NCBI GenBank assembly: GCA_033763455.1
Contig: JANRKO010000028.1
Location: forward strand, 64,001-128,000
Direction of reading: 5' to 3'
DNA from: Polyangiaceae bacterium
Lineage (GTDB): Bacteria; Myxococcota_A; Polyangia; Polyangiales; Polyangiaceae
DNA: 64,000 nucleotides
The notes beneath the pieces were generated by a model. It was not told the DNA's origin. It did not search any database and saw only the letters and a list, made by a program, of their open reading frames with translations. Of this stretch, positions 1-64,000 are shown piece after piece. Both the position numbers and the translations under genes were made by a program. Position 1 is the first letter of the stretch. Each line of letters opens with the position of its first letter.

Positions 1-115
1 GCGCGGCCTATTGGGGCGTATGTGCTAGCGGGCCACGCGCACTAGCTCCTCCACCTGAGACACGGGGTCGTGAAATTGCCGTTCTGCGGCCTCCGATGCG
101 TTCGGTTTCACGAGC

Positions 116-736
116 TTAGAGTTCAGCCCCTTCCTTAGCGCGCTTGAGCTTCTGCACTACTTCAGTGCCCACCCGAGCGACTGCGTCCGCGAGCGTTGCC
201 GCTAACGTCGTTGCCAGGCGCTGCTCCGCATCAGCGCCTTTTGGGGCGATTAGTTCGCGTTCAAGCGTGAGTGTTTTGTCAATCAACGACCCGCGTTCGT
301 CACGCAGGTTGAAGATCAGCGTTACGCGAGCCCGAGTTGGCTCGCCACGGATCTCTTCAAATGCTGTTAACTCCACGCTCAAGCTGGGACCGCTGCCAGT
401 TACCACGCGCTGCAGGCCCCGGCGCTCGAAAAGTTCGCGCTCGAGGGCGCGTCGAAGGTAGGCCTCAGGGACCTCGGTCCAACGACGATTGTCGTAGAAC
501 CCCACCTCCGAGCCACTCAAACGGTACGAAATGCGTTCGTCCAGGTACTGAGCGGAGGCCACCTCATCCAGGCGCAGAGCCAAATCCTTCTCCAAAGGAG
601 AAGCTACGGAAAGCGGGGGTTGCTCGGGGCTGAAATAGCGCGGAGATAGAGCCTCCGCCTTTGAGGTGAGGGCACACCCAGTTTGAAGATTCACAAGTGC
701 CAAACCCAGGCCCATCGCCCACAGGCGTGGTGTCAT
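116..736 (-). CDS. ABC transport auxiliary lipoprotein (PqiC/ABC_trans_aux-like)
   Basis: Lipobox-like LQTGC and RWTEVP motif; last gene of an mlaE-mlaF-mlaD operon, overlapping the mlaD stop. Confidence 0.8.
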   Translation of the reverse strand: MTPRLWAMGLGLALVNLQTGCALTSKAEALSPRYFSPEQPPLSVASPLEKDLALRLDEVASAQYLDERISYRLSGSEVGFYDNRRWTEVPEAYLRRALERELFERRGLQRVVTGSGPSLSVELTAFEEIRGEPTRARVTLIFNLRDERGSLIDKTLTLERELIAPKGADAEQRLATTLAATLADAVARVGTEVVQKLKRAKEGAEL

Positions 737-1695
737 TCTGGCCTCGTAGCTCTGCCCTTAAGCAGCATGTCTGGATCGCGTTCCAGATTATCTGCCAAGC
801 GTTTGATGGAGCGGGCAGTTCCTCGGACTTCGCGCAGCGTTAAGAGAAGCTCAGGCCCCACCGAACGGGCCCCCCGAGCCACCTCACCCATCGCATCGGC
901 GCTCCGCTCTGCGCTACGAAAAAGACCTTGCTCGCTCTCAAGGCGAGCCAGCAAATTGCTGGTTCGCGCAAGAATAACATTGAAGTCTTTGAGGTTCTTA
1001 TCGGCGGAGCTCACGAGCTGAGCAGTGTTCATCGCTTTCAACTGCGTGCTCAATTCATTGAGAGCGAGATTGGCGTGTTCGAGCGTGGCCCCAGCGCGCC
1101 CAGGGAGCTTTCCCTCTTCGATTTGTTGAGCAACGGCTCGCACCTCACTCATCGTTCGCGCCACATCGTCCGCGATTTCCGGAAAACGGTTGGTCGTTCT
1201 AATCACCGAATCCTCGATGTTTTTCATGGTTGAGGCCGCGGTAGGGATGTAGTTGGTGGGGGTTTTAAAGGGCAATGGCAGCACCGGGTTCGTTTTTGAA
1301 TCAAAGAAATCGATCTGAATAAACTTCACACCCGTGATGCCCGTTTGAGAAAGCTGCACACGCATATCCGGATGCATCACAATTCCGCCCCGGCCCGCTT
1401 CTGCGCGGCCCAGATTGAGCCTTCCCACCTGCTCCGCATTGAGCGCACTCGTAACCTGAACATGTCGTAGGTTCTCCGCGATATCGATCAGTGCCACTCG
1501 CCCCACCGTTACCCCGCGAAATTTCACGGGTGCGCCGAGCTCTAATCCCTGCACCGATTCGTCGAAATAGCTCACATATTCGATAGTCTTCTTGTTCCAA
1601 GTTCGAGCGCCAAACAGCGCCATCGCAGCCAATACCACACAAAACCCAAGAATCACGAAGAGCCCGAGCTTCCAACGATTGGTACCTACCGTCAT
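733..1695 (-). CDS. mlaD: MlaD/MCE family substrate-binding protein
   Basis: N-terminal TM helix, MCE motif YFDESVQGLELGAPVKFRGVTVGRV, long helical C-terminus. Confidence 0.92.
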   Translation of the reverse strand: MTVGTNRWKLGLFVILGFCVVLAAMALFGARTWNKKTIEYVSYFDESVQGLELGAPVKFRGVTVGRVALIDIAENLRHVQVTSALNAEQVGRLNLGRAEAGRGGIVMHPDMRVQLSQTGITGVKFIQIDFFDSKTNPVLPLPFKTPTNYIPTAASTMKNIEDSVIRTTNRFPEIADDVARTMSEVRAVAQQIEEGKLPGRAGATLEHANLALNELSTQLKAMNTAQLVSSADKNLKDFNVILARTSNLLARLESEQGLFRSAERSADAMGEVARGARSVGPELLLTLREVRGTARSIKRLADNLERDPDMLLKGRATRPE

Positions 1696-2435
1696 AGGGC
1701 GCCGCCTGCTTCACGGTTGAAGAACTGGTGAACACGCAAATCTGTACTCTCGCTACGAAGGCGCCTCGGATCGCCCGTCGCGAGGATGCTTTGCGTTTCG
1801 CGGTCCAACATGATGCAATTCTTTCCTACTTTGAAGATGCTCTCGAGCTCGTGGGTGACCATCACCACGGTCAGGCCGAGGCTTTCGTTGAGCGCTAAAA
1901 TCAGCTCGTCGAGCTCGGCGGCACTCACCGGGTCCAGTCCGGCTGACGGCTCGTCCAGAAATATTAGATTGGGTTCGAACGCCATGGCGCGAGCAATCGC
2001 CGCTCGCTTCTTCATGCCTCCAGAAAGCTCCGCCGGTAGTTTATTTTCGGCACCTTCGAGGCCAACTAGCGTGAGCTTTGCACGAACAATGGCGGATACC
2101 GCCACGGGCGGCAAGAGCGTCCACTCCTGGAGGGCAAACCCGACATTTTCGCCCACGGTCATCGAGCTGAAGAGCGCACCGGACTGAAACATAACTCCGT
2201 AACGGGGAGCTCGGCCTTCGAGGGTAGGAGCGCCGACGCCTGCGATATCAATCGTCCCAGCCCGGGGTGTCTCAAGCCCGACGAGGTGACGTAGGAGCGT
2301 CGATTTGCCGCAGCCACTACCACCGAGGATAATGAATATATCGCCCCGCTCCACTTCGAAGCTGGCACTCTTGAGGAGCACCGTGTCTCCGTGCCCCACT
2401 CGTAGGTCTTGGACACTAATGAGCGGCGTTTTCAT
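1692..2435 (-). CDS. mlaF: MlaF/Ttg2A-type ABC ATP-binding protein
   Basis: Walker A GGSGCGKS, signature LSGGMKKRAAIARA, Walker B IFLDEP, H-loop VTHEL; start placed at the ATG (2435) overlapping the mlaE stop. Confidence 0.93.
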   Translation of the reverse strand: MKTPLISVQDLRVGHGDTVLLKSASFEVERGDIFIILGGSGCGKSTLLRHLVGLETPRAGTIDIAGVGAPTLEGRAPRYGVMFQSGALFSSMTVGENVGFALQEWTLLPPVAVSAIVRAKLTLVGLEGAENKLPAELSGGMKKRAAIARAMAFEPNLIFLDEPSAGLDPVSAAELDELILALNESLGLTVVMVTHELESIFKVGKNCIMLDRETQSILATGDPRRLRSESTDLRVHQFFNREAGGAL

Positions 2436-3613
2436 AGCCCCAGCCCCGCCAATAGGATGGTGAAGATCGCGTCGATCACAATTAGCGCGAACAGAATGGA
2501 GACAACTGCACCGGTTGTGCGGCGGCCTACGCCTTCGGCGCCACCCGTGGTAGCTAGGCCCTGCTGGCAAGAAATGAGCGCAATCGCGCCCGCAAAAGCC
2601 ACACTCTTCACCAGTCCAGAAACGATATCACTTGGTTTCACCGCGCTCTCCAATTGGATAAGAAACCCTGTGGGGGTAATATCGAGCGTTAGCGCGGCGA
2701 CGACTAACCCGCCAAGAATGCCGACGGCGTCCGCCAGAAGCACCAAGAACGGAGCTACCAGAATGAGCCCGAGCATACGCGGCATCACCAAATGCCGAAG
2801 CGGCATGAAGCCCAAGGTTCGAAGCGCGTCGACCTCTTCGGATACCTGCATGGTGCCAAGTTCCGCGGCGAACGCGGCCCCTGAGCGTCCACACATGATA
2901 ATGGCCGTCATCAAAGGGCCTAACTCCCGCGTCATTGAGACAGCAACCAAGTCGACTACATAGATATTCGCTCCAAACTGCTTCAGCTGAACCGCGCTCT
3001 GGTACGCCATCACGAAGCCAATGAGGAAGTTGATCAACATAACGATCGGCGCTGCATCTGCGCCGGCTCGCTCCATCGTCGGGCCCACGTCATGGAAGTT
3101 GACTGTCTTAGGATGTTTCACGGCCTGGATCGCCGAGATGACGAGCTGGCCGAAGAAATCCAAGATTTGTCGGACCTCTAGGAGCACCGCAACAGTGGCG
3201 TTGCCAATCTGCTCCACGGCGTTGAGCGGCCTGCGCACGGCGCGTCTGCGTTTGGATTTGTTGTGCCCGCCATAGAGGTCAACAATCCGTTCGACTTCGG
3301 GTGTGGCACCAACAAACTCGCAAGCTATACGGCGGGAGCGGACGTTATTCCGAAAGTGAACCAGTAGCGCCATGCACGCGCCATCAATGAGCTGGATGCG
3401 TGAGAGGTCGATCGCCACCGACCGCACCCCCTTCAATTCAGCCAGCGACTCACCAATACGCTTCCAGAGTGCAGCGGAGTCATCAATAGTGATACTACCC
3501 CCGAGCTCAATACGCGACATTTCATCGGTTCGAGCAGGCTCCCAAGTAAAGCGCTGGACGAACCCTACAACTAGGCTCTTGCTGTCGTCAAAGCGTGACA
3601 ACTTCGGCAACAC
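2432..3613 (-). CDS. mlaE: MlaE permease with N-terminal STAS domain
   Basis: RELGPLMTAIIMCGRSGAAFAAELGTMQVSEEVDAL motif; STAS-like IDLSRIQLIDG; true start uncertain (possibly 3520). Confidence 0.92.
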   Translation of the reverse strand: MLPKLSRFDDSKSLVVGFVQRFTWEPARTDEMSRIELGGSITIDDSAALWKRIGESLAELKGVRSVAIDLSRIQLIDGACMALLVHFRNNVRSRRIACEFVGATPEVERIVDLYGGHNKSKRRRAVRRPLNAVEQIGNATVAVLLEVRQILDFFGQLVISAIQAVKHPKTVNFHDVGPTMERAGADAAPIVMLINFLIGFVMAYQSAVQLKQFGANIYVVDLVAVSMTRELGPLMTAIIMCGRSGAAFAAELGTMQVSEEVDALRTLGFMPLRHLVMPRMLGLILVAPFLVLLADAVGILGGLVVAALTLDITPTGFLIQLESAVKPSDIVSGLVKSVAFAGAIALISCQQGLATTGGAEGVGRRTTGAVVSILFALIVIDAIFTILLAGLGL

Positions 3614-3626
3614 GTCGCCCTTTCAT

Positions 3627-4184
3627 TCAGAATGCCACACCGAACTGAAACCCAGCTGGCCAATTGACACGCGCCAAGAGTGCGGCTCGGGGTGACAAAT
3701 GCAGCCGAGCTCCGAGCCCGAGATATGGCGAAACGAAGGGCCCATTAGGAGCGTAGCCGCGATAGTGATCGTCGCCCGCGAAGGCTACGACACCGAGTTC
3801 GGGGAATACCGACCAGCTTTCACTTAGGTAAAAGTTCCACTGTAGTGCGCCAAGCGGCCACACCGCCGTATTGTAGCGACCATGGGAAAAGAACACCTCT
3901 GCGCCAAGGCTCAACGTTAAGTCATCGTCGGCACTTTGCAGAAGGCCGGCGGGAACAATCGGGAACTCCACGCGCCCGCCAACGCCGTAGGCCTCGCGCA
4001 GGTCCAAATCTATGTGTAGATCGAAGCGTGGGCTACCGCGAAGCGAGGACATGTCGCCGGCGGCGCGGGCCGTGTGCTGTGCAAGGCTCAACGCCAACGC
4101 GATGGCTGAGGCAATTGCAACCCGTGTGGCGTTTTGGCGGTGGGTGTGGCGCGATGGCTGGCTCGCCGCATACTTCTGGCTCAT
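3627..4184 (-). CDS. Exported, probable small outer-membrane beta-barrel protein
   Basis: Signal peptide ending ARA, alternating aromatic beta-strands, C-terminal Phe (FQFGVAF); start chosen at ATG 4184. Confidence 0.6.
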   Translation of the reverse strand: MSQKYAASQPSRHTHRQNATRVAIASAIALALSLAQHTARAAGDMSSLRGSPRFDLHIDLDLREAYGVGGRVEFPIVPAGLLQSADDDLTLSLGAEVFFSHGRYNTAVWPLGALQWNFYLSESWSVFPELGVVAFAGDDHYRGYAPNGPFVSPYLGLGARLHLSPRAALLARVNWPAGFQFGVAF

Positions 4185-4351
4185 AGGTGCATCCGCCCGC
4201 TCAAAATCAGCACCACGAGTACCAACGCAATTAACCCAAGGCCGCCGCTTGGGCCGTAGCCCCAGCTGCGACTGTGTGGCCAGACGGGTGCCGCCCCTAG
4301 AGCGATCAGCACGAGTATTATGAGAAGGATGGTTAGCATCTGTGTCGAGAG

Positions 4352-4367
4352 TGCAAGGTGAATGCCA
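4352..4367 (-). promoter_or_regulatory. sigma54 -24/-12 promoter-like motif
   Basis: TGGCATTCACCTTGCA (GG-N10-GC) upstream of the 4184 gene. Confidence 0.6.
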
Positions 4368-4408
4368 ACCCGAGTGTCGAAGGGTCAGCGCTGAGCCGCC
4401 CTGCCCCT

Positions 4409-6193
4409 TTAAGGTTTGCATTTTCCTTTGCCCTTGCTGCTAACACACTCGCCTTTGCATGCCGAAAGGCCCGCGTTGCATTGGATACCGCATTGGCTAT
4501 TGCTACATGTAGCTTTGCCTCCAACTACCCCTGGGCAGGCCTTACCGCATTGTCCGCAGTTGGCAACGTCGCTCTTCACGTCCACACACTGTTGTCCGCA
4601 GCGAACCAATGCTTGCTTGCACTGGAATGAACAAACCCCGCTATTACAGCTAGGTGCGGCGTTGCTCGGGGCACCGCAGATCTTGCCGCAGGAGCCGCAG
4701 TTAGAGGTATCGGATGCAAGCTCGACGCAAGCTCCGCTGCACTCAGTTTTCGAGCCACAGGCCATACCGCACACCCCGGACTCGCATACTTGACCCATGG
4801 CACATGCCGTTGAGCAGCCGCCACAGTGCGCAGGATCCGCGTTTGTATTGACGCACTGGCCGCCGCAAAGGCTGAAGCCGGCGTTACAAGTGATACCGCA
4901 GACACCAGCCGCGCACGTCGCCTGGCCATTGGCGGCAGCCGGACAGGAATTGCCGCAAACGCCGCAATTTTTGGCATCCACGTCGCTGCGAACACATTGG
5001 CCGCTGCACGAGGTATAGCCCGCATCGCAAGCAATCCCACACATCCCATTAGCGCAGCTGGGCACGCCATGGGCCGCACCGGGACACATCACGTCGCAAC
5101 TGCCGCAGTGAGCCGGGTCGCTCGCTAGATCAGAACAAGATCCATTGCAGTTTTCGGCGGTGCCTGAGCAACTCACCGTGCAGTTTCCAGCATTGCAGAC
5201 CTCCCCCGACGCACATGCATGTCCACAGGCGCCACAGTTTGAAGGATCACGGGCTGTTTGTACGCACTCCCCGCTGCACTCCGCGTAACCCGCAGAACAG
5301 ACAATCGCACACACACCTTTTTCACAACGGCTTTGACCATTGGCTGGGGCGTTGCACGCCGCGTCGCAGGCGCCACAATTGGCAGCGTCCGTGAGGGTAT
5401 CCACACAGGTGTTACCGCATTTGGTCCACCCGGCGTTGCAGCTGAAGTCGCAGTTCGAATTCGTGCACAAGGGTGTGCCTTGCGCCGGCGTTGGGCAACG
5501 CATGCCGCACGTGCCGCAGTGATTCACGCTTGAGGCCACGTCCACACAGGCCCCTGAACAAGCCGAAAGGCCTCCCGCGCAGCTCTCTGCACAGACGCCG
5601 TTCGAGCACACCTCACCGGGAATGCACGCCGTGTTGCAGCTTCCGCAGCGACCGGGATCGGTGCTTACGTCAGTGCAATCGCCAGCACACGCTTGGAAGG
5701 GCGCGCGACATAACGCCTGGCACTTCCCGTCCACGCAGCTCGCGGTTCCCCCGGCTTGCTCGGGGCAGACGGCGCCGCAGGCTCCGCAATTTTGCGGATC
5801 GTGATTAGTGTCCACGCACTGGGATCCGCAGGCAACGTAGGGCTTAAGGCAGGCAAAATTGCAATCATTGTTGAGGCAAATGGGCGCCGCGTTTGCAGGG
5901 GCGCTACAAGTTGCGCCGCAACCACCACAGCTTTTGGCATCGCTTGCAAGCAAGCGGCATTCGTTTCCGCAGAGAGTCATCCCCTCTTGGCACCCGATGG
6001 GGAGCTCAGATAACGGTGCTCCAGGGGTAGCGCGGATGCAGCGGTTGGTCACCGTGTTGCAGACGTAGCCGTCCACACAACGTTGGGCGGCATCGCAGGC
6101 CCTACCTTCCAAGCTTTCTGACATGCCGGAATCGCAAGCCCCTGCGAAGTACGCAAACAGGATCCACACAAGGCGAAACACCCTTGGTGGCAC
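4409..6193 (-). CDS. Cys-rich repeat surface lipoprotein (STIG1/MXAN_6577-like repeats)
   Basis: Lipobox-like FAGAC; 11 copies of CVDxxxDxxNCGxCGxxC. Confidence 0.85.
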   Translation of the reverse strand: MPPRVFRLVWILFAYFAGACDSGMSESLEGRACDAAQRCVDGYVCNTVTNRCIRATPGAPLSELPIGCQEGMTLCGNECRLLASDAKSCGGCGATCSAPANAAPICLNNDCNFACLKPYVACGSQCVDTNHDPQNCGACGAVCPEQAGGTASCVDGKCQALCRAPFQACAGDCTDVSTDPGRCGSCNTACIPGEVCSNGVCAESCAGGLSACSGACVDVASSVNHCGTCGMRCPTPAQGTPLCTNSNCDFSCNAGWTKCGNTCVDTLTDAANCGACDAACNAPANGQSRCEKGVCAIVCSAGYAECSGECVQTARDPSNCGACGHACASGEVCNAGNCTVSCSGTAENCNGSCSDLASDPAHCGSCDVMCPGAAHGVPSCANGMCGIACDAGYTSCSGQCVRSDVDAKNCGVCGNSCPAAANGQATCAAGVCGITCNAGFSLCGGQCVNTNADPAHCGGCSTACAMGQVCESGVCGMACGSKTECSGACVELASDTSNCGSCGKICGAPSNAAPSCNSGVCSFQCKQALVRCGQQCVDVKSDVANCGQCGKACPGVVGGKATCSNSQCGIQCNAGLSACKGECVSSKGKGKCKP

Positions 6194-7230
6194 TAGAAGT
6201 TCCCCTTGGCGACCATGCTGCAGCCGTGCGCGCCGCAGCCGAATCCGACACGCGTTATTGGATCTGGGCTGGTGTTGAACACGAACAATACACCCCCGGT
6301 AATTACCAAGGCGCCGCCGATGCCACCCAAGATGCGCGCCGCCTGCTTGTCCGCTGCCATTCTGTCAAGGTGCGTTTTGAACTCCACTTGCGATGCAGCG
6401 CTCCTTGCCTTGGACTCTTCGGAGCGCCTTGCGAGCTCGAAACCAAGCGAAGCCCCAAGACTCGCGGCACCCACTCCGGTTGGGATCCAAGGCAGATCGC
6501 CAAAGCGACGCGCTGGCCTATCTTCGGGAGTTGTACCCAGGCGCTTCAGAACGGGTTGTGAGGTTTGGGTGGGCTGGCTGGTGTACAAGCTCACGGCCTT
6601 TTCGGGGCGAGGCTGTAACGTGAGTACGTAGGAGGCGTCCTTCGGTTCGAACTTGCTCAGTAGCACTTCGGAATTCTCATCGTGGTAGCCATCTAAGTGG
6701 AGGTGAAGCTGGTGCTTGCCTGGGCTGAGCTCAAGGGTGATGGGGGTAGTCCCAACATTTTGACGATCGATGAGCACGGTGGCGCCTGTTGGCGTCGACA
6801 GCACGCTGAGCTGTTGAAGCCCCTGGGTCGCCAGAACCCGAGCCATGGCAGTAATTCGGTTCAGCACAACTGGGGCGTTGGGGGCGCTTGGATTGCGGCG
6901 CAAGTAGTCGCGGAACCACCGTAAAGCAGCTCGCTCATCGCCCAGGTTTTCGTAGGCGAGGGCGATGTTGAATGAGAGTGCGGCACTTGGAGCGAGCGCA
7001 TCGGCCTGTAGGAAAAGCTGAACGGCGTCTACAAAGCGACGTTCACGAAACGCTTCCGATCCCATTTGGTACTTGGCCTTCGCTGAGTCGCGCCGGGCCT
7101 CCGAGATGCTTTCGGCGCTAGGGATCTGAGCTCGTGCATTTGCGGGTATACCGCATATGCAGCAACATGCCCCGAGCCAAAGCGCGGCGAAATAGCGCGA
7201 GACAATTTGGTTTTGGTGGCGCGGATCCAT
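6193..7230 (-). CDS. TPR + PEGA domain exported protein
   Basis: Signal peptide, TPR-like helices (FNIALAYENLG), PEGA motif STPTGATVLID...GTTP...PGKH...GY, C-terminal hydrophobic segments. Confidence 0.88.
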   Translation of the reverse strand: MDPRHQNQIVSRYFAALWLGACCCICGIPANARAQIPSAESISEARRDSAKAKYQMGSEAFRERRFVDAVQLFLQADALAPSAALSFNIALAYENLGDERAALRWFRDYLRRNPSAPNAPVVLNRITAMARVLATQGLQQLSVLSTPTGATVLIDRQNVGTTPITLELSPGKHQLHLHLDGYHDENSEVLLSKFEPKDASYVLTLQPRPEKAVSLYTSQPTQTSQPVLKRLGTTPEDRPARRFGDLPWIPTGVGAASLGASLGFELARRSEESKARSAASQVEFKTHLDRMAADKQAARILGGIGGALVITGGVLFVFNTSPDPITRVGFGCGAHGCSMVAKGNF

Positions 7231-7237
7231 TGCACTC

Positions 7238-8728
7238 TCAGTACGGTTGCATCAACTCGACTGCCGTGGCGCGACTTGGGGTCGGGGTCGGACTCTCGTC
7301 GACGTCGGGTAAGCGCTGCCGCGCGCCGGCATGCTCAGTTTTGGCGGAGCGATCTGCCTGTGCGGATGCTGCGGGTACTGGTTCCACCAATGTTTTTATA
7401 GTGGAAACGGGTGTCGGCGATGCCAACGGCGACGTCGGCAATGGCAAACGCGCGGGGAGCTGCGACTCAATACGGGGCACCGCTTCGTTTGTGCGCACCG
7501 CAGCTGTCCATTTTCGATCAGTTGATGCCCAAACGGCCGCCAGCCCCAACGCAGTTGCTAGCGCTGTCAGCAGCCACGGCAGACGACGCCCCCTGGAGCT
7601 TGCCGTGTTGTTCCTCGGCAAACCGCTTTCCGAAGTTGGAGCAATCACAGCTTGCGACGGGAGAGTGGCCGGCCTCGATACACTGGCGACGAGTGCAGAA
7701 CGTGGGAGCCCAGGAGAAGCCCTGAACCCTTCCGCTTGCACATTCCACTTTGCCTCCAACGAGGCTCCGCAAGCGTCTTCAAGCACACCATGGTGCATGA
7801 GCCACGCAGCCAGCGTTGAACCCAGCTCTTCCATGGATTTAGGCCTGAGATCGGGGTCTTTTCGTAGGCCCCACTGGATGATTTGCGACAGCGAATCGTC
7901 GACGCCCGCCTCGGCGGCGAAGGGCGCAGGCTCGTGTTCAATGATGGAGTAAAGCACGGCAACGTTGCTTCCACCTCCGAACGGAGGCCGTTGGGTGATG
8001 AGCTCATACAAGACAACGCAAAAAGACCAGATGTCGGAGCGGTGATCAATGTTAGCAGTGCCTTGCGCCTGCTCCGGAGACATATAGTCAGGGCTTCCGA
8101 TTAGTGTGCCATCTTGGGTTACTTGCCGAGAGCTTGTGGAGTGGTGGCCACTGAGTTTTGCGATGCCAAAATCCAGCAATTTCGGCTGTAAACTGGCGTT
8201 GCTAGTCGAGAGAAAAACGTTGTCAGGCTTTAGATCTCTGTGAACGATGCCCTTATCGTGCGCTAGCACCAAGGCTTCGGCGATGGGAAGCATCAGCTGA
8301 ACCGCGCGCACGGAGGAGATGGGTCCGCGGGCTGCTAAGTGCGATAGCGGCTCACCATCTAGCAATTCCATGACCACAAATGGCTCGCCTTGCTCGGTTT
8401 CCCCCGCGTCGAACACGCGAACGATGTTCGGATGCACAAGTTGTGCGGAAACCCGAGCCTCGATCTTCAAGCGCTCCCTAAGCTCTGCGCTTGCTTCCCC
8501 CGCTCTCAACAGCTTGAGGGCCACGTGCGAGCCCAACTGGAGGTTGAGTGCACTCCAAACCGAAGCCATGCCGCCTTCGCCTACCAACGTTTCAAGCTGA
8601 TACTTTCCAGCCACAACCATGCCACTCCGGCGTATGCCGGGCGCTCGCGCGGGGGACTGGAGAGGGTCAGAGGTTGGCATTCGGAAGGACAAGCCTTCGA
8701 CTGCGCTGAGCAAGGCCGGGGCACCCAT
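7238..8728 (-). CDS. Membrane-anchored Hanks-type Ser/Thr protein kinase
   Basis: GEGGMASV, VALK, HRDLKPDN, DFG, YMSPEQ; TM helix then Pro-rich tail. Confidence 0.95.
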   Translation of the reverse strand: MGAPALLSAVEGLSFRMPTSDPLQSPARAPGIRRSGMVVAGKYQLETLVGEGGMASVWSALNLQLGSHVALKLLRAGEASAELRERLKIEARVSAQLVHPNIVRVFDAGETEQGEPFVVMELLDGEPLSHLAARGPISSVRAVQLMLPIAEALVLAHDKGIVHRDLKPDNVFLSTSNASLQPKLLDFGIAKLSGHHSTSSRQVTQDGTLIGSPDYMSPEQAQGTANIDHRSDIWSFCVVLYELITQRPPFGGGSNVAVLYSIIEHEPAPFAAEAGVDDSLSQIIQWGLRKDPDLRPKSMEELGSTLAAWLMHHGVLEDACGASLEAKWNVQAEGFRASPGLPRSALVASVSRPATLPSQAVIAPTSESGLPRNNTASSRGRRLPWLLTALATALGLAAVWASTDRKWTAAVRTNEAVPRIESQLPARLPLPTSPLASPTPVSTIKTLVEPVPAASAQADRSAKTEHAGARQRLPDVDESPTPTPSRATAVELMQPY

Positions 8729-8739
8729 GCCTAGCTACG

Positions 8740-8755
8740 AGCAACATTCACGCCA
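8740..8755 (-). promoter_or_regulatory. sigma54 promoter-like motif, leaderless geometry
   Basis: TGGCGTGAATGTTGCT; kinase ATG (8728) begins 13 nt after the -12 C. Confidence 0.6.
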
Positions 8756-8857
8756 TCACGTTTCTTGCCTGGTTGAGCACCGTAGGCCGTATAACCGGGC
8801 GCCGCTGCGACCTAAATGCCGCGCGTGGGGCAATACGCCTCACTCCTCGCAAGCGCT

Positions 8858-9100
8858 TCATGGGTAGTACTCCGGCAGGCGCCGAGGCGAATGCGCTGCA
8901 AGCAGCCGCCATTTGAGGAATCGGTGATAACAGCTCGAGCAGCGAAACGGTAAGACGCCAAAGAAGCTAAGTGCGCGCTCTACCCTTCCGCGCCGCCGAG
9001 AGCGTGTTGAACTCGCTTGGCAATGAGGACAAGCAGGGTGGACCCCGAGAAGCTGAGCTGGACGCGAGGCATTAGAGATAGTCATGGCGGGTCTAAACAC
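8858..9100 (-). CDS. Small zinc-ribbon protein
   Basis: CPHC...RSRRRG.VER.L....PFRCSSC..RF two-knuckle pattern; sigma54-like motif upstream; start may be 9085. Confidence 0.55.
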   Translation of the reverse strand: MFRPAMTISNASRPAQLLGVHPACPHCQASSTRSRRRGRVERALSFFGVLPFRCSSCYHRFLKWRLLAAHSPRRLPEYYP

Positions 9101-9150
9101 GAATTAGCAGCCCAACATTTTCGCAGGGCACGGAAGCGGAAAATGTACAA

Positions 9151-9166
9151 AGCACGACTCGTGCCA
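9151..9166 (-). promoter_or_regulatory. sigma54 promoter-like motif
   Basis: TGGCACGAGTCGTGCT, near consensus. Confidence 0.65.
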
Positions 9167-9202
9167 GTCGCTTTGGTAACGTGGGCGTGATCGGTTGCCA
9201 CA

Positions 9203-9218
9203 TGGTTCGTTCCTTGCA
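9203..9218 (+). promoter_or_regulatory. sigma54 promoter-like motif, leaderless geometry
   Basis: TGGTTCGTTCCTTGCA; ATG 9230 begins 13 nt after the -12 C; no SD. Confidence 0.55.
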
Positions 9219-9229
9219 CTATTCCGAGC

Positions 9230-9598
9230 ATGAGTGATTACCACGAGCCTTGGGAAAAGCTTTCGAGTGAATGCCGAGACCTCCACCGCGCTTTGGTGAG
9301 TTTGAAGGAGGAGATTGAGGCGGTGGATTGGTATGAGCAGCGTGCGTGTTTAGCCGCAGATCAAAGTCTTGCGCGCATTCTGCGCCATAATCGAGACGAG
9401 GAAATCGAACACGCCTGCATGACACTCGAATGGCTGCGCAGGACTGTGCCGGCGTGGGATGCGCAGCTCAAACGCTATCTCTTTACCGCTTCCGAGATTG
9501 TCAAAGAAGAGCCCAAAGCCGAGACATCTCCATTCAAAGGGTTAGCAGACGACGTGCGACCGCCTGCAGAAGCCCCGCACCTTCAGGTGCGCGGCTGA
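9230..9598 (+). CDS. Encapsulin-associated ferritin-like protein (EncFtn family)
   Basis: HEP...HRALVSLKEEIEAVDWYEQR...ILRHNRDEEIEHACMTLEWLRR...YLFT closely matches the Rhodospirillum rubrum EncFtn ferroxidase core. Confidence 0.9.
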   Translation: MSDYHEPWEKLSSECRDLHRALVSLKEEIEAVDWYEQRACLAADQSLARILRHNRDEEIEHACMTLEWLRRTVPAWDAQLKRYLFTASEIVKEEPKAETSPFKGLADDVRPPAEAPHLQVRG

Positions 9599-9610
9599 GG
9601 CCTGACCCGC

Positions 9611-11230
9611 TCAATCTAACAGATCCAGGTGGTCGCTCGGGGCAATCGGCGCGCTGTTATCTGGGTTGAGATCGGTGGCTTCATTGGTCAGGTTGGTTCT
9701 GAGCTCGAACAGATCTTTTCTGCGATCCAGAGTGGGCGTCACGCTGCCTCCCCCCCTAGCGCGGTAAAGGTCGTTCACATCGAGGTCGGTCACCAACAGC
9801 GTTTCTACGTTGCTGTCTGCTTCCGACTGGATACCGTCTCGTCCAAACGCAAAATCACTAGGCGAAAATACAGCTGCACGCCCGTAGTGAATATCCATGG
9901 CGGGCACACTCGGTAAATTACCGATTATTCCAGCGGTAACTACATAAATTTGGTTTTCGATCGCTCGCGCTTGGCAACAGGCGCGCACCCGAACGTACCC
10001 GTGACGCGTATCGGTGCAATAGGGAACGAACAGGATTTCCGCACCTTGATCGGCAAGGTAGCGGGCTGCTTCAGGGAACTCGGAGTCGTAGCAGATGAGG
10101 ATCCCGAGTTTCGCCTTAGCAGTGGGGATCACTCGCAGCTCGTCACCACCACTAATCCCCCAGTCGCGCTTCTCGGAGGGGGTGATATGTAGTTTGGGCT
10201 GCCAGATGATGCGCCCATCAGGAAACAAAAACGGGCACGCGTTGAACGTTCGGCCCCCGCGTTCAATAGGATGGCTACCACCAATAATGTGGATCCCAAA
10301 AGCTTTAGCCAATCTGGTCATTAGCTCAACAAAATCATGCTCCATGCGGCTAAGCTCCGCGATCCCTTGGAGTGAGGAAAGCTGGTGCAACGCGGGCTGG
10401 CTCAAGAGCTGCACCGAAAAGAACTCCGGGAAAAGCACAAAATCTGCCCGGTAGTGCGCCGCCGTAGCTACGAAGTACTCCACCTGTTGAGCAAATTCAT
10501 CAAAGCTTGCAACGCGGCGAACCTGATACTGCACCGCCGCAATGCGCACCTTGCGATCGACATTGCTCTCTAGAGGAACGTGATCTGGCTTCAGCCACTC
10601 GAGAAATGTTGCGCAATTCTTGCTCCGAGGGTCGCTGATATAGTTGCGCAGAATGCCACGAACAACGAACCCTTCACGCAACTGAAAGCTGAGGACAAGA
10701 TCCTGCAGCTTCCCATCCTCCACCGCTCGCACGTAGGCTTCTGGTCCCATCTTAGAAGCGTGCTCACAGTAGTCGTGGATTCGCCCACCCGCCACGATGC
10801 GCCGTACGTTGAGACGCCGGGCCAAATCCCTCCGTTCTTCGTAGAGTTCGTGCCCGATACCCAAACCGCGTTTTTCTGGATGCACGTACACATCCGCGCC
10901 GTAGAGCGAATCCCCCTGTGGATTGTGGTTGTGAAAGTAACCGCCGTCTGTCACTCCTGCATAGGTGTGTTGGCGAAACGGATTTGCGCCGAGGTCAACC
11001 ATCAGAGTTGAAACTGCACCTACCAGCTGCCCATCCAGCTCCGCCACGATTTGGCCTTCAGGGAATACGCGCAAGTGGTTAGCGAGCTGCCCCCTATTCC
11101 AGACAATGTTTTGCTCCACCATGCTCGGGAAACAAAGCTTATTGAGCTCGATAAGCTCGTCCATGTCGGCGAGTGCCGCGTGGCGCAAGCAGAGGCTTCC
11201 TTCGGCTGTTTCTACGGTTCTAGGTAACAC
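9611..11230 (-). CDS. GNAT acetyltransferase / carbon-nitrogen hydrolase fusion
   Basis: GNAT motif VHPEKRGLGIG; nitrilase triad FPE / QPKLH / ICYDSEFPE. Confidence 0.9.
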   Translation of the reverse strand: MLPRTVETAEGSLCLRHAALADMDELIELNKLCFPSMVEQNIVWNRGQLANHLRVFPEGQIVAELDGQLVGAVSTLMVDLGANPFRQHTYAGVTDGGYFHNHNPQGDSLYGADVYVHPEKRGLGIGHELYEERRDLARRLNVRRIVAGGRIHDYCEHASKMGPEAYVRAVEDGKLQDLVLSFQLREGFVVRGILRNYISDPRSKNCATFLEWLKPDHVPLESNVDRKVRIAAVQYQVRRVASFDEFAQQVEYFVATAAHYRADFVLFPEFFSVQLLSQPALHQLSSLQGIAELSRMEHDFVELMTRLAKAFGIHIIGGSHPIERGGRTFNACPFLFPDGRIIWQPKLHITPSEKRDWGISGGDELRVIPTAKAKLGILICYDSEFPEAARYLADQGAEILFVPYCTDTRHGYVRVRACCQARAIENQIYVVTAGIIGNLPSVPAMDIHYGRAAVFSPSDFAFGRDGIQSEADSNVETLLVTDLDVNDLYRARGGGSVTPTLDRRKDLFELRTNLTNEATDLNPDNSAPIAPSDHLDLLD

Positions 11231-11439
11231 ACGCTCAGCCTAGAGCGCACTGCCCTACCTCGCAATGATCGTCAATGTGGCGGTTCAGTGCAAAAGTTCG
11301 GGGGCTCGGTTATTGCCGGGCCTGACTCCCCATTGGGAGCGAAGTTCTCACGCGGTCCGTTGGGAGCCAAGAGCCCGGTAACGCCATCTTCTACTTCCCC
11401 CTCCAAGCACAATCTGCCAGTGAAGCGACGCCCGGCAGC

Positions 11440-11820
11440 TCAAGGTGTATGCAAGCGAACCAGCTTGAGCTTAGCCAACCGACGAAAGTCCGCATCCAGC
11501 GACCAGACGTGCCCCCCTCTCTCGGTCGCGATTGCGCCAATCAAGAGGTCCCCTAAGCCGAAGTGTTGACCCGCGGCGACAGCCTTCTGCACCCAGGCGT
11601 CGAGGAGTGTCCAGGTGTCTCGGGTGGGGTAGAAAACGGGTAGAGCCGAGAGCGTGCGCCGCAAGGTCGGTTGCTCTCTGACGGACGCGCCCGCGAGGAT
11701 TTCGAGGCGAACTGGCGCCGCCAGGGCGACTTCCGCGCTGTCCAGAAGAAGAGAGAGCGCAGACACTGACGCCCGCCCCCGGAATGCATCGACCCACACC
11801 GAGGTATCTACAAAGATCAT
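11440..11820 (-). CDS. vapC: PIN-domain toxin
   Basis: MIFVDTSVWVD, LEILAG, DLLIGAIA, SLDADF acidic PIN residues. Confidence 0.9.
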   Translation of the reverse strand: MIFVDTSVWVDAFRGRASVSALSLLLDSAEVALAAPVRLEILAGASVREQPTLRRTLSALPVFYPTRDTWTLLDAWVQKAVAAGQHFGLGDLLIGAIATERGGHVWSLDADFRRLAKLKLVRLHTP

Positions 11821-12038
11821 CGGCCGAGGACGCGCCTATTGGAGGTTGGGCGGCGCCGTGAACCTGCGATGTCGACACTGAGCTCCACCTGGCCCATCAG
11901 GCTCTTCAGTTCTTCAATCCGCCGCTGGCGAATGAGCTCGCGCAGAGAAAAGATCACTACATCTGTCTTCGAGGTGAACTCCAAGAGCGCTTGGGCCTCG
12001 TTCATCAGCTCTACGGGGATATCCAAGGTGGTACGCAT
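11817..12038 (-). CDS. vapB: VapB antitoxin
   Basis: MRTTLDIP..LM.EA......SKT.V...L.ELI RHH-type pattern; overlaps the vapC start. Confidence 0.85.
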   Translation of the reverse strand: MRTTLDIPVELMNEAQALLEFTSKTDVVIFSLRELIRQRRIEELKSLMGQVELSVDIAGSRRRPTSNRRVLGR

Positions 12039-12407
12039 ACAATTAAGAGTGGATCGTATGCGTACAGATGTCAAATAGGTTGAAGTAGAAGCACCTGCGC
12101 GATCCCAGGAGGTGGAACGGTTGACACTCGACTTTTCTCGGAATGGCAGGGGCGGGTGACGCGTTCTCCGAACCGAGAGGGGCTAGTGCTCGTCCCTGCA
12201 TGCAACGAGTCTGCTGCAATCTACTTGAGGTCGACGCATGGCGACGCAGGTGATGGCGGAGCACATATGTTTTGTAATGAATGCAACACAGGAGGATGAA
12301 AATCATGAAGGTAAATAATCAAGTTCTTAACGGGGCGTGGGCATGCATTGGTACCCCGGGCATATTGGGGTCTCCATCTTCACAAGCAGATCGCTGAAGG
12401 GGGTGTC

Positions 12408-13331
12408 ATGAAGCGCTATTTCATCCAATCGATGCTAGTGGTGGTAAGCATGGGGGCGGGCGCAATGCTCGCCCGCCTCGGTCCTGTTCAGCAGTTGTTT
12501 GCCGAAGCCTCAGTGATCCTGGAGCTCTTAGGCACCACGGCTCCAGCCGCAGCACCTTCCGAGGAGATATTAGGGGTGCTCTCTGGGAGCCACTCAGCCT
12601 CTCAGCTAGCCGGTGAAGACTTTCTTACACGGCTAGCACACAAAAATGGATCAGCGCGGTTGAGTAGCATGCAGCCGGGGCAGTTCAATATCCCTGCGGA
12701 GAACCTGGCTGCGATGATCAAGCTGGGCAAAGAAATGGGCGTCGACCCAGACAGTATTATCTACGTTCCCGCGGTCACGGATTCACCAACCGCCTTTAAC
12801 GCCATCCAAGATAAGCAGCGAGACCTATCGGCCGAAGAAGCTTACAACAGTGAGCACCGGGAACCGGAATGGGCCACGGCGATGGAAGGGATAATGAGGG
12901 AGCGATTTTCACAGGATGAGGTGGAAAAAGCTGGATTTGGAGGCCTGGAACTGGCAGAGGTTGAATGTCGTACGAGCGCTTGCAGGTTGGAAATCGAATA
13001 TCCGGATTCATTGGAAGCGGCGTTGGACGAGCGTCAGGGGATATCCCAGTCTTCGCCGAAAGGTCCGCCGCGCGTTGTGGACTACTTCGTGTCGAGTGCC
13101 GGCCCGCTTTCGAATTGCTTTACAACCGTCTCTGAAGGCAGCGTTCAGACGGAAAGCGGGATGAAACATAGGGTAACGAAACTCGTTCTTTTTTCGGATG
13201 AAGAAATCGACCCGCGCGATTACTCGGAATGGCACGTGAGGACGCGGATCTCGCCCGAGGACCGCGAGAAGGCAGAAGCGTTAGCTGGAAAGGAGACATC
13301 TAGAGATGGTGACAAATCCGCAGAAAAATAG
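12408..13331 (+). CDS. Hypothetical exported/membrane-anchored protein
   Basis: Purine-rich RBS, N-terminal hydrophobic segment, E.R.PEWA...ECRTSACRLEI motif. Confidence 0.65.
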   Translation: MKRYFIQSMLVVVSMGAGAMLARLGPVQQLFAEASVILELLGTTAPAAAPSEEILGVLSGSHSASQLAGEDFLTRLAHKNGSARLSSMQPGQFNIPAENLAAMIKLGKEMGVDPDSIIYVPAVTDSPTAFNAIQDKQRDLSAEEAYNSEHREPEWATAMEGIMRERFSQDEVEKAGFGGLELAEVECRTSACRLEIEYPDSLEAALDERQGISQSSPKGPPRVVDYFVSSAGPLSNCFTTVSEGSVQTESGMKHRVTKLVLFSDEEIDPRDYSEWHVRTRISPEDREKAEALAGKETSRDGDKSAEK

Positions 13332-13335
13332 GGTC

Positions 13336-14052
13336 ATGAGAACGCTTCTTGTCTGCCTCGGTGCAACTGTTGCAGGTTATGCGCTGAGCATTTCCTATTG
13401 GCCGCGCGGGCAGGTGGCCGATGCCGTAGCAGGAGTGAAGGTCTCGACGGAACGGGAGCGCAAACCGATTGCGAGCGCGCCTTTTCTCAGAGCACAGGAA
13501 AGGATTCACGCAGGCGTATCCGGTACGCAAAGCAAGGACCTTCCAGTGGCCAGCTGTGGAGGTTCCGCGGATATCAGCGTCCTGCAGCCGGAGCGGATCC
13601 TTCCCCAAACGCCACTCAAGAACCAGCAGGGCTTGCAGCGATTTCTCGAACAACACAGGGAAGGTTTTAACGCCATGAGGCAAGCGCTGCTTCCGCAGAT
13701 TGGCGAGGCAATAGGAAACGCTCGTTATTGCTTCGACAAGGTGCCGGAAATCGGTGTTGCGAATGTCAATCTCATCTGGAATGTGGTCTCGACAGAAAAG
13801 GAGGCTGAGGTGTCAAACATCCGTATTATGGATATTGAGGCCTTTGGCCAAGGCGAGAAAATGGCGATGGAGTGCCTCCAGAAATATGTCCTTGGGCAAA
13901 CTTTCCGGGTAACCGCTGGTGCCACCGAATTCGCACCCTACGATGGAACATATCCTAATCTCATGCCCCTATTCCTCTACCGAAGAAGCGATCACTTAGC
14001 CGGGCGTGTTTCTGTTGGGGAAGATAAGGTGACCTTGCTTGATCCGAATTGA
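13336..14052 (+). CDS. Hypothetical membrane-anchored protein
   Basis: Starts 4 nt after the previous stop; N-terminal TM segment; paired Cys (YCF, ECL). Confidence 0.6.
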   Translation: MRTLLVCLGATVAGYALSISYWPRGQVADAVAGVKVSTERERKPIASAPFLRAQERIHAGVSGTQSKDLPVASCGGSADISVLQPERILPQTPLKNQQGLQRFLEQHREGFNAMRQALLPQIGEAIGNARYCFDKVPEIGVANVNLIWNVVSTEKEAEVSNIRIMDIEAFGQGEKMAMECLQKYVLGQTFRVTAGATEFAPYDGTYPNLMPLFLYRRSDHLAGRVSVGEDKVTLLDPN

Positions 14053-14064
14053 CGGCTAGCCTCG

Positions 14065-14189
14065 ATGAACATGCTGCTGCACGGCATCCCCGACGCGGAC
14101 GTTCGAAACGACGACACGCTGGCGGCGGCGCCGGTATCCCCGCGTGCATCCTCGTGCTGCGCGCACCCTGGGCGAAGCCAAAGGTTTGA
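14065..14189 (+). pseudogene. hsdM: Type I restriction-modification methyltransferase relic with internal deletion
   Basis: MNMLLHGIPDADVRNDDTLA is followed at once, in another frame (14127-14162), by GAGIPACILVLR; both are HsdM motifs normally separated by the NPPF catalytic region. Confidence 0.75.
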
Positions 14190-14324
14190 GGACTACAAGC
14201 TCGCTGCCCACGGTGACCTTCCACGATCCTTGCTCGAGCCCATGGCCGCAATGTCGCCTATGACAACGCAGGCGTTGAGCCCGCGGTGGTGGACGTGTCC
14301 CTGTCGCTGGTGTGGGGGTCGAGT

Positions 14325-15131
14325 CTAAGCGACCAGGTCCGCGCGAACGGAGAACGAGTCTAGCGTATTTGGACCAAACGTTGTGTTGATGGCGACGTCC
14401 GCCGCGTCACGTCCGCGCGCTATCAGGACGCGCCCAATGCGTGGGACGTTGTTTCGCGGATCGAATGTGTACCAGCTTCCGCCCAGGTAAGCTTCGAACC
14501 AGCCAGCGAAGTCCATCGGAGCGTCGGTCGCTGGCACGCCGATGTCGCCCAAGTAGCCAGTGCAGTAGCGCGCCGGAATGTTCATGCAGCGGCATAACGT
14601 GACGGCTAGGTGCGCGTAGTCGCGACACACCCCACGCCGCTCCATATAAGCCCCGTAGGCGGTTTTCGTGGGGCTGGCATACTGGTAGCCGAATTCGACG
14701 TGGTGGTGGACGAAGTCGCAAATTGCCTGTACTCGCTGCCAGCCCGTCGGGCCTTGCGAGAACGTCTTCCAAGCGAAGTCCGAGAGCAGATCCGTTTCGC
14801 AGTAACGGCTGCCTAGCAGGTATACCAAGCTATCCTCCGGCAAGGCATCCATCACCAATTGCTCGGCGGTGGGCGCCACGACGTCCGGGAGGCCGTTGTC
14901 GTTGATCAGAGCTTGGGACCAAATCCGAAGCTTGCCTTGAGGGGCCACGAGCCGCGTGCACCAATTGCCGAAGCCATCTCGGTAGGCTCGCGTGGCGATG
15001 TGAGGGGCTGTCTGCATCTGGTCTGCCTCCACCAAATCCGCCGCGCGCGAATGGTGAATGTTCAGCGTCAAGATAATGGGAGTCGGCTGCGGGAAGGTGT
15101 ATTGAAGCTCGTAACCAAGTCGAATTTGCAC
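14325..15131 (-). CDS. Transglutaminase-like family protein
   Basis: YLLGSRYCETD, GVCRDYAHL, PARYCTGYL, WFEAYL, TFDPRNN. Confidence 0.92.
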   Translation of the reverse strand: MQIRLGYELQYTFPQPTPIILTLNIHHSRAADLVEADQMQTAPHIATRAYRDGFGNWCTRLVAPQGKLRIWSQALINDNGLPDVVAPTAEQLVMDALPEDSLVYLLGSRYCETDLLSDFAWKTFSQGPTGWQRVQAICDFVHHHVEFGYQYASPTKTAYGAYMERRGVCRDYAHLAVTLCRCMNIPARYCTGYLGDIGVPATDAPMDFAGWFEAYLGGSWYTFDPRNNVPRIGRVLIARGRDAADVAINTTFGPNTLDSFSVRADLVA

Positions 15132-15340
15132 GGGGCACCTGTAGTCGGCCGCTTACGAGCGCCGCTTTCGCCGGCACCCTAGCACGCCCGAACGCTCGCA
15201 TTCCGAAGCCGCACAATTGAAACACTGCGGACTCGCTGTGTTCACGCCGGCCCACGCCTAAACGCCATTGCTTCAGCCAGGCATTCCAACGATAACAACT
15301 CAGACGCCGCACGTCCGCGATATGTTTCGCGAAGCCCCAG

Positions 15341-16828
15341 TCAGCAGTGGCAAGTAAATCGCGGCCCCAAGGCGAGCCTTGCAGGCCGCCAGAAGGCTCC
15401 ATCGTGCTCTAGAAGAAGCGCACCATCGGTGAACACGGGTAGCTGCCCTTCGGTCAATTGCATGGCGGCCGATGGCGAGAACACCAGTCGATGGTCACCG
15501 AGGGCCCGCGCCTGGTCCATGATGGTCGTTGATTCCACGACTTCCCTGAAGCTTGCACCGGATACCTTGAACAGGCTGAAAGCCCAAGCACCCCAGCCTC
15601 CACCGCAGAAGGCGCCTGCAGTCACCTCCACGCTGACGTAGCGTTCCCCGCTGATCGGGTGCTCGTATGCCCATGCAACGCGCTCGATGGGCTCTTCAAG
15701 GTACCATGGGCCCGACGCTCGCGTCCGAGGCGCAGCGGTGCTGATAGCGTATTCCGGGGGCTTTCCCGCCACCGGTGCGGAGTCGAAGTCTGCCTGTAAC
15801 CTTCGCCCTTCTGAGGTGTTGCCTAAGGCGCGAAGGGCTTGTTCAACTGACTGAGGGTCGAGTGGCATTCGCGAGAACAATACCGGTTTGGGGAGGTTTG
15901 CGGCTCGCGCCCACAGCGCTCCTGCACAATGACCAGCTACGAGCTTCGGATGGCCAACAACGAATCCTTCGTCGCTCAGACGTCGAACGCTCGATACTAC
16001 GTCTTTCGCGTCGGTATCTTGCAGCATTGGGCGCAACGGAAATCCTTCAAAAATAGCGACGAGGCCATCGATCCGAACGCGGCATTTCCAGGCGTCTGAG
16101 TAGAGGTCGTATTCCATGCCCACAAAGGTTTTGAGGTCTTTGCCGAGCTCGCTAGTGACGTTAGCCTGAGAGTGGTTATCATCTAGCCAGACTAAGTTTT
16201 CGGTCGATGTCGACTGAGCGAGCCGCCCGAGTACGGGACCTAAACCTGCAACGGTTGGTTGTAGAAATGCGAACTCTTTGACGGAGTAGCGGTTGATATT
16301 CTGATGCGCGCTAGCGACGCGAGATTCGATCATCTCTTCACGCCCAATTCTTAAGACTGCCCCGTCCATCCGCAGTACCAGCTGTTTTGGCCCGTTATCC
16401 CGAAATCGCGGTGTGGCCCAGGATTGTTGGAAACGAACGACTGCGCCCTCTGCGGTGAGGATTACGTGAACGTCAGACGCGGTGACATGCGGATTCTGCT
16501 GGAAGAGCTGCCGCCGATCGACAAGCCACCCTTTCCGATCAAAACGCCTCTCTTTGGACTTGGCGCGTTTGATCCCCACGAATGGATCTCCATAAAATTG
16601 TTGGTACGCCTCAAAGTCTCCGCGGTTCTGGGCGTTAATCCACTGCGTCGTGAACGTCAGCACCATCTGTTCGCTCACCCTCAAGGCTTTGTTGGGACTC
16701 GGACGCAGCTTTGCGCTAGAAGCCTCCGCGGGGCGGGGGATTGCTCGCACTTCGGAACGGGGCGCTTCCTGGCACGCCGCAAGCATCCAACACGCCCACC
16801 CAATTAATACTGAAAGCTGAATCCTCAT
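15341..16828 (-). CDS. Hypothetical lipoprotein with N-terminal NTF2-like domain
   Basis: Lipobox LAAC; W..AQN.GDF.AY..FY...VRFQQSW....F.DNGPK.L NTF2-like pattern; start set at ATG 16828. Confidence 0.7.
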   Translation of the reverse strand: MRIQLSVLIGWACWMLAACQEAPRSEVRAIPRPAEASSAKLRPSPNKALRVSEQMVLTFTTQWINAQNRGDFEAYQQFYGDPFVGIKRAKSKERRFDRKGWLVDRRQLFQQNPHVTASDVHVILTAEGAVVRFQQSWATPRFRDNGPKQLVLRMDGAVLRIGREEMIESRVASAHQNINRYSVKEFAFLQPTVAGLGPVLGRLAQSTSTENLVWLDDNHSQANVTSELGKDLKTFVGMEYDLYSDAWKCRVRIDGLVAIFEGFPLRPMLQDTDAKDVVSSVRRLSDEGFVVGHPKLVAGHCAGALWARAANLPKPVLFSRMPLDPQSVEQALRALGNTSEGRRLQADFDSAPVAGKPPEYAISTAAPRTRASGPWYLEEPIERVAWAYEHPISGERYVSVEVTAGAFCGGGWGAWAFSLFKVSGASFREVVESTTIMDQARALGDHRLVFSPSAAMQLTEGQLPVFTDGALLLEHDGAFWRPARLALGPRFTCHC

Positions 16829-17096
16829 AGCTCTTTGGCCCCAGTCACTGGGTACGCTAGGCGCCCAGCAAACCTTCGCCAAGCGGAATGCACGGCAAGC
16901 AACCTTTGTCCTCACCACGCAGGCCGGCGGGATGCCTCGTCGACGCTATGGACGATCACGAACCGCTATTGGCACGCTTCACACTGGGGAATGCCCCCAC
17001 TGGCAAGAGCCCGTCGGTATGGCGCGGGGTAGCGTGCAGATCGGAGCCCAAAGGCCCCGCTGAGACGTTTTGCTCAACATCGGCTAGCGTAGAGCC

Positions 17097-18953
17097 ATGC
17101 CAGACGAGTGGAAGTCCAGATACGCAAAGCAGCTGGCAACTCCCGAAGAGGCTGTGGCTCTGATAAAACCAGGCCGGCGCATCCTGATCGGATCGGGCGC
17201 GGCTGAACCGACGACTCTCGTGGAAGCGCTCGTGTCAAAAGGTGACCACCTATCCGACAATGAAATTGTGCATCTTCTCACACTCGGCCCGGCACCATAT
17301 GTGAAGCCGGAATTTGCGGCACGTTTTCGGCATTCAGCGTTCTTCATTGGAGCGAACGTGCGTGACGCGGTGCAGGAGGGGCGTGCCGATTTTATTCCAG
17401 TTTTCCTTTCGGAGATCCCCGAGCTCATTCGGAGCCGGCGTGTTCGCGTCGATGTGGCGCTGATCCAAACCAGTGTGCCGGATCAGCATGGTTACGTGAG
17501 TTTGGGCGTTTCCGTTGATGTCGTGCGGGCCGCAGTAGATTCGGCAGATTTGGTTTTGGCGGAGGTGAATCCGCAGATGCCGCGAACCCACGGTGATTCC
17601 TTTTTGCAGGTGTCACGCATCGACCGCATGATTCCAGTCGATCACCCGTTGCTCGAGCTTTCTTCCGATCCCGTGGGTGAAGTAGAGACCGCGATTGGGC
17701 GCTATGTTGCGAGCCTTGTTCCGAATGGCGCAACGCTCCAAACTGGTATCGGTTCAATTCCGGACGCCGTTCTCAGCGCCCTTTCCGGCCACGTTGACAT
17801 CGGCGTGCATACCGAGATGCTTTCGGATGGCGTGATGGCCCTGGCACGGGCGGGAGTGGTCACCGGACTTCAGAAGAGTGCCCTCCGAGGCAAAATGGTG
17901 ACCTCCTTTGTCATGGGCAGTCGCGCACTTTACGAGTGGGCACACGAGAATCCGGCACTCGAGATGCGGGGTTCTGACTTCACCAACGATCCACAAGTGA
18001 TTGCGGCCAACCACCTTATGGTGTCGGTGAATTCGGCGCTCGCCGTTGATCTTACTGGTCAAGTCGCCGCCGATACGCTCATGGGCAAGTTCTTCTCAGG
18101 TATCGGGGGGCAGGTGGATTTCGTGCGCGGCGCTGCCAAAAGTAGGGGTGGGAAATCTATCATTGCGCTGCGATCCACGGCCAAAGATGGAACCATTAGC
18201 CGCATTCGTTCGGCTCTCGAAGAAGGGGCGGGGGTGGTGACCAGCCGTGGTGATGTTCGCTATGTCGTTACCGAATACGGAGTTGCAGATCTTTGGGGCA
18301 GAAGCGTTCGAGAGCGAGCTCTCTCGCTCATCGAGATTGCGCATCCTGACTTTCGCTCTGACCTTTTGACGGAAGCCAAGCACCGCCGCTACGTGTTCCC
18401 CGATCAACACGTTCCCCGCGCTGTTTATCCTTGGAAAGAGGAACGCAACGAGCGGTTGCTTGGTGGCGGCACGGTTCTCATTCGGCCCATCAAGCTCACC
18501 GACGAAGAGGCTTTGCAGCGGCTTTTCTACGAACTCTCCGACGAGAGCATTTACGCACGATTTTTGATGTACAAGCGGGCGCATCCCCACGAGGAGATCC
18601 AACAACTCGTGGATTCTGACTATCAAAACAGCATGGGGCTCGTGGTGTGTGAACCGGAAGGTTCCGAAATCATCGGTATGTGCAGGTACGATGTAGAGGC
18701 CGCTACCAAGCTTGCCGAGATCGCGTTTGTTGTACGGGATGATTGGCAGGGCCGCGGGATTGGGACTTTGCTTTTGCAGCGCATGAGTGAGATCGCAAAG
18801 GCGCGCGGCGTCGTTGGGTTTTGCGCTGAAGTGTTGGTCAGCAATAAGCCCATGCTGATGGTTTTCCATCGGAGTGGGCTTCAGGTGCGAACCCAGCGGG
18901 ACGGAGCTGTGTATCACCTGGAGGCGTATTTCCCTGAGCGGGCGAAGCGGTAA
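17097..18953 (+). CDS. Acetyl-CoA hydrolase/CoA-transferase fused to C-terminal GNAT
   Basis: LQTGIGSIPDAV, HTEM, SGIGGQVDFVRGA, VVTEYG; GNAT AEIAFVVRDDWQGRGIGT. Confidence 0.92.
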   Translation: MPDEWKSRYAKQLATPEEAVALIKPGRRILIGSGAAEPTTLVEALVSKGDHLSDNEIVHLLTLGPAPYVKPEFAARFRHSAFFIGANVRDAVQEGRADFIPVFLSEIPELIRSRRVRVDVALIQTSVPDQHGYVSLGVSVDVVRAAVDSADLVLAEVNPQMPRTHGDSFLQVSRIDRMIPVDHPLLELSSDPVGEVETAIGRYVASLVPNGATLQTGIGSIPDAVLSALSGHVDIGVHTEMLSDGVMALARAGVVTGLQKSALRGKMVTSFVMGSRALYEWAHENPALEMRGSDFTNDPQVIAANHLMVSVNSALAVDLTGQVAADTLMGKFFSGIGGQVDFVRGAAKSRGGKSIIALRSTAKDGTISRIRSALEEGAGVVTSRGDVRYVVTEYGVADLWGRSVRERALSLIEIAHPDFRSDLLTEAKHRRYVFPDQHVPRAVYPWKEERNERLLGGGTVLIRPIKLTDEEALQRLFYELSDESIYARFLMYKRAHPHEEIQQLVDSDYQNSMGLVVCEPEGSEIIGMCRYDVEAATKLAEIAFVVRDDWQGRGIGTLLLQRMSEIAKARGVVGFCAEVLVSNKPMLMVFHRSGLQVRTQRDGAVYHLEAYFPERAKR

Positions 18954-19089
18954 GGCTTAGCGCAAATTTGGCGCGATAATTCGAGGCTCCACGCAAATTA
19001 GTGCGCTCAAGATCCCTGAAGGGGCGAGGCTAACAGCCGCCACGAAATGGAACCAGTGAGCTGGCGCCGCACTCGCTGCTGCCGGGCGC

Positions 19090-19105
19090 TGGCCTGGCTT
19101 TTGCT
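19090..19105 (+). promoter_or_regulatory. sigma54 promoter-like motif, leaderless geometry
   Basis: TGGCCTGGCTTTTGCT; ATG 19118 begins 14 nt after the -12 C. Confidence 0.55.
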
Positions 19106-19117
19106 TTTGGGGGCGTG

Positions 19118-20911
19118 ATGTCTTTGCTCGACAAGCTGATCCCAACGCCGCGCTTGGTCGAGGTGAGTTCCGTCGAACTCGGCGCCACGCCTAGCGCGGT
19201 ATGGCAGCACCTGCGCCATGAGGAGCTCGCTGACTCGTTGCTCGTTCGCGCGCTGTTCGCCATCCGCACATTGCCCTCGCGCCTGGGGGCTGGCCCGTCC
19301 GAGCATTCGGTCTTGCGTATCGACGCTCTCCGCTCGACCCCGGAACACCCAGGCTTCCAGCTACTCGCCGAAGAGCCCGAGCGCTCCTTGACGGTGGGCG
19401 CCATCGGTCAAGTCTGGCAGCTCGATATTCCGTTTCAGCACGTCGACAGCGCCGAGCGCTACGCGAGCTTCACCGAACCAGGCTGGGTAAAAGTCGCTTG
19501 GGAGATCCGCTTGGCGCCCTGCGGCGAAGGTTCGTCCCAGCTCGATTTCGAGGTGCGTGTCGACGCGACCGACGATGCCTCGTGGGTCAAGTTCACCAGC
19601 TACTGGCGCCTGATCGGGCCTGGCTCACATTTGATCCGTCGGGTGTTGCTGGGTGGTTTCCAGCGACGCTTTGGCTCTCCGAACACACGGGAGGAGGAAC
19701 GTGCCTTACCCGGCGATGCGCTGTTGCCTGACGCGACCGCTCAGGCAACACATGGCATCACGATTCAGGCACCGCGCGCTGCCATTTGGCCTTGGCTCGT
19801 GCAGATGGGGTGCCACAGAGCTGGCTACTACTCGGTGGATCTCCTCGACAACGGCGGCGTGCCGAGCGCTCGGGAAATCCACGCCGATCTCCAAGAGCTG
19901 GTTGTCGGACAGATCCTTCCCGCGACACCCGAGAGCTCCGAGGGCTTCGAGGTGCTGGCCATCGAGCCCGAACACACCTTGATTCTGGGCGGACTCTACG
20001 ACGTGAAGGGCAGACAGCAGCTTCCGTTCGCGAGTGCGCGTCCGCAGAACTACTGGCACGCGACTTGGACGTTCGCGCTCGAGGAACTGGGGCCGACGTC
20101 GACGCGCCTCCACGTGCGGGCGCGCGTGGCCCTATCGTCATCCGAACGGTTTCACGCTGCGTGGATCCGCCCTGTTCACGCGCTGATGCAAACGGCGCAG
20201 CTCCGTCATCTGGCGGCTCGCGCCGAAGGACGACTTGCGCGCGACTCGCTCGTGGACATCGGTGAAGGGCTGGCGGGGGCCGCGGTGATGGCGCTCGCGT
20301 TCGTTACGCCTTTTCAGCGGACCGCCAGGAATCACTGGGGACTTTCCGCCGAGGAAGCCGCGAAGCCTCGCCCCGGTGACGAGTGCATCCCCGAGCCCCT
20401 TTGGTCGTGGACACACGGCATCGAGATCGACGCCCGAGCGGAAGAGGTATGGCCGTGGGTGGCTCAGATAGGCGCCGATCGGGCAGGTTTCTATAGCTAC
20501 CAGTGGCTCGAAAACTTGGCGGGATGCAAGGTCCAGAACGCTGAGAGCTTGCACGCGGAGTGGGTGCACCGCATCGGGGACAACCTCGTGTTGCACCCCA
20601 AAATGCCGCCCATTCCCGTGATCGGCATCGAACCCAATCGGAGTCTCGTGGCCTTTGCACCCGCCGACGAAGCGGCGCGGATCGAAGGGCGCCCTTGGGC
20701 AGCCGCCAGTTGGGCGTTCGTTCTCGAGACGCTGGGCGACGAGCGCTGCAGACTCGTCAGCCGCTTCCGCACGGTCTGCTCGGCCGACTTGATGAGCCGC
20801 GTTGTGCAAGGGCCGATCCTGCTTGAGCCTATCGGCTTTGCCATGGATCGCCGCATGTTGCTCGGGATTCGAGAGCGGGTGCTGCGCGCTCGAGCGGAGC
20901 AATGTACATGA
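19118..20911 (+). CDS. Three-domain SRPBCC/START-like protein
   Basis: Duplicated motif PGD..P.....THGI.I.A....WPW..Q.G..RAG.YS...L.N plus an N-terminal DUF2867-like domain ending YWRLIGPGS.LIRR. Confidence 0.75.
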   Translation: MSLLDKLIPTPRLVEVSSVELGATPSAVWQHLRHEELADSLLVRALFAIRTLPSRLGAGPSEHSVLRIDALRSTPEHPGFQLLAEEPERSLTVGAIGQVWQLDIPFQHVDSAERYASFTEPGWVKVAWEIRLAPCGEGSSQLDFEVRVDATDDASWVKFTSYWRLIGPGSHLIRRVLLGGFQRRFGSPNTREEERALPGDALLPDATAQATHGITIQAPRAAIWPWLVQMGCHRAGYYSVDLLDNGGVPSAREIHADLQELVVGQILPATPESSEGFEVLAIEPEHTLILGGLYDVKGRQQLPFASARPQNYWHATWTFALEELGPTSTRLHVRARVALSSSERFHAAWIRPVHALMQTAQLRHLAARAEGRLARDSLVDIGEGLAGAAVMALAFVTPFQRTARNHWGLSAEEAAKPRPGDECIPEPLWSWTHGIEIDARAEEVWPWVAQIGADRAGFYSYQWLENLAGCKVQNAESLHAEWVHRIGDNLVLHPKMPPIPVIGIEPNRSLVAFAPADEAARIEGRPWAAASWAFVLETLGDERCRLVSRFRTVCSADLMSRVVQGPILLEPIGFAMDRRMLLGIRERVLRARAEQCT

Positions 20912-21585
20912 CCTCAATCGCGAGTGATGCGGCAGCGTCTGCGCCGCCCGGGCAGAGTTTTTGGCGCGTCTATTGGCTCGCATTTGTGCGCCCCGCGCGA
21001 GCCATGAATGCCTTAGTCCAATCCCGCGGTGCAGTACGATTCGGCGCCTGCAGTGTGGCCATCACGGGTGTCACGTATTCACTCGTTTACTTCTTCCTGT
21101 CGCAGAACGGAGGCAGGCCCACCGTCTTCGAGCCTTGGCTCGCTATTCCCGCCGAGGATTACTACCGCTACAATTTGCTATTCAACCTCCCGAGCGTGCT
21201 CCTGGCCTGGGTCGCAGCGACAGGCTTCACTCACCTGGCCGCTCAGGCCTTGGGCGGAAAAGGGACGTTCGAGACGACCTTGGGCACACTCGGCTTGGGC
21301 ATCGGAGTGGCCTCCTGGGGCACCGGACTTCACGATCTGCTCACGAGCTGCATGGGGTACCAGGGGCTGCTCGACCAACGCGCCTACGAAGATGCCATGA
21401 GCGCGCCCGGGACGGCGGCCCATCGCCTGATTTGGACGCTCATGCTGCTCTATTCGAGCGCGTTCCTGCTGCTCTTCACGCGAGGCGTCGGGGTCGCGCA
21501 TGGCCTCCGCCTCGGTCGCGCCTTCGCTTGTGGAGCGCTTGGCTTCGCCGTGTACCAGGGCATATTCGTGCTCTTCAACCGCTGA
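20908..21585 (+). CDS. YIP1-like multi-pass membrane protein
   Basis: About five TM segments, RP..A...L and LGGKGTFE motifs; ATGA overlap with the upstream gene. Confidence 0.7.
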   Translation: MTSIASDAAASAPPGQSFWRVYWLAFVRPARAMNALVQSRGAVRFGACSVAITGVTYSLVYFFLSQNGGRPTVFEPWLAIPAEDYYRYNLLFNLPSVLLAWVAATGFTHLAAQALGGKGTFETTLGTLGLGIGVASWGTGLHDLLTSCMGYQGLLDQRAYEDAMSAPGTAAHRLIWTLMLLYSSAFLLLFTRGVGVAHGLRLGRAFACGALGFAVYQGIFVLFNR

Positions 21586-21843
21586 CAATCGAACGCGCGC
21601 ATCCGCACGCTGCCTCGCTTCTACACCACCGATGTGACGTTTCTCAGCTGACCGCCGCGCCGATCCAGCACACGCCACGTATTCCGATTTTTCGGATTTG
21701 GTGGCGCATCAAATGCGCGAGACGTGAACCCGTCGCGCAAGTCGTTCGTGCCGAGCGGCGACAGGTTGGCGGCGAGATCTGCAGAAACCGTTTTTCGAAT
21801 AGCCGCTTGCCTCGCCGGGCAGAGCGCTGCTAAGCGTCTTCCT

Positions 21844-22296
21844 ATGAAGTCGATAACCCAAACGACGCGACGCGCCTTGGCGGTGTTGCTACTGTTGCCA
21901 CTAAGCGGCTGCTATAGGGCGACGTTTTTCGAGAACCCTACTGCTGTTCGCGGCAATGAACACGAGCGCTGGACAGATTTCTTTATCTTCGGTTTGGTTG
22001 GCACCCAAGATTTCTCCATCAAGGAGTTTTGCCCGAGCGGCGAGGTGGCGCAGGTTCGCACCGGGGCGAACTTTGGAACTGGCATCGTTGGGTTTTTGAC
22101 GATTGGGATCTACACGCCACGAAAACTCTATGTAACGTGTGCCGCAACGGGCAAGGCGGCGCGGCGTGAACTGGAGATTGACGCTACTTCCTCAGGTGAG
22201 CCTGTAGCGGCAAAGATTCGCACTGGGAATTTAGCCGTACCGGTTAACATTCAACGGGTCAAGTCGGCTACGTGGCGACTTCAGGAGCGGAGCTGA
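21844..22296 (+). CDS. Bor/Iss-like lipoprotein
   Basis: Lipobox LSGC; FFIFGLVG...CP...GIYTPR...C pattern. Confidence 0.8.
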   Translation: MKSITQTTRRALAVLLLLPLSGCYRATFFENPTAVRGNEHERWTDFFIFGLVGTQDFSIKEFCPSGEVAQVRTGANFGTGIVGFLTIGIYTPRKLYVTCAATGKAARRELEIDATSSGEPVAAKIRTGNLAVPVNIQRVKSATWRLQERS

Positions 22297-22299
22297 GCC

Positions 22300-22734
22300 A
22301 TGTACAAGAATCGCAACTCCCGAACGCTGCTTGGCCTGTTTCTCACGTGCCTCCCCCTCTGCCTAAGTGGGTGTTACACGACCACCATTCACTCTGGGAA
22401 ACCTGCCGCGGCGCCGAGCCTCGAATACGATCAGAAGTGGCATCACGGCCTGGTGTGGGGGATCGCCGAACTCAGCGGCCCTTACGATCTGTCAAAAATC
22501 TGTCCACTCGGGTGGGCGAAAATTAAGACCGAAACCTCATTTCTGAATGGTTTCGTCGAGGCTGTGACCAGTGGTGTCTATGCGCCCCAGACGATCACCG
22601 TCATGTGCAACGCCTCTGAGGGTCCCGCCGCGCCATCCACTTCTGCTAAGCCCGCTGCGCCTCCCACCGATACGCCTGTTCCCCCTTCAACGGAGCCCGC
22701 TGCCCCGGTCGAGCCAAGCGCTAGCCCCGAGTGA
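22300..22734 (+). CDS. Bor/Iss-like lipoprotein with Pro/Ala tail
   Basis: Lipobox LSGC; WGI...ICP...TETSFLNG.....T.GVYAP.T..V.C pattern. Confidence 0.8.
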   Translation: MYKNRNSRTLLGLFLTCLPLCLSGCYTTTIHSGKPAAAPSLEYDQKWHHGLVWGIAELSGPYDLSKICPLGWAKIKTETSFLNGFVEAVTSGVYAPQTITVMCNASEGPAAPSTSAKPAAPPTDTPVPPSTEPAAPVEPSASPE

Positions 22735-22867
22735 AGATCCTGGATTTATGATCGTATTCCTAGCGAGCGCGATCCTGATGCGGAGCCGGCGACCTGATCG
22801 GTTTGCCAGGTGCAGTTGCCGTTGAGCCTAAGCCAGTATCCCAGACTTGCGTGCAACCGGTTTCGGT

Positions 22868-22948
22868 TCGGCGTTTGCAGGGAAACGCCACCAGGTCCGC
22901 GTGGTCGCAGGAACGGCAGGTAAGCTGCAAATATCCATGCTCCGGGAT
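22868..22948 (-). mobile_element. IS91/ISCR-family transposase zinc-binding domain relic
   Basis: IPEHGYLQLTCRSCDHADLVAFPCKRR resembles the conserved GILEHGF.R.RC..C....LVAFSCKRRG motif; rest of the transposase is absent. Confidence 0.7.
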
Positions 22949-23172
22949 AGCGCTAATCATGCCCCGCCCGGCCGCTTGAAGCGGGGGCGATTTAAGGAAA
23001 GTCACCAACCTGTCGCAAAGCTCATGGCTAGCGAGGCGCTTCGCATGCCAAGTACCGCCCGGATGGTCGAAACCCCCTTGGATGGTGCGGGATTTTGTGG
23101 TTATGCTGCGCCGCTCCCTATGGGAGTAGCTCATTGACTGCAAGCGGACGTTCGGAGAACGAAGGAGAGATC

Positions 23173-24087
23173 ATGGCAAACTTTGGAACTCTGATTAAGA
23201 CAACGCGCGGGCGCCGCGTGGCTGCTGGCATTGCGGGCGCCGCAACACTTGCGAGCGCGGGTGCCTACGCCGCGGTTAGCCTCAACGCGAGCAGCGGTGA
23301 GATCCAAGGCTGCTACGACCGACAGGGCCGGCTGCGCGTACTCACGGGCCCGAACGATGCCTGTGAACGCAATGAGCAAGCTATCAGCTGGAACAAGCAA
23401 GGCCCCGAGGGAGCCCAGGGCCTTCCTGGGATACAGGGGCCCGCAGGTCCGGTGGGACCGGCGGGAGCGGATGGAGCACCTGGTCGGGATGGACGCGATG
23501 GCCTTCAGGGCGCCATCGGCCCAATGGGGGCAATCGGGCCTGTTGGTCCTCAGGGGCCTGCAGGGCCTCCGGGTTCAAGTGGTGGAGGAGGCGGTCAGCC
23601 AGCCCCGGCGGCCCACGAGGCCGATGTGTTCTTGAAGATCGGTGACATTAAGGGCGAATCGACGGACACCAAGCACAAGGACGAAATCGAGATCGAAAGC
23701 TTCAGCTGGGGCCTTAACAACGCGGGTTCGTTAAGCTCCGGCGGGGGAGCGGGCTCTGGCAAAGTGAGCTTTAATGATATCCAGCTTACCAAGCGCGTCG
23801 ATCTCTCAAGTGCCGCTTTGGCTCTCAACGGCGCGACAGGCAAGCATCTGCCTGAGGCCACCATCACGATCCTAAGGCCTAGCCAGAAGACGGGCGAAAA
23901 GGTCGAATATCTGAAGATCAAGCTGACGGACGTCTTGGTGACTTCCGTGAGTCAGGCGATCGATACGAGCGCCACCGCCGCCGAGAGCATCTCGCTCAAT
24001 TTCTCCAAGATCGACTTCCAATACACGTCGGAAGTAGCACCGCCCAATGGGTTCGGGTGGGACATCAAACAGAACACGAAGCTTTGA
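23173..24087 (+). CDS. hcp: Signal peptide + Cys-paired domain + collagen (Gly-X-Y) repeats + Hcp tube domain fusion
   Basis: SD AAGGAGA; basic/hydrophobic leader ending AYA; 19 GXY triplets; Hcp motifs [58 protein letters not shown]. Confidence 0.9.
23401..23571 (+). repeat. Collagen-like Gly-X-Y coding repeat (19 triplets)
   Basis: [57 protein letters not shown]. Confidence 0.9.
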
Positions 24088-25658
24088 GCCAGAGTGGGGC
24101 TGATTTCAAGGCGGCATTGACCGCCTACGATCAAGTTGCCTACCCAGGCCACGCCTACCCACAGACGCACCCCACACGCCTGGGCGCGATGGCTCAGCTA
24201 CTCGGGTTAACGCCAGCGCCCGTTGAGCGTTGCCGAGTTTTGGAGCTCGCCTGTGGGGACGGCGCCAATCTTATCCCCATGGCCGTGGCGCTGCCGGGCG
24301 CTACCTTCGTCGGCGTGGACGTCGCAGCGCGTGCGATCGCCGCGGGGCAAGAGATTGTGGCCGAGCTCGGCCTCCGGAACATCGAGCTTCGCGCGGGCGA
24401 CGCTTCCGCCCTGGGGCGCGATTTAGGGGAGTTCGACTATGTGATCGCCCACGGGGTCTATTCGTGGGTGCCAGAAGCCGTGCGCGACGGGCTGCTCGCA
24501 ACGATCAAGGCACACCTGGCGCCGGGTGGGATCGGTTATGTGAGCTTCTCCGCGTATCCTGGCGCCTATTTTCGCGAACTCGTGCGCGAGCTCATGCTCT
24601 TTCACACGGGCGAGGGCGCGCCACCCACCGAGCGCCTTCAGCACGGAATCGATTTCTTGCGCTTTGTTCGCGAAGTGCACGGTCCCGGAACGGCTTACGC
24701 GGCCGCCCTGGATCAAGAGCTTGTGCGCGTTTCCAAAGCGGACCCAGGCTACGTCTTTCACGATGATTTCTCTGAAACGAATGCCCCGATCTATTTTTCG
24801 GCTTTTGCTGAACACTTGGCCACACACGATCTTGCCTACCTGTGTGACGCGACCTTCGATTACTTCTTCGACCCACGCCTTTCGTCGGCTGTACGCGAGC
24901 AGATCAGCAGCTACGCCGGGGGAAACATCATTGCCGAACAGCAGTACCTCGACTTCATCCAGGGCACACCCTTCCGCCAAACGCTGGCGTGCCACGCGAG
25001 CGCACCGATTGATAGAAAGTTCGACGCGACGCGATTGTTCCCGCTCTTGGCTTCGGCTTGGCTTGCTCCTACACAGCCGGACCCCGACATCCTGGGCCCA
25101 ACCCGTGTTTGCTTTCGCAGCCAAGATCTTCGAGAAATCGAAACGGAGGAGCCGCTCGCCAAAGCTTTGCTCTTGGAGCTATCCCAAGCTTGGCCTGAAG
25201 CGCGTAGCGTTCAGTGCATTTTTGACAGCGCCCTCAGGCGCATCGGGGCGCCTCCACCCGATCCATCGGGGGCGCCTGGGTACGCTCCGCACGCGCTCCG
25301 GGTTCTGGAGCGCACCGTTCTTATGGGCGCCGCTACCCGCTTGATCTCTGTGTGGCACGGCAGCTTTGTGGGTATCGGAGTACCCGGCGATCGCCCGCTC
25401 GCAAGTCCGCTCGCTCGCCTTCAAGCGAGTCGTGGAGAACTAGTAACGAGCCTTCGCCACACGACAGTACGCCTTCAAGATGCCCCTGCACGTGGCCTGC
25501 TTGAGCTGATGGATGGCACCCGCACCCGCCAGGACTTGTTGGTAGCGCTCCGCGACCGATTGGCCGAGTCCGACCCAACCTCTGCCCATGACCTAAACCT
25601 GGAAGCGCTCAACCGCGTGCTCAACGGGTTGGCGGAGCGTGGTTTCGTTTTGGGTTAG
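24084..25658 (+). CDS. Class I SAM methyltransferase with methyltransferase regulatory domain (rickettsial PKMT-like architecture)
   Basis: [47 protein letters not shown]...[13 protein letters not shown]....FRQTL, LL.LMDGTRT; TTG start overlaps the hcp stop (TTGA), alternative GTG at 24057. Confidence 0.88.
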
Positions 25659-25709
25659 GCGATCTCCAGCTGAGGCCCCTGGCTCGCAGCACCGCAGACT
25701 ACATCGCGC

Positions 25710-26546
25710 TCAAAGTGGCGCGGCCGTATAGCCTTGCACCACCTTTAGGTTGTCGAAGCGAATGGCAGATGGCGTCTGCGGTTCCCACGTGAGGTTCGGA
25801 AAAATGGCGGGTAAATACTGCGATGCACAAAGATCGTCGAACAACCCCTGGGTCAGCCCTGGGTACGCTGGCAGTGCACCTTGACACGTCGTCCGCTTCA
25901 CTTCGTTGCCACCGTAGAAGGTGCTGAAAAATAGGCTGTTGACCCATGCATCTTGGCTGTCCGGAACAATCACCGGGCACGGGCCGCTGCACTCGTCGCG
26001 CAACACCACGTTGTGAGAAACCAACAGTCGTTTGGCAGAGCCGTCGGCGGCTTGCACCGCCAAACTTACTTCACCATTGCCCGAGATGGGCACCGGGGCG
26101 CCGATACCATCCAGAACCAGCTTGCCGTCCGCATCTTTCTTGTAAACGACACTGTCATTGTCGTTTACCTGAACCGAGATTCGTAGCGTGTACCATTTGC
26201 CTGTTTGGAAACGAAATTTGTCGTCGGCAGGGATCTTGCCCGGCTCTTCGTAGGGCGCGTCTCCGTCGGTGGCATCCATCATCTGCATCACGCCGCAGCC
26301 CCCCGAAGGACGCGTTTGATCGTAGGAATACAGTTGTAAGCGGCCATTGTTGCGCCACATCACGCGCACACTCCAGTTCTTCACATTGCGCTTCTTGTTT
26401 CCATCGTCCGTGCACCCACTGTCGAAAGCCTTGGCCGCCAAACCCGGTAATTTCCCACCCTTGGCGAAATCGAAACCGGGCTCGAAATACAAATCGTAGG
26501 TCAACGTGTACGCCTTCGCAGCGATAGGGGCGTTAGAGGCAGCCAC
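25710..26546 (-). CDS. Polysaccharide lyase family 14-like protein, probably 5'-truncated
   Basis: Y.LYFEPGFDFAKGGKLPGL, WSVRVMWR, FSTFYGG motifs; no signal peptide, in-frame stop shortly upstream. Confidence 0.7.
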   Translation of the reverse strand: MAASNAPIAAKAYTLTYDLYFEPGFDFAKGGKLPGLAAKAFDSGCTDDGNKKRNVKNWSVRVMWRNNGRLQLYSYDQTRPSGGCGVMQMMDATDGDAPYEEPGKIPADDKFRFQTGKWYTLRISVQVNDNDSVVYKKDADGKLVLDGIGAPVPISGNGEVSLAVQAADGSAKRLLVSHNVVLRDECSGPCPVIVPDSQDAWVNSLFFSTFYGGNEVKRTTCQGALPAYPGLTQGLFDDLCASQYLPAIFPNLTWEPQTPSAIRFDNLKVVQGYTAAPL

Positions 26547-27570
26547 TTGCGGGAATCTATGACACGAGCCGTGACGGCGAGAAGCAGTCCGTCCCAGCCC
26601 AACCCACAGCTAAGCCCAGTGCTTGCGACACGGGCATGGGATTGTGCACAGGTGGCGGCATCATTCCACGAACCGACGTCTTTGGGTTCGGCGAACCGTG
26701 TAGTGGTATCATCGTGACCCGCACGTTAGACGGCGTGACATGCGCTCGCGAGCAAGTGGGATGCCCGCATCTCTGCCTGTAGAGAGCGAATCCTGCGCGG
26801 ATCAGGCCAAGTATACCCAAAGACTTGGGCGGGCTCTGTCTGAATCCACGAGCGAGCGGACGCTAGCGAGGGCGAATGAGATTGCCCCCGGGTGTAGGTG
26901 CGAGAGCCTTTCACCGTGGCAGACCCATTGACGGAATATTGCTGTTAGGTTCGCACTTCAGCGGACCGGGAGGCGCAGTTGACAGCCCGAGGCCACCTTC
27001 GAGGTGCGTGAGCCCATCGGCTTTGAGACGTGCGGCGCTCGCGCCTGAGCCTGCCCGGCACGCCTGGCGGTGCTCGCTTCGGCGGATGCGCTGGAAGGCT
27101 TGGAGGCAGATGATATCTGGCCGCTTCCGATCTACCAGGACGTGTCGTTCACTCGCTGAACTATGGGTCGTCACTGGCAGCGTGCATTCCATACTACCAG
27201 TTGCTGTCTAGGGGTACCATCACGTGCCCCCACTGCCCGCGCTTGCGGCGAGCGCGCAGCGCACAGCGTGAGTGGCACCCGAGTTCTGCGAGAAGCGTCG
27301 CCGGGAACCGTACGGGGAGACTGGGGCCGGTGGACGGCTTGGCCGGTCGCTCCCGGAGGCCAGTTGCGCGACAGATGAAACCCCCGGCGCGCTAATCAAG
27401 CGGCGCACGGAGACAGCCATTGCCAGGGCGACTGGCTCCCCATCTTTCCCCCAATCGCTAGGAAGGATGCCTGTCGAACCAACCGGAATGAGGCGGTGCG
27501 GCGAGGAGGGCCGAATTCCCCATCCAACTTCTGCGCTGCGCTCGCTTGCCTCACGTGGTAGTTTCTTGAC

Positions 27571-28716
27571 GTGCTCCGCTCACTCGAACTCAGCAACTTT
27601 CGAGCCTTCCAGAGTTTCTCTCTTGAAGGCCTTGGACAAATAAATTTGTGCGTCGGCACTAATAACTGCGGCAAGACCTCGATCCTCGAAGCCGTAAGCA
27701 TCTTGGCGTCGCGCGGTCGTCCGGAATCGCTTTGGTCCGCGCTTGCCCGTCGCGGTGAGCAGTGGTTCGAAGATGATACTAGGGGTCCGGGCCGCCTAGA
27801 AGTCGATATTTGCCATCTGTTCTATGGTCATGAGCTTTTACCAAATGCGCAGTTCTCAATTACAGGAGTAAACGACACGAGGACGCAGAAAATCACCGCC
27901 ACGGCCGTTGAGCGCGACCCCGCTCAGGAGAACACTGAAGGCCCTGATCGCATATCAGCTCGTCAGGGTACCCTGTTTGATCCAGGCGACACTGAAAATT
28001 CGCTCGGGGGGAGGATGTCGTTGGAGCTACGATGGGAGGGTTTCAACAGCGAGGTAACTCAGCAGTTTCTCGTATCGCGACGCGGAGGCCTGGTTAGCGA
28101 CGTTCTCGAACGATCGACCAGAAAGCGCGACGACGACGCCACTCCGGTTAGATCGATTACGACCGAAGCACTGACACGCGACGAAGTCGTCGCCATGTTC
28201 GAAGCCATTGTGCTAACCCCGGAGGAACAAGTCGTCATTGATGCGCTCAAGACGATCGAACCTGCTATCGAACGCATTGCTCCGATTGGCTCTTCGCGAC
28301 GCCGATATTTCCCCGTTGATCGGGGTGGAATTGTCGTAAAGTTAGCGAACAGCAACCAGCGCATCCCCATAGGCAGCATGGGAGACGGGATCTGGCGGAT
28401 GCTTGGAATCGCTTTGTCGCTAGCGCGAGCCAGGGGCGGGATCCTCCTCGTCGACGAGATTGACACGGGATTTCACCACTCGGTCATGGCCTCCATGTGG
28501 CGGATGGTTCTTGAAACCGCCTTAAGGCTCGACGTCCAGGTATTTGCGACCACCCACAGCCGCGACTGCTACGAAAGCCTTGCTTCCATTTCACGCGCGG
28601 ATGCATCGGAGAGTCGTGTGTCTATCCAGCGGATCGAGCGCGGAAACCCCAAGGCCGTAGCCTTCTCCGAAAGTCAGATAGTCATCGCTGCAGAACGCGC
28701 CATTGAGGTGAGATAA
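27571..28716 (+). CDS. AAA/ABC-family ATPase (AAA_15/AAA_21-like)
   Basis: NFRAF, Walker A GTNNCGKTS, signature SMGDG, Walker B LLVDEIDTGFH, QVFATTHS. Confidence 0.9.
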   Translation: MLRSLELSNFRAFQSFSLEGLGQINLCVGTNNCGKTSILEAVSILASRGRPESLWSALARRGEQWFEDDTRGPGRLEVDICHLFYGHELLPNAQFSITGVNDTRTQKITATAVERDPAQENTEGPDRISARQGTLFDPGDTENSLGGRMSLELRWEGFNSEVTQQFLVSRRGGLVSDVLERSTRKRDDDATPVRSITTEALTRDEVVAMFEAIVLTPEEQVVIDALKTIEPAIERIAPIGSSRRRYFPVDRGGIVVKLANSNQRIPIGSMGDGIWRMLGIALSLARARGGILLVDEIDTGFHHSVMASMWRMVLETALRLDVQVFATTHSRDCYESLASISRADASESRVSIQRIERGNPKAVAFSESQIVIAAERAIEVR

Positions 28717-28719
28717 CCT

Positions 28720-29355
28720 ATGCGCGTCATGTTGGTTGAGGGATCAGATGACCTGCGTGCAATCCCCCACCTCTTGGAGACAGCCGGCGTGGCGTGGGGC
28801 CGAAAAGATAAGCCAATTGTCAAAATTATCCAATGCGAAGGGGTGGCAACAATGTTGGCACCTGACTTCATCACGACACATCTAAAGGCATCAGGTCTGG
28901 TGGCCCTGGGGGTTATCGTGGATGCGGACAATAGCGCGCAAGACCGTTGGAGAACGATCCGCGAACGAGTGCTCGACCTCTACTCCGATGCTCCATCTGA
29001 CATGCCCGCCACGGGAGTAATTCTGCGCGCGACGGGCAAACCCACGTTTGGCGCATGGATAATGCCAGACAATGTGAACCGCGGGATGCTTGAGACGTTC
29101 CTGCTTTTTCTCAGGCCCAAGGACAATCCGTCGCTGCTTGCGTACGCACAGGAGGTTATCCAAGAGGCCAAGAACCGGGGCGCACCGTTCCTGGAACAGC
29201 ACCAGGACAAGGCCGAGATTCACTCTTGGCTGGCTTGGCAGGATCCCCCTGGGAGGCAGTTGCACAACGCCATCATGGAGAGAATGTTGGGGAACAAACA
29301 CGAGTGTATTGAATCATTTGTTGCATGGTTTCAGGCGCTTTACTCCCAAAAATAG
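28720..29355 (+). CDS. DUF3226-like TOPRIM-fold protein
   Basis: LVEGSDD and IVDADN TOPRIM motifs, WIMPDN...GMLE, KA..H.WLAWQDPPG; 3 nt after the ATPase stop. Confidence 0.82.
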   Translation: MRVMLVEGSDDLRAIPHLLETAGVAWGRKDKPIVKIIQCEGVATMLAPDFITTHLKASGLVALGVIVDADNSAQDRWRTIRERVLDLYSDAPSDMPATGVILRATGKPTFGAWIMPDNVNRGMLETFLLFLRPKDNPSLLAYAQEVIQEAKNRGAPFLEQHQDKAEIHSWLAWQDPPGRQLHNAIMERMLGNKHECIESFVAWFQALYSQK

Positions 29356-29357
29356 GG

Positions 29358-29460
29358 ATCCGTTTAGGGACGGCCCGGACGGCCCTTGCTCTCGCTCGGG
29401 CTGCCCCCCGCACAGATTCGAGCGAGCGGGACTACCGCACCCGGCTCCCACTTGGGCCGT
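29358..29460 (-). mobile_element. Group II intron 3' end relic (domains V-VI)
   Basis: Minus strand reads GAGCCGGGTGCGGTAGTCCCGCTCGCTCGAATCTGTGCGGGGGGC...GGGCCGTCCCTAAACGGAT, matching the DV/DVI pattern; an overlapping frame ends GPSGSRVR-stop like an IEP C-terminus; no RT gene seen. Confidence 0.75.
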
Positions 29461-29780
29461 CGCTCGCCGCCGTGCTGCTGCTCGCAACGAAGGCTAAGCC
29501 TGCCGCCTACCACAGCAAACCGTACTGACCAGGCCCTGGCGCAGCACCGCTCCTGTGTCCCGCGAGCCCGCGAGCGGCTCCCATGCTTCACCCAGCTCGG
29601 TCCGCATCGTCCAAAAGCGCGACCTCTTGTTCGAAGCTGTATTTCCGCCGTTGTTCTTTCTTGCTCTGTGCCATGTGACGCCTCCGAATGTATCAAAGGT
29701 GTCCGGCTTTTCAGGTGGCTACACCATGGATGAGGCGGAGTTGCGTCGGGCCATAAGGAGTTGCATCTCGACAACTTCAA

Positions 29781-30023
29781 GTGACGCGAAGGTGGCGGGC
29801 CTGGAGGAGAGTTCTTGCGGTTGCAAAATGTGTAGAACCTATGACCGAAGCACTGGCTAAGTCTGCTGGTTTAGCACTCAAAGTAACAGGCGCTACCAAC
29901 ACGATCGACTCCATAGTGATGGCCTCTTCAGCTCAGCGAGGGGCTGTTGTTTACACCAGCGACCTGAGTGATCTGCAACTGCTTTCGAACGTCTTTATCA
30001 CCGTTCGGGTGCTGACGGCTTGA
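29781..30023 (+). pseudogene. N-terminally truncated PIN-domain toxin
   Basis: C-terminal PIN motifs IDSIVMASSAQRGAVVYTSDLSDL present; N-terminal DT motif and antitoxin absent. Confidence 0.6.
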
Positions 30024-30141
30024 GGCTCGAGCCCCCTTTGGCGGGCTCGTCCTTGCACTCGTTGAGATTGACCGCGCGTGCAGGGACTGCCGGGCAAATG
30101 TCTCGGCCTTGGAACTGCAATTTCGCCGCAGCGAGTCGGTT

Positions 30142-33100
30142 TCAGTAGCGGTGGCGCCAGACCAGATCGAGCGACGAAGCTCCCTGATCGCCCACCTGAG
30201 CGGCGAGCGACCACTTTAGGAAGAGCCTAAAATCAAGCGTCAGAAAGGTTCGATCGGGGCTTTGACCCGCGGTGGGTTCAGCCAGAGCTCGGGTAACGCG
30301 TGCAGCAACGCGAGGACTGATCTGTACGACGAGCTCGGGACGCGACGCCCCGGAAGAAGTATCCACTCGCGTGCTCACATCCAGGTTGCTCACCTTCGAC
30401 AGGGCACGATTCAGGCCTTTGGTGGCGGTACCTGCGACGAGCCCTGCTGCAGCGGATGCGTCGCTCGCACCACCAGCGGAGCCCACATTGCCATCAGGTG
30501 TACCAAACAATATCAACGTCAAGATTTGATCTTCCGCGAGCGGTGGCTCCGAACGCAGTGTGAGCTTTCCATTTTCCACGGGCCCCCTGTATTCGGCAAA
30601 AACGCTGTATTCTGCGGGTGAATCCCAGCGCGCCGTGGCAACGATCGTAGGGTTTGCCGGGTCTTCATTGGGGCGGAAGGTCACAGTTCCGCGTTCGATT
30701 TGAAACTGCTTGCCCGACACATCGAGGATGCCACCGAGCAGCTGGATCTGGCCGGCGATGGTCGTTTTGGGTTCGCTTTGCACTTCCAGCATGCCGCTCA
30801 GCTTAGCCTCCAAATCAGTGCCTTTGGTGATGGTCACGTCGTCTCCCAGTGCGACGCGGATCACGGTCTTCGACGTGGATGGAGCAGCATTCGCTTCGTG
30901 GAGGAGTGGCTGCAACGGTAGGGTCACAAAGCGATCTGGAAAGGCTATTCCGATGCGTACGCCTTCGGCGGGTTCCAAGCTTTGCACGCTATTGGGAGGC
31001 GTTGCAGCGAGCTCTAGGTGCATCTTCGGGACTTGCACATCGAGCACCGAGTTCTCGTCACCTTTTCCTGGTTGGTAGCGCAAAGAAACGCGGCCCCAGA
31101 CATCACCGACGGTCATGCTCTCGACGGTAACCGGGATCTTCTCGTTCTTCTTTATTGACACTGCGAGCTCCGCATACGTGGGTTGTACGCCGGTAAATGT
31201 CGCATAGCCCCCAGCGCTCAGTTTCCCACTGGTGCCGTGAGCCGTTAGCTCACGTAGGAGCACGCGACCCGGGGTCAAGGCGATATTGGCGTCTATGTTA
31301 TCCAAGCGCTGCCCGACGGTTGGTACGCTGACGGAGCCGTCTTTAAGGCGAATCCAGCCCCGAGCGATGGAGCGCGTTTCGGCAAGATCTATGTGGATCT
31401 GAGCATCCAGCGTGCCGCCAAGATCGGTGACTTGATCGATCACGAGCGGTTGAAACGCCATCAGATCGAGGTTCCTGAGGTCGACGTCGGCGGACATGGG
31501 TTCGGTGATCTCGGGCACAAGTCGATTTCCCCAGATGATACCCGAGCGAAAGCTCAACAGGGAGGTTCCCGAAGGCTGGCCCAACGAGACCTTGGCCAAC
31601 AGGACGTTGCCTTGTTGCGTGAGAGTGCCCGAGAGGCTCAGCTCTTTCGCATCGCCAATTCTTAATCTAGGCGTTTGAATTTCAGCGGTGAGCGCTGCTG
31701 CTCTCCCGAAATCCCTAAGCTCAGCGCGCCCACTCAGCCGCCCACTTAGGCCACGCGCGCGGAGCGCTGGAATGATATCGACTGAAAAATCGTCCAGCTC
31801 AAGCTTCATGTTCCCCGTGATAGGGCTCGTCTCGGCCTGGCCGATTTGGCTCATTGCCACGGGGCTGCCCTCCCACTCCGCAACCGCCTTTGCGTGCGCG
31901 TTATCCTGTGAACGAGCCTCGATCCGCAGCGCTCCGTGGTGGGCCTGATAATTGCCATCAAGCTTGACACGCAAAGGTGAGATGGTAGTTTTCTTCGCCC
32001 CAAATGCACTGGGCTTTAGATTCTCGGCGCTGGCGGAAAGGCTGACTTCCGGGGATAAGAGGGTGCCACGTGCCTCAAGGTTGCCCGATACAACGCCGCC
32101 CCAGCCCGGTAGTTTCAGTAGGCCCGGAAGCTGCTCCAGATCGCGGCGTGGTACGCGCAGCCGTGCCTCCCACGGTAAGGTACGAAGATCGCGAAGCCAT
32201 TCCTGTGTTTCCCCCGCAAGCGGTAGCGTTCCCGGCGCGAGGATCTCAAACGTAGCGAGGTCGCCTCGTGAATCGAAGAGGCGACCCAGGAGCTTCGGAT
32301 GGTCCGTACCGTTGCCGCTCAGGTTCACATCAAGGTCAATGCCCTGAATGGCCCAAGGCTGCGCCTTGCGCGCTTCAGCCGCTGTCACGATCTTTTCGCC
32401 GTTCACGCGTTTGCCGACAAGGCCGAGCTTCTCGGTGCGCACTCGCACACGAAGGGCCCGAGCCCCAGGCGTGTCAGCGACCGCGTCTAGGTCGAAAAGG
32501 AGTGTCCCGTGCGCGGTATCGAACGGTAATGCATCGGGCCCTAGAATTTTCAACAAGCGCTCGAGGGACAAACGCCCCTCTGCCTGCAAACGCCCACGAA
32601 GACTACGGATATCCCCACGCTCGATGAGCTGGGAGATTGGACCCACGTGTTCGAGGTTTGCGCTGAGGGTGCCGCTTTCGCCCAGATTGGCCTCAAGCGG
32701 GCCGGAAAGAAGGCCGGATTCGAGCTCAATGCCGAGCCGGATGCTCCCATTTTGAACGCGATCGACGCTGATGTTTGAGATGGACCCGCGCAGGCTTCCC
32801 GCAGGTCCGGTTCGCCCTGATTCATAGGTTGCAGAAAGATCCGCGCGCGCGGTTAAAAATCTGTGTTCACTGGTGAAAGTGTTCAAAAGTAAGGCAAGGT
32901 CGAGCTGTTTGCTCTCAAGCTCTAGGCGTTCGAGGGAGTTCGAGAACACGCCCGAGAGCCTCAGCTCGCCTGCGCCCAAAAGCTCCGCCTTATCCACCGA
33001 GACGCGTCCCTGGCTGATTTTAATGCGTGCTGCTCGGCCCGTGAGCGCGAGGTTTTTATCCGCGTAGGCAACCCGAAGTTGTCGAAGCTCGGCACCGTCC

Positions 33101-34872
33101 GTGAGCGTAAGCAGGGTGTCTGCGTGAACGGTTCGACCGTCGACAGCGGCCACGTTGGCAAAAACTGAAAGCGCCTTGGGAGTGCCAACCACTTGAACGC
33201 GTGCGTGCGCGAGATGCTGACCAAGGGCCTCGATCTGATCGGCCTGCAGAAGCACTCGGAGATTGGGATTGACGAACGCTCCCTGCGCGTTTGCGCGCAG
33301 GGTGGCGCGTTCGATCGAGCGCGGTTGCTCCGGGGAGCCGCCCGTGAGCACCACGTGTGCGAGTTGAGCATTCGCTTCGAGGAGCAGCGTTTTCTGGTTA
33401 GTATTCACGCTGCCCGTTACGTCGACCGTGCCGTTAGCGGTTAGACCAGGTACCAAAAGGGCTAGCCTCGGAGGCCTTGCAAGCACGGAGCGCGCGCTCA
33501 AGGAAAGGGTGCCCTGTGGAGCCTGGAACGCAAATTGGACGCTCGTGGGAGCGCCCGGCTCGTCCAGACGCAGAGCTCCGTCAAGCTCAAGCGTTTGGGA
33601 GTTGAAGCCAAACTTTACTGAGCCGCGAGCCGTGGTGGGGGGGAGCAGAATTGTGCTGACTTCCGAGTCAAAAATGCCGATAGAGTAGTTAGCCTGGAAG
33701 TGTTCGTGGTTCGAGAGTAGTGAACTCTCAAGGTCAAAATTCAGGCGCGAGCTTGGTGCGTCCGGATCCACCGTGGCGGAGTCGACACTCCGACCCGCGA
33801 TTTCTAACTTTCCCTTGAGGGGCTCAAGGCTCTCAAGATGGCCAGCGACGCGAACGCTCGCGGCCCCAGAGAGGAGCACCGCGCGCACGTTGAGCAGTGG
33901 CAAGGTGCCTTCGGCTCGTAGCGTCAGCTCGGAGTCCTGAGCGAGCCTCATCCGGGGAGCCAGTCGCTGCAGGAGGGAATGGCCGATCGGAGCTATCTTT
34001 GCCGTCGCCACCAGCGATTCCCCCCTAAGCTCCGCGTTCAACTGCACAGGTGATCGATCTTTGTGTGAGGTGAGAGGCTCTGCCAAAAATCCATTAAACG
34101 TCAGCCTTCCGACGAGATCTTGATCGTTACGGGCAACTCTCCCCGTTTTGGTGGGCGTTGAGATGGCGAGCCGAAAAGCGAGTTGTCCCGTGGCGTTCTC
34201 TACCAGCGGCACTGCGCGCGCCGTGAGGTTGAGGTCGTCTATCCGTACCGCGGTGTGTTCCTCTGCTACGCTGAGCGAACCACGTAGGGCTCTTACATCC
34301 ACGTCAATTGCCGGCACGGATCCCACCTGGCCGTGGACCCACACATGGTCCAGGCGAATTTGCTCCAGTTCCACCCGCGTTGCGCGTGCGGGCTGAGATG
34401 CCAAAGGCGCCGGTGTTGGTGTGCGTGGGTTGAAGGCAGCTATGAAGGTCGGAAGTCCGTTGCCGTCGTCGATCAACCGAAGCTCCGCGTGAACCAATCT
34501 GATCTGCGGAATTCGAATCTGAAGTGGACCCGAGCCTGCGAGCCCCCAGAGCAGCAAGGGGAGATCGATCTCGACCCGAGCCTCGGCCCCATGGGCCACC
34601 CGCTGACCGCGAGCGTCGAATAAACGTAGATGAACGCCCTCAATACCCGAGAGCCCGACCCGCCGAAAGCTTTCAATCTCCAAGCGCCCCACGAAGCCCT
34701 CCTTGAGGAAGGAATTGATTTGTTGGGTCGCGTAGGCGCGGCCACTCGGTAAATGCAGGGCAATCAGTACACCGACGAGTGTTGTCAGAACTAACAGCAG
34801 AACCATCGCAAGCCCACGACCCGTCCAGACAGCGATGCGGAATGCGGGGTTGCGACGAACCGAGGTCGACAT
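30142..34872 (-). CDS. tamB: Translocation/assembly module TamB
   Basis: About 1575 aa, N-terminal TM anchor, beta-rich body, DUF490-like C-terminus (LRSEPPL....IL.LILFG ... W.HRY); coupled to the upstream Omp85 gene. Confidence 0.88.
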   Translation of the reverse strand: MSTSVRRNPAFRIAVWTGRGLAMVLLLVLTTLVGVLIALHLPSGRAYATQQINSFLKEGFVGRLEIESFRRVGLSGIEGVHLRLFDARGQRVAHGAEARVEIDLPLLLWGLAGSGPLQIRIPQIRLVHAELRLIDDGNGLPTFIAAFNPRTPTPAPLASQPARATRVELEQIRLDHVWVHGQVGSVPAIDVDVRALRGSLSVAEEHTAVRIDDLNLTARAVPLVENATGQLAFRLAISTPTKTGRVARNDQDLVGRLTFNGFLAEPLTSHKDRSPVQLNAELRGESLVATAKIAPIGHSLLQRLAPRMRLAQDSELTLRAEGTLPLLNVRAVLLSGAASVRVAGHLESLEPLKGKLEIAGRSVDSATVDPDAPSSRLNFDLESSLLSNHEHFQANYSIGIFDSEVSTILLPPTTARGSVKFGFNSQTLELDGALRLDEPGAPTSVQFAFQAPQGTLSLSARSVLARPPRLALLVPGLTANGTVDVTGSVNTNQKTLLLEANAQLAHVVLTGGSPEQPRSIERATLRANAQGAFVNPNLRVLLQADQIEALGQHLAHARVQVVGTPKALSVFANVAAVDGRTVHADTLLTLTDGAELRQLRVAYADKNLALTGRAARIKISQGRVSVDKAELLGAGELRLSGVFSNSLERLELESKQLDLALLLNTFTSEHRFLTARADLSATYESGRTGPAGSLRGSISNISVDRVQNGSIRLGIELESGLLSGPLEANLGESGTLSANLEHVGPISQLIERGDIRSLRGRLQAEGRLSLERLLKILGPDALPFDTAHGTLLFDLDAVADTPGARALRVRVRTEKLGLVGKRVNGEKIVTAAEARKAQPWAIQGIDLDVNLSGNGTDHPKLLGRLFDSRGDLATFEILAPGTLPLAGETQEWLRDLRTLPWEARLRVPRRDLEQLPGLLKLPGWGGVVSGNLEARGTLLSPEVSLSASAENLKPSAFGAKKTTISPLRVKLDGNYQAHHGALRIEARSQDNAHAKAVAEWEGSPVAMSQIGQAETSPITGNMKLELDDFSVDIIPALRARGLSGRLSGRAELRDFGRAAALTAEIQTPRLRIGDAKELSLSGTLTQQGNVLLAKVSLGQPSGTSLLSFRSGIIWGNRLVPEITEPMSADVDLRNLDLMAFQPLVIDQVTDLGGTLDAQIHIDLAETRSIARGWIRLKDGSVSVPTVGQRLDNIDANIALTPGRVLLRELTAHGTSGKLSAGGYATFTGVQPTYAELAVSIKKNEKIPVTVESMTVGDVWGRVSLRYQPGKGDENSVLDVQVPKMHLELAATPPNSVQSLEPAEGVRIGIAFPDRFVTLPLQPLLHEANAAPSTSKTVIRVALGDDVTITKGTDLEAKLSGMLEVQSEPKTTIAGQIQLLGGILDVSGKQFQIERGTVTFRPNEDPANPTIVATARWDSPAEYSVFAEYRGPVENGKLTLRSEPPLAEDQILTLILFGTPDGNVGSAGGASDASAAAGLVAGTATKGLNRALSKVSNLDVSTRVDTSSGASRPELVVQISPRVAARVTRALAEPTAGQSPDRTFLTLDFRLFLKWSLAAQVGDQGASSLDLVWRHRY

Positions 34873-36959
34873 CAAAACGCCTCGCCGATCCCGAAAGCCA
34901 CTGCCATCGGTGCTCCGAAAAGTTCGTTTGAACGGCCTTCGTCTTGCAGCACGGGCCCCTGCGCCCCTGGCACGCGATAGCCGACGTCCAGCCGCACCGG
35001 ACCTATCGGCGTTTCATAGCGGAGCCCGATGCCGACGCTGAAGTGCGGACGCCACCGCAGAGTAAAACGGCGCGCAGCAACATCACCAAGATCCGAGAAC
35101 AGAGCGCCCCCGAGCGGCCCCGCTAGCGGAAACCTAAGCTCCAGCGAGGCTTCCCATAGGGAAAGGCCTCCGAGCGGCACCTCACAGCCTCCGGGAGAAT
35201 TGTCACAAGCAGAAGAGATCTGCTGTGTAGATTGGCCCGGGTTGTAGAAAGGAACGACACCCCGAGGCCCGATCTCACCTTCCGCGTAACCGCGGTTGGA
35301 GGCAGGCCCACCGCCGAAGAAGCCACGCAGATAGCTTAACTGCACATCCCTTACCCATTGTTTCCGGCTGACACCGAGCGGCGTAAGCGTCACATTATCG
35401 CGCTCACCCTGAGCGTTCGCTTCTGTGGTTTGCCCGTAATTGTTGTTAAAAATGAAGCCGAACTCTGCGCGCCCAGCCAACGTAACTTTCCGACTGATAG
35501 GAAGATAACCGCGTGCTTCGGGCCGCACTTTGATGTCGCGAGCGTTGCCAAAGGTGAGGCCAGCGAGCTGCAAGTTGTTAGCGAAAAATCCCCCCTTTCG
35601 AGGATGGATGGCGTTGTCGCGGAGATCGAGAGATGTAAAGAGCTCCGGGTACCCGATCAGCACCGGATCAAGATCCGCATCGAGCATCCCCCTATAAGTG
35701 AAGGGGGTGACCCGTTGGACGGAATGCGTAAGGGCGCCATACGCGCGCCATAGGGTGCGTTCTACACCTCCACGGGCCCGCGTATCACGATACCCAAGCA
35801 GCGGTGCAGAAGGAGTGAGCTTGGTCGAGAGCAACACAGGGTAAATGCTTACGTCACCACCCACGATCAAATTCGTGCGCGCTTCGATCAGGCCGGGCTG
35901 CGAAAAGTCAACACGTAGGCGACCCTGGGGTAGCACATCGGTCGGAGCCTGTAGCCCGGGAAGGCGAGTCGGGTACAGGATAACTCCTGGGCGCAGGGTG
36001 ATCGAAAGGTGCCTGAGGCCGCCTAGAAAGTTGCTGTCTTCCCAGCCGCCGATGAGATGAGCACCCGTTTTTAGAGAATCGGCTTGCACACCAAAACCAA
36101 GGTGCACGTTTCGAAGCTTGCTCACCTGCACCACAACGTTGAGAGGAACAACACGCGGATCGGCCCGAGCTTCAGGATCTGCTTCGATGCGCACGGCACT
36201 GAAGATCCCAAGATCTAAAAGCGCTCTTTCCGCTTCGTTCAATTCGGCGCGTGAGTAAGGATCTCCCTCCTTCAGGTCCAACGCGCGGCGGATAGGCGCC
36301 TCGGGAATATTTGAAAGACCCAAGATCTTAATCTTTCCGTAGTGTGCCAGGACCCCCGGCTTGATCCAGAAACCAACGGCCACGGTGCTCTTCGGTAAAT
36401 CCACCTGGGCGGCCCTCTTCACTTTGGCGTGTGCGTAACCTTTGCTGGCTAACAGTGAAGCGAGGTTGGTTGCGGTATCTTCGAAAACAGACTCCTCAAA
36501 GCGTTTGCCGGACACCAAGGGCGACAACGCTTTCTTCGCTTCTTCCGCGAGCTCTTTTGGGAGCCGCTCGGTGCCGTGGATGTCTACGCGTGACACCGTG
36601 GTGGCCGGCCCTTCATCAATCAGGATCTCGACGCGCACCTTGCGCACACCGTTTATAAACACCCGGCCAGCGCGCGCACGTGCCTGGTAAAACCCACGCG
36701 CGCGGTAGTAGCGCTCAATGCGCTGTAGGTCCCGTTCGAGCACGTAACGATCGAAGAGCTCGTAATCGTAGAGCACACCGTCGAAAAGCCAGAGAAATTT
36801 GGGAGATTCGCGCGTTGCGAGACGCTTTTCGATTTCGTCGGAGGCAACGGCGTTGTTACCTTTGAAGTCGAGTGCATCCACGATTCTTCGATTCTGCGGC
36901 AGAGGCGAGCAGCGGATGAGCGCGAAGAGGATGAAGGCCAGTAGGCCTAGCTTGTACAT
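34872..36959 (-). CDS. tamA: Omp85 family TamA-like outer membrane protein
   Basis: POTRA motifs (YYRARGFY, KGYA.A), GG..SNRGY, GIGLRYETPIGPVRLD, C-terminal GEAF; start set at ATG 36959. Confidence 0.88.
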   Translation of the reverse strand: MYKLGLLAFILFALIRCSPLPQNRRIVDALDFKGNNAVASDEIEKRLATRESPKFLWLFDGVLYDYELFDRYVLERDLQRIERYYRARGFYQARARAGRVFINGVRKVRVEILIDEGPATTVSRVDIHGTERLPKELAEEAKKALSPLVSGKRFEESVFEDTATNLASLLASKGYAHAKVKRAAQVDLPKSTVAVGFWIKPGVLAHYGKIKILGLSNIPEAPIRRALDLKEGDPYSRAELNEAERALLDLGIFSAVRIEADPEARADPRVVPLNVVVQVSKLRNVHLGFGVQADSLKTGAHLIGGWEDSNFLGGLRHLSITLRPGVILYPTRLPGLQAPTDVLPQGRLRVDFSQPGLIEARTNLIVGGDVSIYPVLLSTKLTPSAPLLGYRDTRARGGVERTLWRAYGALTHSVQRVTPFTYRGMLDADLDPVLIGYPELFTSLDLRDNAIHPRKGGFFANNLQLAGLTFGNARDIKVRPEARGYLPISRKVTLAGRAEFGFIFNNNYGQTTEANAQGERDNVTLTPLGVSRKQWVRDVQLSYLRGFFGGGPASNRGYAEGEIGPRGVVPFYNPGQSTQQISSACDNSPGGCEVPLGGLSLWEASLELRFPLAGPLGGALFSDLGDVAARRFTLRWRPHFSVGIGLRYETPIGPVRLDVGYRVPGAQGPVLQDEGRSNELFGAPMAVAFGIGEAF

Positions 36960-37038
36960 GCGGCCTCGGCACCTTGAGTTGCGCGGCAGGATGTCTCGGG
37001 GCCGAAGGTGTGGCGAAATCACATCCGGCCTTCCTTTT

Positions 37039-37054
37039 TGCCACACCGCTGCCA
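37039..37054 (-). promoter_or_regulatory. Possible sigma54 promoter-like motif for tamAB
   Basis: TGGCAGCGGTGTGGCA (GG-N10-GC); -12 element deviates from consensus. Confidence 0.35.
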
Positions 37055-37133
37055 ACGTCTGCGAACCTCTTCGAACGTCCAGCCTTTGCAAACGGCACGC
37101 CACTGGTGCGTTTTGTGCTTCCCTCACCCGAAG

Positions 37134-37574
37134 ATGCCCAAGACAAATTCCTCCACGCACTGGTCCGCGAGATTCGTGGTGGTGAGTGTGCTGATCTCGG
37201 GCTGCAGCTCCGCGCTTGAAGAACCGCCCCACGTGGCGGCACCCATGAGTGCTTACGTCGAAGTTCCCTATCCGCCACCTGCAGGCTTTACTGAGCTCGT
37301 TCCTGCAAAGCCCGCGGCAAATGCGCTCTGGATCGATGGCGGTTGGGTTTGGTTAGGCCAAAAGTACGCGTGGGAAAGAGGGGGCTGGCTTGTCCCTCGT
37401 GCGGGTGCGACTTTCGCGCCGTGGTCTGTGCGTTATGAAGCAGATGGCCGGCTGAAGTTCGCTCCGAGTGGATGGTTCACGCGTGATGGACGCCCATTGC
37501 TTGCGCCTTCGTTCCTCGTTTCTGCGACCATCCCCACCAACGAAGTTACCTCTGAAACGCAGAGCCCGCGTTGA
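37134..37574 (+). CDS. Small lipoprotein with YXWGXW-like repeat
   Basis: Lipobox ISGC; PYPPP...P....LWIDGGW.W....Y.W..G.W. Confidence 0.7.
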   Translation: MPKTNSSTHWSARFVVVSVLISGCSSALEEPPHVAAPMSAYVEVPYPPPAGFTELVPAKPAANALWIDGGWVWLGQKYAWERGGWLVPRAGATFAPWSVRYEADGRLKFAPSGWFTRDGRPLLAPSFLVSATIPTNEVTSETQSPR

Positions 37575-37732
37575 TGAGCTGGGTGGGCAAGGCTCAGCTT
37601 CGAGCCGTGGCAAAATTCCACAGCTGTGGCCGTGGTGCTAGCGCGTGCGGTTGCCTTCTACGACCGTGGTGCGTCCCGGTGCTCTTCAGCTCAACACAGG
37701 ATCTATCGGCACGGCTGAGGCGACGAACAGCT

Positions 37733-37748
37733 TGGCACATGCATTGCG
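37733..37748 (+). promoter_or_regulatory. sigma54 promoter-like motif
   Basis: TGGCACATGCATTGCG upstream of the peptidase-katE pair. Confidence 0.65.
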
Positions 37749-37768
37749 TACATGGCGGCGGGTCCAAC

Positions 37769-38872
37769 ATGAAGCGTTTCGTTTGCGAGTGCTCAGCTCC
37801 CATCTTTTTCGATAACACCCAGTGTTTAAGCTGCGGCAGAACGTTGGGGTATGTGCCGGAGACGTTTGAATTAAAGCCTCTTGATTTTGACGGGAGCGTG
37901 CGGGTTCGCGGCACCCGTTTTGTGAAGTGTCGAAACTACTCCCAGCAAGGAGTGTGCAATTGGTTGGTCTCCGAGTCTGCTTCGGATGACCTGTGTTCAG
38001 CTTGCGAGCTCAATCGTGTGATTCCAGATTTGGCGCAAGCGGAGAATCGAGCGCTTTGGCTCGAGGTAGAACAGGCCAAGCGTCGCCTGATTTATGGCCT
38101 GAATCGCCTGGGGTTAGCCGTCACCTCAAAAGCAAAAGATCCCCAAGCTGGCTTATTCTTCGACATTAGAGCCGACGCAGGCAGCGAGCGTGTCCTTACC
38201 GGTCATAATGACGGCCTCATCACTCTGAACTTAGAAGAGGCAGACGCGGCCGAACGAGAGAGGATCCGCGTCAGTATGAAAGAGCGTTACCGTACGCTTC
38301 TTGGGCATTTTCGCCATGAAATCGGTCACTACTATTTTGGGCTCTGGGCGGGCAAGCGCCTGCCAAACGAGCAGTTTCGAGCGCTGTTTGGGGACGAATC
38401 CGCCAACTATCAGGAGGCGCTGCGCCGGCACTATGATCGCACCGACAGCACACAATTCTCAGATTCGTTCATCAGCTTCTACGCAAGCGCACATCCCTGG
38501 GAAGATTTTGCTGAGACGTTTGCGCACTACCTGCACATGGTGGACACGCTGGAAACGGCAGCCGCGTTCGGCTTCGTTACAGACGTCGGGCAGAGCCTCG
38601 CCCCACAACCGCGACATTCTCCGCAAAAAGGCGAGATCCGCTTCAAACGCCTGATGGGAGAATGGGTAAATCTCACGGTTGCCCTGAATTCTCTCAACCG
38701 CAGCATGGGCCTTCCCGACGCATATCCTTTTTCAATCTCGCCGAAAGTTGTCGGCAAGCTCGCTTTTGTCGACGCCTTGATTCACGACGCCCCAATGCCC
38801 CAAGAAAGCCCAGAAAATGCCCAAAAAATCTCCAAAGTCGCTCACTTCGCGAAAGCGACCGTCGCTCACTGA
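37769..38872 (+). CDS. Putative zinc-binding metallopeptidase (zinc ribbon + DUF2248-type)
   Basis: F.CEC...[23 protein letters not shown] (HExxH), [28 protein letters not shown]. Confidence 0.88.
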
Positions 38873-40937
38873 CTCCGCCGCTTCACACATCGGTGAGGGA
38901 GGCGAGTTGCATCAGGTTTCTGATGAATTGCTCTTGACCACCAATCAAGGAATCCCAATCAGCGATGATCAGAATTCGCTGCGCGTGGGAGCACGCGGCC
39001 CGATCTTGCTGGAGGACTTCGTACTTCGCGAAAAGATTACGCACTTCGATCACGAACGTATTCCGGAGAGAATCGTGCACGCGCGTGGCTCCGGTGCGCA
39101 CGGGTACTTCGAAACCCTCACTTCCATGGCGCAGTATTCGAGCGCGGATTTTCTGCAGAGTGTCGGTACAAAAACGCCGGTCTTTGCGAGGTTTTCCACG
39201 GTTGCAGGGGGAGCCGGTTCGGTGGATCTGCCGCGTGATGTGCGCGGCTTCGCCGTGAAGTTCTATACGCGTGAGGGGAACTTTGATCTGGTTGGCAATA
39301 ACATTCCCGTTTTCTTCATCCAGGATGCCATGAAGTTCCCTGATCTTGTGCACTCGGTGAAAATGGAGCCAGATCGCGGGTTTCCGCAGGCTGCTTCCGC
39401 GCACGATACCTTTTGGGATTTCGTTTCTCTCACCCCGGAGAGCACCCACATGCTGATGTGGGCCATGTCAGACCGAACCTTGCCACGCTCCCTGCGCATG
39501 ATGGAGGGGTTCGGTGTGCACACCTTCCGATTGGTGAACAAGCTTGGAGAGTCCACGTTCGTTAAGTTTCATTGGCGCCCCAAGCTCGGAATGCAATCGG
39601 TGCTGTGGGATGAGGCGGTCAAGATCAACGGTGCCGACAACGACTACCACCGGCGCGATCTTTGGGATGCCATCGAATCAGGCAACTTTCCGGAGTGGGA
39701 GCTCTCCTTTCAGCTCTTTACCGAAGAGGAAGCCCTGAGCTTCGATTTCGACGTGCTGGACCCCACCAAGCTGATTCCGGAGGAGCTGGTACCTCGCACG
39801 CTTGTTGGCCGGCTCGTGCTCGACCGGAACCCAAGGAATTTCTTTGCGGAGACCGAACAGGTGGCGTTTTGCCCTGCCAATATCGTCCCCGGCATCGAAT
39901 TCAGCAACGATCCACTGCTCCAAGGGCGCCTCTTTTCGTACCTAGACACGCAGCTTCTACGGCTTGGCGGACCCAACTTTCACCAGCTTCCCATTAACGC
40001 CGCAAAATGCCCGATGCAGAATTTTCAGCGCGATGGGCACATGCAGATGCAGATCCCCGAAGGTCGCGTGAATTACGAGCCCAATTCATTAGCCCCAGAC
40101 GGTGCTCGAGAGGATCCGCGCGCCGGTTTTAGGACGTTCCCGAGAACCGAAAAAGGCGGAACCTTGCGCATGCGTCCCGAGGCCTTCGCCGACCATTACT
40201 CGCAGGCTCGGCTTTTTTGGAAGAGCCAGACGGAGGCGGAGCAAGGGCACATCGTGGCGGCCTATGTATTTGAGCTTAGCAAGGTGGAAACTCAAGCGAT
40301 TAGGGAACGCGTCATCGGGCACTTGGTGCACGTGGACACAGGGCTGGCAAAGCGAGTGTGTACAGGGTTGGGGATTTCAGAGCTTCCCCCTGCTGCAGAA
40401 GCTGTCTCCGCTCCGCAAGATTTGCCTCCGTCTGCTGCGCTCAGCATCATCAACAATGCAAAGGTGACGCTCACCGGTCGTGCCGTGGGCTGCCTTGTGA
40501 CGGACGGGGTTGACGCCCGTCTGCTGCAAACGCTGATCGATGTGGTGGAAGCTGAAGGCGCCGAAGTGAGGCTGATTGCAACCAAGATCGGTGGCGTTGT
40601 TCAAAGCAACGGTCAGCGTTTGTTGGCGGACGTTGCGCTAGCTGGGGGCCCCTCGGTCCTCTTTGATGCTGTAGCGATCCTGGTGAGTGAGGCGGGTGCG
40701 AGGGAGCTCTTGGAGGAGTCGGCGGCGGTTGCCTTTGTGTCGGACGCTTACCAGCATCTCAAAGTAATTGGACATAGTGCTGAGGCGGCTCCCTTATTGG
40801 TTGCTGCACGAGTTCCGCCCTCGGGTGACGCTGGCGTTGTGGCTCTAAACGAAGAACGGGATGTAGAGGCCTGGGCCACCTCCGCGAAAGCGGGCCGCAT
40901 TTGGAAACGCGAACCTCTAGTGAAAATTGTCCTCTGA
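38817..40937 (+). CDS. katE: Large-subunit monofunctional catalase HPII
   Basis: [22 protein letters not shown], heme ligand motif [10 protein letters not shown]-terminal DJ-1/flavodoxin-like domain. Confidence 0.96.
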
Positions 40938-40958
40938 GTGGCTCCTAAGCAAGGGACG

Positions 40959-40974
40959 CGGCACAAGGGTTGCA
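40959..40974 (+). promoter_or_regulatory. sigma54 promoter-like motif
   Basis: CGGCACAAGGGTTGCA upstream of csbD, whose start has an SD (AAGGAG). Confidence 0.65.
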
Positions 40975-41040
40975 AGTCCAGATCCTCGACAGCTTGGCTG
41001 TCTCAACGTCCGACAATTCTGACAAAGGAGATCATGACCT

Positions 41041-41340
41041 ATGAACAATGCAAGCCGAAGGAGTGAAGGTGTGGCCGAAAAACTGGGCGGAAAAGTCAAA
41101 GGAGCCGTGGGAAAGCTGATAGGTAACGAACGGATGGAAGCCGAGGGAAAAGTGAAAGAACTCAAGGGAAAGGCGAGGGAGGAGGCTGCAAAAGCCTCTG
41201 AGCGCACCAAGGGCAAAGTTGAGCAAATCTCGGGTGCCGTAAAGAACCGCGTTGGCGCGGTGATCGACAACGAGCAAATGCAGGCCGAAGGCAAGGCCAG
41301 GGAGTTGAAGGGGCAGGCGCGGCAGAAGATTAACCGCTAG
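41041..41340 (+). CDS. csbD: CsbD family general stress protein (tandem domain)
   Basis: Two copies of G.VK..VG..I.NE.M.AEGK..EL.G.AR. Confidence 0.9.
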   Translation: MNNASRRSEGVAEKLGGKVKGAVGKLIGNERMEAEGKVKELKGKAREEAAKASERTKGKVEQISGAVKNRVGAVIDNEQMQAEGKARELKGQARQKINR

Positions 41341-41496
41341 GCTCCTTGGATCCGCTCCAGCATGAGTGCTGAACCCGTGGCGGCGGTGGAGTTATTGGGC
41401 TGCACCGCCGGCCACCGCCCAGGCAAGACAATTTGCCTAAGACCTGACCTTCCCAGGTTGTAGCGGGGGTTGGCCGAGTACCTGAGGACGTAGAAC

Positions 41497-42396
41497 ATGA
41501 GAGTCCTTTCATTGGTTCCAGGCTCGTGGGCATTTATTAAGCAGGTTGGCGAAGCCTGGCTCAACCACAATGCTTCGCGCATGGCCGCCGCGTTGGCGTA
41601 CTACACGCTGCTTTCGGTTGCTCCGTTGCTCGTGATTCTTGTATCCATCGCCGGGCTCGCCTTTGGGGCTGAGGCCGCTCGAGGTGGCGTCGCTCGCGAG
41701 ATTTCTTCGTTGGTCGGCCGCGAGGCTGCGGCAGGCATACAGGTTATCCTCGCCAATGCCGAGGCACCCGCTTCGGGGATCCTGAGCTCAGTCCTTGGCC
41801 TGGGCGTGCTGCTACTCGGGGCGTCCGGCGTGTTCGGTGAACTCCAAGCTGCACTCAACACAGTGTGGGAGGTGCCTGCGCAGAATTCCTCGGGCCTGAT
41901 GCAGATGATCAAGGATCGATTCCTTTCATTTGCGATGGTTCTAGGCGTTGCCTTCTTGCTCCTGGTATCGCTCGTGATTTCCACGGCAATTGGCGCGGTG
42001 GGGCACTTCCTGGAGAGCGCCTTGCCCGGCGGCGAGAGCATTTGGCAGGTCCTCAATTTCCTTCTCTCGCTGGGCGTCATCACTTGCCTGTTCGCGCTCA
42101 TCTTCAAGGTGTTGCCGGATGTTCGTGTGGCGTGGCGTGAGGTGTGGGTGGGTGCTCTGGTTACCGCTTTTCTGTTTAGTGTCGGCAAGTTCTTGATTGG
42201 GTTGTATCTTGGAAAATCAATGGTTTCGTCGCCGTACGGCGCCGCAGGTTCCACGGTGGTGTTCGTGGTGTGGGTCTACTATTCCGCGCAGATCATGTTG
42301 TTGGGCGCGGAATTCACACAGGTCTACGCGCGGCGCTTGGCGCTCGATCTTCCCGTGCAAGCTGAAAAGCTCGGCCGCGAGGCCAGCGAAGGGTGA
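41497..42396 (+). CDS. YihY/BrkB family membrane protein
   Basis: AAALAYYTLLS.APLL, LQ.ALN.VW, YGAAGS......WVYYSAQI.LLGAEF. Confidence 0.92.
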   Translation: MRVLSLVPGSWAFIKQVGEAWLNHNASRMAAALAYYTLLSVAPLLVILVSIAGLAFGAEAARGGVAREISSLVGREAAAGIQVILANAEAPASGILSSVLGLGVLLLGASGVFGELQAALNTVWEVPAQNSSGLMQMIKDRFLSFAMVLGVAFLLLVSLVISTAIGAVGHFLESALPGGESIWQVLNFLLSLGVITCLFALIFKVLPDVRVAWREVWVGALVTAFLFSVGKFLIGLYLGKSMVSSPYGAAGSTVVFVVWVYYSAQIMLLGAEFTQVYARRLALDLPVQAEKLGREASEG

Positions 42397-42464
42397 GGCT
42401 GCAGCGTGGCGAAGTGCCTCACTGTGCGATCAGAATAAGCCCATTGCAAAACAATTGAGCAGCA

Positions 42465-45400
42465 TTGCAATCGGTGGGTTCTGTCGTACAAGGGTCGAGT
42501 GAACAACCGTTGGGGCATGTGAAGGTGGCGTTCGAAAAACGGAGCTACGTAAGGCCATCCAGTTCCTCGGGCGTTTTGAGGGTTACGGATCGTGCGCGAG
42601 CTCTCGTTGCGCCCCGTCACGGCGTGTACTTCTACCAAGACTCTAACGAGCTTGTGGAGGTCGTTGCGAAGTTCGTCATAGTGTCACTTTCGGGCGGGGT
42701 GCCAGCCGTACTGATTGCCACGTCTGAGCATCTGGTGGGCGTGACACGGCACCTGGCACAAGCCGGCTACGACCCGAGTGAGCTCGAAGCTCGGCGCATG
42801 CTGACGCTCCTCAATGCGCGGGACACCTTAAAAAGCATCGCGGTGGATGGGAAGCCGCACGCGCAGCGTTTGACTGCACTTGTGGGTGGGGTCTTGGAAG
42901 AGGTTCGCAAGCATTCCCAACAACCATGTCTGTCGTTGTACGGGGAGATGGTGGATATCTTGTGGAGCGAGGGGCGTCGCGAAGCGGCGTTGCGCCTCGA
43001 AGATCTTTGGAATCGCCTCCAGGAAACATCGCGCTTGAACCTCCTTTGCGGCTACGCAACCTCCGCTGGTGAGCACGTCGGGGACGCACGCATTCGGTGC
43101 TTGCATGACCACCTCCTGCAATTGGCGCCGGGTGGCGAGGCGGGGCTGTTGCTAACGACCCCGAACGATTCGGAGAGTGACGTTTCGCTGAGAGGATCTC
43201 TTCGGGAGTTTTGGCTGAAGGAAGACGCTCTTCGAAGCAATGAAGTTCAATTGCAGTTTATTGTGAATGCTTTGCCCGTCTTGGTGTCTTACGTCGATGC
43301 CAATGAGCGCTTTCGGTTGGCCAATCACCGTTATGAAGAGTGGTTTGGTTTGGCGGGGCGCGGAACACCCGGCAAGCACTTGAAAGATGTCGTCGGCGGC
43401 GATGCTTACGAACAGATGCGCCCCCACGTTGAGCGCGCGTTGAGTGGGCAGATGGTGGTTCACGAGCAGACACTCCCGATCCCAACCGGTGGCCAGCGCT
43501 CGGCGGAAGCCACATATATTCCCCACCTTGGGGAAAATGGTGAAGTTCACGGCCTCGTCACCTTGGTCGCCGATATCTCCGAACGCAAAGCGCTTGAATC
43601 CGCGCGAGTTGCTGTTGCACTCAGGACTGAGCGCCTGATGAAAGTCGCTACCGCCTTGGCGGAAGCCATCACGCCGGATGAGGTCTACTCGGCCATCGTC
43701 TCACAAACGTCCTTCGTGCTGAACGCCTCTTCATCGGGCCTTTGGCTGTGCGACACTTCGGACCCCAACCTCATCCACCTGGTCCGGGGCTTTGGGTACA
43801 CTCCTTCCAGCGAAGCCGCCCTTTTGAGCCTCAGGCTTGACGCGAAAGACCGAACGCCGGTCTCGGATGCTCTAACGAACGGCGTGCCCGTTTGGATACC
43901 TTCTCAAGCGCACCTTCTTGAACTCTATCCGCATCTTTCAGGACTAGTTACAAAGGGACGCTCCTATGGTATCGCCGCTCTGCCCCTGGTGGCGCAGAGC
44001 GGGAAGCTGGGTGCGTTGGCGTTCACGTTCGACGGAACTCTCACGCTGGACGAAGAAGGGAAAACGTTGCTGCGCCTGGTGGCGCACTACTGCACTCAGG
44101 CGCTGGAACGCTTGCGGATGTTGGAAACGGAGCGCCAGGCCCGGGCTGAGGCTGCAGCTTCAGCATCGCGACTATCCCTGCTCAGCCGAGCTTCCAAAGT
44201 CTTCTTAGAGCCGAAGCCAGATCTTCAGGCCGTACTCGGGCACGTAGCAGCGGCCGTCACGGTAGAGCATGCAAGTGCTTGCGCCATCCATTTACTCTCC
44301 GAAAATGGGCGTGAGCTTGTGCTCCACGCCCTGCGCGAGCGCAGCGCTTTAGAGGATCACGGCGGGCCATCCGTATGGCTTTCGGATGCAGTGCGGATTG
44401 GAGAGGGGTTCATGGGATCGGGCGCTGCTTTCGGCGGAGCTTTGACGCGCGCGAGCTTGTTGGTGGTTCCGCTTCGCGTTCGCGGGGAGTTTTTGGGGAT
44501 ACTGAGTGCTAATCGCGCAGGGGAAGCGCCTGCCTTCTCGCTCCACGATCGGCATTTGATGGAGGAGCTAGCCGACCGCACGGCGCTCGCGATTGAGAGC
44601 AACCGTCTCTATTCGGAAAGCAAACAAGCTCAGCTGCGCGCCGAGCTACTCTACGAAATGGCAGGAGCCGTGATTCGTGCCGAGTGTGTGGAGGACGTCT
44701 ACGACGCAGCGCTCCACGCTATTGAAAGGGCGCTGGGCGCCCCACGCTCCGCGATCTTAGGATCTGATGAGCACGGAAAGATGCGGTTCAAGCGGTGGCG
44801 GGGCCTTTCGGACTCCTATCGCGCGGCCGTTGATGGTCACTCGCCGTGGGAAAAAGACGCGAGGGGCGCCCGACCCATTCTTGTGCCCAACGTGTTTGAG
44901 GACGCGAGCATGGCAAGTTACGCCCACGTTTTCGCGGCCGAGCACATCGGCGCATTGGCCTTCATTCCGCTCCAGGCACCGGTTCAGGCCGGGGGCAAGT
45001 TGATTGGAAAATTCATGGTCTATTACCCGGCACCACGGGTTCTCAGTACGGCTGAAATTGAAATGGCGCAGGCCATCGCCCACCACGTGGCTTCCGCCAT
45101 GACACGTTTTGCCGCGCTCGGTGAGTTGAAGAAGACCGTCCACTTCAACGAAATGTTCACGGGAATTCTTGGTCATGATCTCAGAAATCCACTCTCAGGA
45201 ATCATGTCCGCGGCACAGCTCATGGCTATTCGCGAGCAAGGGGAGCACATTCAAAAGCCCCTAAATCTTATCTTGTCCAGTGGCACGCGGATGGCTCGAA
45301 TGATCGATCAGCTGCTCGATTTCACGCGCGTTCGCCTGGAGGCTGGCATTCCGCTGAAATTGGCCGAATGCGACTTGCTAGGGATCTTGCGCCAGACGCT

Positions 45401-45818
45401 GGATGAGCTGCAGGGCGCGAGTTCGGCGCACCGCTTTGTAGTCGATAATTTGGCGCAAGAAACCACTGGGCGCTGGGACGCGGACCGCCTGTCTCAGGTG
45501 TTTTCAAATTTGCTCGCGAATGCCGCACGTCACGGCGCGCCGGGTCAACGCGTGCGCGTCGCCGTCCGTGAAATCGAGAGCGGTCTTCGTGTGGATGTGC
45601 ACAACCACGGCTCAATCCCCCCGGAGCTTCTACCGAGGATCTTTGAGCCCCTTGTTACCGTTGGAAGGGCTGGAGGGGAGGGCTTGGGCCTCGGTCTACA
45701 TATCGCCCAGGAAATCGTGAAGGCGCATCGTGGGCGAATTGAAGTGCGCTCAAGTTCCGAGGAAGGCACGACGTTCAGCGTTTACCTGCCGCGGGTGCTA
45801 CGATCGGATCTTGCGTAG
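42465..45818 (+). CDS. Cytoplasmic sensor histidine kinase (MEDS-PAS-GAFx3-HisKA-HATPase)
   Basis: MEDS motifs HGVYFY and YGEMVDILW; PAS N..YEEWFG; GHDLRNPL, NLLANA, GLGLGL; start uncertain. Confidence 0.88.
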   Translation: MQSVGSVVQGSSEQPLGHVKVAFEKRSYVRPSSSSGVLRVTDRARALVAPRHGVYFYQDSNELVEVVAKFVIVSLSGGVPAVLIATSEHLVGVTRHLAQAGYDPSELEARRMLTLLNARDTLKSIAVDGKPHAQRLTALVGGVLEEVRKHSQQPCLSLYGEMVDILWSEGRREAALRLEDLWNRLQETSRLNLLCGYATSAGEHVGDARIRCLHDHLLQLAPGGEAGLLLTTPNDSESDVSLRGSLREFWLKEDALRSNEVQLQFIVNALPVLVSYVDANERFRLANHRYEEWFGLAGRGTPGKHLKDVVGGDAYEQMRPHVERALSGQMVVHEQTLPIPTGGQRSAEATYIPHLGENGEVHGLVTLVADISERKALESARVAVALRTERLMKVATALAEAITPDEVYSAIVSQTSFVLNASSSGLWLCDTSDPNLIHLVRGFGYTPSSEAALLSLRLDAKDRTPVSDALTNGVPVWIPSQAHLLELYPHLSGLVTKGRSYGIAALPLVAQSGKLGALAFTFDGTLTLDEEGKTLLRLVAHYCTQALERLRMLETERQARAEAAASASRLSLLSRASKVFLEPKPDLQAVLGHVAAAVTVEHASACAIHLLSENGRELVLHALRERSALEDHGGPSVWLSDAVRIGEGFMGSGAAFGGALTRASLLVVPLRVRGEFLGILSANRAGEAPAFSLHDRHLMEELADRTALAIESNRLYSESKQAQLRAELLYEMAGAVIRAECVEDVYDAALHAIERALGAPRSAILGSDEHGKMRFKRWRGLSDSYRAAVDGHSPWEKDARGARPILVPNVFEDASMASYAHVFAAEHIGALAFIPLQAPVQAGGKLIGKFMVYYPAPRVLSTAEIEMAQAIAHHVASAMTRFAALGELKKTVHFNEMFTGILGHDLRNPLSGIMSAAQLMAIREQGEHIQKPLNLILSSGTRMARMIDQLLDFTRVRLEAGIPLKLAECDLLGILRQTLDELQGASSAHRFVVDNLAQETTGRWDADRLSQVFSNLLANAARHGAPGQRVRVAVREIESGLRVDVHNHGSIPPELLPRIFEPLVTVGRAGGEGLGLGLHIAQEIVKAHRGRIEVRSSSEEGTTFSVYLPRVLRSDLA

Positions 45819-45845
45819 CAACAAACCCAGCCGAAGATTCCTGAG

Positions 45846-46457
45846 TCAACCCCTGTCGGAGGGTAGGTCCCCTCGGTTTGGCGGCCCCTTTTCTACCAGA
45901 TGAGGGTTCATGGTGTAATCAAGCGCAGAGCTCACAGCCGTGGCCGGTACCGCCTGCTGAAGCGCGTCCGCAACGGGATCGATTCGGTCTCGCACGTTCG
46001 GCAGATCGCGACGCAGCTCTTCGAGCAGAGCAATGATCTTCCCTGTGCGCTGCTCAGCCAGCAAATTCACCTGCAATTCCAAGTGCGCATTGCGCTCCGC
46101 CTCCTTGCTCTGACGGTTCTGCGTTATCAGAACGATCGTGGTCATGATGGCCGCGTACAGAGTGACAATGCCTTGCAGGTAGAAGTATGGCGGGGAGTCG
46201 AAAGGACGAGCGCCCTTCAGCTCTAGCGAATGGTTGTAGATTGTCCAAATCAGGACGCCGGCTATGAGCGCGTACAGGGTACGTGGCTTGCCAAGGAAGC
46301 CTGTCACTGACTCCACTGCACGCTGGCCGCGCTGCACACGCCGCGCCGCCGCCTGGTGCAAGGCGTGCACCGCTTGGATATTATCGTACACGTGCTCGGG
46401 GACGGTATTGCCATCCGCTTTGGGCGCGGGCGAGCTTGGGTTAACCAGGGGTGTCAA
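45846..46457 (-). CDS. DUF1003 membrane protein
   Basis: PFDSPPYFYL....VLITQNRQ.....LEL.VNLLAEQ. Confidence 0.85.
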   Translation of the reverse strand: MTPLVNPSSPAPKADGNTVPEHVYDNIQAVHALHQAAARRVQRGQRAVESVTGFLGKPRTLYALIAGVLIWTIYNHSLELKGARPFDSPPYFYLQGIVTLYAAIMTTIVLITQNRQSKEAERNAHLELQVNLLAEQRTGKIIALLEELRRDLPNVRDRIDPVADALQQAVPATAVSSALDYTMNPHLVEKGPPNRGDLPSDRG

Positions 46458-46576
46458 AACAACTCCACCTCAGCGGAGCAAGTTCCGAGCCAGCGCTTTC
46501 GCAAGGTCCGTTATGTCCGGTAACCCCTCCACACCGGTAGCGTGTTGGGGGCGCCGGATCCCATTGGTCTGTACCT

Positions 46577-46592
46577 TGGCACGCGCCCTGCT
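46577..46592 (+). promoter_or_regulatory. sigma54 promoter-like motif, leaderless geometry
   Basis: TGGCACGCGCCCTGCT; ATG 46605 begins 14 nt after the -12 C. Confidence 0.65.
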
Positions 46593-46604
46593 TGAGAGAG
46601 CCTC

Positions 46605-48341
46605 ATGGCTCGAGCGATTTGGACCGGCAGTGTAGGGTTTGCGGCAGGCTTACCCGGTGAGGCATTCTTGCTGGATGGCGAGCTGGTGGCACTCAATGAA
46701 CGAGGGGTGAGTGACTTTCAGGTGCTTCAGCATTCACTGAAGGTTAAAAGCGATAGCGAGCTCTGCTATTTCGCCTTCGATCTATTGCACTTGAATGGAA
46801 CAAATACCCGCGGTTTCTCTCTCCTCCAACGCAAGGAGCTTCTAAGAGCTTTGCTCGCCAAGCGGGGTTCGAAAAACGCACCGCTCATCCGCTTGAGCGA
46901 CCACGTTACGGGAGGTGGGCCTGAGTTCTTCTTGAAGACCTGCGAAGAGAAGCTCGAAGGCATTATCAGCAAACGCGCGCTTAGCCCTTACCGCTCCGGC
47001 CGCGGTCGGGACTGGCTGAAAGTCAAATGCCTGATGCGCCAGGAGTTGGTGGTTGTTGGGTTCACCGAGCCTAAAGGTGGGCGCAGCCACCTGGGTGCAC
47101 TACTCCTTGGCGTGTGGAGGGGTGCGGAGCTTGTGTACGTGGGCCGCGTGGGAACGGGGTTCAGTGAGCGGACGCTCCTAGAGCTCCACAGCCGCCTCTC
47201 GCATCTCGTCATAGAAAAGTCTGCCGTGAAGCACCAACTGCCGCGAGCTCAATTGCGCGAAGTTAGCTGGGTTCAGCCGAAGCTTGTAGCCGAAGTGGGT
47301 TTTACGGGGTTTACGTCTGACGGCCTGCTTCGACACCCGACATTTGTCGGCCTCCGGGAAGACAAAGAGGCGGAAGAAGTTCATCTGGAAACAGCGGCTA
47401 CAAACGGCCCCAATTCCGCCGCAGGCCTGGGCGCCTCCCCGCCCAAACGGCCCGAGAAGGCGGCCGTCTCAAGCGATACGGGCTACGTCATCACCCATCC
47501 TGATAAGCTCCTTTATCACGACGCTAAGATTACCAAGCGCGAACTGCTGGATTACTACGGCCTTGTTGGAGAGCGCATGCTGCCACATCTGGCTCGGCGG
47601 CCTCTTACACTGGTGCGATGTCCCAACGGGCAAGGGCAACCGTGTTTCTTCCAGAAACACTTCGCCCAAGGCGCGCCACCCGGAGTTCACTCCATCTCGG
47701 GTAGCGATGGCAACGAGCCGTATCCCTTTGTCGAAAGTGAGGAAGGCCTGTTTGGGCTCGCGCAACTGGGAGCTCTAGAAATCCACACGTGGGGATCACG
47801 TGTGGATAATCTCGAACATCCAGACATCCTGGTTTTCGATTTGGATCCTGATCCGGAGCTCCCCTTCCAAGCGGTGATAGAAGCGGCGAAGGAATTGCGA
47901 GCCGTGTTCGCTACGGCCAAGCTCGAAAGCTTCGTGAAAACCACTGGCGGTAAAGGGCTACACGTGTGTCTACCTGTGGCGCCGAGCTTAGATTGGAAAG
48001 AAGCCAAGACCTTTTCGGGGGAGGTTGCCCACGCGCTTGTTGCTCAGTCACCCAAGCGTTACGTCGCGACCCAATCGAAATCCAAACGTACGGGCAAGAT
48101 ATTCATTGATTATCTGCGAAATGGGCGTGGCGCCACATTCGTCGCCCCATATTCTACGAGGGCGAGGCCAAACGCGCCTGTGGCTATGCCGCTTGAGTGG
48201 GAAGAGCTAACGCCCAAGCTGCGTGCCGATCAATTCACTCTGAGAAATGTGAGAGAGCGTCTTAAAGAAGCGGACCCGTTTGCACGTCTCTTTCAGTGTA
48301 AGCAGCAGTTGCCCGAAGTGAAGAGAGGTTCCCGAGCGTGA
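46605..48341 (+). CDS. ligD: LigD (truncated ligase + primase-polymerase domains) fused to the first 12 residues of Ku
   Basis: Begins MARAIWTGSVGF (Ku N-terminus); ligase motifs LDGELV, FAFDLL, EGIISK, WLKVK; Pol motifs FDLDPD, KTTGGKGLHV, DYLRNGRGAT; no KxDG motif I. Confidence 0.88.
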   Translation: MARAIWTGSVGFAAGLPGEAFLLDGELVALNERGVSDFQVLQHSLKVKSDSELCYFAFDLLHLNGTNTRGFSLLQRKELLRALLAKRGSKNAPLIRLSDHVTGGGPEFFLKTCEEKLEGIISKRALSPYRSGRGRDWLKVKCLMRQELVVVGFTEPKGGRSHLGALLLGVWRGAELVYVGRVGTGFSERTLLELHSRLSHLVIEKSAVKHQLPRAQLREVSWVQPKLVAEVGFTGFTSDGLLRHPTFVGLREDKEAEEVHLETAATNGPNSAAGLGASPPKRPEKAAVSSDTGYVITHPDKLLYHDAKITKRELLDYYGLVGERMLPHLARRPLTLVRCPNGQGQPCFFQKHFAQGAPPGVHSISGSDGNEPYPFVESEEGLFGLAQLGALEIHTWGSRVDNLEHPDILVFDLDPDPELPFQAVIEAAKELRAVFATAKLESFVKTTGGKGLHVCLPVAPSLDWKEAKTFSGEVAHALVAQSPKRYVATQSKSKRTGKIFIDYLRNGRGATFVAPYSTRARPNAPVAMPLEWEELTPKLRADQFTLRNVRERLKEADPFARLFQCKQQLPEVKRGSRA

Positions 48342-49498
48342 ACGTTGTCTTTCTCTCGCCTGGTTTCCCGCCCACTGCGGCGTCCTTCTGTGCTGCTCTA
48401 AAAGCGAAGGGCGTGAAGGTGCTTGGCATTGGGGACATGCCGCTCGCACCCGGTAGCCGAGAAGCGGCGGCTTTAGCGGACTATGTGTTGGAGCCCGACA
48501 TGGGCAACTATCAGATGCTCAAGGCTGCCGTCGAGCGCCTCTGCGAACGCCACGGCCCAATCGATCGCATCGAATCCGATGGTGAGCATTGGCTTGAGGC
48601 AGGATCCCGCCTGCGGGATGACTTTGACGTTCCAGGCATCCGCAGTGCTGAGCTCCGCCGCCAGCGGAGTAAGCTCGGTATGGCTGAAATATTTTCAAGC
48701 GCGGGCATCGCGACGCCGCCGGGCGTCCGGGCAGAATCACCCGAAGAGGTGCGTGATTTCGCAAGAAAATACGAATTCCCGCTCGTGTTTAAGCCAGATA
48801 CGGGTTCAGGCGCGGCGGATACCTTCAGCGTCGAGAACGGCAGGGAGCTGGAGCGGGCTTTGGCACAAGTGCGCGAAGGTTACGTGGTGCAGCCTTTTGT
48901 TCACGGTGACATCGTAACCTACGATGGCTTAGCCGATCGCGATGGGAACGTTGTCTTTTACACGTCGCACACCTACGACACGGGCATCATGCAGGTGCGG
49001 CTTGGGCAGCTGGACGGTTACTACTATTCCCTGCGCGAAGTTCCGGCTGCTCTGGAGCAAGTGGGCCGGGCCGCGGTGCGGGCATTCGGTGTCCGAGAGC
49101 GCTTTTTTCACGTGGAATTTTTCGCCCAGCCCAACGGTAGCTACGTGGCGCTCGAGATGAATTTGAGGCCGCCGGGTGGTTTTACCACAGACATGATGAA
49201 TGCCGCATGCGAGTTTGACGTGTATGCACTCTGGGCGGGCGTTTTGACGGGCGATGTCCACGGCGCCGTTGCGTACGAACGCAAGTTTCACACGGCTCAC
49301 GCTGGGCGGCGACGTGAGCGCAACTACCGAGTGAGCCACAGCACACTCGTTGAGACACTTGGCCCCATGTTGATTGCGTCTCGACCCATCCCCGCGGCAT
49401 TTGCCGTCACGATGGGAGATTGGATGTACCTCTTGCGAGATGCGGACCTTCCTGTACTAAAGCGCACCATCGCCTTGGTGCACGCCCTCGTCTCATGA
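48338..49498 (+). CDS. ATP-grasp domain protein
   Basis: MNVVFLSP.FP, FKPDTGSGA..T, FFHVEFF, LEMNLRPPGG; GTGA overlap with ligD. Confidence 0.85.
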   Translation: MNVVFLSPGFPPTAASFCAALKAKGVKVLGIGDMPLAPGSREAAALADYVLEPDMGNYQMLKAAVERLCERHGPIDRIESDGEHWLEAGSRLRDDFDVPGIRSAELRRQRSKLGMAEIFSSAGIATPPGVRAESPEEVRDFARKYEFPLVFKPDTGSGAADTFSVENGRELERALAQVREGYVVQPFVHGDIVTYDGLADRDGNVVFYTSHTYDTGIMQVRLGQLDGYYYSLREVPAALEQVGRAAVRAFGVRERFFHVEFFAQPNGSYVALEMNLRPPGGFTTDMMNAACEFDVYALWAGVLTGDVHGAVAYERKFHTAHAGRRRERNYRVSHSTLVETLGPMLIASRPIPAAFAVTMGDWMYLLRDADLPVLKRTIALVHALVS

Positions 49499-50367
49499 GC
49501 TTTCGGTATTTCAGACCGTGGATGACTCCACACGCTGTCATTCTTTGCGCCGCCGCGTGGGCGTGTGCCGGCACAACGAGCAAGGAGCAAGCACTCACGG
49601 CGTCCGAACGCTTGGCAAGCGCTGAGTTCGCTTCCTCCGGCAGCGTGCAGGCGCAACCTGAGATGAATGGGGCACGTGAGCCCGCGGACATTCGTGAGGC
49701 CTTTTCAGAGTTGCCTGTTCCCGGGTTTTTGAACGCCGTCTTCTATACTCCCCCGGGTAGCGGTGTGCACCCGCTGGTGGTTGCCAGCCACGGCGCCGGT
49801 GGGGCACCGCGTGATGAATGCGAATACTGGTTGAAGCTTACGCGCCAGCAAGCCTTCCTGCTTTGCTTGCGTGGAGTCCCATTTGGCAAAGCCCACCCGA
49901 CGGCATTCTTTTACCGAAACCATCTCGAGTTAGGCCGGGAACTCAAGGCGGCGCTGGAAGCGGCAAAGGCCCGCCAGGGACGGAGATTTGCTCAGAAGTC
50001 CGGGATTTATGCCGGATTTTCGCAAGGCGCGATCATGGCTGTCGGAATGATCCCGCCCTTCGGTAGTGACCTGCCGTACCTGGTTCTGATCGAAGGCGGG
50101 TACCAATATTGGAGTGTGGCGCACGCACGGCAGTTCGCAAAAGCAGGCGGCAAGCGTGTGCTCATTGCATGTGGCACGGAGGTTTGTGCGAAGCGCGGGG
50201 CCGAAGCTGTGGTGTGGTTGAGGCAGGGAGGGCTGGAGGCGCGCATGGCATACGCTGAGGGTGCAGGGCACACTCCATTCGGCCAAGTCGAAGAGGAAGT
50301 GGCCCGTGCGCTGCCCTGGGTGGTGAACGGAGCCGGGTGGTCGGGGCACGCTTTCACACGTCCTTAG
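49495..50367 (+). CDS. Exported alpha/beta hydrolase
   Basis: Lipoprotein-like leader, HGAGG, nucleophile elbow GFSQG, GAGH; ATGA overlap. Confidence 0.75.
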   Translation: MSFRYFRPWMTPHAVILCAAAWACAGTTSKEQALTASERLASAEFASSGSVQAQPEMNGAREPADIREAFSELPVPGFLNAVFYTPPGSGVHPLVVASHGAGGAPRDECEYWLKLTRQQAFLLCLRGVPFGKAHPTAFFYRNHLELGRELKAALEAAKARQGRRFAQKSGIYAGFSQGAIMAVGMIPPFGSDLPYLVLIEGGYQYWSVAHARQFAKAGGKRVLIACGTEVCAKRGAEAVVWLRQGGLEARMAYAEGAGHTPFGQVEEEVARALPWVVNGAGWSGHAFTRP

Positions 50368-50441
50368 CCAGCGAGGTCATCTGCCTCGCGCTCGGGGCGT
50401 GGTGCTTGGGAAGGCATGCGCATGGTGGCGCAACACTGTGC

Positions 50442-50457
50442 TGGCGCAAAACATGCA
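50442..50457 (+). promoter_or_regulatory. sigma54 promoter-like motif, leaderless geometry
   Basis: TGGCGCAAAACATGCA; ATG 50470 begins 14 nt after the -12 C. Confidence 0.55.
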
Positions 50458-50469
50458 TAAGTTCTTGGC

Positions 50470-51570
50470 ATGGAAGCTATGCATAACACTAAAGTCAGGT
50501 ATGCAGTTGTCGGGGCCGGGAACATCGCACAAGTTGCGGTGTTGCCCGCCTTCGCGCATGCGGAGGAAAACTCGGAGTTGGTTGCGCTGATTTCGAGCGA
50601 TGCCAACAAGCGCGATGAGCTTTGTGAGAAGTACAACCTTCAGCTAGCGGGCGATTACACACAGCTCGAAAAGGTTTTCGAGAAGGGAAAGATTGACGCG
50701 GTGTATATTGCCACACCCAATACGCTCCACAGGGAGCACACCCTCCGAGCGGCGGCGCGGGGTGTGCACGTGCTTTGCGAGAAACCGCTCGCGCCGACTG
50801 TGGCCGCCTGCGATGCGATGGCGAGAGCGTGCTCCAAGAACGGCGTGAAGCTGATGGTCGCTTATCGCCTCCATTTCGAGGAGGCGACACTGACGGCACT
50901 GAACTTGATTCACCAAGGAAAAATAGGCGAAGTTCGTGTTTTCGATTCCGTCTTCAGCCACGTGGTTCGCCCCGGGGACATTCGCTTACGCCCAGAAACC
51001 GGAGGCGGCGCCTGCCTGGACCTCGGTGTCTACTGCATCAATGCTGCGCGCCACGTTTTTCACGAGGAGCCGATTTGGGTATCAGCTGTAACCCACGAAA
51101 AGGATGGGGTCGATGACACCACGACGGCAGTTATGCGTTTCCCGAACGGTGGTGTGGCGCAATTTACCGTGAGCAACAGCTTGGCCTCCACCTCAAGCTA
51201 CCGAGTTCTCGGCACCCAGGGGGATTTGCGATTGGAGCCCGCTTATGAGTACGCCGAAGGCTTGGAGCAATACCTTACAACCAACGAGAAGACTCGGCAC
51301 ACATCCTTCGCGAGTCGCGATCAGTTCGCGCCGCAGCTGATTCATTTCTCAGACGCTATCTTAAATGGTACCGAACCCAGGCCTTCTGCCGCTGAGGGTC
51401 TCGCTGATATTCGGGTCGTCGAGGCAATCCTTGAATCGGCTAAGTTGGGCAGGCCCGTCGAGCTTCCGCTACGCAAGCCGCGGTATCAGCCGAGTCAAGA
51501 TCAAGAAATGAGGAAGCCGGCCACAAAGAAACAAGAGCCCATAAGTGCTCCATCCCCCAGCCTGAAATAG
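50470..51570 (+). CDS. Gfo/Idh/MocA family oxidoreductase (glucose-fructose oxidoreductase-like)
   Basis: VVGAG.IA, DAVYIATPN..H, HVLCEKP, AYRLHF, GGG...DLGVYC. Confidence 0.92.
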   Translation: MEAMHNTKVRYAVVGAGNIAQVAVLPAFAHAEENSELVALISSDANKRDELCEKYNLQLAGDYTQLEKVFEKGKIDAVYIATPNTLHREHTLRAAARGVHVLCEKPLAPTVAACDAMARACSKNGVKLMVAYRLHFEEATLTALNLIHQGKIGEVRVFDSVFSHVVRPGDIRLRPETGGGACLDLGVYCINAARHVFHEEPIWVSAVTHEKDGVDDTTTAVMRFPNGGVAQFTVSNSLASTSSYRVLGTQGDLRLEPAYEYAEGLEQYLTTNEKTRHTSFASRDQFAPQLIHFSDAILNGTEPRPSAAEGLADIRVVEAILESAKLGRPVELPLRKPRYQPSQDQEMRKPATKKQEPISAPSPSLK

Positions 51571-51573
51571 CAT

Positions 51574-51753
51574 TCAGCCTGCTCCCTTAGATTGGTCGCT
51601 ACGCCCACACGTGCACTCCTCCGGTGGTGCCCGATGGACGGCACACGTGGGCTCGTGGATCCCTTCGCGCACACAAGCTTCGCACGCGCAATTGAATGCA
51701 GCGTCGTCAGAGTTGGGTTTAACAGGATCGGGCTTCGGTGAGTTGGTTGCCAT
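51574..51753 (-). CDS. Small Cys/His-rich protein (59 aa)
   Basis: CACEAC....IHEPTCAVH.....CTC; fills the gap convergent to the gfo-like gene. Confidence 0.45.
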   Translation of the reverse strand: MATNSPKPDPVKPNSDDAAFNCACEACVREGIHEPTCAVHRAPPEECTCGRSDQSKGAG

Positions 51754-52414
51754 GGGTTCGTGCCGGTTGGAGGACTGTGAGTCACCGAGCGTCGCGAGGG
51801 CTCGTAAGTAACCCATTGGCCGCACGCGACGACGAACTGAAGTACAAGACCGCGCCGACCACCACGCCAGTTATCAAAACCAAGCAGCAGATCCAAATGG
51901 CGCTTTGCAAACCATCGCTCGCCGCGCGCCGCATTTTTCCACGCTCCTCGGCCTCAGCCTGAGTGGGGTGCGGATGAGCAGGACTCGGCTTAAGAGCATC
52001 CTGCGCCGGTGCCGACGGGCGAAGATCGGAAATGTTGGGCATGCAACGCAAGATGCACGTTGTATGCCTGTAGCTATGCGCTGTGCGCCCCGGGCCGAGT
52101 GATTGCCAATGCGGGCGACTAGGGAAGGGCAGTGCGAGACGTGTTCACGGAGTCATAGCGTTAATCTAGAAGTGGTGGATTTTGAACTTCGCTACCTCTA
52201 CCATGGTGAAGGGATGCCACGCGCGTGACAAAACGCCACAGGGCGTGGAGCCGAAGCCACCCGTACGGAGTGACACTGGTCGATCACGGGCAACAGCTCA
52301 CGGGCAACCACGCACCGTCACGGCGCACCGATAAAGTGATGATCTGGGAGGCCTCCAATTAACTTGGAGGTAGGAATTGTGGGCCGGCGTAATGCGGCGG
52401 ACCGCACGTGATGA

Positions 52415-52430
52415 TGGTTCGAGATTTGCA
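52415..52430 (+). promoter_or_regulatory. sigma54 promoter-like motif
   Basis: TGGTTCGAGATTTGCA upstream of the small ferritin-like gene. Confidence 0.55.
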
Positions 52431-52460
52431 CAGCGGAGCCACTCGTAACCCTCCATCAGA

Positions 52461-52817
52461 ATGGACACCCCTATAATGACCAATCAATCTCAGACAGAAC
52501 GCAAGGCAGGACGCGCAACCGAAAAATCCACCAAGTCGAAACAAAGGAACGGCTCACAGAATGCCGCTCTTGGCGAAGCGAATACCAGCGATGGCGTGTA
52601 CGGCCTCATAAGTATTTTATACCACGCTCTCCAAGGTGCTGACACTTACGCGGAGTATGTGGAAGACGCAGAAGAAAGCGGAGACGAAGAGCTTATCACT
52701 TTTTTCGAGGCCTGTCGGGACGAGGAACAGGAACGCGCGGAGCAAGCCAAGAGCTTGCTCGCCACGCGCCTTCGGGGAGACATGGATGGCCTCGCCCAAG
52801 AAGAAGAAGAAGGGTGA
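52461..52817 (+). CDS. Small acidic ferritin-like helical stress protein
   Basis: Y.LISILYHALQGA.TY..Y..DAE..GDEEL..FF.....E...RAE.AK.LL. Confidence 0.75.
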   Translation: MDTPIMTNQSQTERKAGRATEKSTKSKQRNGSQNAALGEANTSDGVYGLISILYHALQGADTYAEYVEDAEESGDEELITFFEACRDEEQERAEQAKSLLATRLRGDMDGLAQEEEEG

Positions 52818-52862
52818 GGGGCCCGAGCGAAGGGAAGTGCGAGTTTAAACGAACGAGCGCGG

Positions 52863-55376
52863 CTAGCCGTTCGGAGGAGGCATTCGCCCGGCTAGCTGCG
52901 CGATCACCGCAACTAAGTGTTTCGGGTCCATCGGCTTGGTCATATGCATCTGAAAGCCCGCCCCAAGGGCACGCCTTCGATCTTCAGCGCGAGCATAGGC
53001 GGTGAGAGCGAGTGCGGGAATGCCGCTTAGCATGGCGTCATCCAGAGCTCGCACCTTGCGCATTAAAGTGTAGCCGTCTTCGCCGGGCATTCCGATATCG
53101 CTCACCAGAACATCGAAATTCCCAGTCTCAAGCTCGGCTAAACCTTGACTTGCGGAGACCGCCTCCACAGCAATGGCTCCTGAGTTGCGCAAGATGAGCG
53201 CTAGCAGTTCGCGGGCGTCGGCTTCGTCGTCGACCACTAGTATTCGAAGGCCGTCGAGGGCGCGCGGCACCAAACTTACCTCATGTTTGAGGTCTGTTAC
53301 GGGTTCGGGTTCGGGGATCTCGTGGAGTCGGGGCACGCCAGTCGCTCGGATGGGGAGCAGCACCATAAAGGCAGAGCCCTTGCCTTCTCCCGCGCTTGAT
53401 GCGTCGACCGTGCCACCATGCAGCTCGACCAAATGCCGCACAATGGCGAGCCCCAGGCCGAGGCCTCCGTACCTGCGATCGGCGCCGGAGTCAGCCTGGC
53501 GGAAGCGCTCGAACACCGACGGCAGAAACTCTGCCGAGATGCCCTTTCCGGTATCTTCTACGCTGATCACCAATTGAGAATCTCGGCGGCTGGCTCTCAA
53601 CGTCACCGTGCCGCCGCGAGGCGTGAACTTGACGGCGTTCGACAACAGATTCCAAACTACCTGCTGCAGGCGATCTGCATCACCCACGATCCGGCCTGCT
53701 TCTCCGCTCACCTCAAACACGAGCTCAACTCCTTTTGATTGGGCCGCCGGGCTCACGGTTTCGAGCGCTGCCTCCAGGACCAGCCGAACATCGAATGTGT
53801 CGGCACGAATGCGCACTTTACCGGCAATGATGCTCGATACATCTAGAATGTCATCGATGAGCTGTGATTGCGCTTTGGCATTGCGCTCGATGATTGTAAG
53901 CCCTTTCTTCAGTTGCTCAGGGTTGACGCTTTGCTGGCTCAAGATGCTGGCCCACCCCATCATGGCTTGCAGAGGGGTGCGCAGCTCGTGGCTCACCGTG
54001 GCAAGGAACTCGTCTTTTAGACGGTTGAGCCGCTCGGCATCCCGCCGGGCGTGTTTCTCGCGCTGCAAGAGCTGAGCTCGTTCGGCATCGATTTCGCGTT
54101 TGCGAGTGATTTCCTCGCACAGCGCTCCGACTCCCAGCCAACGCGCTCCGCTCCGTACTGGATAGTAAGTCACCTTCCACCAGCGCTCCACGCCAGGTTG
54201 AGCAGGCGTCGTCCGACTAAGCTCGCCTTCGATGGCCTCTCCGAGTGCGACTACGTGGTGGAAGTTGTCGTTTACGGGCCGCCCGGCGAGCTCAAGCACC
54301 TCAGCCACGGATTTTCCGATGTGTTCCTCTTTGGAGATACCGTTGATTTCTGCAAACGTCGCGTTCAAACGTACGAAGCGGAGTTGCATGTCGCAGAATC
54401 CTATTCCGATGGGCGCCTGCTCAAGTAGCGTATCGAGCAGCACCAGGGACTCCTCATGTTCGCGCCCGAGCCGGTCGCTTTCCTCCTTCGCTGCCTTGAT
54501 CCTAGCTTCGGTTTCTCGCCTGTCGTGAATATCGGTGTTGGTGCCAAACCAGCGAACAACCTGGCCCTCGCGATTTCGCACCGGGCGAACACGGGTCAAA
54601 AACCAGCGAAATTCGCCGTCCGCGCCCCGTAACGGAAACTCCATTTCGAATGGCTCTCCAGAGACCAACGAATGCTTCCAGTGCTCCAACACTGTGGGCA
54701 AGAGCTCCTCGTCGTGGATGCTTTCCCAGCCCCAACCTTCCATCGTTTCGAAAGTGGATCCTGTGTACTCGTACCAGCGGCGATTGTAGAAGTCGATATG
54801 CCCATCCGCCCGAGCGGACCAAGCCAAGTCTGGCAGGTTTTCCACGAAGTTAATCAGGGTGTAGTCGCTCGTTTCAGCACGCTCGGTGGATTCTCGCACC
54901 CTCTGGGAAAGGTTCGACTGTTCGGCGAGTTGCAGGCGGGTGAATTCTGTGACGGCCTCGGCAATGCCGGAATTTATGCAGTTCGAAAGTAGGTCAAATT
55001 CTCGAATAGAGAGTGGGAGAGAGGCGGACTCTGCTTCGTCGAGTAGGGCGCTCCTTAGGAGCCCGTATTCGCGGATGACAGCCGAAAGATCAAAGCCGTG
55101 CTCGAAGCGCTGCTCTCCATGTTCTCGCGCTGTGGCGAGCTGCTCCTCCGGCATTGAGCCTGCGGCTCGAAGGAGGGCATCGGCAAGCTCTTCAAGAAAC
55201 AACGGAAGGCTGTCGATCAGTACGGACTTGGGCGTATTTTCAGGCGGAAGATCGGTGAGCCTGAGCTTGGCGAGGAATCTGTCGATAATAGCCTTCCCCC
55301 GCTCACGGAGGAGCCCAACGAGAGCGATGGTGATCATCGGATCTTTGTTACGCCCCAGGTCGTTGGCGTGAGGCAC
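52863..55376 (-). CDS. Hybrid sensor kinase (RsbRD_N-like, PAS x2, HisKA, HATPase, REC)
   Basis: EHGEQRF..GF, PAS YN.RWYEYTG, SHELRTPL, NLLSNAVKFT, GLGLGL, REC VDD / SDIGMP / KP; start may be about 55337. Confidence 0.92.
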   Translation of the reverse strand: MPHANDLGRNKDPMITIALVGLLRERGKAIIDRFLAKLRLTDLPPENTPKSVLIDSLPLFLEELADALLRAAGSMPEEQLATAREHGEQRFEHGFDLSAVIREYGLLRSALLDEAESASLPLSIREFDLLSNCINSGIAEAVTEFTRLQLAEQSNLSQRVRESTERAETSDYTLINFVENLPDLAWSARADGHIDFYNRRWYEYTGSTFETMEGWGWESIHDEELLPTVLEHWKHSLVSGEPFEMEFPLRGADGEFRWFLTRVRPVRNREGQVVRWFGTNTDIHDRRETEARIKAAKEESDRLGREHEESLVLLDTLLEQAPIGIGFCDMQLRFVRLNATFAEINGISKEEHIGKSVAEVLELAGRPVNDNFHHVVALGEAIEGELSRTTPAQPGVERWWKVTYYPVRSGARWLGVGALCEEITRKREIDAERAQLLQREKHARRDAERLNRLKDEFLATVSHELRTPLQAMMGWASILSQQSVNPEQLKKGLTIIERNAKAQSQLIDDILDVSSIIAGKVRIRADTFDVRLVLEAALETVSPAAQSKGVELVFEVSGEAGRIVGDADRLQQVVWNLLSNAVKFTPRGGTVTLRASRRDSQLVISVEDTGKGISAEFLPSVFERFRQADSGADRRYGGLGLGLAIVRHLVELHGGTVDASSAGEGKGSAFMVLLPIRATGVPRLHEIPEPEPVTDLKHEVSLVPRALDGLRILVVDDEADARELLALILRNSGAIAVEAVSASQGLAELETGNFDVLVSDIGMPGEDGYTLMRKVRALDDAMLSGIPALALTAYARAEDRRRALGAGFQMHMTKPMDPKHLVAVIAQLAGRMPPPNG

Positions 55377-55512
55377 GTTAGCGGCGACCTCGACCTATCG
55401 AGGTGTCGTGCTGTGGGTGTCTTTTCATCTCGGGCAAGCATACCCACCGCGCGTGGAGTTGAGAGCACTCACTTGGGCGGTTGCCTCAAATTGATCGAGC
55501 ACTGCTGTGGCA

Positions 55513-56451
55513 TTACGCCTCGCTGCGGCTACTTTGCCTCACCCCTTCTGGGGCAGTGCGGCTCGATAGCTCGCGAACATAGCGTTCGAAAGTGCGCGCA
55601 CCCGCGCTCAAGCGCATCAGCGCGCCTTCTGCGATAGGTATGGCTAGGCGAGGCTCATGGGCAATCAGAGGTCGAATTACTTCGCTGTTCCAGGCGGCGG
55701 AGTGCCGTGTGTCGAGGGTCGCGTGCAAGGCAAAATAGCGACGTGCTTCGCCGCTTACCCCCAGCCGCTTCAAGCCAGCATTTACGAGCGCGGCCCGCCC
55801 GGGAGCCGTTAACTCGATGATACCTAATGCCCCAATTGACTGGTAAGTGTAGTGGCGATGCTTGGCAAGCGCTAACATCAAGTTGGAAAGCGCGAGGCTC
55901 TCCCAAACGGGTTCCACACCATCTGCCGGAAGGCCAAGCTCGCGTGCGAGCGTAACGAGCATCCCACCGTGGGTTGCCTCGGCGTGGCCTTGCCCCATCT
56001 CATCCCAGTAGTTTCGCGCCAGCTCCAGCTTAGCGCGTGGCGGAAGCTTAACCTGGGTGAGAGCGACAAGATCATCAAACCCTGCCTCCCCGGCCACCTC
56101 TTGCGTGAGAAACCACTTCATCTCCGAGAGAGTGGCTGCCTCGGCTAGCCAGGGGAATAACGGATGCCCTTGCCCCGGGCCGTTCTGTGCGAGCGCCTCG
56201 AACCAAGCCAGGAATGCATCCGGCGCTTGCGGAATGCTGCGCGCATGTTCGGCAATGTCGGCACGCTCCTCCTCCACGAAATGGCACTCGATGAGGCCCA
56301 TGCTAGCTTGCTTTAGGACCTTCTCCTCCCACTTCGGTGCGTGGGCGAGCGGTGCCAAGCACTCTTTATTGAATTCAGCGAGTCGCATGTGGAGCGAGAA
56401 GCTCGATTCATGCTGCACAGCCGGGGCCAAGAAGCTCAAGTGGTGATGCAT
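55513..56451 (-). CDS. Heme-oxygenase-like iron-containing redox enzyme (HDO superfamily)
   Basis: QE..GEAGFDDLVA, NYWDEMG.G...TH, LG.IELTAP, YF.LHATLD..H metal-ligand pattern. Confidence 0.85.
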   Translation of the reverse strand: MHHHLSFLAPAVQHESSFSLHMRLAEFNKECLAPLAHAPKWEEKVLKQASMGLIECHFVEEERADIAEHARSIPQAPDAFLAWFEALAQNGPGQGHPLFPWLAEAATLSEMKWFLTQEVAGEAGFDDLVALTQVKLPPRAKLELARNYWDEMGQGHAEATHGGMLVTLARELGLPADGVEPVWESLALSNLMLALAKHRHYTYQSIGALGIIELTAPGRAALVNAGLKRLGVSGEARRYFALHATLDTRHSAAWNSEVIRPLIAHEPRLAIPIAEGALMRLSAGARTFERYVRELSSRTAPEGVRQSSRSEA

Positions 56452-56494
56452 GCTAGAAGCGGTGCAACATTAAGGCCAAAGTGGTGGAGCATGC

Positions 56495-57427
56495 TCAAGC
56501 CGGCATACGTGCGTAGAGGCCCACTGCGGCAAAGCGCTCCACGGGGGCGTTCTCTGCGCGTTCAAGCTCTTCTCCGAAGACGTCTGGATCCAACTCTTGG
56601 TAGTCAAGCGTACAGCCCCGTTCTTCCAGCAAGGGGCGCACACTTCCGAGAAAGTAGTCCTTTCCCTCAATGATGGGCGCCCCCGTGTAGAGCAACAGGC
56701 TACCACCTGGCTCCAGGCGCGTGAGCGCTTCCTTGACGATGCGCACTCCAATTTCTTCGCCGTAGGTACCGCGACCATCGCGGTATTGGCGGGCGAGGGG
56801 ATCGCGAAGGTAGGGCGGATTGGCAACGATAACGTCGAAGGTGCCGTGCACTGAGTCAAAAATGTTACTCCGCACTAGGCCCACCTTGGCACTCAGAGGC
56901 GGCTCTGAAAGGGCCGTGTTTACCTCGGCAAACCACAACGCGCGCTCATTGATATCACACATCACGACGGCGTCGGTGCGGTGCGCCACCCAGAGCCCAC
57001 CCGCTCCGCTCCCGCAGCCGACATCCAAGAGTCGACGGCAGCGCGGCACGAGGCGGCCCAAGAACGAACAAAAGCGGTAGGTATCCGGTCCGAAAAACAC
57101 CGAATCAGCGGTTTCGGTGGGCCACGAGGAGTGCGCATAGAGCTGCCCACCCAAGCTTGCGAATCGGATATCAGATCGGTAGCGCCCCTTTTTCACCTGT
57201 ACCGCGTGGGCATTCTCCAAAAGGTTCACAAACGGTTGAGGCAATATTTCAGGCGCAAACCACATGTTCCACCCGAAGACGTCTCGTAAGGTTTGGGCGA
57301 GCCCAGTGTCTCCCCCGCGGCGCTCCCACACTCGCCGATGGGTTTCGGGAGTGGTAGTTATGAATTGATAACCCGAAGCGCGCAAGGCCCGGCCCAGCTC
57401 CAGCAGTGCTCGCGAACGCGCATCCAT
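56495..57427 (-). CDS. HemK-like class I SAM methyltransferase (NPPY motif)
   Basis: Y.F.TTTP.TH, VFFGPDTYRF, DVGCGSGAG, ANPPY, ELDPDVFGEEL. Confidence 0.88.
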   Translation of the reverse strand: MDARSRALLELGRALRASGYQFITTTPETHRRVWERRGGDTGLAQTLRDVFGWNMWFAPEILPQPFVNLLENAHAVQVKKGRYRSDIRFASLGGQLYAHSSWPTETADSVFFGPDTYRFCSFLGRLVPRCRRLLDVGCGSGAGGLWVAHRTDAVVMCDINERALWFAEVNTALSEPPLSAKVGLVRSNIFDSVHGTFDVIVANPPYLRDPLARQYRDGRGTYGEEIGVRIVKEALTRLEPGGSLLLYTGAPIIEGKDYFLGSVRPLLEERGCTLDYQELDPDVFGEELERAENAPVERFAAVGLYARMPA

Positions 57428-57431
57428 CCTA

Positions 57432-57710
57432 TTAGCCTTTTGTCGAAACGCGATTGTTCGACCGCGCGTGCGTAATGGCGATCCAGGCGCCGGCTACGCC
57501 TGACAGGAGGAGGAGCCCGTTGGTGATGGTGAAAATCCAGTTTCCGAGTAGGGCGCTGTAAAGGGTGAATCCCAAGGATGCGGCGGTTTGGCCGACGAAG
57601 AGCCATTTGGTCACACCTGCGTGGGCAGGATCGCGCCACTGCTTTCGAACCTGCGCCAGGATAGTTACAAGGAGAATCACCGAGCTCGACCAACCAAGTA
57701 CATCGACCAC
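57432..57710 (-). CDS. Small PQ-loop/SemiSWEET-like three-helix membrane protein
   Basis: LGW.SS.ILL.T...QV.KQW.....GV..WLF.GQ..AS.GF..YS....NW.F. Confidence 0.8.
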   Translation of the reverse strand: MVDVLGWSSSVILLVTILAQVRKQWRDPAHAGVTKWLFVGQTAASLGFTLYSALLGNWIFTITNGLLLLSGVAGAWIAITHARSNNRVSTKG

Positions 57711-57721
57711 CGCGCGTCTTC

Positions 57722-57737
57722 AGCAATTGCCGTGCCG
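57722..57737 (-). promoter_or_regulatory. sigma54 promoter-like motif, leaderless geometry
   Basis: CGGCACGGCAATTGCT, near consensus; GTG 57710 begins 13 nt after the -12 C. Confidence 0.7.
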
Positions 57738-57751
57738 TGCAGCCGACGGCA

Positions 57752-57767
57752 CGGCACGTGCAGTGCT
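57752..57767 (+). promoter_or_regulatory. sigma54 promoter-like motif (divergent partner)
   Basis: CGGCACGTGCAGTGCT upstream of the kinase-REC gene. Confidence 0.6.
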
Positions 57768-57773
57768 AGATGG

Positions 57774-59003
57774 GTGTTTCCTCCCGCGCTTGGCACCTAT
57801 ATTGGCGAGAATTACCGCATTGTCGCCGAGCTGGGGCACGGAGCCATGGGGATTGTGTATGCGGCGCTGGACGAAGCGTTGGAGCGCAAGGTCGCCATCA
57901 AGCTGGTCCGGCCGGCATTCAACGCTGAGAATTTCCGCGAGATGTTTCGACGCGAAGCCCGCGCGCTCGCTCTTGTTGGGCACCCGAATGTGGTCGGAAT
58001 CCATGCTTTCGGAGAGCACGAAGGAGCTCCCTTTATCGTGATGGAGCTTATCGAAGGTGAGAGCCTGGATCGGTGGCAAGTCCGGCAAACTCCCCACCCC
58101 AACCTGGATGCCGCGCTTCACATTCTGGACCAAGTGTGTCTCGGAGTGGGCGCCATCCATGCGGCCTCAACGATTCATCGTGACATCAAGCCTAGCAATA
58201 TCCTGCTGGATCACGATCTTGGGGTGCACGTCTCGGACTTTGGACTCGCTGTGCCTTCTGTTGATGGCGAGTACATGAACGAAGTGGCGGGCACTCCAGG
58301 CTACATTGCGCCGGAAGTTAACTTCGGAAAAGTAAATGAAAGTGCCGCGACGGTCCAAAGTGACGTCTACTCCCTCGGATGCGTAGCGTACGAGCTCCTC
58401 ACAGGGATCCCGCCTTTTTCAGCCGATCACGTCTTTGCCCTCGCCGTCGCACACGCTTTGACACCCGTTCCCACGCCCACGAGCATCCGTCAGGACTTGC
58501 CACCCGCATTTGATGCGGTGCTTGAGCGCGCACTAGCCAAAGACCCCAAAGAACGCACCCCCAGCGTGGAGGCGCTCCGACGCGAGCTTCTACAAGCTCG
58601 AACAAATAGTCTGGACCCCGTACGCATACTGGTGGGCGAGGACGATGCTGACTTTCGTGAGCTCCTTTCCGTAGTCTTGGAGAAGGAATTTCCAAGTGCT
58701 GAAGTGGAGTGCGTTGCTGACGGGTGGAACGTATTACAAGCGTACGATCGCAAGCCAGCATCGGTTCTGATTGTGGATTTGCAAATGCCGATGCTCGATG
58801 GCATGGCCGTGACGGAGCGGGTGCGCAAACGGACGAACGCGCAGTCTGTCGCGATTATTGTGCTCACCGGCGCGGGTGGGCCGCGCGAATGGCAGCTCTT
58901 GGCGGCGCTCGGCGCGGATCGGTTTTTGGTAAAGCCCGTGAACATGGACGACCTGGTCAGCACCATCCGTCGCGCGGCGCACGAACGCGCCACCTCACGC
59001 TAG
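57774..59003 (+). CDS. Ser/Thr kinase fused to a C-terminal receiver (REC) domain
   Basis: GHGAMGIV, VAIK, HRDIKPSN, DFG, APE; REC EDD, VDLQMP, LTG, KP; start uncertain. Confidence 0.9.
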   Translation: MFPPALGTYIGENYRIVAELGHGAMGIVYAALDEALERKVAIKLVRPAFNAENFREMFRREARALALVGHPNVVGIHAFGEHEGAPFIVMELIEGESLDRWQVRQTPHPNLDAALHILDQVCLGVGAIHAASTIHRDIKPSNILLDHDLGVHVSDFGLAVPSVDGEYMNEVAGTPGYIAPEVNFGKVNESAATVQSDVYSLGCVAYELLTGIPPFSADHVFALAVAHALTPVPTPTSIRQDLPPAFDAVLERALAKDPKERTPSVEALRRELLQARTNSLDPVRILVGEDDADFRELLSVVLEKEFPSAEVECVADGWNVLQAYDRKPASVLIVDLQMPMLDGMAVTERVRKRTNAQSVAIIVLTGAGGPREWQLLAALGADRFLVKPVNMDDLVSTIRRAAHERATSR

Positions 59004-59040
59004 GCCAGGAATGCGAACAGCTAGCCGGCCCCCCTTAGCT

Positions 59041-59056
59041 TGGTATGGCATCTGCA
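59041..59056 (+). promoter_or_regulatory. sigma54 promoter-like motif
   Basis: TGGTATGGCATCTGCA upstream of the 59106 ORF. Confidence 0.45.
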
Positions 59057-59105
59057 ACTGCCGCCACGTTGAATCGTTCAATTCGGAGCAAGCGAGGGAC
59101 CGGCC

Positions 59106-59810
59106 ATGCGTCTAGAGGTTGATATTTTTCTTGAGGACGTGATTGAGATCTTGCGCGACCTTTCACCGCTCCACTTGCAGATGGCGTCCGGTGAGGGTGA
59201 GCGCCGCTGGTTGGAACTCCAGGCACCCCGCGCGGACGCCGTTAAGTTAATTGCTGGTGAAGGTATCGAGCTCCGTTCCCGGGCCTCCCTGCGCTATGAG
59301 TTGTCCAAGGTCGCGGTCACCGCCGCGGTTTCGGAGGTGGTGGTCATGCTCCGGCCAACTGTCTTAGATTCGACTCTCGGGGCTCGGCAGCCGCTATTTG
59401 AGGTGCAGCTACTGAGGGCGGAGCTTAACGCCGCTCCAGATGCTTGCTCCGGCCTTGCGGGCGCCGTCCAAGAGTCCTTGGCGTGCGTCAAGCAGAAGCT
59501 CGGATGGGCTTTCGGAGAGGCGCTGTGCATGCGCTTCCAGGTTTCCTCAGGTGCAGATCTTAGCGCGCTATTTTTGGTAAGGGTGCAGGACCGAGCACTC
59601 ACCGTGTCAGACTCATCTATTCGGCTGGTGGTTAATTTTCGTGGGACGTTCTGTCGGAGCGATTTGCAAAAAGCGAGCAATTCGCGAAAAAACACACATC
59701 AAAAGGAACGGCGCGGAACACGCCTCGAAACTGAGCCGCCGTTCGAATCTGCGCAAGGATCCGCGGCAGGCGGGGCAGGCCGGAACTCGGTGACGAGAAG
59801 CTCACGCTAG
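59106..59810 (+). CDS. Hypothetical protein
   Basis: 234-aa ORF with SD-like GAGGGA upstream; no recognised motif. Confidence 0.55.
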   Translation: MRLEVDIFLEDVIEILRDLSPLHLQMASGEGERRWLELQAPRADAVKLIAGEGIELRSRASLRYELSKVAVTAAVSEVVVMLRPTVLDSTLGARQPLFEVQLLRAELNAAPDACSGLAGAVQESLACVKQKLGWAFGEALCMRFQVSSGADLSALFLVRVQDRALTVSDSSIRLVVNFRGTFCRSDLQKASNSRKNTHQKERRGTRLETEPPFESAQGSAAGGAGRNSVTRSSR

Positions 59811-59916
59811 GAGGGTGGGGCGTTTTGCCGCGTGGCGGCTTGGCAGGGCGTGCGCTACTGCCCCGGATATTCCTCGTGAAAGATAGAATTTCACGTTACC
59901 CCTAGTAACGAGAACC

Positions 59917-59932
59917 TGGCGCGCCCCTTGCA
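59917..59932 (+). promoter_or_regulatory. sigma54 promoter-like motif
   Basis: TGGCGCGCCCCTTGCA upstream of the DUF4398-OmpA pair. Confidence 0.6.
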
Positions 59933-59987
59933 CCGGCGGCCGTTTGGGCGCGTTGGGCGCTACGACCTTATTCGAAAGAGGAACCTC

Positions 59988-60377
59988 ATGTCGCTTTTCA
60001 ATCGGTTGCTAAGAGAAACTAAGACATTACTCACGATGGGAGTTGTCTGTATACCGCTCGCGTGCGGTGGCTCCCAGGTACCCACACGGAGCGTCGCCGA
60101 CGCGCGCGCATCAGCAGCGGCCGCTCAAGCAGTAGGGGCCGAGCGGGATCCCCAGGCAGCTCTTCACCTGAAGCTAGCTAACGACAACCTGGCTCGCGCG
60201 GAGCGTCTGATCGCAGAGGAGGAAATGGAGGAAGCGAAGCTTGTATTAGACGAGGCGAAGATCGACGCCGATCTCGCGTTCAAGCTAGCCAAAGTCTCCG
60301 AATCGAAACGGCAAGTCGGGGAAGCGCAAACGCGGCTACAGGAACTTAGTCAACAAGCCGGAGGCGTAACACCATGA
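59988..60377 (+). CDS. DUF4398-like lipoprotein
   Basis: Lipobox PLAC; A...A..VGA...P.AALHL.LA...L.RA...A..DA.LA; SD GAGGA. Confidence 0.8.
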   Translation: MSLFNRLLRETKTLLTMGVVCIPLACGGSQVPTRSVADARASAAAAQAVGAERDPQAALHLKLANDNLARAERLIAEEEMEEAKLVLDEAKIDADLAFKLAKVSESKRQVGEAQTRLQELSQQAGGVTP

Positions 60378-61366
60378 ACACAGTCGGGAAATGGACGACG
60401 ATCTTGGCCGTTCTGCCTGTTGCGTGCGGTACCAATGCGGCAACGCCACAGCTTGTGGATGCCAGGCGAACGTACGAACTCGCTTCACGGGGTGAAGCTG
60501 CGACGCGTACTCCGGCGAAGCTTCTGGAAGCCCAGCAGGCGCTAGAGCGTGCCGAAGCGGTGCATCAAGACGATCCTGGCTCGGAGGAGGAGCGCCACTT
60601 TGCGTACTTGGCTCAGCGCCGGGCCGAGCTCGCAATGGCGGAAAGCGATTGGCTCGCCTCCCAGCAGGCCCTTGGAAGCATCGCAAAATCCGAAGAACTG
60701 ATGACCCAGCGAGGCCTGAAAAATGCGCAAGACCAATTGCGCCATCAGACGGGGCAGATAAAGGACTTGCGGGCCAAGGAGCAACAGCTGAACAACAGCA
60801 AGGCCGCGCTAACGGGAGAGCTTGAAGCGGAACGGAAGGCGCGCTTGAAGGCCGAAGAAACGGCACGGGCTGCGCTGCAAAGTCTCAACGAAATCGCCAA
60901 GGTTAAGGAAGAAGCCAACACGATGACCATCACGCTCTCGGGCGCGGTGCTCTTTACAACCGGCAAATCGACGCTTTTGCCTATCGCGCAGGACTCGCTG
61001 AAAAGGGTGGCCGAGGCGCTCAAGTTGCAATCCCAAGAACGCAGCATTGTGGTGGCCGGCCATACTGATTCTCAAGGCAGTGAAGAATCCAATCAGCAGC
61101 TTTCCCTAGCTCGCGCCCAAGCTGTCCGAGACTACTTGGTGAGCCAGGGTGTCGATGCGAACCGCATTAGCGCCGAGGGTCGCGGTGAAAGCCAGCCGAC
61201 TGCTGACAATGCGACTGCCGAAGGGCGTGCCAATAACCGTCGTGTAGAGATCATCGTTGGCGGCGGCCCAACTGCCGAAAAGGATGCCCAGCCCCAAGAG
61301 CGCACTTTACCCAAGAACACGGGGCATGAACCTGCGACGAACCGTAAAGGCCCTGCGCAGCATTAA
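60374..61366 (+). CDS. OmpA-family peptidoglycan-binding lipoprotein with DUF4398/coiled coil
   Basis: Lipobox PVAC; GHTDSQG....N..LS..RA..V..YL, N.T.EGRANNRRVEI. Confidence 0.92.
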   Translation: MNTVGKWTTILAVLPVACGTNAATPQLVDARRTYELASRGEAATRTPAKLLEAQQALERAEAVHQDDPGSEEERHFAYLAQRRAELAMAESDWLASQQALGSIAKSEELMTQRGLKNAQDQLRHQTGQIKDLRAKEQQLNNSKAALTGELEAERKARLKAEETARAALQSLNEIAKVKEEANTMTITLSGAVLFTTGKSTLLPIAQDSLKRVAEALKLQSQERSIVVAGHTDSQGSEESNQQLSLARAQAVRDYLVSQGVDANRISAEGRGESQPTADNATAEGRANNRRVEIIVGGGPTAEKDAQPQERTLPKNTGHEPATNRKGPAQH

Positions 61367-61533
61367 TACGGTTCGGTGCGAGGGGGGGGGACCGACCTGG
61401 ACCATAACGAGCCGCGATATTCCGTGAGGAAGCTAACCGCAGACAGTCCACGGTTCCAACGCTCTCTTCCCGTAAGCAACGAGGGGTCAGCGCCTCCTAG
61501 CTACTGACCCCTCGCACTCGCTCTCTTTTGCTA

Positions 61534-61920
61534 TTAGCTGGAGCTCTGCACGCCAGTGTGACGTTTTTGAGTGGCAGCCCCAGTTGGGGACTGCGAACTT
61601 CCCTCGCGTCCGAGGAGAGCGGGCACATCCTCTTGGATTTCGCGCAGTTTTTCGCCCGCAGCGGTGCTCAGCTTGTCGAAACGCTCGCCAAGCATTTTGC
61701 GCGTTTCTTGACCGCTGGCGGGCGCCAACAGCAGCGCCACGCCTGCACCAACGACGGCTCCGCCGCTAAACAGCAGAAGCCCTTGGCCAAAGTGGCTCTC
61801 GCGGCGAGAAAGCCCGACGAGACCCAGAAGGTCGTTGGAATTCAGATCAGACACGCTGCGTGCGAGGCGCGTGGTCGCCACGGCACCGCCGATTGACATT
61901 AACAATTTCATGAGTTGCAT
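61534..61920 (-). CDS. YtxH-like protein
   Basis: GAVVGAGVALLLAPASGQETR motif; SD AAGGA. Confidence 0.85.
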   Translation of the reverse strand: MQLMKLLMSIGGAVATTRLARSVSDLNSNDLLGLVGLSRRESHFGQGLLLFSGGAVVGAGVALLLAPASGQETRKMLGERFDKLSTAAGEKLREIQEDVPALLGREGSSQSPTGAATQKRHTGVQSSS

Positions 61921-61979
61921 GGTGTTTTCCTTTGTTGGGTCGCGAAGCCAATTCGCGCTTTTCGTTTTGAACCGCGCAT

Positions 61980-61995
61980 TGCAATTCGCGGACCA
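61980..61995 (-). promoter_or_regulatory. sigma54 promoter-like motif
   Basis: TGGTCCGCGAATTGCA upstream of the ytxH-like gene. Confidence 0.55.
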
Positions 61996-62009
61996 CAAGC
62001 CCACTCGGC

Positions 62010-62025
62010 TGGCACAGGGAGTGCA
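62010..62025 (+). promoter_or_regulatory. sigma54 promoter-like motif, leaderless geometry
   Basis: TGGCACAGGGAGTGCA; ATG 62038 begins 14 nt after the -12 C. Confidence 0.6.
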
Positions 62026-62037
62026 AGCTTGGTGGGC

Positions 62038-62301
62038 ATGACCCAACCACCCTCAATGGCTCCACCCAACCGGACGCACGAACGCTCCGTGGCCTATAAC
62101 CCCGTGAGCGATACAGAAGGGGAATTCAAGGTAGCGCATGCCCACTTCAAGGAAACGCTGCGTGGGGTTCTGCGGGCATCAGAAATTGCCGTTCGACACG
62201 TGTGGCAGCACGGTAAGCCGTTGCTTTTTGGCGTGGCAATTCTGACGTCACCGCACCAACCCAGGTTCCTCGGCTTGATGGAGGAGCTCGGTTACCAATG
62301 A
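62038..62301 (+). CDS. Small hypothetical protein
   Basis: ATG at the predicted sigma54 start site; ATGA overlap with the next ORF. Confidence 0.45.
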   Translation: MTQPPSMAPPNRTHERSVAYNPVSDTEGEFKVAHAHFKETLRGVLRASEIAVRHVWQHGKPLLFGVAILTSPHQPRFLGLMEELGYQ

Positions 62302-62717
62302 CACCCAACAATTCAGACGAAGGCGTTTCGAACGACACTTCGCCCAATAGCGTCGTCTCGGAATACGTCAGTGATCCCCGTCGCTATTCCGATCCAGACG
62401 GCAATCGAGAGCTGCTTCGATTACGTGACGAGGGGCTTGACCCTGCGGCGCTACCTTTACCCGAGATGGACCCACCTCGGGCGGGGGATGCACCAAGAAG
62501 GCCGCTCGAGGAGCTCCTCGTAACGCACATCCGATCGGCGCTCTCAACGGGCCAAGCGCTCTCGGTTGAAGCAAGCGGAGATATGCTGACGATTCGCATC
62601 CCGATCGCGTCGCTTGAAGACAAGCACCAGGTTGAGGCCATTTTGGTCGCCAGTGCCGAACGTGATCGCGGATCTCTGCCAGCGAGTCCGCAGAAACTCC
62701 ACTCGAATAGTTCCTGA
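62298..62717 (+). CDS. Hypothetical protein, weak BON-like C-terminal domain
   Basis: IRSAL....LSVEASGD.LTI...IASLEDK..VE weakly resembles BON. Confidence 0.5.
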   Translation: MTPNNSDEGVSNDTSPNSVVSEYVSDPRRYSDPDGNRELLRLRDEGLDPAALPLPEMDPPRAGDAPRRPLEELLVTHIRSALSTGQALSVEASGDMLTIRIPIASLEDKHQVEAILVASAERDRGSLPASPQKLHSNSS

Positions 62718-62745
62718 ATGTCGTCTCCAGCCACTGCCGAGCCCG

Positions 62746-64000
62746 ATGCACGCTAATGTCACAGGGCCGCCTCGCCTTCAACTCGTGGTGACGAGGGTGT
62801 CCACGTCTGAGGCCGATCACCCCAAGCCCTTGCCGGGAGAGATCTTCTTTGCCGGACAGATCTTAGACGACAAGTATGAGTTGCAGGCACACATAGCGAC
62901 GGGCGGGCAAGCGGTGGTCTGGCGAGCCAGGCACCTTTTCTTAGGTAGGCTAGTGGTCATTAAGGTCCTGCGCCCAGACCTGGCCAACAACGCCAATATT
63001 GTTGAACGCTTTGTTGACGAGGCGCGCGTGCTCGCGGCTCTGGAAAGCGAGCACATTGCACGCATCCTCGACTACGGCCTCTTGGAGCACGGCTTACCCT
63101 TCATGGTGATGGAGTACCTAGAGGGGAGGGACCTGAGGTACCTCCTCTGCGAGGCTGGGCCTTTGCCGGTTAATTGGGCCACATTCTTCATTGCCCAGGC
63201 GTGCGAGGGGCTCGCAGAGGCCCACAGGAATGGGATCATCCATCGCGACATAAAGCCCGAAAATCTATTCGTGTGCGAGCGCACAAAGCGCGTGAAACTT
63301 CTAGACTTTGGCATAGCGATTGCCGTGAATCAGGAGCGCCATCTCACCCATCCAGGCGAGCCCGTCGGATCTCCCAGTTACATGGCGCCAGAACAGTTGC
63401 GGACGCAGGATATCGACCTTCGTGCCGACATTTGGGCGCTAGGTGCTGTGTTGCACGAGCTCATCTCGGGGGAGTGCGCCTTTGACGGAGCGTCGTTAGC
63501 GCAGATCTGCACTGCTGTTCTCACCGCTGCACCCCGCCGATTGAGCGAGTTCCGAGCGGCGGTTCCCGCGGGTCTCCAGGAGGTGGTAGACAGGTGTTTG
63601 TCCAAGGACAGGGCCCTGCGCTTCGGAAACACTCGGGAACTTGCGGCCGAGCTTACCGTGTTTTGCCCCGAGCTAGTGAGCGCTCAGGCATCGGCTATCG
63701 CCCTTTGGGGTGAAGCGCCAGGCCTCCTTTCGGAGGCAGCTGATCCGCAGATCGAGTTAGAGGTGGAATGCGACAGTTCTGAAGCTGATCCAGAGATCGA
63801 GTTGGGGGTTGAGTCCGACGTAGTAGAAGTAGGTTTAGAGGGCTTGGAAGACGCCCCCCGCGATCCCTTCGAACATCGAAAGAACTCGATTCGCGATATT
63901 GACCTGGATTTCAGCGATGCCGCGACAAAAGGTGCGCTATTGGTTCGAGAGCCTAAAGCGCGTTGGGACCTCTTTGTGCTCATCGTAGTGGTTCTGGCGC
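62746..64000 (+). CDS. Hanks-type Ser/Thr kinase (runs off the window end; absent from the ORF track)
   Basis: Manual translation gives KYEL...IATGGQAVVW, VVIK, MEYLEG, HRDIKPEN, DFG, GSPSYMAPEQ, then an acidic linker. Confidence 0.9.
   Translation, partial: MHANVTGPPRLQLVVTRVSTSEADHPKPLPGEIFFAGQILDDKYELQAHIATGGQAVVWRARHLFLGRLVVIKVLRPDLANNANIVERFVDEARVLAALESEHIARILDYGLLEHGLPFMVMEYLEGRDLRYLLCEAGPLPVNWATFFIAQACEGLAEAHRNGIIHRDIKPENLFVCERTKRVKLLDFGIAIAVNQERHLTHPGEPVGSPSYMAPEQLRTQDIDLRADIWALGAVLHELISGECAFDGASLAQICTAVLTAAPRRLSEFRAAVPAGLQEVVDRCLSKDRALRFGNTRELAAELTVFCPELVSAQASAIALWGEAPGLLSEAADPQIELEVECDSSEADPEIELGVESDVVEVGLEGLEDAPRDPFEHRKNSIRDIDLDFSDAATKGALLVREPKARWDLFVLIVVVLA

What the first reader, a model, noticed from the sequence alone, without database searches (positions are those of the whole stretch)
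23173..24087. Hcp tube domain repurposed as an exported collagen-stalked protein, with no T6SS nearby
Seen: a basic/hydrophobic leader ([24 protein letters not shown]), a small Cys-paired domain (IQGCYD...C...ISWN), 19 Gly-X-Y triplets, a Gly linker and an intact Hcp domain. No vgrG, PAAR, sheath or baseplate genes lie in the 64 kb. Known: canonical Hcp has no signal peptide, forms hexameric rings that stack into the T6SS tube, and evolved Hcps normally carry C-terminal extensions; collagen forms trimers and needs an oligomerisation domain. Inference: this is a Sec- or Tat-exported, T6SS-independent surface protein. The Hcp ring could nucleate two collagen triple helices (6 = 2 x 3) or polymerise into a decorated nanotube, adhesin or matrix fibre.
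Basis: partly seen in the sequence, partly recalled or inferred. Interest (0 to 1): 0.82.

Follow-up and report, generated by a model that had tools for sequence, protein, structure and literature searches.

The report
Exported collagen-stalked Hcp ring protein
This gene joins the tube protein of the bacterial type VI "speargun" to an ordinary export signal and a collagen stalk, which suggests that the tube protein's ring has been reused as a secreted building block that needs no speargun.

Summary
Window 23173-24087(+) encodes a 304-aa protein with five parts: a basic and hydrophobic leader, a small two-cysteine beta module, 19 Gly-X-Y triplets, a glycine hinge and a complete Hcp1-type domain. 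No T6SS gene lies in the 64 kb.

The leader, cysteine module and collagen form a widespread export cassette. The same cassette carries other heads (tail-collar, lamin-tail and Ig-like domains). Here Hcp is the head.

The leader is the best-conserved part of the protein against its closest relative. That argues against translation starting only at the Hcp domain.

The same architecture is labelled Polyangiaceae, Solirubrobacteraceae and Pacearchaeota. Leader-plus-Hcp forms occur in Nitrososphaera. Sister forms carry collagen plus two Hcp domains, or six tandem Hcp domains. This fits a six-domain ring as the working unit.

The gene overlaps a full-length homologue of the protein-lysine methyltransferases that modify surface fibres. 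Methyltransferase genes flank hcp in 18 of 23 relatives' loci that lack T6SS genes.

Most likely reading: a Sec/Tat-exported, T6SS-independent, possibly lysine-methylated ring-on-stalk scaffold. Its location, oligomer state and ligand are inferred. Ten literature searches found no description.

The parts
23163..23167 (+). Shine-Dalgarno-like AGGAG, 5 nt upstream of the ATG
   Evidence: read from the sequence
23173..23271 (+). Leader, residues 1-33. It has a basic n-region (net +4, with RGRR), a 27-residue uncharged Ala/Gly-rich stretch, and a possible AYA|A cleavage site. It could be a Sec or Tat signal peptide or a signal anchor.
   Evidence: My own heuristic. 28 of 33 residues are identical to L001, and 20 of those use different codons. 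pLDDT is below 50 in the model.
23272..23400 (+). Cysteine module, residues 34-76. It is a three-stranded beta mini-domain with invariant C47, R55, C64 and E68, and a W73-N74 pair in which N74 is at least 90% conserved.
   Evidence: Alignment A1 of 36 sequences. Model strands at 43-48, 54-56 and 69-74, with pLDDT 87-94. The motif is present in 86 of 95 leader+collagen+Hcp proteins.
23401..23571 (+). Collagen-like stalk: 19 uninterrupted Gly-X-Y triplets, residues 77-133
23572..23619 (+). Gly-rich hinge, residues 134-149 ([16 protein letters not shown])
   Evidence: Low pLDDT at 131-142. This is the least conserved part against L001, with 5 of 13 residues identical.
23620..24087 (+). Complete Hcp1-type domain, residues 150-304, plus the stop codon
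   Evidence: Pfam match 1-129 of 129. 1y12 at E 3.5e-32. Foldseek against 1y12: TM 0.86, rmsd 2.3 A. pLDDT above 90.
24057..25658 (+). Overlapping downstream gene (31 nt overlap): a full-length PKMT-type protein-lysine methyltransferase with no leader
   Evidence: Pfam Methyltransf_25 + MethyTransf_Reg + PKMT_2nd. PDB 5doo (PKMT2) at E 1.9e-59 over residues 18-501, and 5dnk (PKMT1) at E 1.8e-56. The pair is conserved in L001.

Best explanation
The gene encodes a chimera of two known modules.

(i) An export-and-stalk cassette that many bacterial collagen-like proteins share. It consists of an N-terminal leader, a small beta module clamped by one cysteine pair, a collagen triple-helix segment and a glycine hinge.

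(ii) A complete Hcp1-type beta-barrel, placed where other members of the cassette family carry a globular head.

Shown: the domain anatomy, its conservation, its recurrence in many lineages, the absence of T6SS genes nearby, and the overlapping PKMT-type methyltransferase gene.

Inferred:
- The pre-protein crosses the cytoplasmic membrane by Sec or Tat rather than through a T6SS.
- The cysteine pair oxidises outside the cytoplasm.
- The Gly-X-Y segments form triple helices about 16 nm long.
- The Hcp heads close into the usual six-membered ring. One particle would then be six chains: one ring carrying two collagen stalks.
- The co-transcribed methyltransferase methylates lysines of this protein, as its relatives do on OmpB and the AtaA fibre.

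The product would act as an extracytoplasmic structural or adhesive scaffold, not as a projectile tube.
For: Anatomy.

Leader.
- All 36 aligned members have a basic n-region, an 18-35 residue uncharged stretch, and small-x-small sites before the first Cys.
- The leader is the best-conserved segment between the window and L001. 28 of 33 residues are identical, and 20 of those use different codons. The Hcp domain has 94 of 153 identical.

Cysteine pair: C47 and C64 are invariant in 36 of 36. A conserved pair fits an oxidising compartment (inference).

Generic cassette.
- A profile of 10 N-terminal modules found 432 proteins at E <= 0.01 among 7,999 scored.
- 99 of the 120 listed have no Hcp domain. 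Ten carry the tail-collar domain, six the lamin-tail domain and two Big_5.
- 7 of 8 inspected have clear leaders; the eighth is truncated.

T6SS independence.
- No T6SS gene in the window.
- None in the flanks held (incomplete on short contigs) of L001, L040, L053 or L055, the four leader-bearing loci.
- By contrast, 54 of 80 loci of related hcp genes have at least 3 T6SS core families.
- Records are labelled Solirubrobacteraceae (P0029, P0040), Pacearchaeota (P0079/L040) and Nitrososphaera viennensis (P0054, contig of 2.5 Mb). That these groups lack T6SS is from my own knowledge.

Ring as the unit.
- Among 232 fetched proteins with an Hcp domain, 95 are leader+collagen+1 Hcp, 45 are leader+1 Hcp, 6 are leader+collagen+2 Hcp and 28 have exactly 6 Hcp domains. 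Most of the 3-, 4- and 5-domain proteins are fragments.
- PDB chimeras 4ksr, 4kss, 6ap1 and 7o42 carry their partner on the N-terminal side of Hcp1.

Methyltransferase.
- One search shows the PKMT homology.
- 18 of 23 hcp loci without T6SS genes have a methyltransferase within 2 kb, and 13 of them within 120 bp.
- PKMT substrates are exported surface proteins (PMC8232902, abstract; PMC11784438, abstract and discussion).
Against: - No signal-peptide or Tat predictor was available. The leader analysis is my own heuristic. The hydrophobic stretch is long (27 uncharged residues) and weakly hydrophobic (best 12-residue Kyte-Doolittle mean 1.82), so cleavage is uncertain.
- The protein has no recognisable outer-membrane or cell-wall anchor. 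In a diderm, the default destination after Sec or Tat export is the periplasm, not the surface.
- The Hcp domain is 38-51% identical to T6SS-linked Hcps. Polyangia relatives have T6SS clusters. PKMT-like genes also sit inside T6SS clusters (L008-L010, L031). A link to a T6SS elsewhere in the genome is therefore not excluded.
- An in-frame GTG (V152, 23626) with a weak GAGG 5 nt upstream exists.
- Oligomer state was never tested.
- Lysine content does not separate methyltransferase-linked Hcps from the rest (10.5% against 9.9%).
- Two of the five leader-bearing loci (L040, L053) have no methyltransferase next to hcp.
- Taxon labels of MAGs can be wrong.
Confidence: 0.6

Rival explanations
1. 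Same exported protein, but the N-terminal hydrophobic segment is an uncleaved signal anchor. The protein would stay tethered to the cytoplasmic membrane. The collagen stalk of about 16 nm would hold the Hcp ring out in the periplasm, or in the wall zone in monoderms and archaea, as a spacer or docking ring.
For: The uncharged stretch is 27 residues in P0001 and 18-35 across the family, long enough to span a membrane. The n-region is strongly basic (+4), which favours an N-in orientation. Nitrosphaera forms have an even more membrane-like segment. No other anchor or sorting signal is visible.
Against: Small-x-small sites such as AYA|A lie at the right distance in 36 of 36 members. Cassette relatives with other heads have typical short cleavable leaders. 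The segment is Ala/Gly-rich and weakly hydrophobic (best 12-residue mean 1.82), which is more like a Tat or Sec signal than a stable anchor.
Confidence: 0.2
2. A specialised ('evolved') Hcp that is still fired by a T6SS encoded elsewhere in the genome. The N-terminal extension would be a cargo or targeting part.
For: The Hcp domain is complete and close to T6SS Hcp1. Orphan hcp genes are common: 23 of 80 loci lack T6SS neighbours. Polyangia have T6SS clusters (L050, L054). PKMT-like and TPR-methyltransferase genes occur inside T6SS clusters (22 of 57 loci).
Against: Known evolved Hcps carry C-terminal toxin extensions (my own knowledge). Here the extension is N-terminal and is an export cassette shared with proteins that have no Hcp domain. 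The conserved leader and cysteine pair have no role in a cytoplasmic tube subunit. The same architecture is labelled from lineages not known to have T6SS. A 150-residue N-terminal collagen on each subunit would be hard to fit inside a sheath (inference).
Confidence: 0.07
3. Two products from one gene. Internal initiation at GTG 23626 (V152) would give a leaderless canonical Hcp for a T6SS, alongside or instead of the long form.
For: The GTG is in frame, with GAGG 5 nt upstream, just where canonical Hcps start. Canonical relatives begin MAVDMFLK.
Against: The upstream 150 codons are under purifying selection and are better conserved than the Hcp part. The reading frame and its motifs are kept in 95 fetched proteins. 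The residue at this position is not a conserved start in relatives. The stronger AGGAG lies at the first ATG.
Confidence: 0.05
4. A phage or tailocin part: a tail-tube-like domain on a collagen fibre, left behind by a prophage.
For: Hcp is a homologue of phage tail tubes. Some cassette relatives carry a phage tail-collar head. A sub-threshold IS91-like zinc-binding remnant lies just upstream.
Against: No phage gene was found in the window. tblastn against 50,697 phage records gave 5 records, all matching the Hcp domain only, at 26-42% identity. Fold matches to viral tube proteins are remote (TM by target <= 0.59, 9-17% identity), against TM 0.86 and 39% identity to Hcp1.
Confidence: 0.02

Closest known systems
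Hcp1 / TssD, the T6SS tube protein (P. aeruginosa PA0085, PDB 1y12)
   Same: Complete Hcp beta-barrel, including the long Gly-rich loop. E 3.5e-32, about 39% identity, TM 0.86.
   Different: Canonical Hcp is a leaderless protein of about 160-175 aa encoded with sheath and baseplate genes (L050, L054, L002, L014 and L018). This protein is 304 aa, has a leader, a cysteine module and a collagen stalk, and has no T6SS neighbour.
Bacterial collagen-like surface proteins (Scl1/Scl2, Lcl, BclA)
   Same: A leader followed by an uninterrupted Gly-X-Y stalk that carries a globular domain. There are weak NCBIfam matches to Lcl and SclB over the Gly-X-Y part only.
   Different: All those matches are far below the family cut-offs (33 bits against 500, and 32 against 325). 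There is no LPXTG or other anchor. The head is C-terminal and is an Hcp barrel, which forms hexamers rather than trimers (the hexamer behaviour is from my own knowledge).
Unnamed 'Cys-clamp + collagen' cassette proteins with other heads (e.g. P0263, P0264, P0268, P0285, P0296)
   Same: Same order of parts: leader, I-x-[AG]-C...R...C...E...WN module, then Gly-X-Y.
   Different: Their heads are a phage tail-collar domain, a lamin-tail domain, Big_5 or unknown domains. Only a minority carry Hcp (21 of the 120 listed).
Engineered X-Hcp1 chimeras (GspE-Hcp1 4ksr/4kss, Vps4-Hcp1 6ap1, TrwK-Hcp1 7o42)
   Same: The partner is fused to the N-terminus of Hcp1 (chain coordinates). The Hcp1 ring serves as a hexamerising platform, which is their purpose as I recall it. 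This protein may be a natural counterpart.
   Different: They are laboratory constructs that stay in the cytoplasm. Their partner is itself a hexameric ATPase, not a trimer-forming collagen.
Outer-membrane protein-lysine methyltransferases (Rickettsia PKMT1/PKMT2, Acinetobacter KmtA)
   Same: The neighbouring gene aligns over its full length with PKMT2. The known substrates are exported fibre or surface proteins, OmpB and AtaA (PMC8232902, abstract; PMC11784438, abstract and discussion).
   Different: No Hcp substrate is reported. A term search of PMC11784438 found neither 'Hcp' nor 'type VI'. Substrate and activity are untested here.

Membership tests
Hcp/TssD (T6SS tube protein) | Hcp beta-barrel domain (Pfam PF05638 / TIGR03344) and fold | tested here: met
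   Full-length profile match above the cut-offs. Foldseek TM 0.86 to 1y12.
Hcp/TssD (T6SS tube protein) | Leaderless cytoplasmic single-domain protein of about 160-175 aa | tested here: not met
   304 aa with a 149-residue N-terminal extension that includes a conserved leader.
Hcp/TssD (T6SS tube protein) | Encoded with, or used by, T6SS core genes | tested here: not met
   No T6SS gene within 23 kb upstream or 40 kb downstream. The rest of the genome was not available, so use by a distant T6SS is untested.
Hcp/TssD (T6SS tube protein) | Hexameric rings that stack into a tube inside a sheath; T6SS-dependent release | not testable with these tools
No experimental data exist.
Evolved / specialised Hcp (Hcp with a toxin extension) | C-terminal effector domain fused to Hcp | tested here: not met
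   The protein ends with the Hcp domain. The extension is N-terminal and holds no toxin family.
Bacterial collagen-like proteins | Uninterrupted Gly-X-Y repeats long enough for a triple helix | tested here: met
   19 triplets. Pfam Collagen is just above its cut-off, 27.7 against 27.2 bits.
Bacterial collagen-like proteins | N-terminal secretion signal | tested here: inconclusive
   By my heuristic the n-, h- and c-regions are present in 36 of 36 members. No trained predictor was available, and cleavage is unknown.
Bacterial collagen-like proteins | Surface anchor (LPXTG, outer-membrane or spore attachment) | tested here: not met
   No such motif or domain in the sequence or in the Pfam and NCBIfam results.
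Cys-clamp collagen cassette (unnamed; defined here by alignment A3) | Leader, then I-x-[AG]-C ... R ... C ... E ... W-N, directly followed by Gly-X-Y | tested here: met
   Invariant C, G, R, C, E and N in A3. The profile retrieves 432 proteins at E <= 0.01. The motif is in 86 of 95 leader+collagen+Hcp proteins.
OM PKMT protein-lysine methyltransferases (the neighbouring gene) | Class I SAM domain plus the PKMT regulatory and C-terminal winged-helix domains, alignable over the full length with PKMT1/2 | tested here: met
   Pfam trio. 5doo at E 1.9e-59 over residues 18-501. Catalysis and substrate were not tested.

The most novel reading that the evidence does not exclude
Hcp is not only a T6SS part. 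There may be a large, undescribed family of Hcp rings exported by Sec or Tat in bacteria and archaea. They would be built as six single chains, as three two-domain chains on one collagen triple helix, or as one six-domain chain. They would work outside the cytoplasm as lysine-methylated ring scaffolds. A conserved Hcp-methyltransferase partnership would also extend into true T6SS clusters, making Hcp a third substrate class for PKMT-type enzymes. The relation between the T6SS tube and these exported rings, including which came first, would be open.
Probability: 0.3. Interest if true: 0.85.

Novelty: new variant of a known kind. Interest (0 to 1): 0.72.

Why it matters
Hcp is treated as a marker of type VI secretion, and these genes are auto-annotated as 'T6SS tube protein' (names). 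If a sizeable group of Hcp proteins is exported by the general route in organisms without a T6SS, several things follow.
- Hcp counts overstate T6SS presence in genomes and metagenomes.
- The ring becomes a general extracytoplasmic building block. It has natural single-chain (six-domain) and collagen-stalked versions that could be useful for protein engineering.
- The tight pairing of hcp with methyltransferase genes gives a testable lead. Hcp may be a substrate of the PKMT-type enzymes, for which only OmpB and the AtaA fibre are known so far.

Tried and rejected
Tools that did not run or did not finish.
The queue was full and then the tool was declared unavailable. No verdict exists.
- A model of a six-domain tandem Hcp (alignment A4) had not finished. 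No result is used.

Searches that led nowhere.
It was repeated with 13 closer sequences.
- A single-sequence search with residues 1-80 found only the 3 closest relatives and the query itself. It was replaced by a profile of 10 modules.
- The Atlas search gave only sub-0.9 leads.
- The N-module HMM found no non-Hcp carrier among the first 262 fetched proteins. This was expected from how they were fetched.
- Rfam found nothing in 21500-26500.
- The promoter scan found no plus-strand site upstream, and no terminator between hcp and the methyltransferase gene.
- PADLOC gave no match for the Hcp proteins and only a generic methyltransferase-domain match ('mad2') for the neighbours.
- NCBIfam gave no above-cut-off name for any of the methyltransferases.

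Ideas tested and dropped.
- Lysine content does not distinguish methyltransferase-linked Hcps.
- Phage origin was rejected.
- A single origin of all leader-bearing Hcps was rejected by an AU test on 72 domains (p 0.002). The group was named after I had seen an earlier tree, and deep branches are poorly supported.

Literature. Ten full-text searches turned up nothing on signal-peptide or collagen-fused Hcp, tandem Hcp, or Hcp methylation. One preprint mentions in passing a methyltransferase near a T6SS copy (10.1101/2024.05.07.592589, passages).
Full report
**1.
Window 23173-24087(+) is an open frame of 304 codons plus a stop. AGGAG sits 5 nt before the ATG. The quoted leader and the IQGCYD...C...ISWN motif are there. 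Residues 77-133 are 19 unbroken Gly-X-Y triplets, followed by GSS, GGG and GGQ. Pfam T6SS_HCP matches residues 153-284 over the entire profile (E 1.6e-37). Pfam Collagen passes its cut-off narrowly, 27.7 against 27.2 bits. NCBIfam's TssD model passes at 66.2 against 58.9 bits.

None of 50 ORFs of 90 aa or more belongs to a T6SS family, and the same is true of 39 small intergenic ORFs. tblastn with 19 T6SS core proteins taken from relatives' loci found nothing in the window.

The window looks myxobacterial, with Ser/Thr kinases, PEGA and Stig1-repeat proteins. The closest full-length relative in the species-representative genomes is in a Polyangiaceae MAG (L001, 63% identity over residues 1-301).

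**2. Anatomy.**
An AlphaFold2 model built on 36 relatives shows five regions:
- residues 1-38 are disordered;
- residues 41-76 form a confident three-stranded mini-domain (pLDDT 87-94);
- the collagen part has low confidence, as expected for a single chain;
- the hinge is weak;
- the Hcp domain has pLDDT above 90.

Foldseek puts the Hcp domain on P. aeruginosa Hcp1 (1y12) at TM 0.86, rmsd 2.3 A and 39% identity. By sequence the match is E 3.5e-32. Viral tail-tube models match only remotely (TM <= 0.59). Phage records hold only five Hcp-domain-only matches.

**3. The N-terminal half is translated, conserved and looks like an export device.**
I aligned 36 proteins with this architecture. C47, R55, C64, E68 and the Gly of the first triplets are invariant.

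All 36 have a basic n-region (net +1 to +6), an 18-35 residue uncharged stretch, and small-x-small sites before the first Cys. A twin arginine is present in 20 of 36, including the whole Polyangia subgroup. This is my own heuristic; no trained predictor was at hand. The stretch is long and weakly hydrophobic. Sec against Tat, and cleaved signal against signal anchor, therefore stay open.

I compared the window with L001 codon by codon:

| Segment | Identical residues |
|---|---|
| Leader | 28 of 33 (20 of the 28 use different codons) |
| Cys module | 33 of 43 |
| Collagen | 33 of 57 |
| Hinge | 5 of 13 |
| Hcp domain | 94 of 153 |

The leader is the best-conserved segment. This rules out the idea that only the Hcp part is made. 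An in-frame GTG at V152 with a weak GAGG upstream leaves a minor second product possible.

**4. The stalk is a generic cassette and Hcp is one of several heads.**
A profile of ten N-terminal modules (Cys module plus five triplets) retrieved 432 proteins at E <= 0.01 among 7,999 scored. Of the 120 listed, 21 carry Hcp and 99 do not. Among those 99:
- 10 carry a phage tail-collar domain (PF07484);
- 6 carry a lamin-tail domain (PF00932);
- 2 carry Big_5 (PF13205);
- 1 carries PF07603 and 1 carries PF18998;
- the rest have collagen only, with unassigned C-terminal parts.

I read eight of them. Seven have plain N-terminal leaders and the eighth is truncated. The Atlas leads point the same way but are below its reliability line. 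The simplest history is domain shuffling that put an Hcp barrel on an exported collagen stalk.

**5. The architecture is widespread and occurs where T6SS is not expected.**
The word-indexed search gave 1,009 hits at E <= 0.001 among 8,000 scored. The exhaustive search gave 36,465 at E <= 0.001 and 122 at E <= 1e-30. Of the 262 proteins fetched from both, 232 hold an Hcp domain by my HMM:

| Architecture | Proteins |
|---|---|
| Leader + collagen + 1 Hcp | 95 |
| Leader + 1 Hcp | 45 |
| Leader + collagen + 2 Hcp | 6 |
| Exactly 6 tandem Hcp | 28 |

The sample is biased towards the query. Source names include Polyangiaceae and Polyangia, Solirubrobacteraceae (Actinomycetota) and Pacearchaeota. 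A leader-plus-Hcp form comes from Nitrososphaera viennensis, on a 2.5-Mb contig. That actinobacteria and archaea have no T6SS is my own knowledge, not a result here, and MAG labels can err.

I examined 80 loci of the nearest hcp genes:
- 54 have at least three T6SS core families in the flanks;
- 3 have one or two;
- 23 have none.

Pfam checks of 16 loci agree with this. The four loci with leader-bearing Hcps are all among the 23 without T6SS genes: L001, L040 (Pacearchaeota), L053 (Peribacteria) and L055. Several of the 23 are short contigs, so their flanks are incomplete. Leaderless Hcps of Polyangia sit in full T6SS clusters (L050, L054). The window's organism may therefore own a T6SS elsewhere, which could not be checked.

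**6. Copy-number arithmetic points to a six-domain ring.**
Multi-domain relatives have two or six Hcp domains. Most of the 3-, 4- and 5-domain proteins start or end inside a domain, so they are fragments. The six proteins with leader, Cys module, collagen and exactly two Hcp domains all end 0-10 residues after the second domain.

Three such chains on one triple helix give six Hcp domains. Six single-domain chains give one ring and two triple helices. One six-domain chain gives a ring by itself. This is inference from counts, not a structure.

PDB chimeras with the partner N-terminal to Hcp1 (4ksr, 4kss, 6ap1, 7o42) show that N-terminal cargo is compatible with Hcp1 crystallising as part of hexameric assemblies. 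Their design purpose is recalled, not tested. The 16-residue glycine hinge could let six N-termini sort into two trimers (inference).

**7. The neighbour is a PKMT-type methyltransferase, and the pairing recurs.**
The next gene (24057-25658) overlaps hcp by 31 nt and has no leader. It carries Methyltransf_25, MethyTransf_Reg and PKMT_2nd. It aligns over residues 18-501 with Rickettsia PKMT2 (5doo, E 1.9e-59) and also matches PKMT1 (5dnk, E 1.8e-56).

L001 keeps a methyltransferase gene 3 nt after hcp. It is 73% identical over the first 209 residues, and the ORF is shorter at 280 aa. The surrounding genes differ, so only the pair is conserved.

Across the 80 loci:
- 18 of the 23 without T6SS genes have a methyltransferase within 2 kb of hcp, and 13 of them within 120 bp. 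Three types occur: PKMT-like, TPR-methyltransferase, and an MTS/DUF7059 HemK-like type.
- 22 of the 57 with T6SS genes have one in the flank. Full-length PKMT homologues lie 1.5-2.7 kb from hcp in Planctomycetota clusters.

The methyltransferase seeds came from these same loci, so this is a description and not an independent test. Three of the five leader-bearing loci have the pairing (the window, L001 and L055); L040 and L053 do not.

PKMT enzymes methylate many lysines of exported surface proteins. The known substrates are OmpB (PMC8232902, abstract) and the trimeric fibre AtaA (PMC11784438, abstract and discussion). The second paper notes that many PKMT carriers lack such fibres and must have other substrates. 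It mentions neither Hcp nor type VI.

The Hcp domain here has 14 Lys and 2 Arg in 157 residues. However, lysine content does not separate methyltransferase-linked Hcps from the rest.

**8. Phylogeny.**
Trees of the 150-residue domain are poorly resolved. Leader-bearing forms make several uniform groups interleaved with T6SS-linked groups. The orphan Hcp+TPR-methyltransferase set forms a supported group (99).

On 72 domains, holding all leader-bearing forms together costs 120 log-likelihood units (AU p 0.002). The group was defined after an earlier tree had been seen. Leaders were therefore gained or lost more than once. No root is available, so direction is unknown.

**9. Reading.**
Most likely (about 0.6) this is a T6SS-independent Hcp ring on collagen stalks, exported by Sec or Tat, disulfide-clamped, and probably lysine-methylated by its operon partner. 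It would serve as an extracytoplasmic structural or adhesive scaffold.

| Rival | Estimate |
|---|---|
| The same protein held in the membrane by an uncleaved leader | 0.2 |
| A T6SS-fired specialised Hcp | 0.07 |
| A second internal start | 0.05 |
| A phage remnant | 0.02 |

**10. Novelty and limits.**
Ten full-text searches found no description of leader-bearing, collagen-fused or tandem Hcp, or of Hcp methylation. Subscription-only literature was not searched.

The parts are known, while the combination and the family appear undescribed. I therefore rate it 'new variant of a known kind'.

Not done:
- complex prediction (tool unavailable);
- the six-domain model (unfinished);
- cluster member names;
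- a whole-genome T6SS census;
- any trained signal-peptide prediction.

Noticed in passing
relatives only: P0121-P0129, P0138, P0149, P0198 and others: 28 proteins carry exactly six tandem Hcp domains with regular linkers of about 15-25 aa. Many have an N-terminal 'LE.R.LLA' type leader. Four are leaderless with a C-terminal extension of about 560 aa (P0148, P0169, P0180, P0191). They could be single-chain Hcp rings. A model was started but did not finish.
   Followed up: partly
L004, L020, L025, L026, L028, L029, L049, L057, L058, L068, L071 (hcp next to TPR-methyltransferase); L003, L042, L062 (hcp next to MTS/DUF7059): A two-gene module of leaderless hcp plus a methyltransferase, with no T6SS genes in the flanks. 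It occurs in records labelled Acidobacteriota, Actinomycetota, Chloroflexota, Methylomirabilota, Desulfuromonadales and Proteobacteria. The Hcps of the TPR-methyltransferase set form a supported clade.
   Followed up: partly
window 27571-28716(+) and 28720-29355(+): Full-length matches to the PADLOC candidate defence pair PDC-M38A (AbiLi-like ATPase, 283 bits) and PDC-M38B (DUF3226, 222 bits).
   Followed up: partly
window 22760-23143(-): An ORF in the 438-nt gap just upstream of hcp has a sub-threshold match to the IS91 transposase zinc-binding domain (20.4 bits against a cut-off of 26.3). It may be an insertion-sequence remnant beside the hcp-PKMT pair.
   Followed up: no
window 21724-22296(+) and 22300-22734(+): Two tandem Bor-family lipoprotein genes lie directly upstream on the same strand.
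   Followed up: no
window 9230-9598(+): An encapsulated-ferritin-like gene (EncFtn-like, E 2e-38) with no encapsulin shell gene recognised next to it.
   Followed up: no
window 11817-12074(-) with 11471-11878(-): A VapB antitoxin match (33.7 bits) overlapping an unassigned 135-aa ORF, possibly a VapBC pair.
   Followed up: no
window 4409-8728(-): An operon-like run of three genes: a Stig1-repeat cysteine-rich protein, a PEGA-domain protein and a Ser/Thr kinase. It is typical of myxobacteria.
   Followed up: no
alignment A1 columns just after the collagen; 31 of 95 leader+collagen+Hcp proteins have an extra Cys between the collagen and the Hcp domain (for example ...GLSC-DG). It could form an interchain knot. 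The window's protein lacks it. A 'GRDGRDG' motif recurs in the collagen of many members.
   Followed up: no
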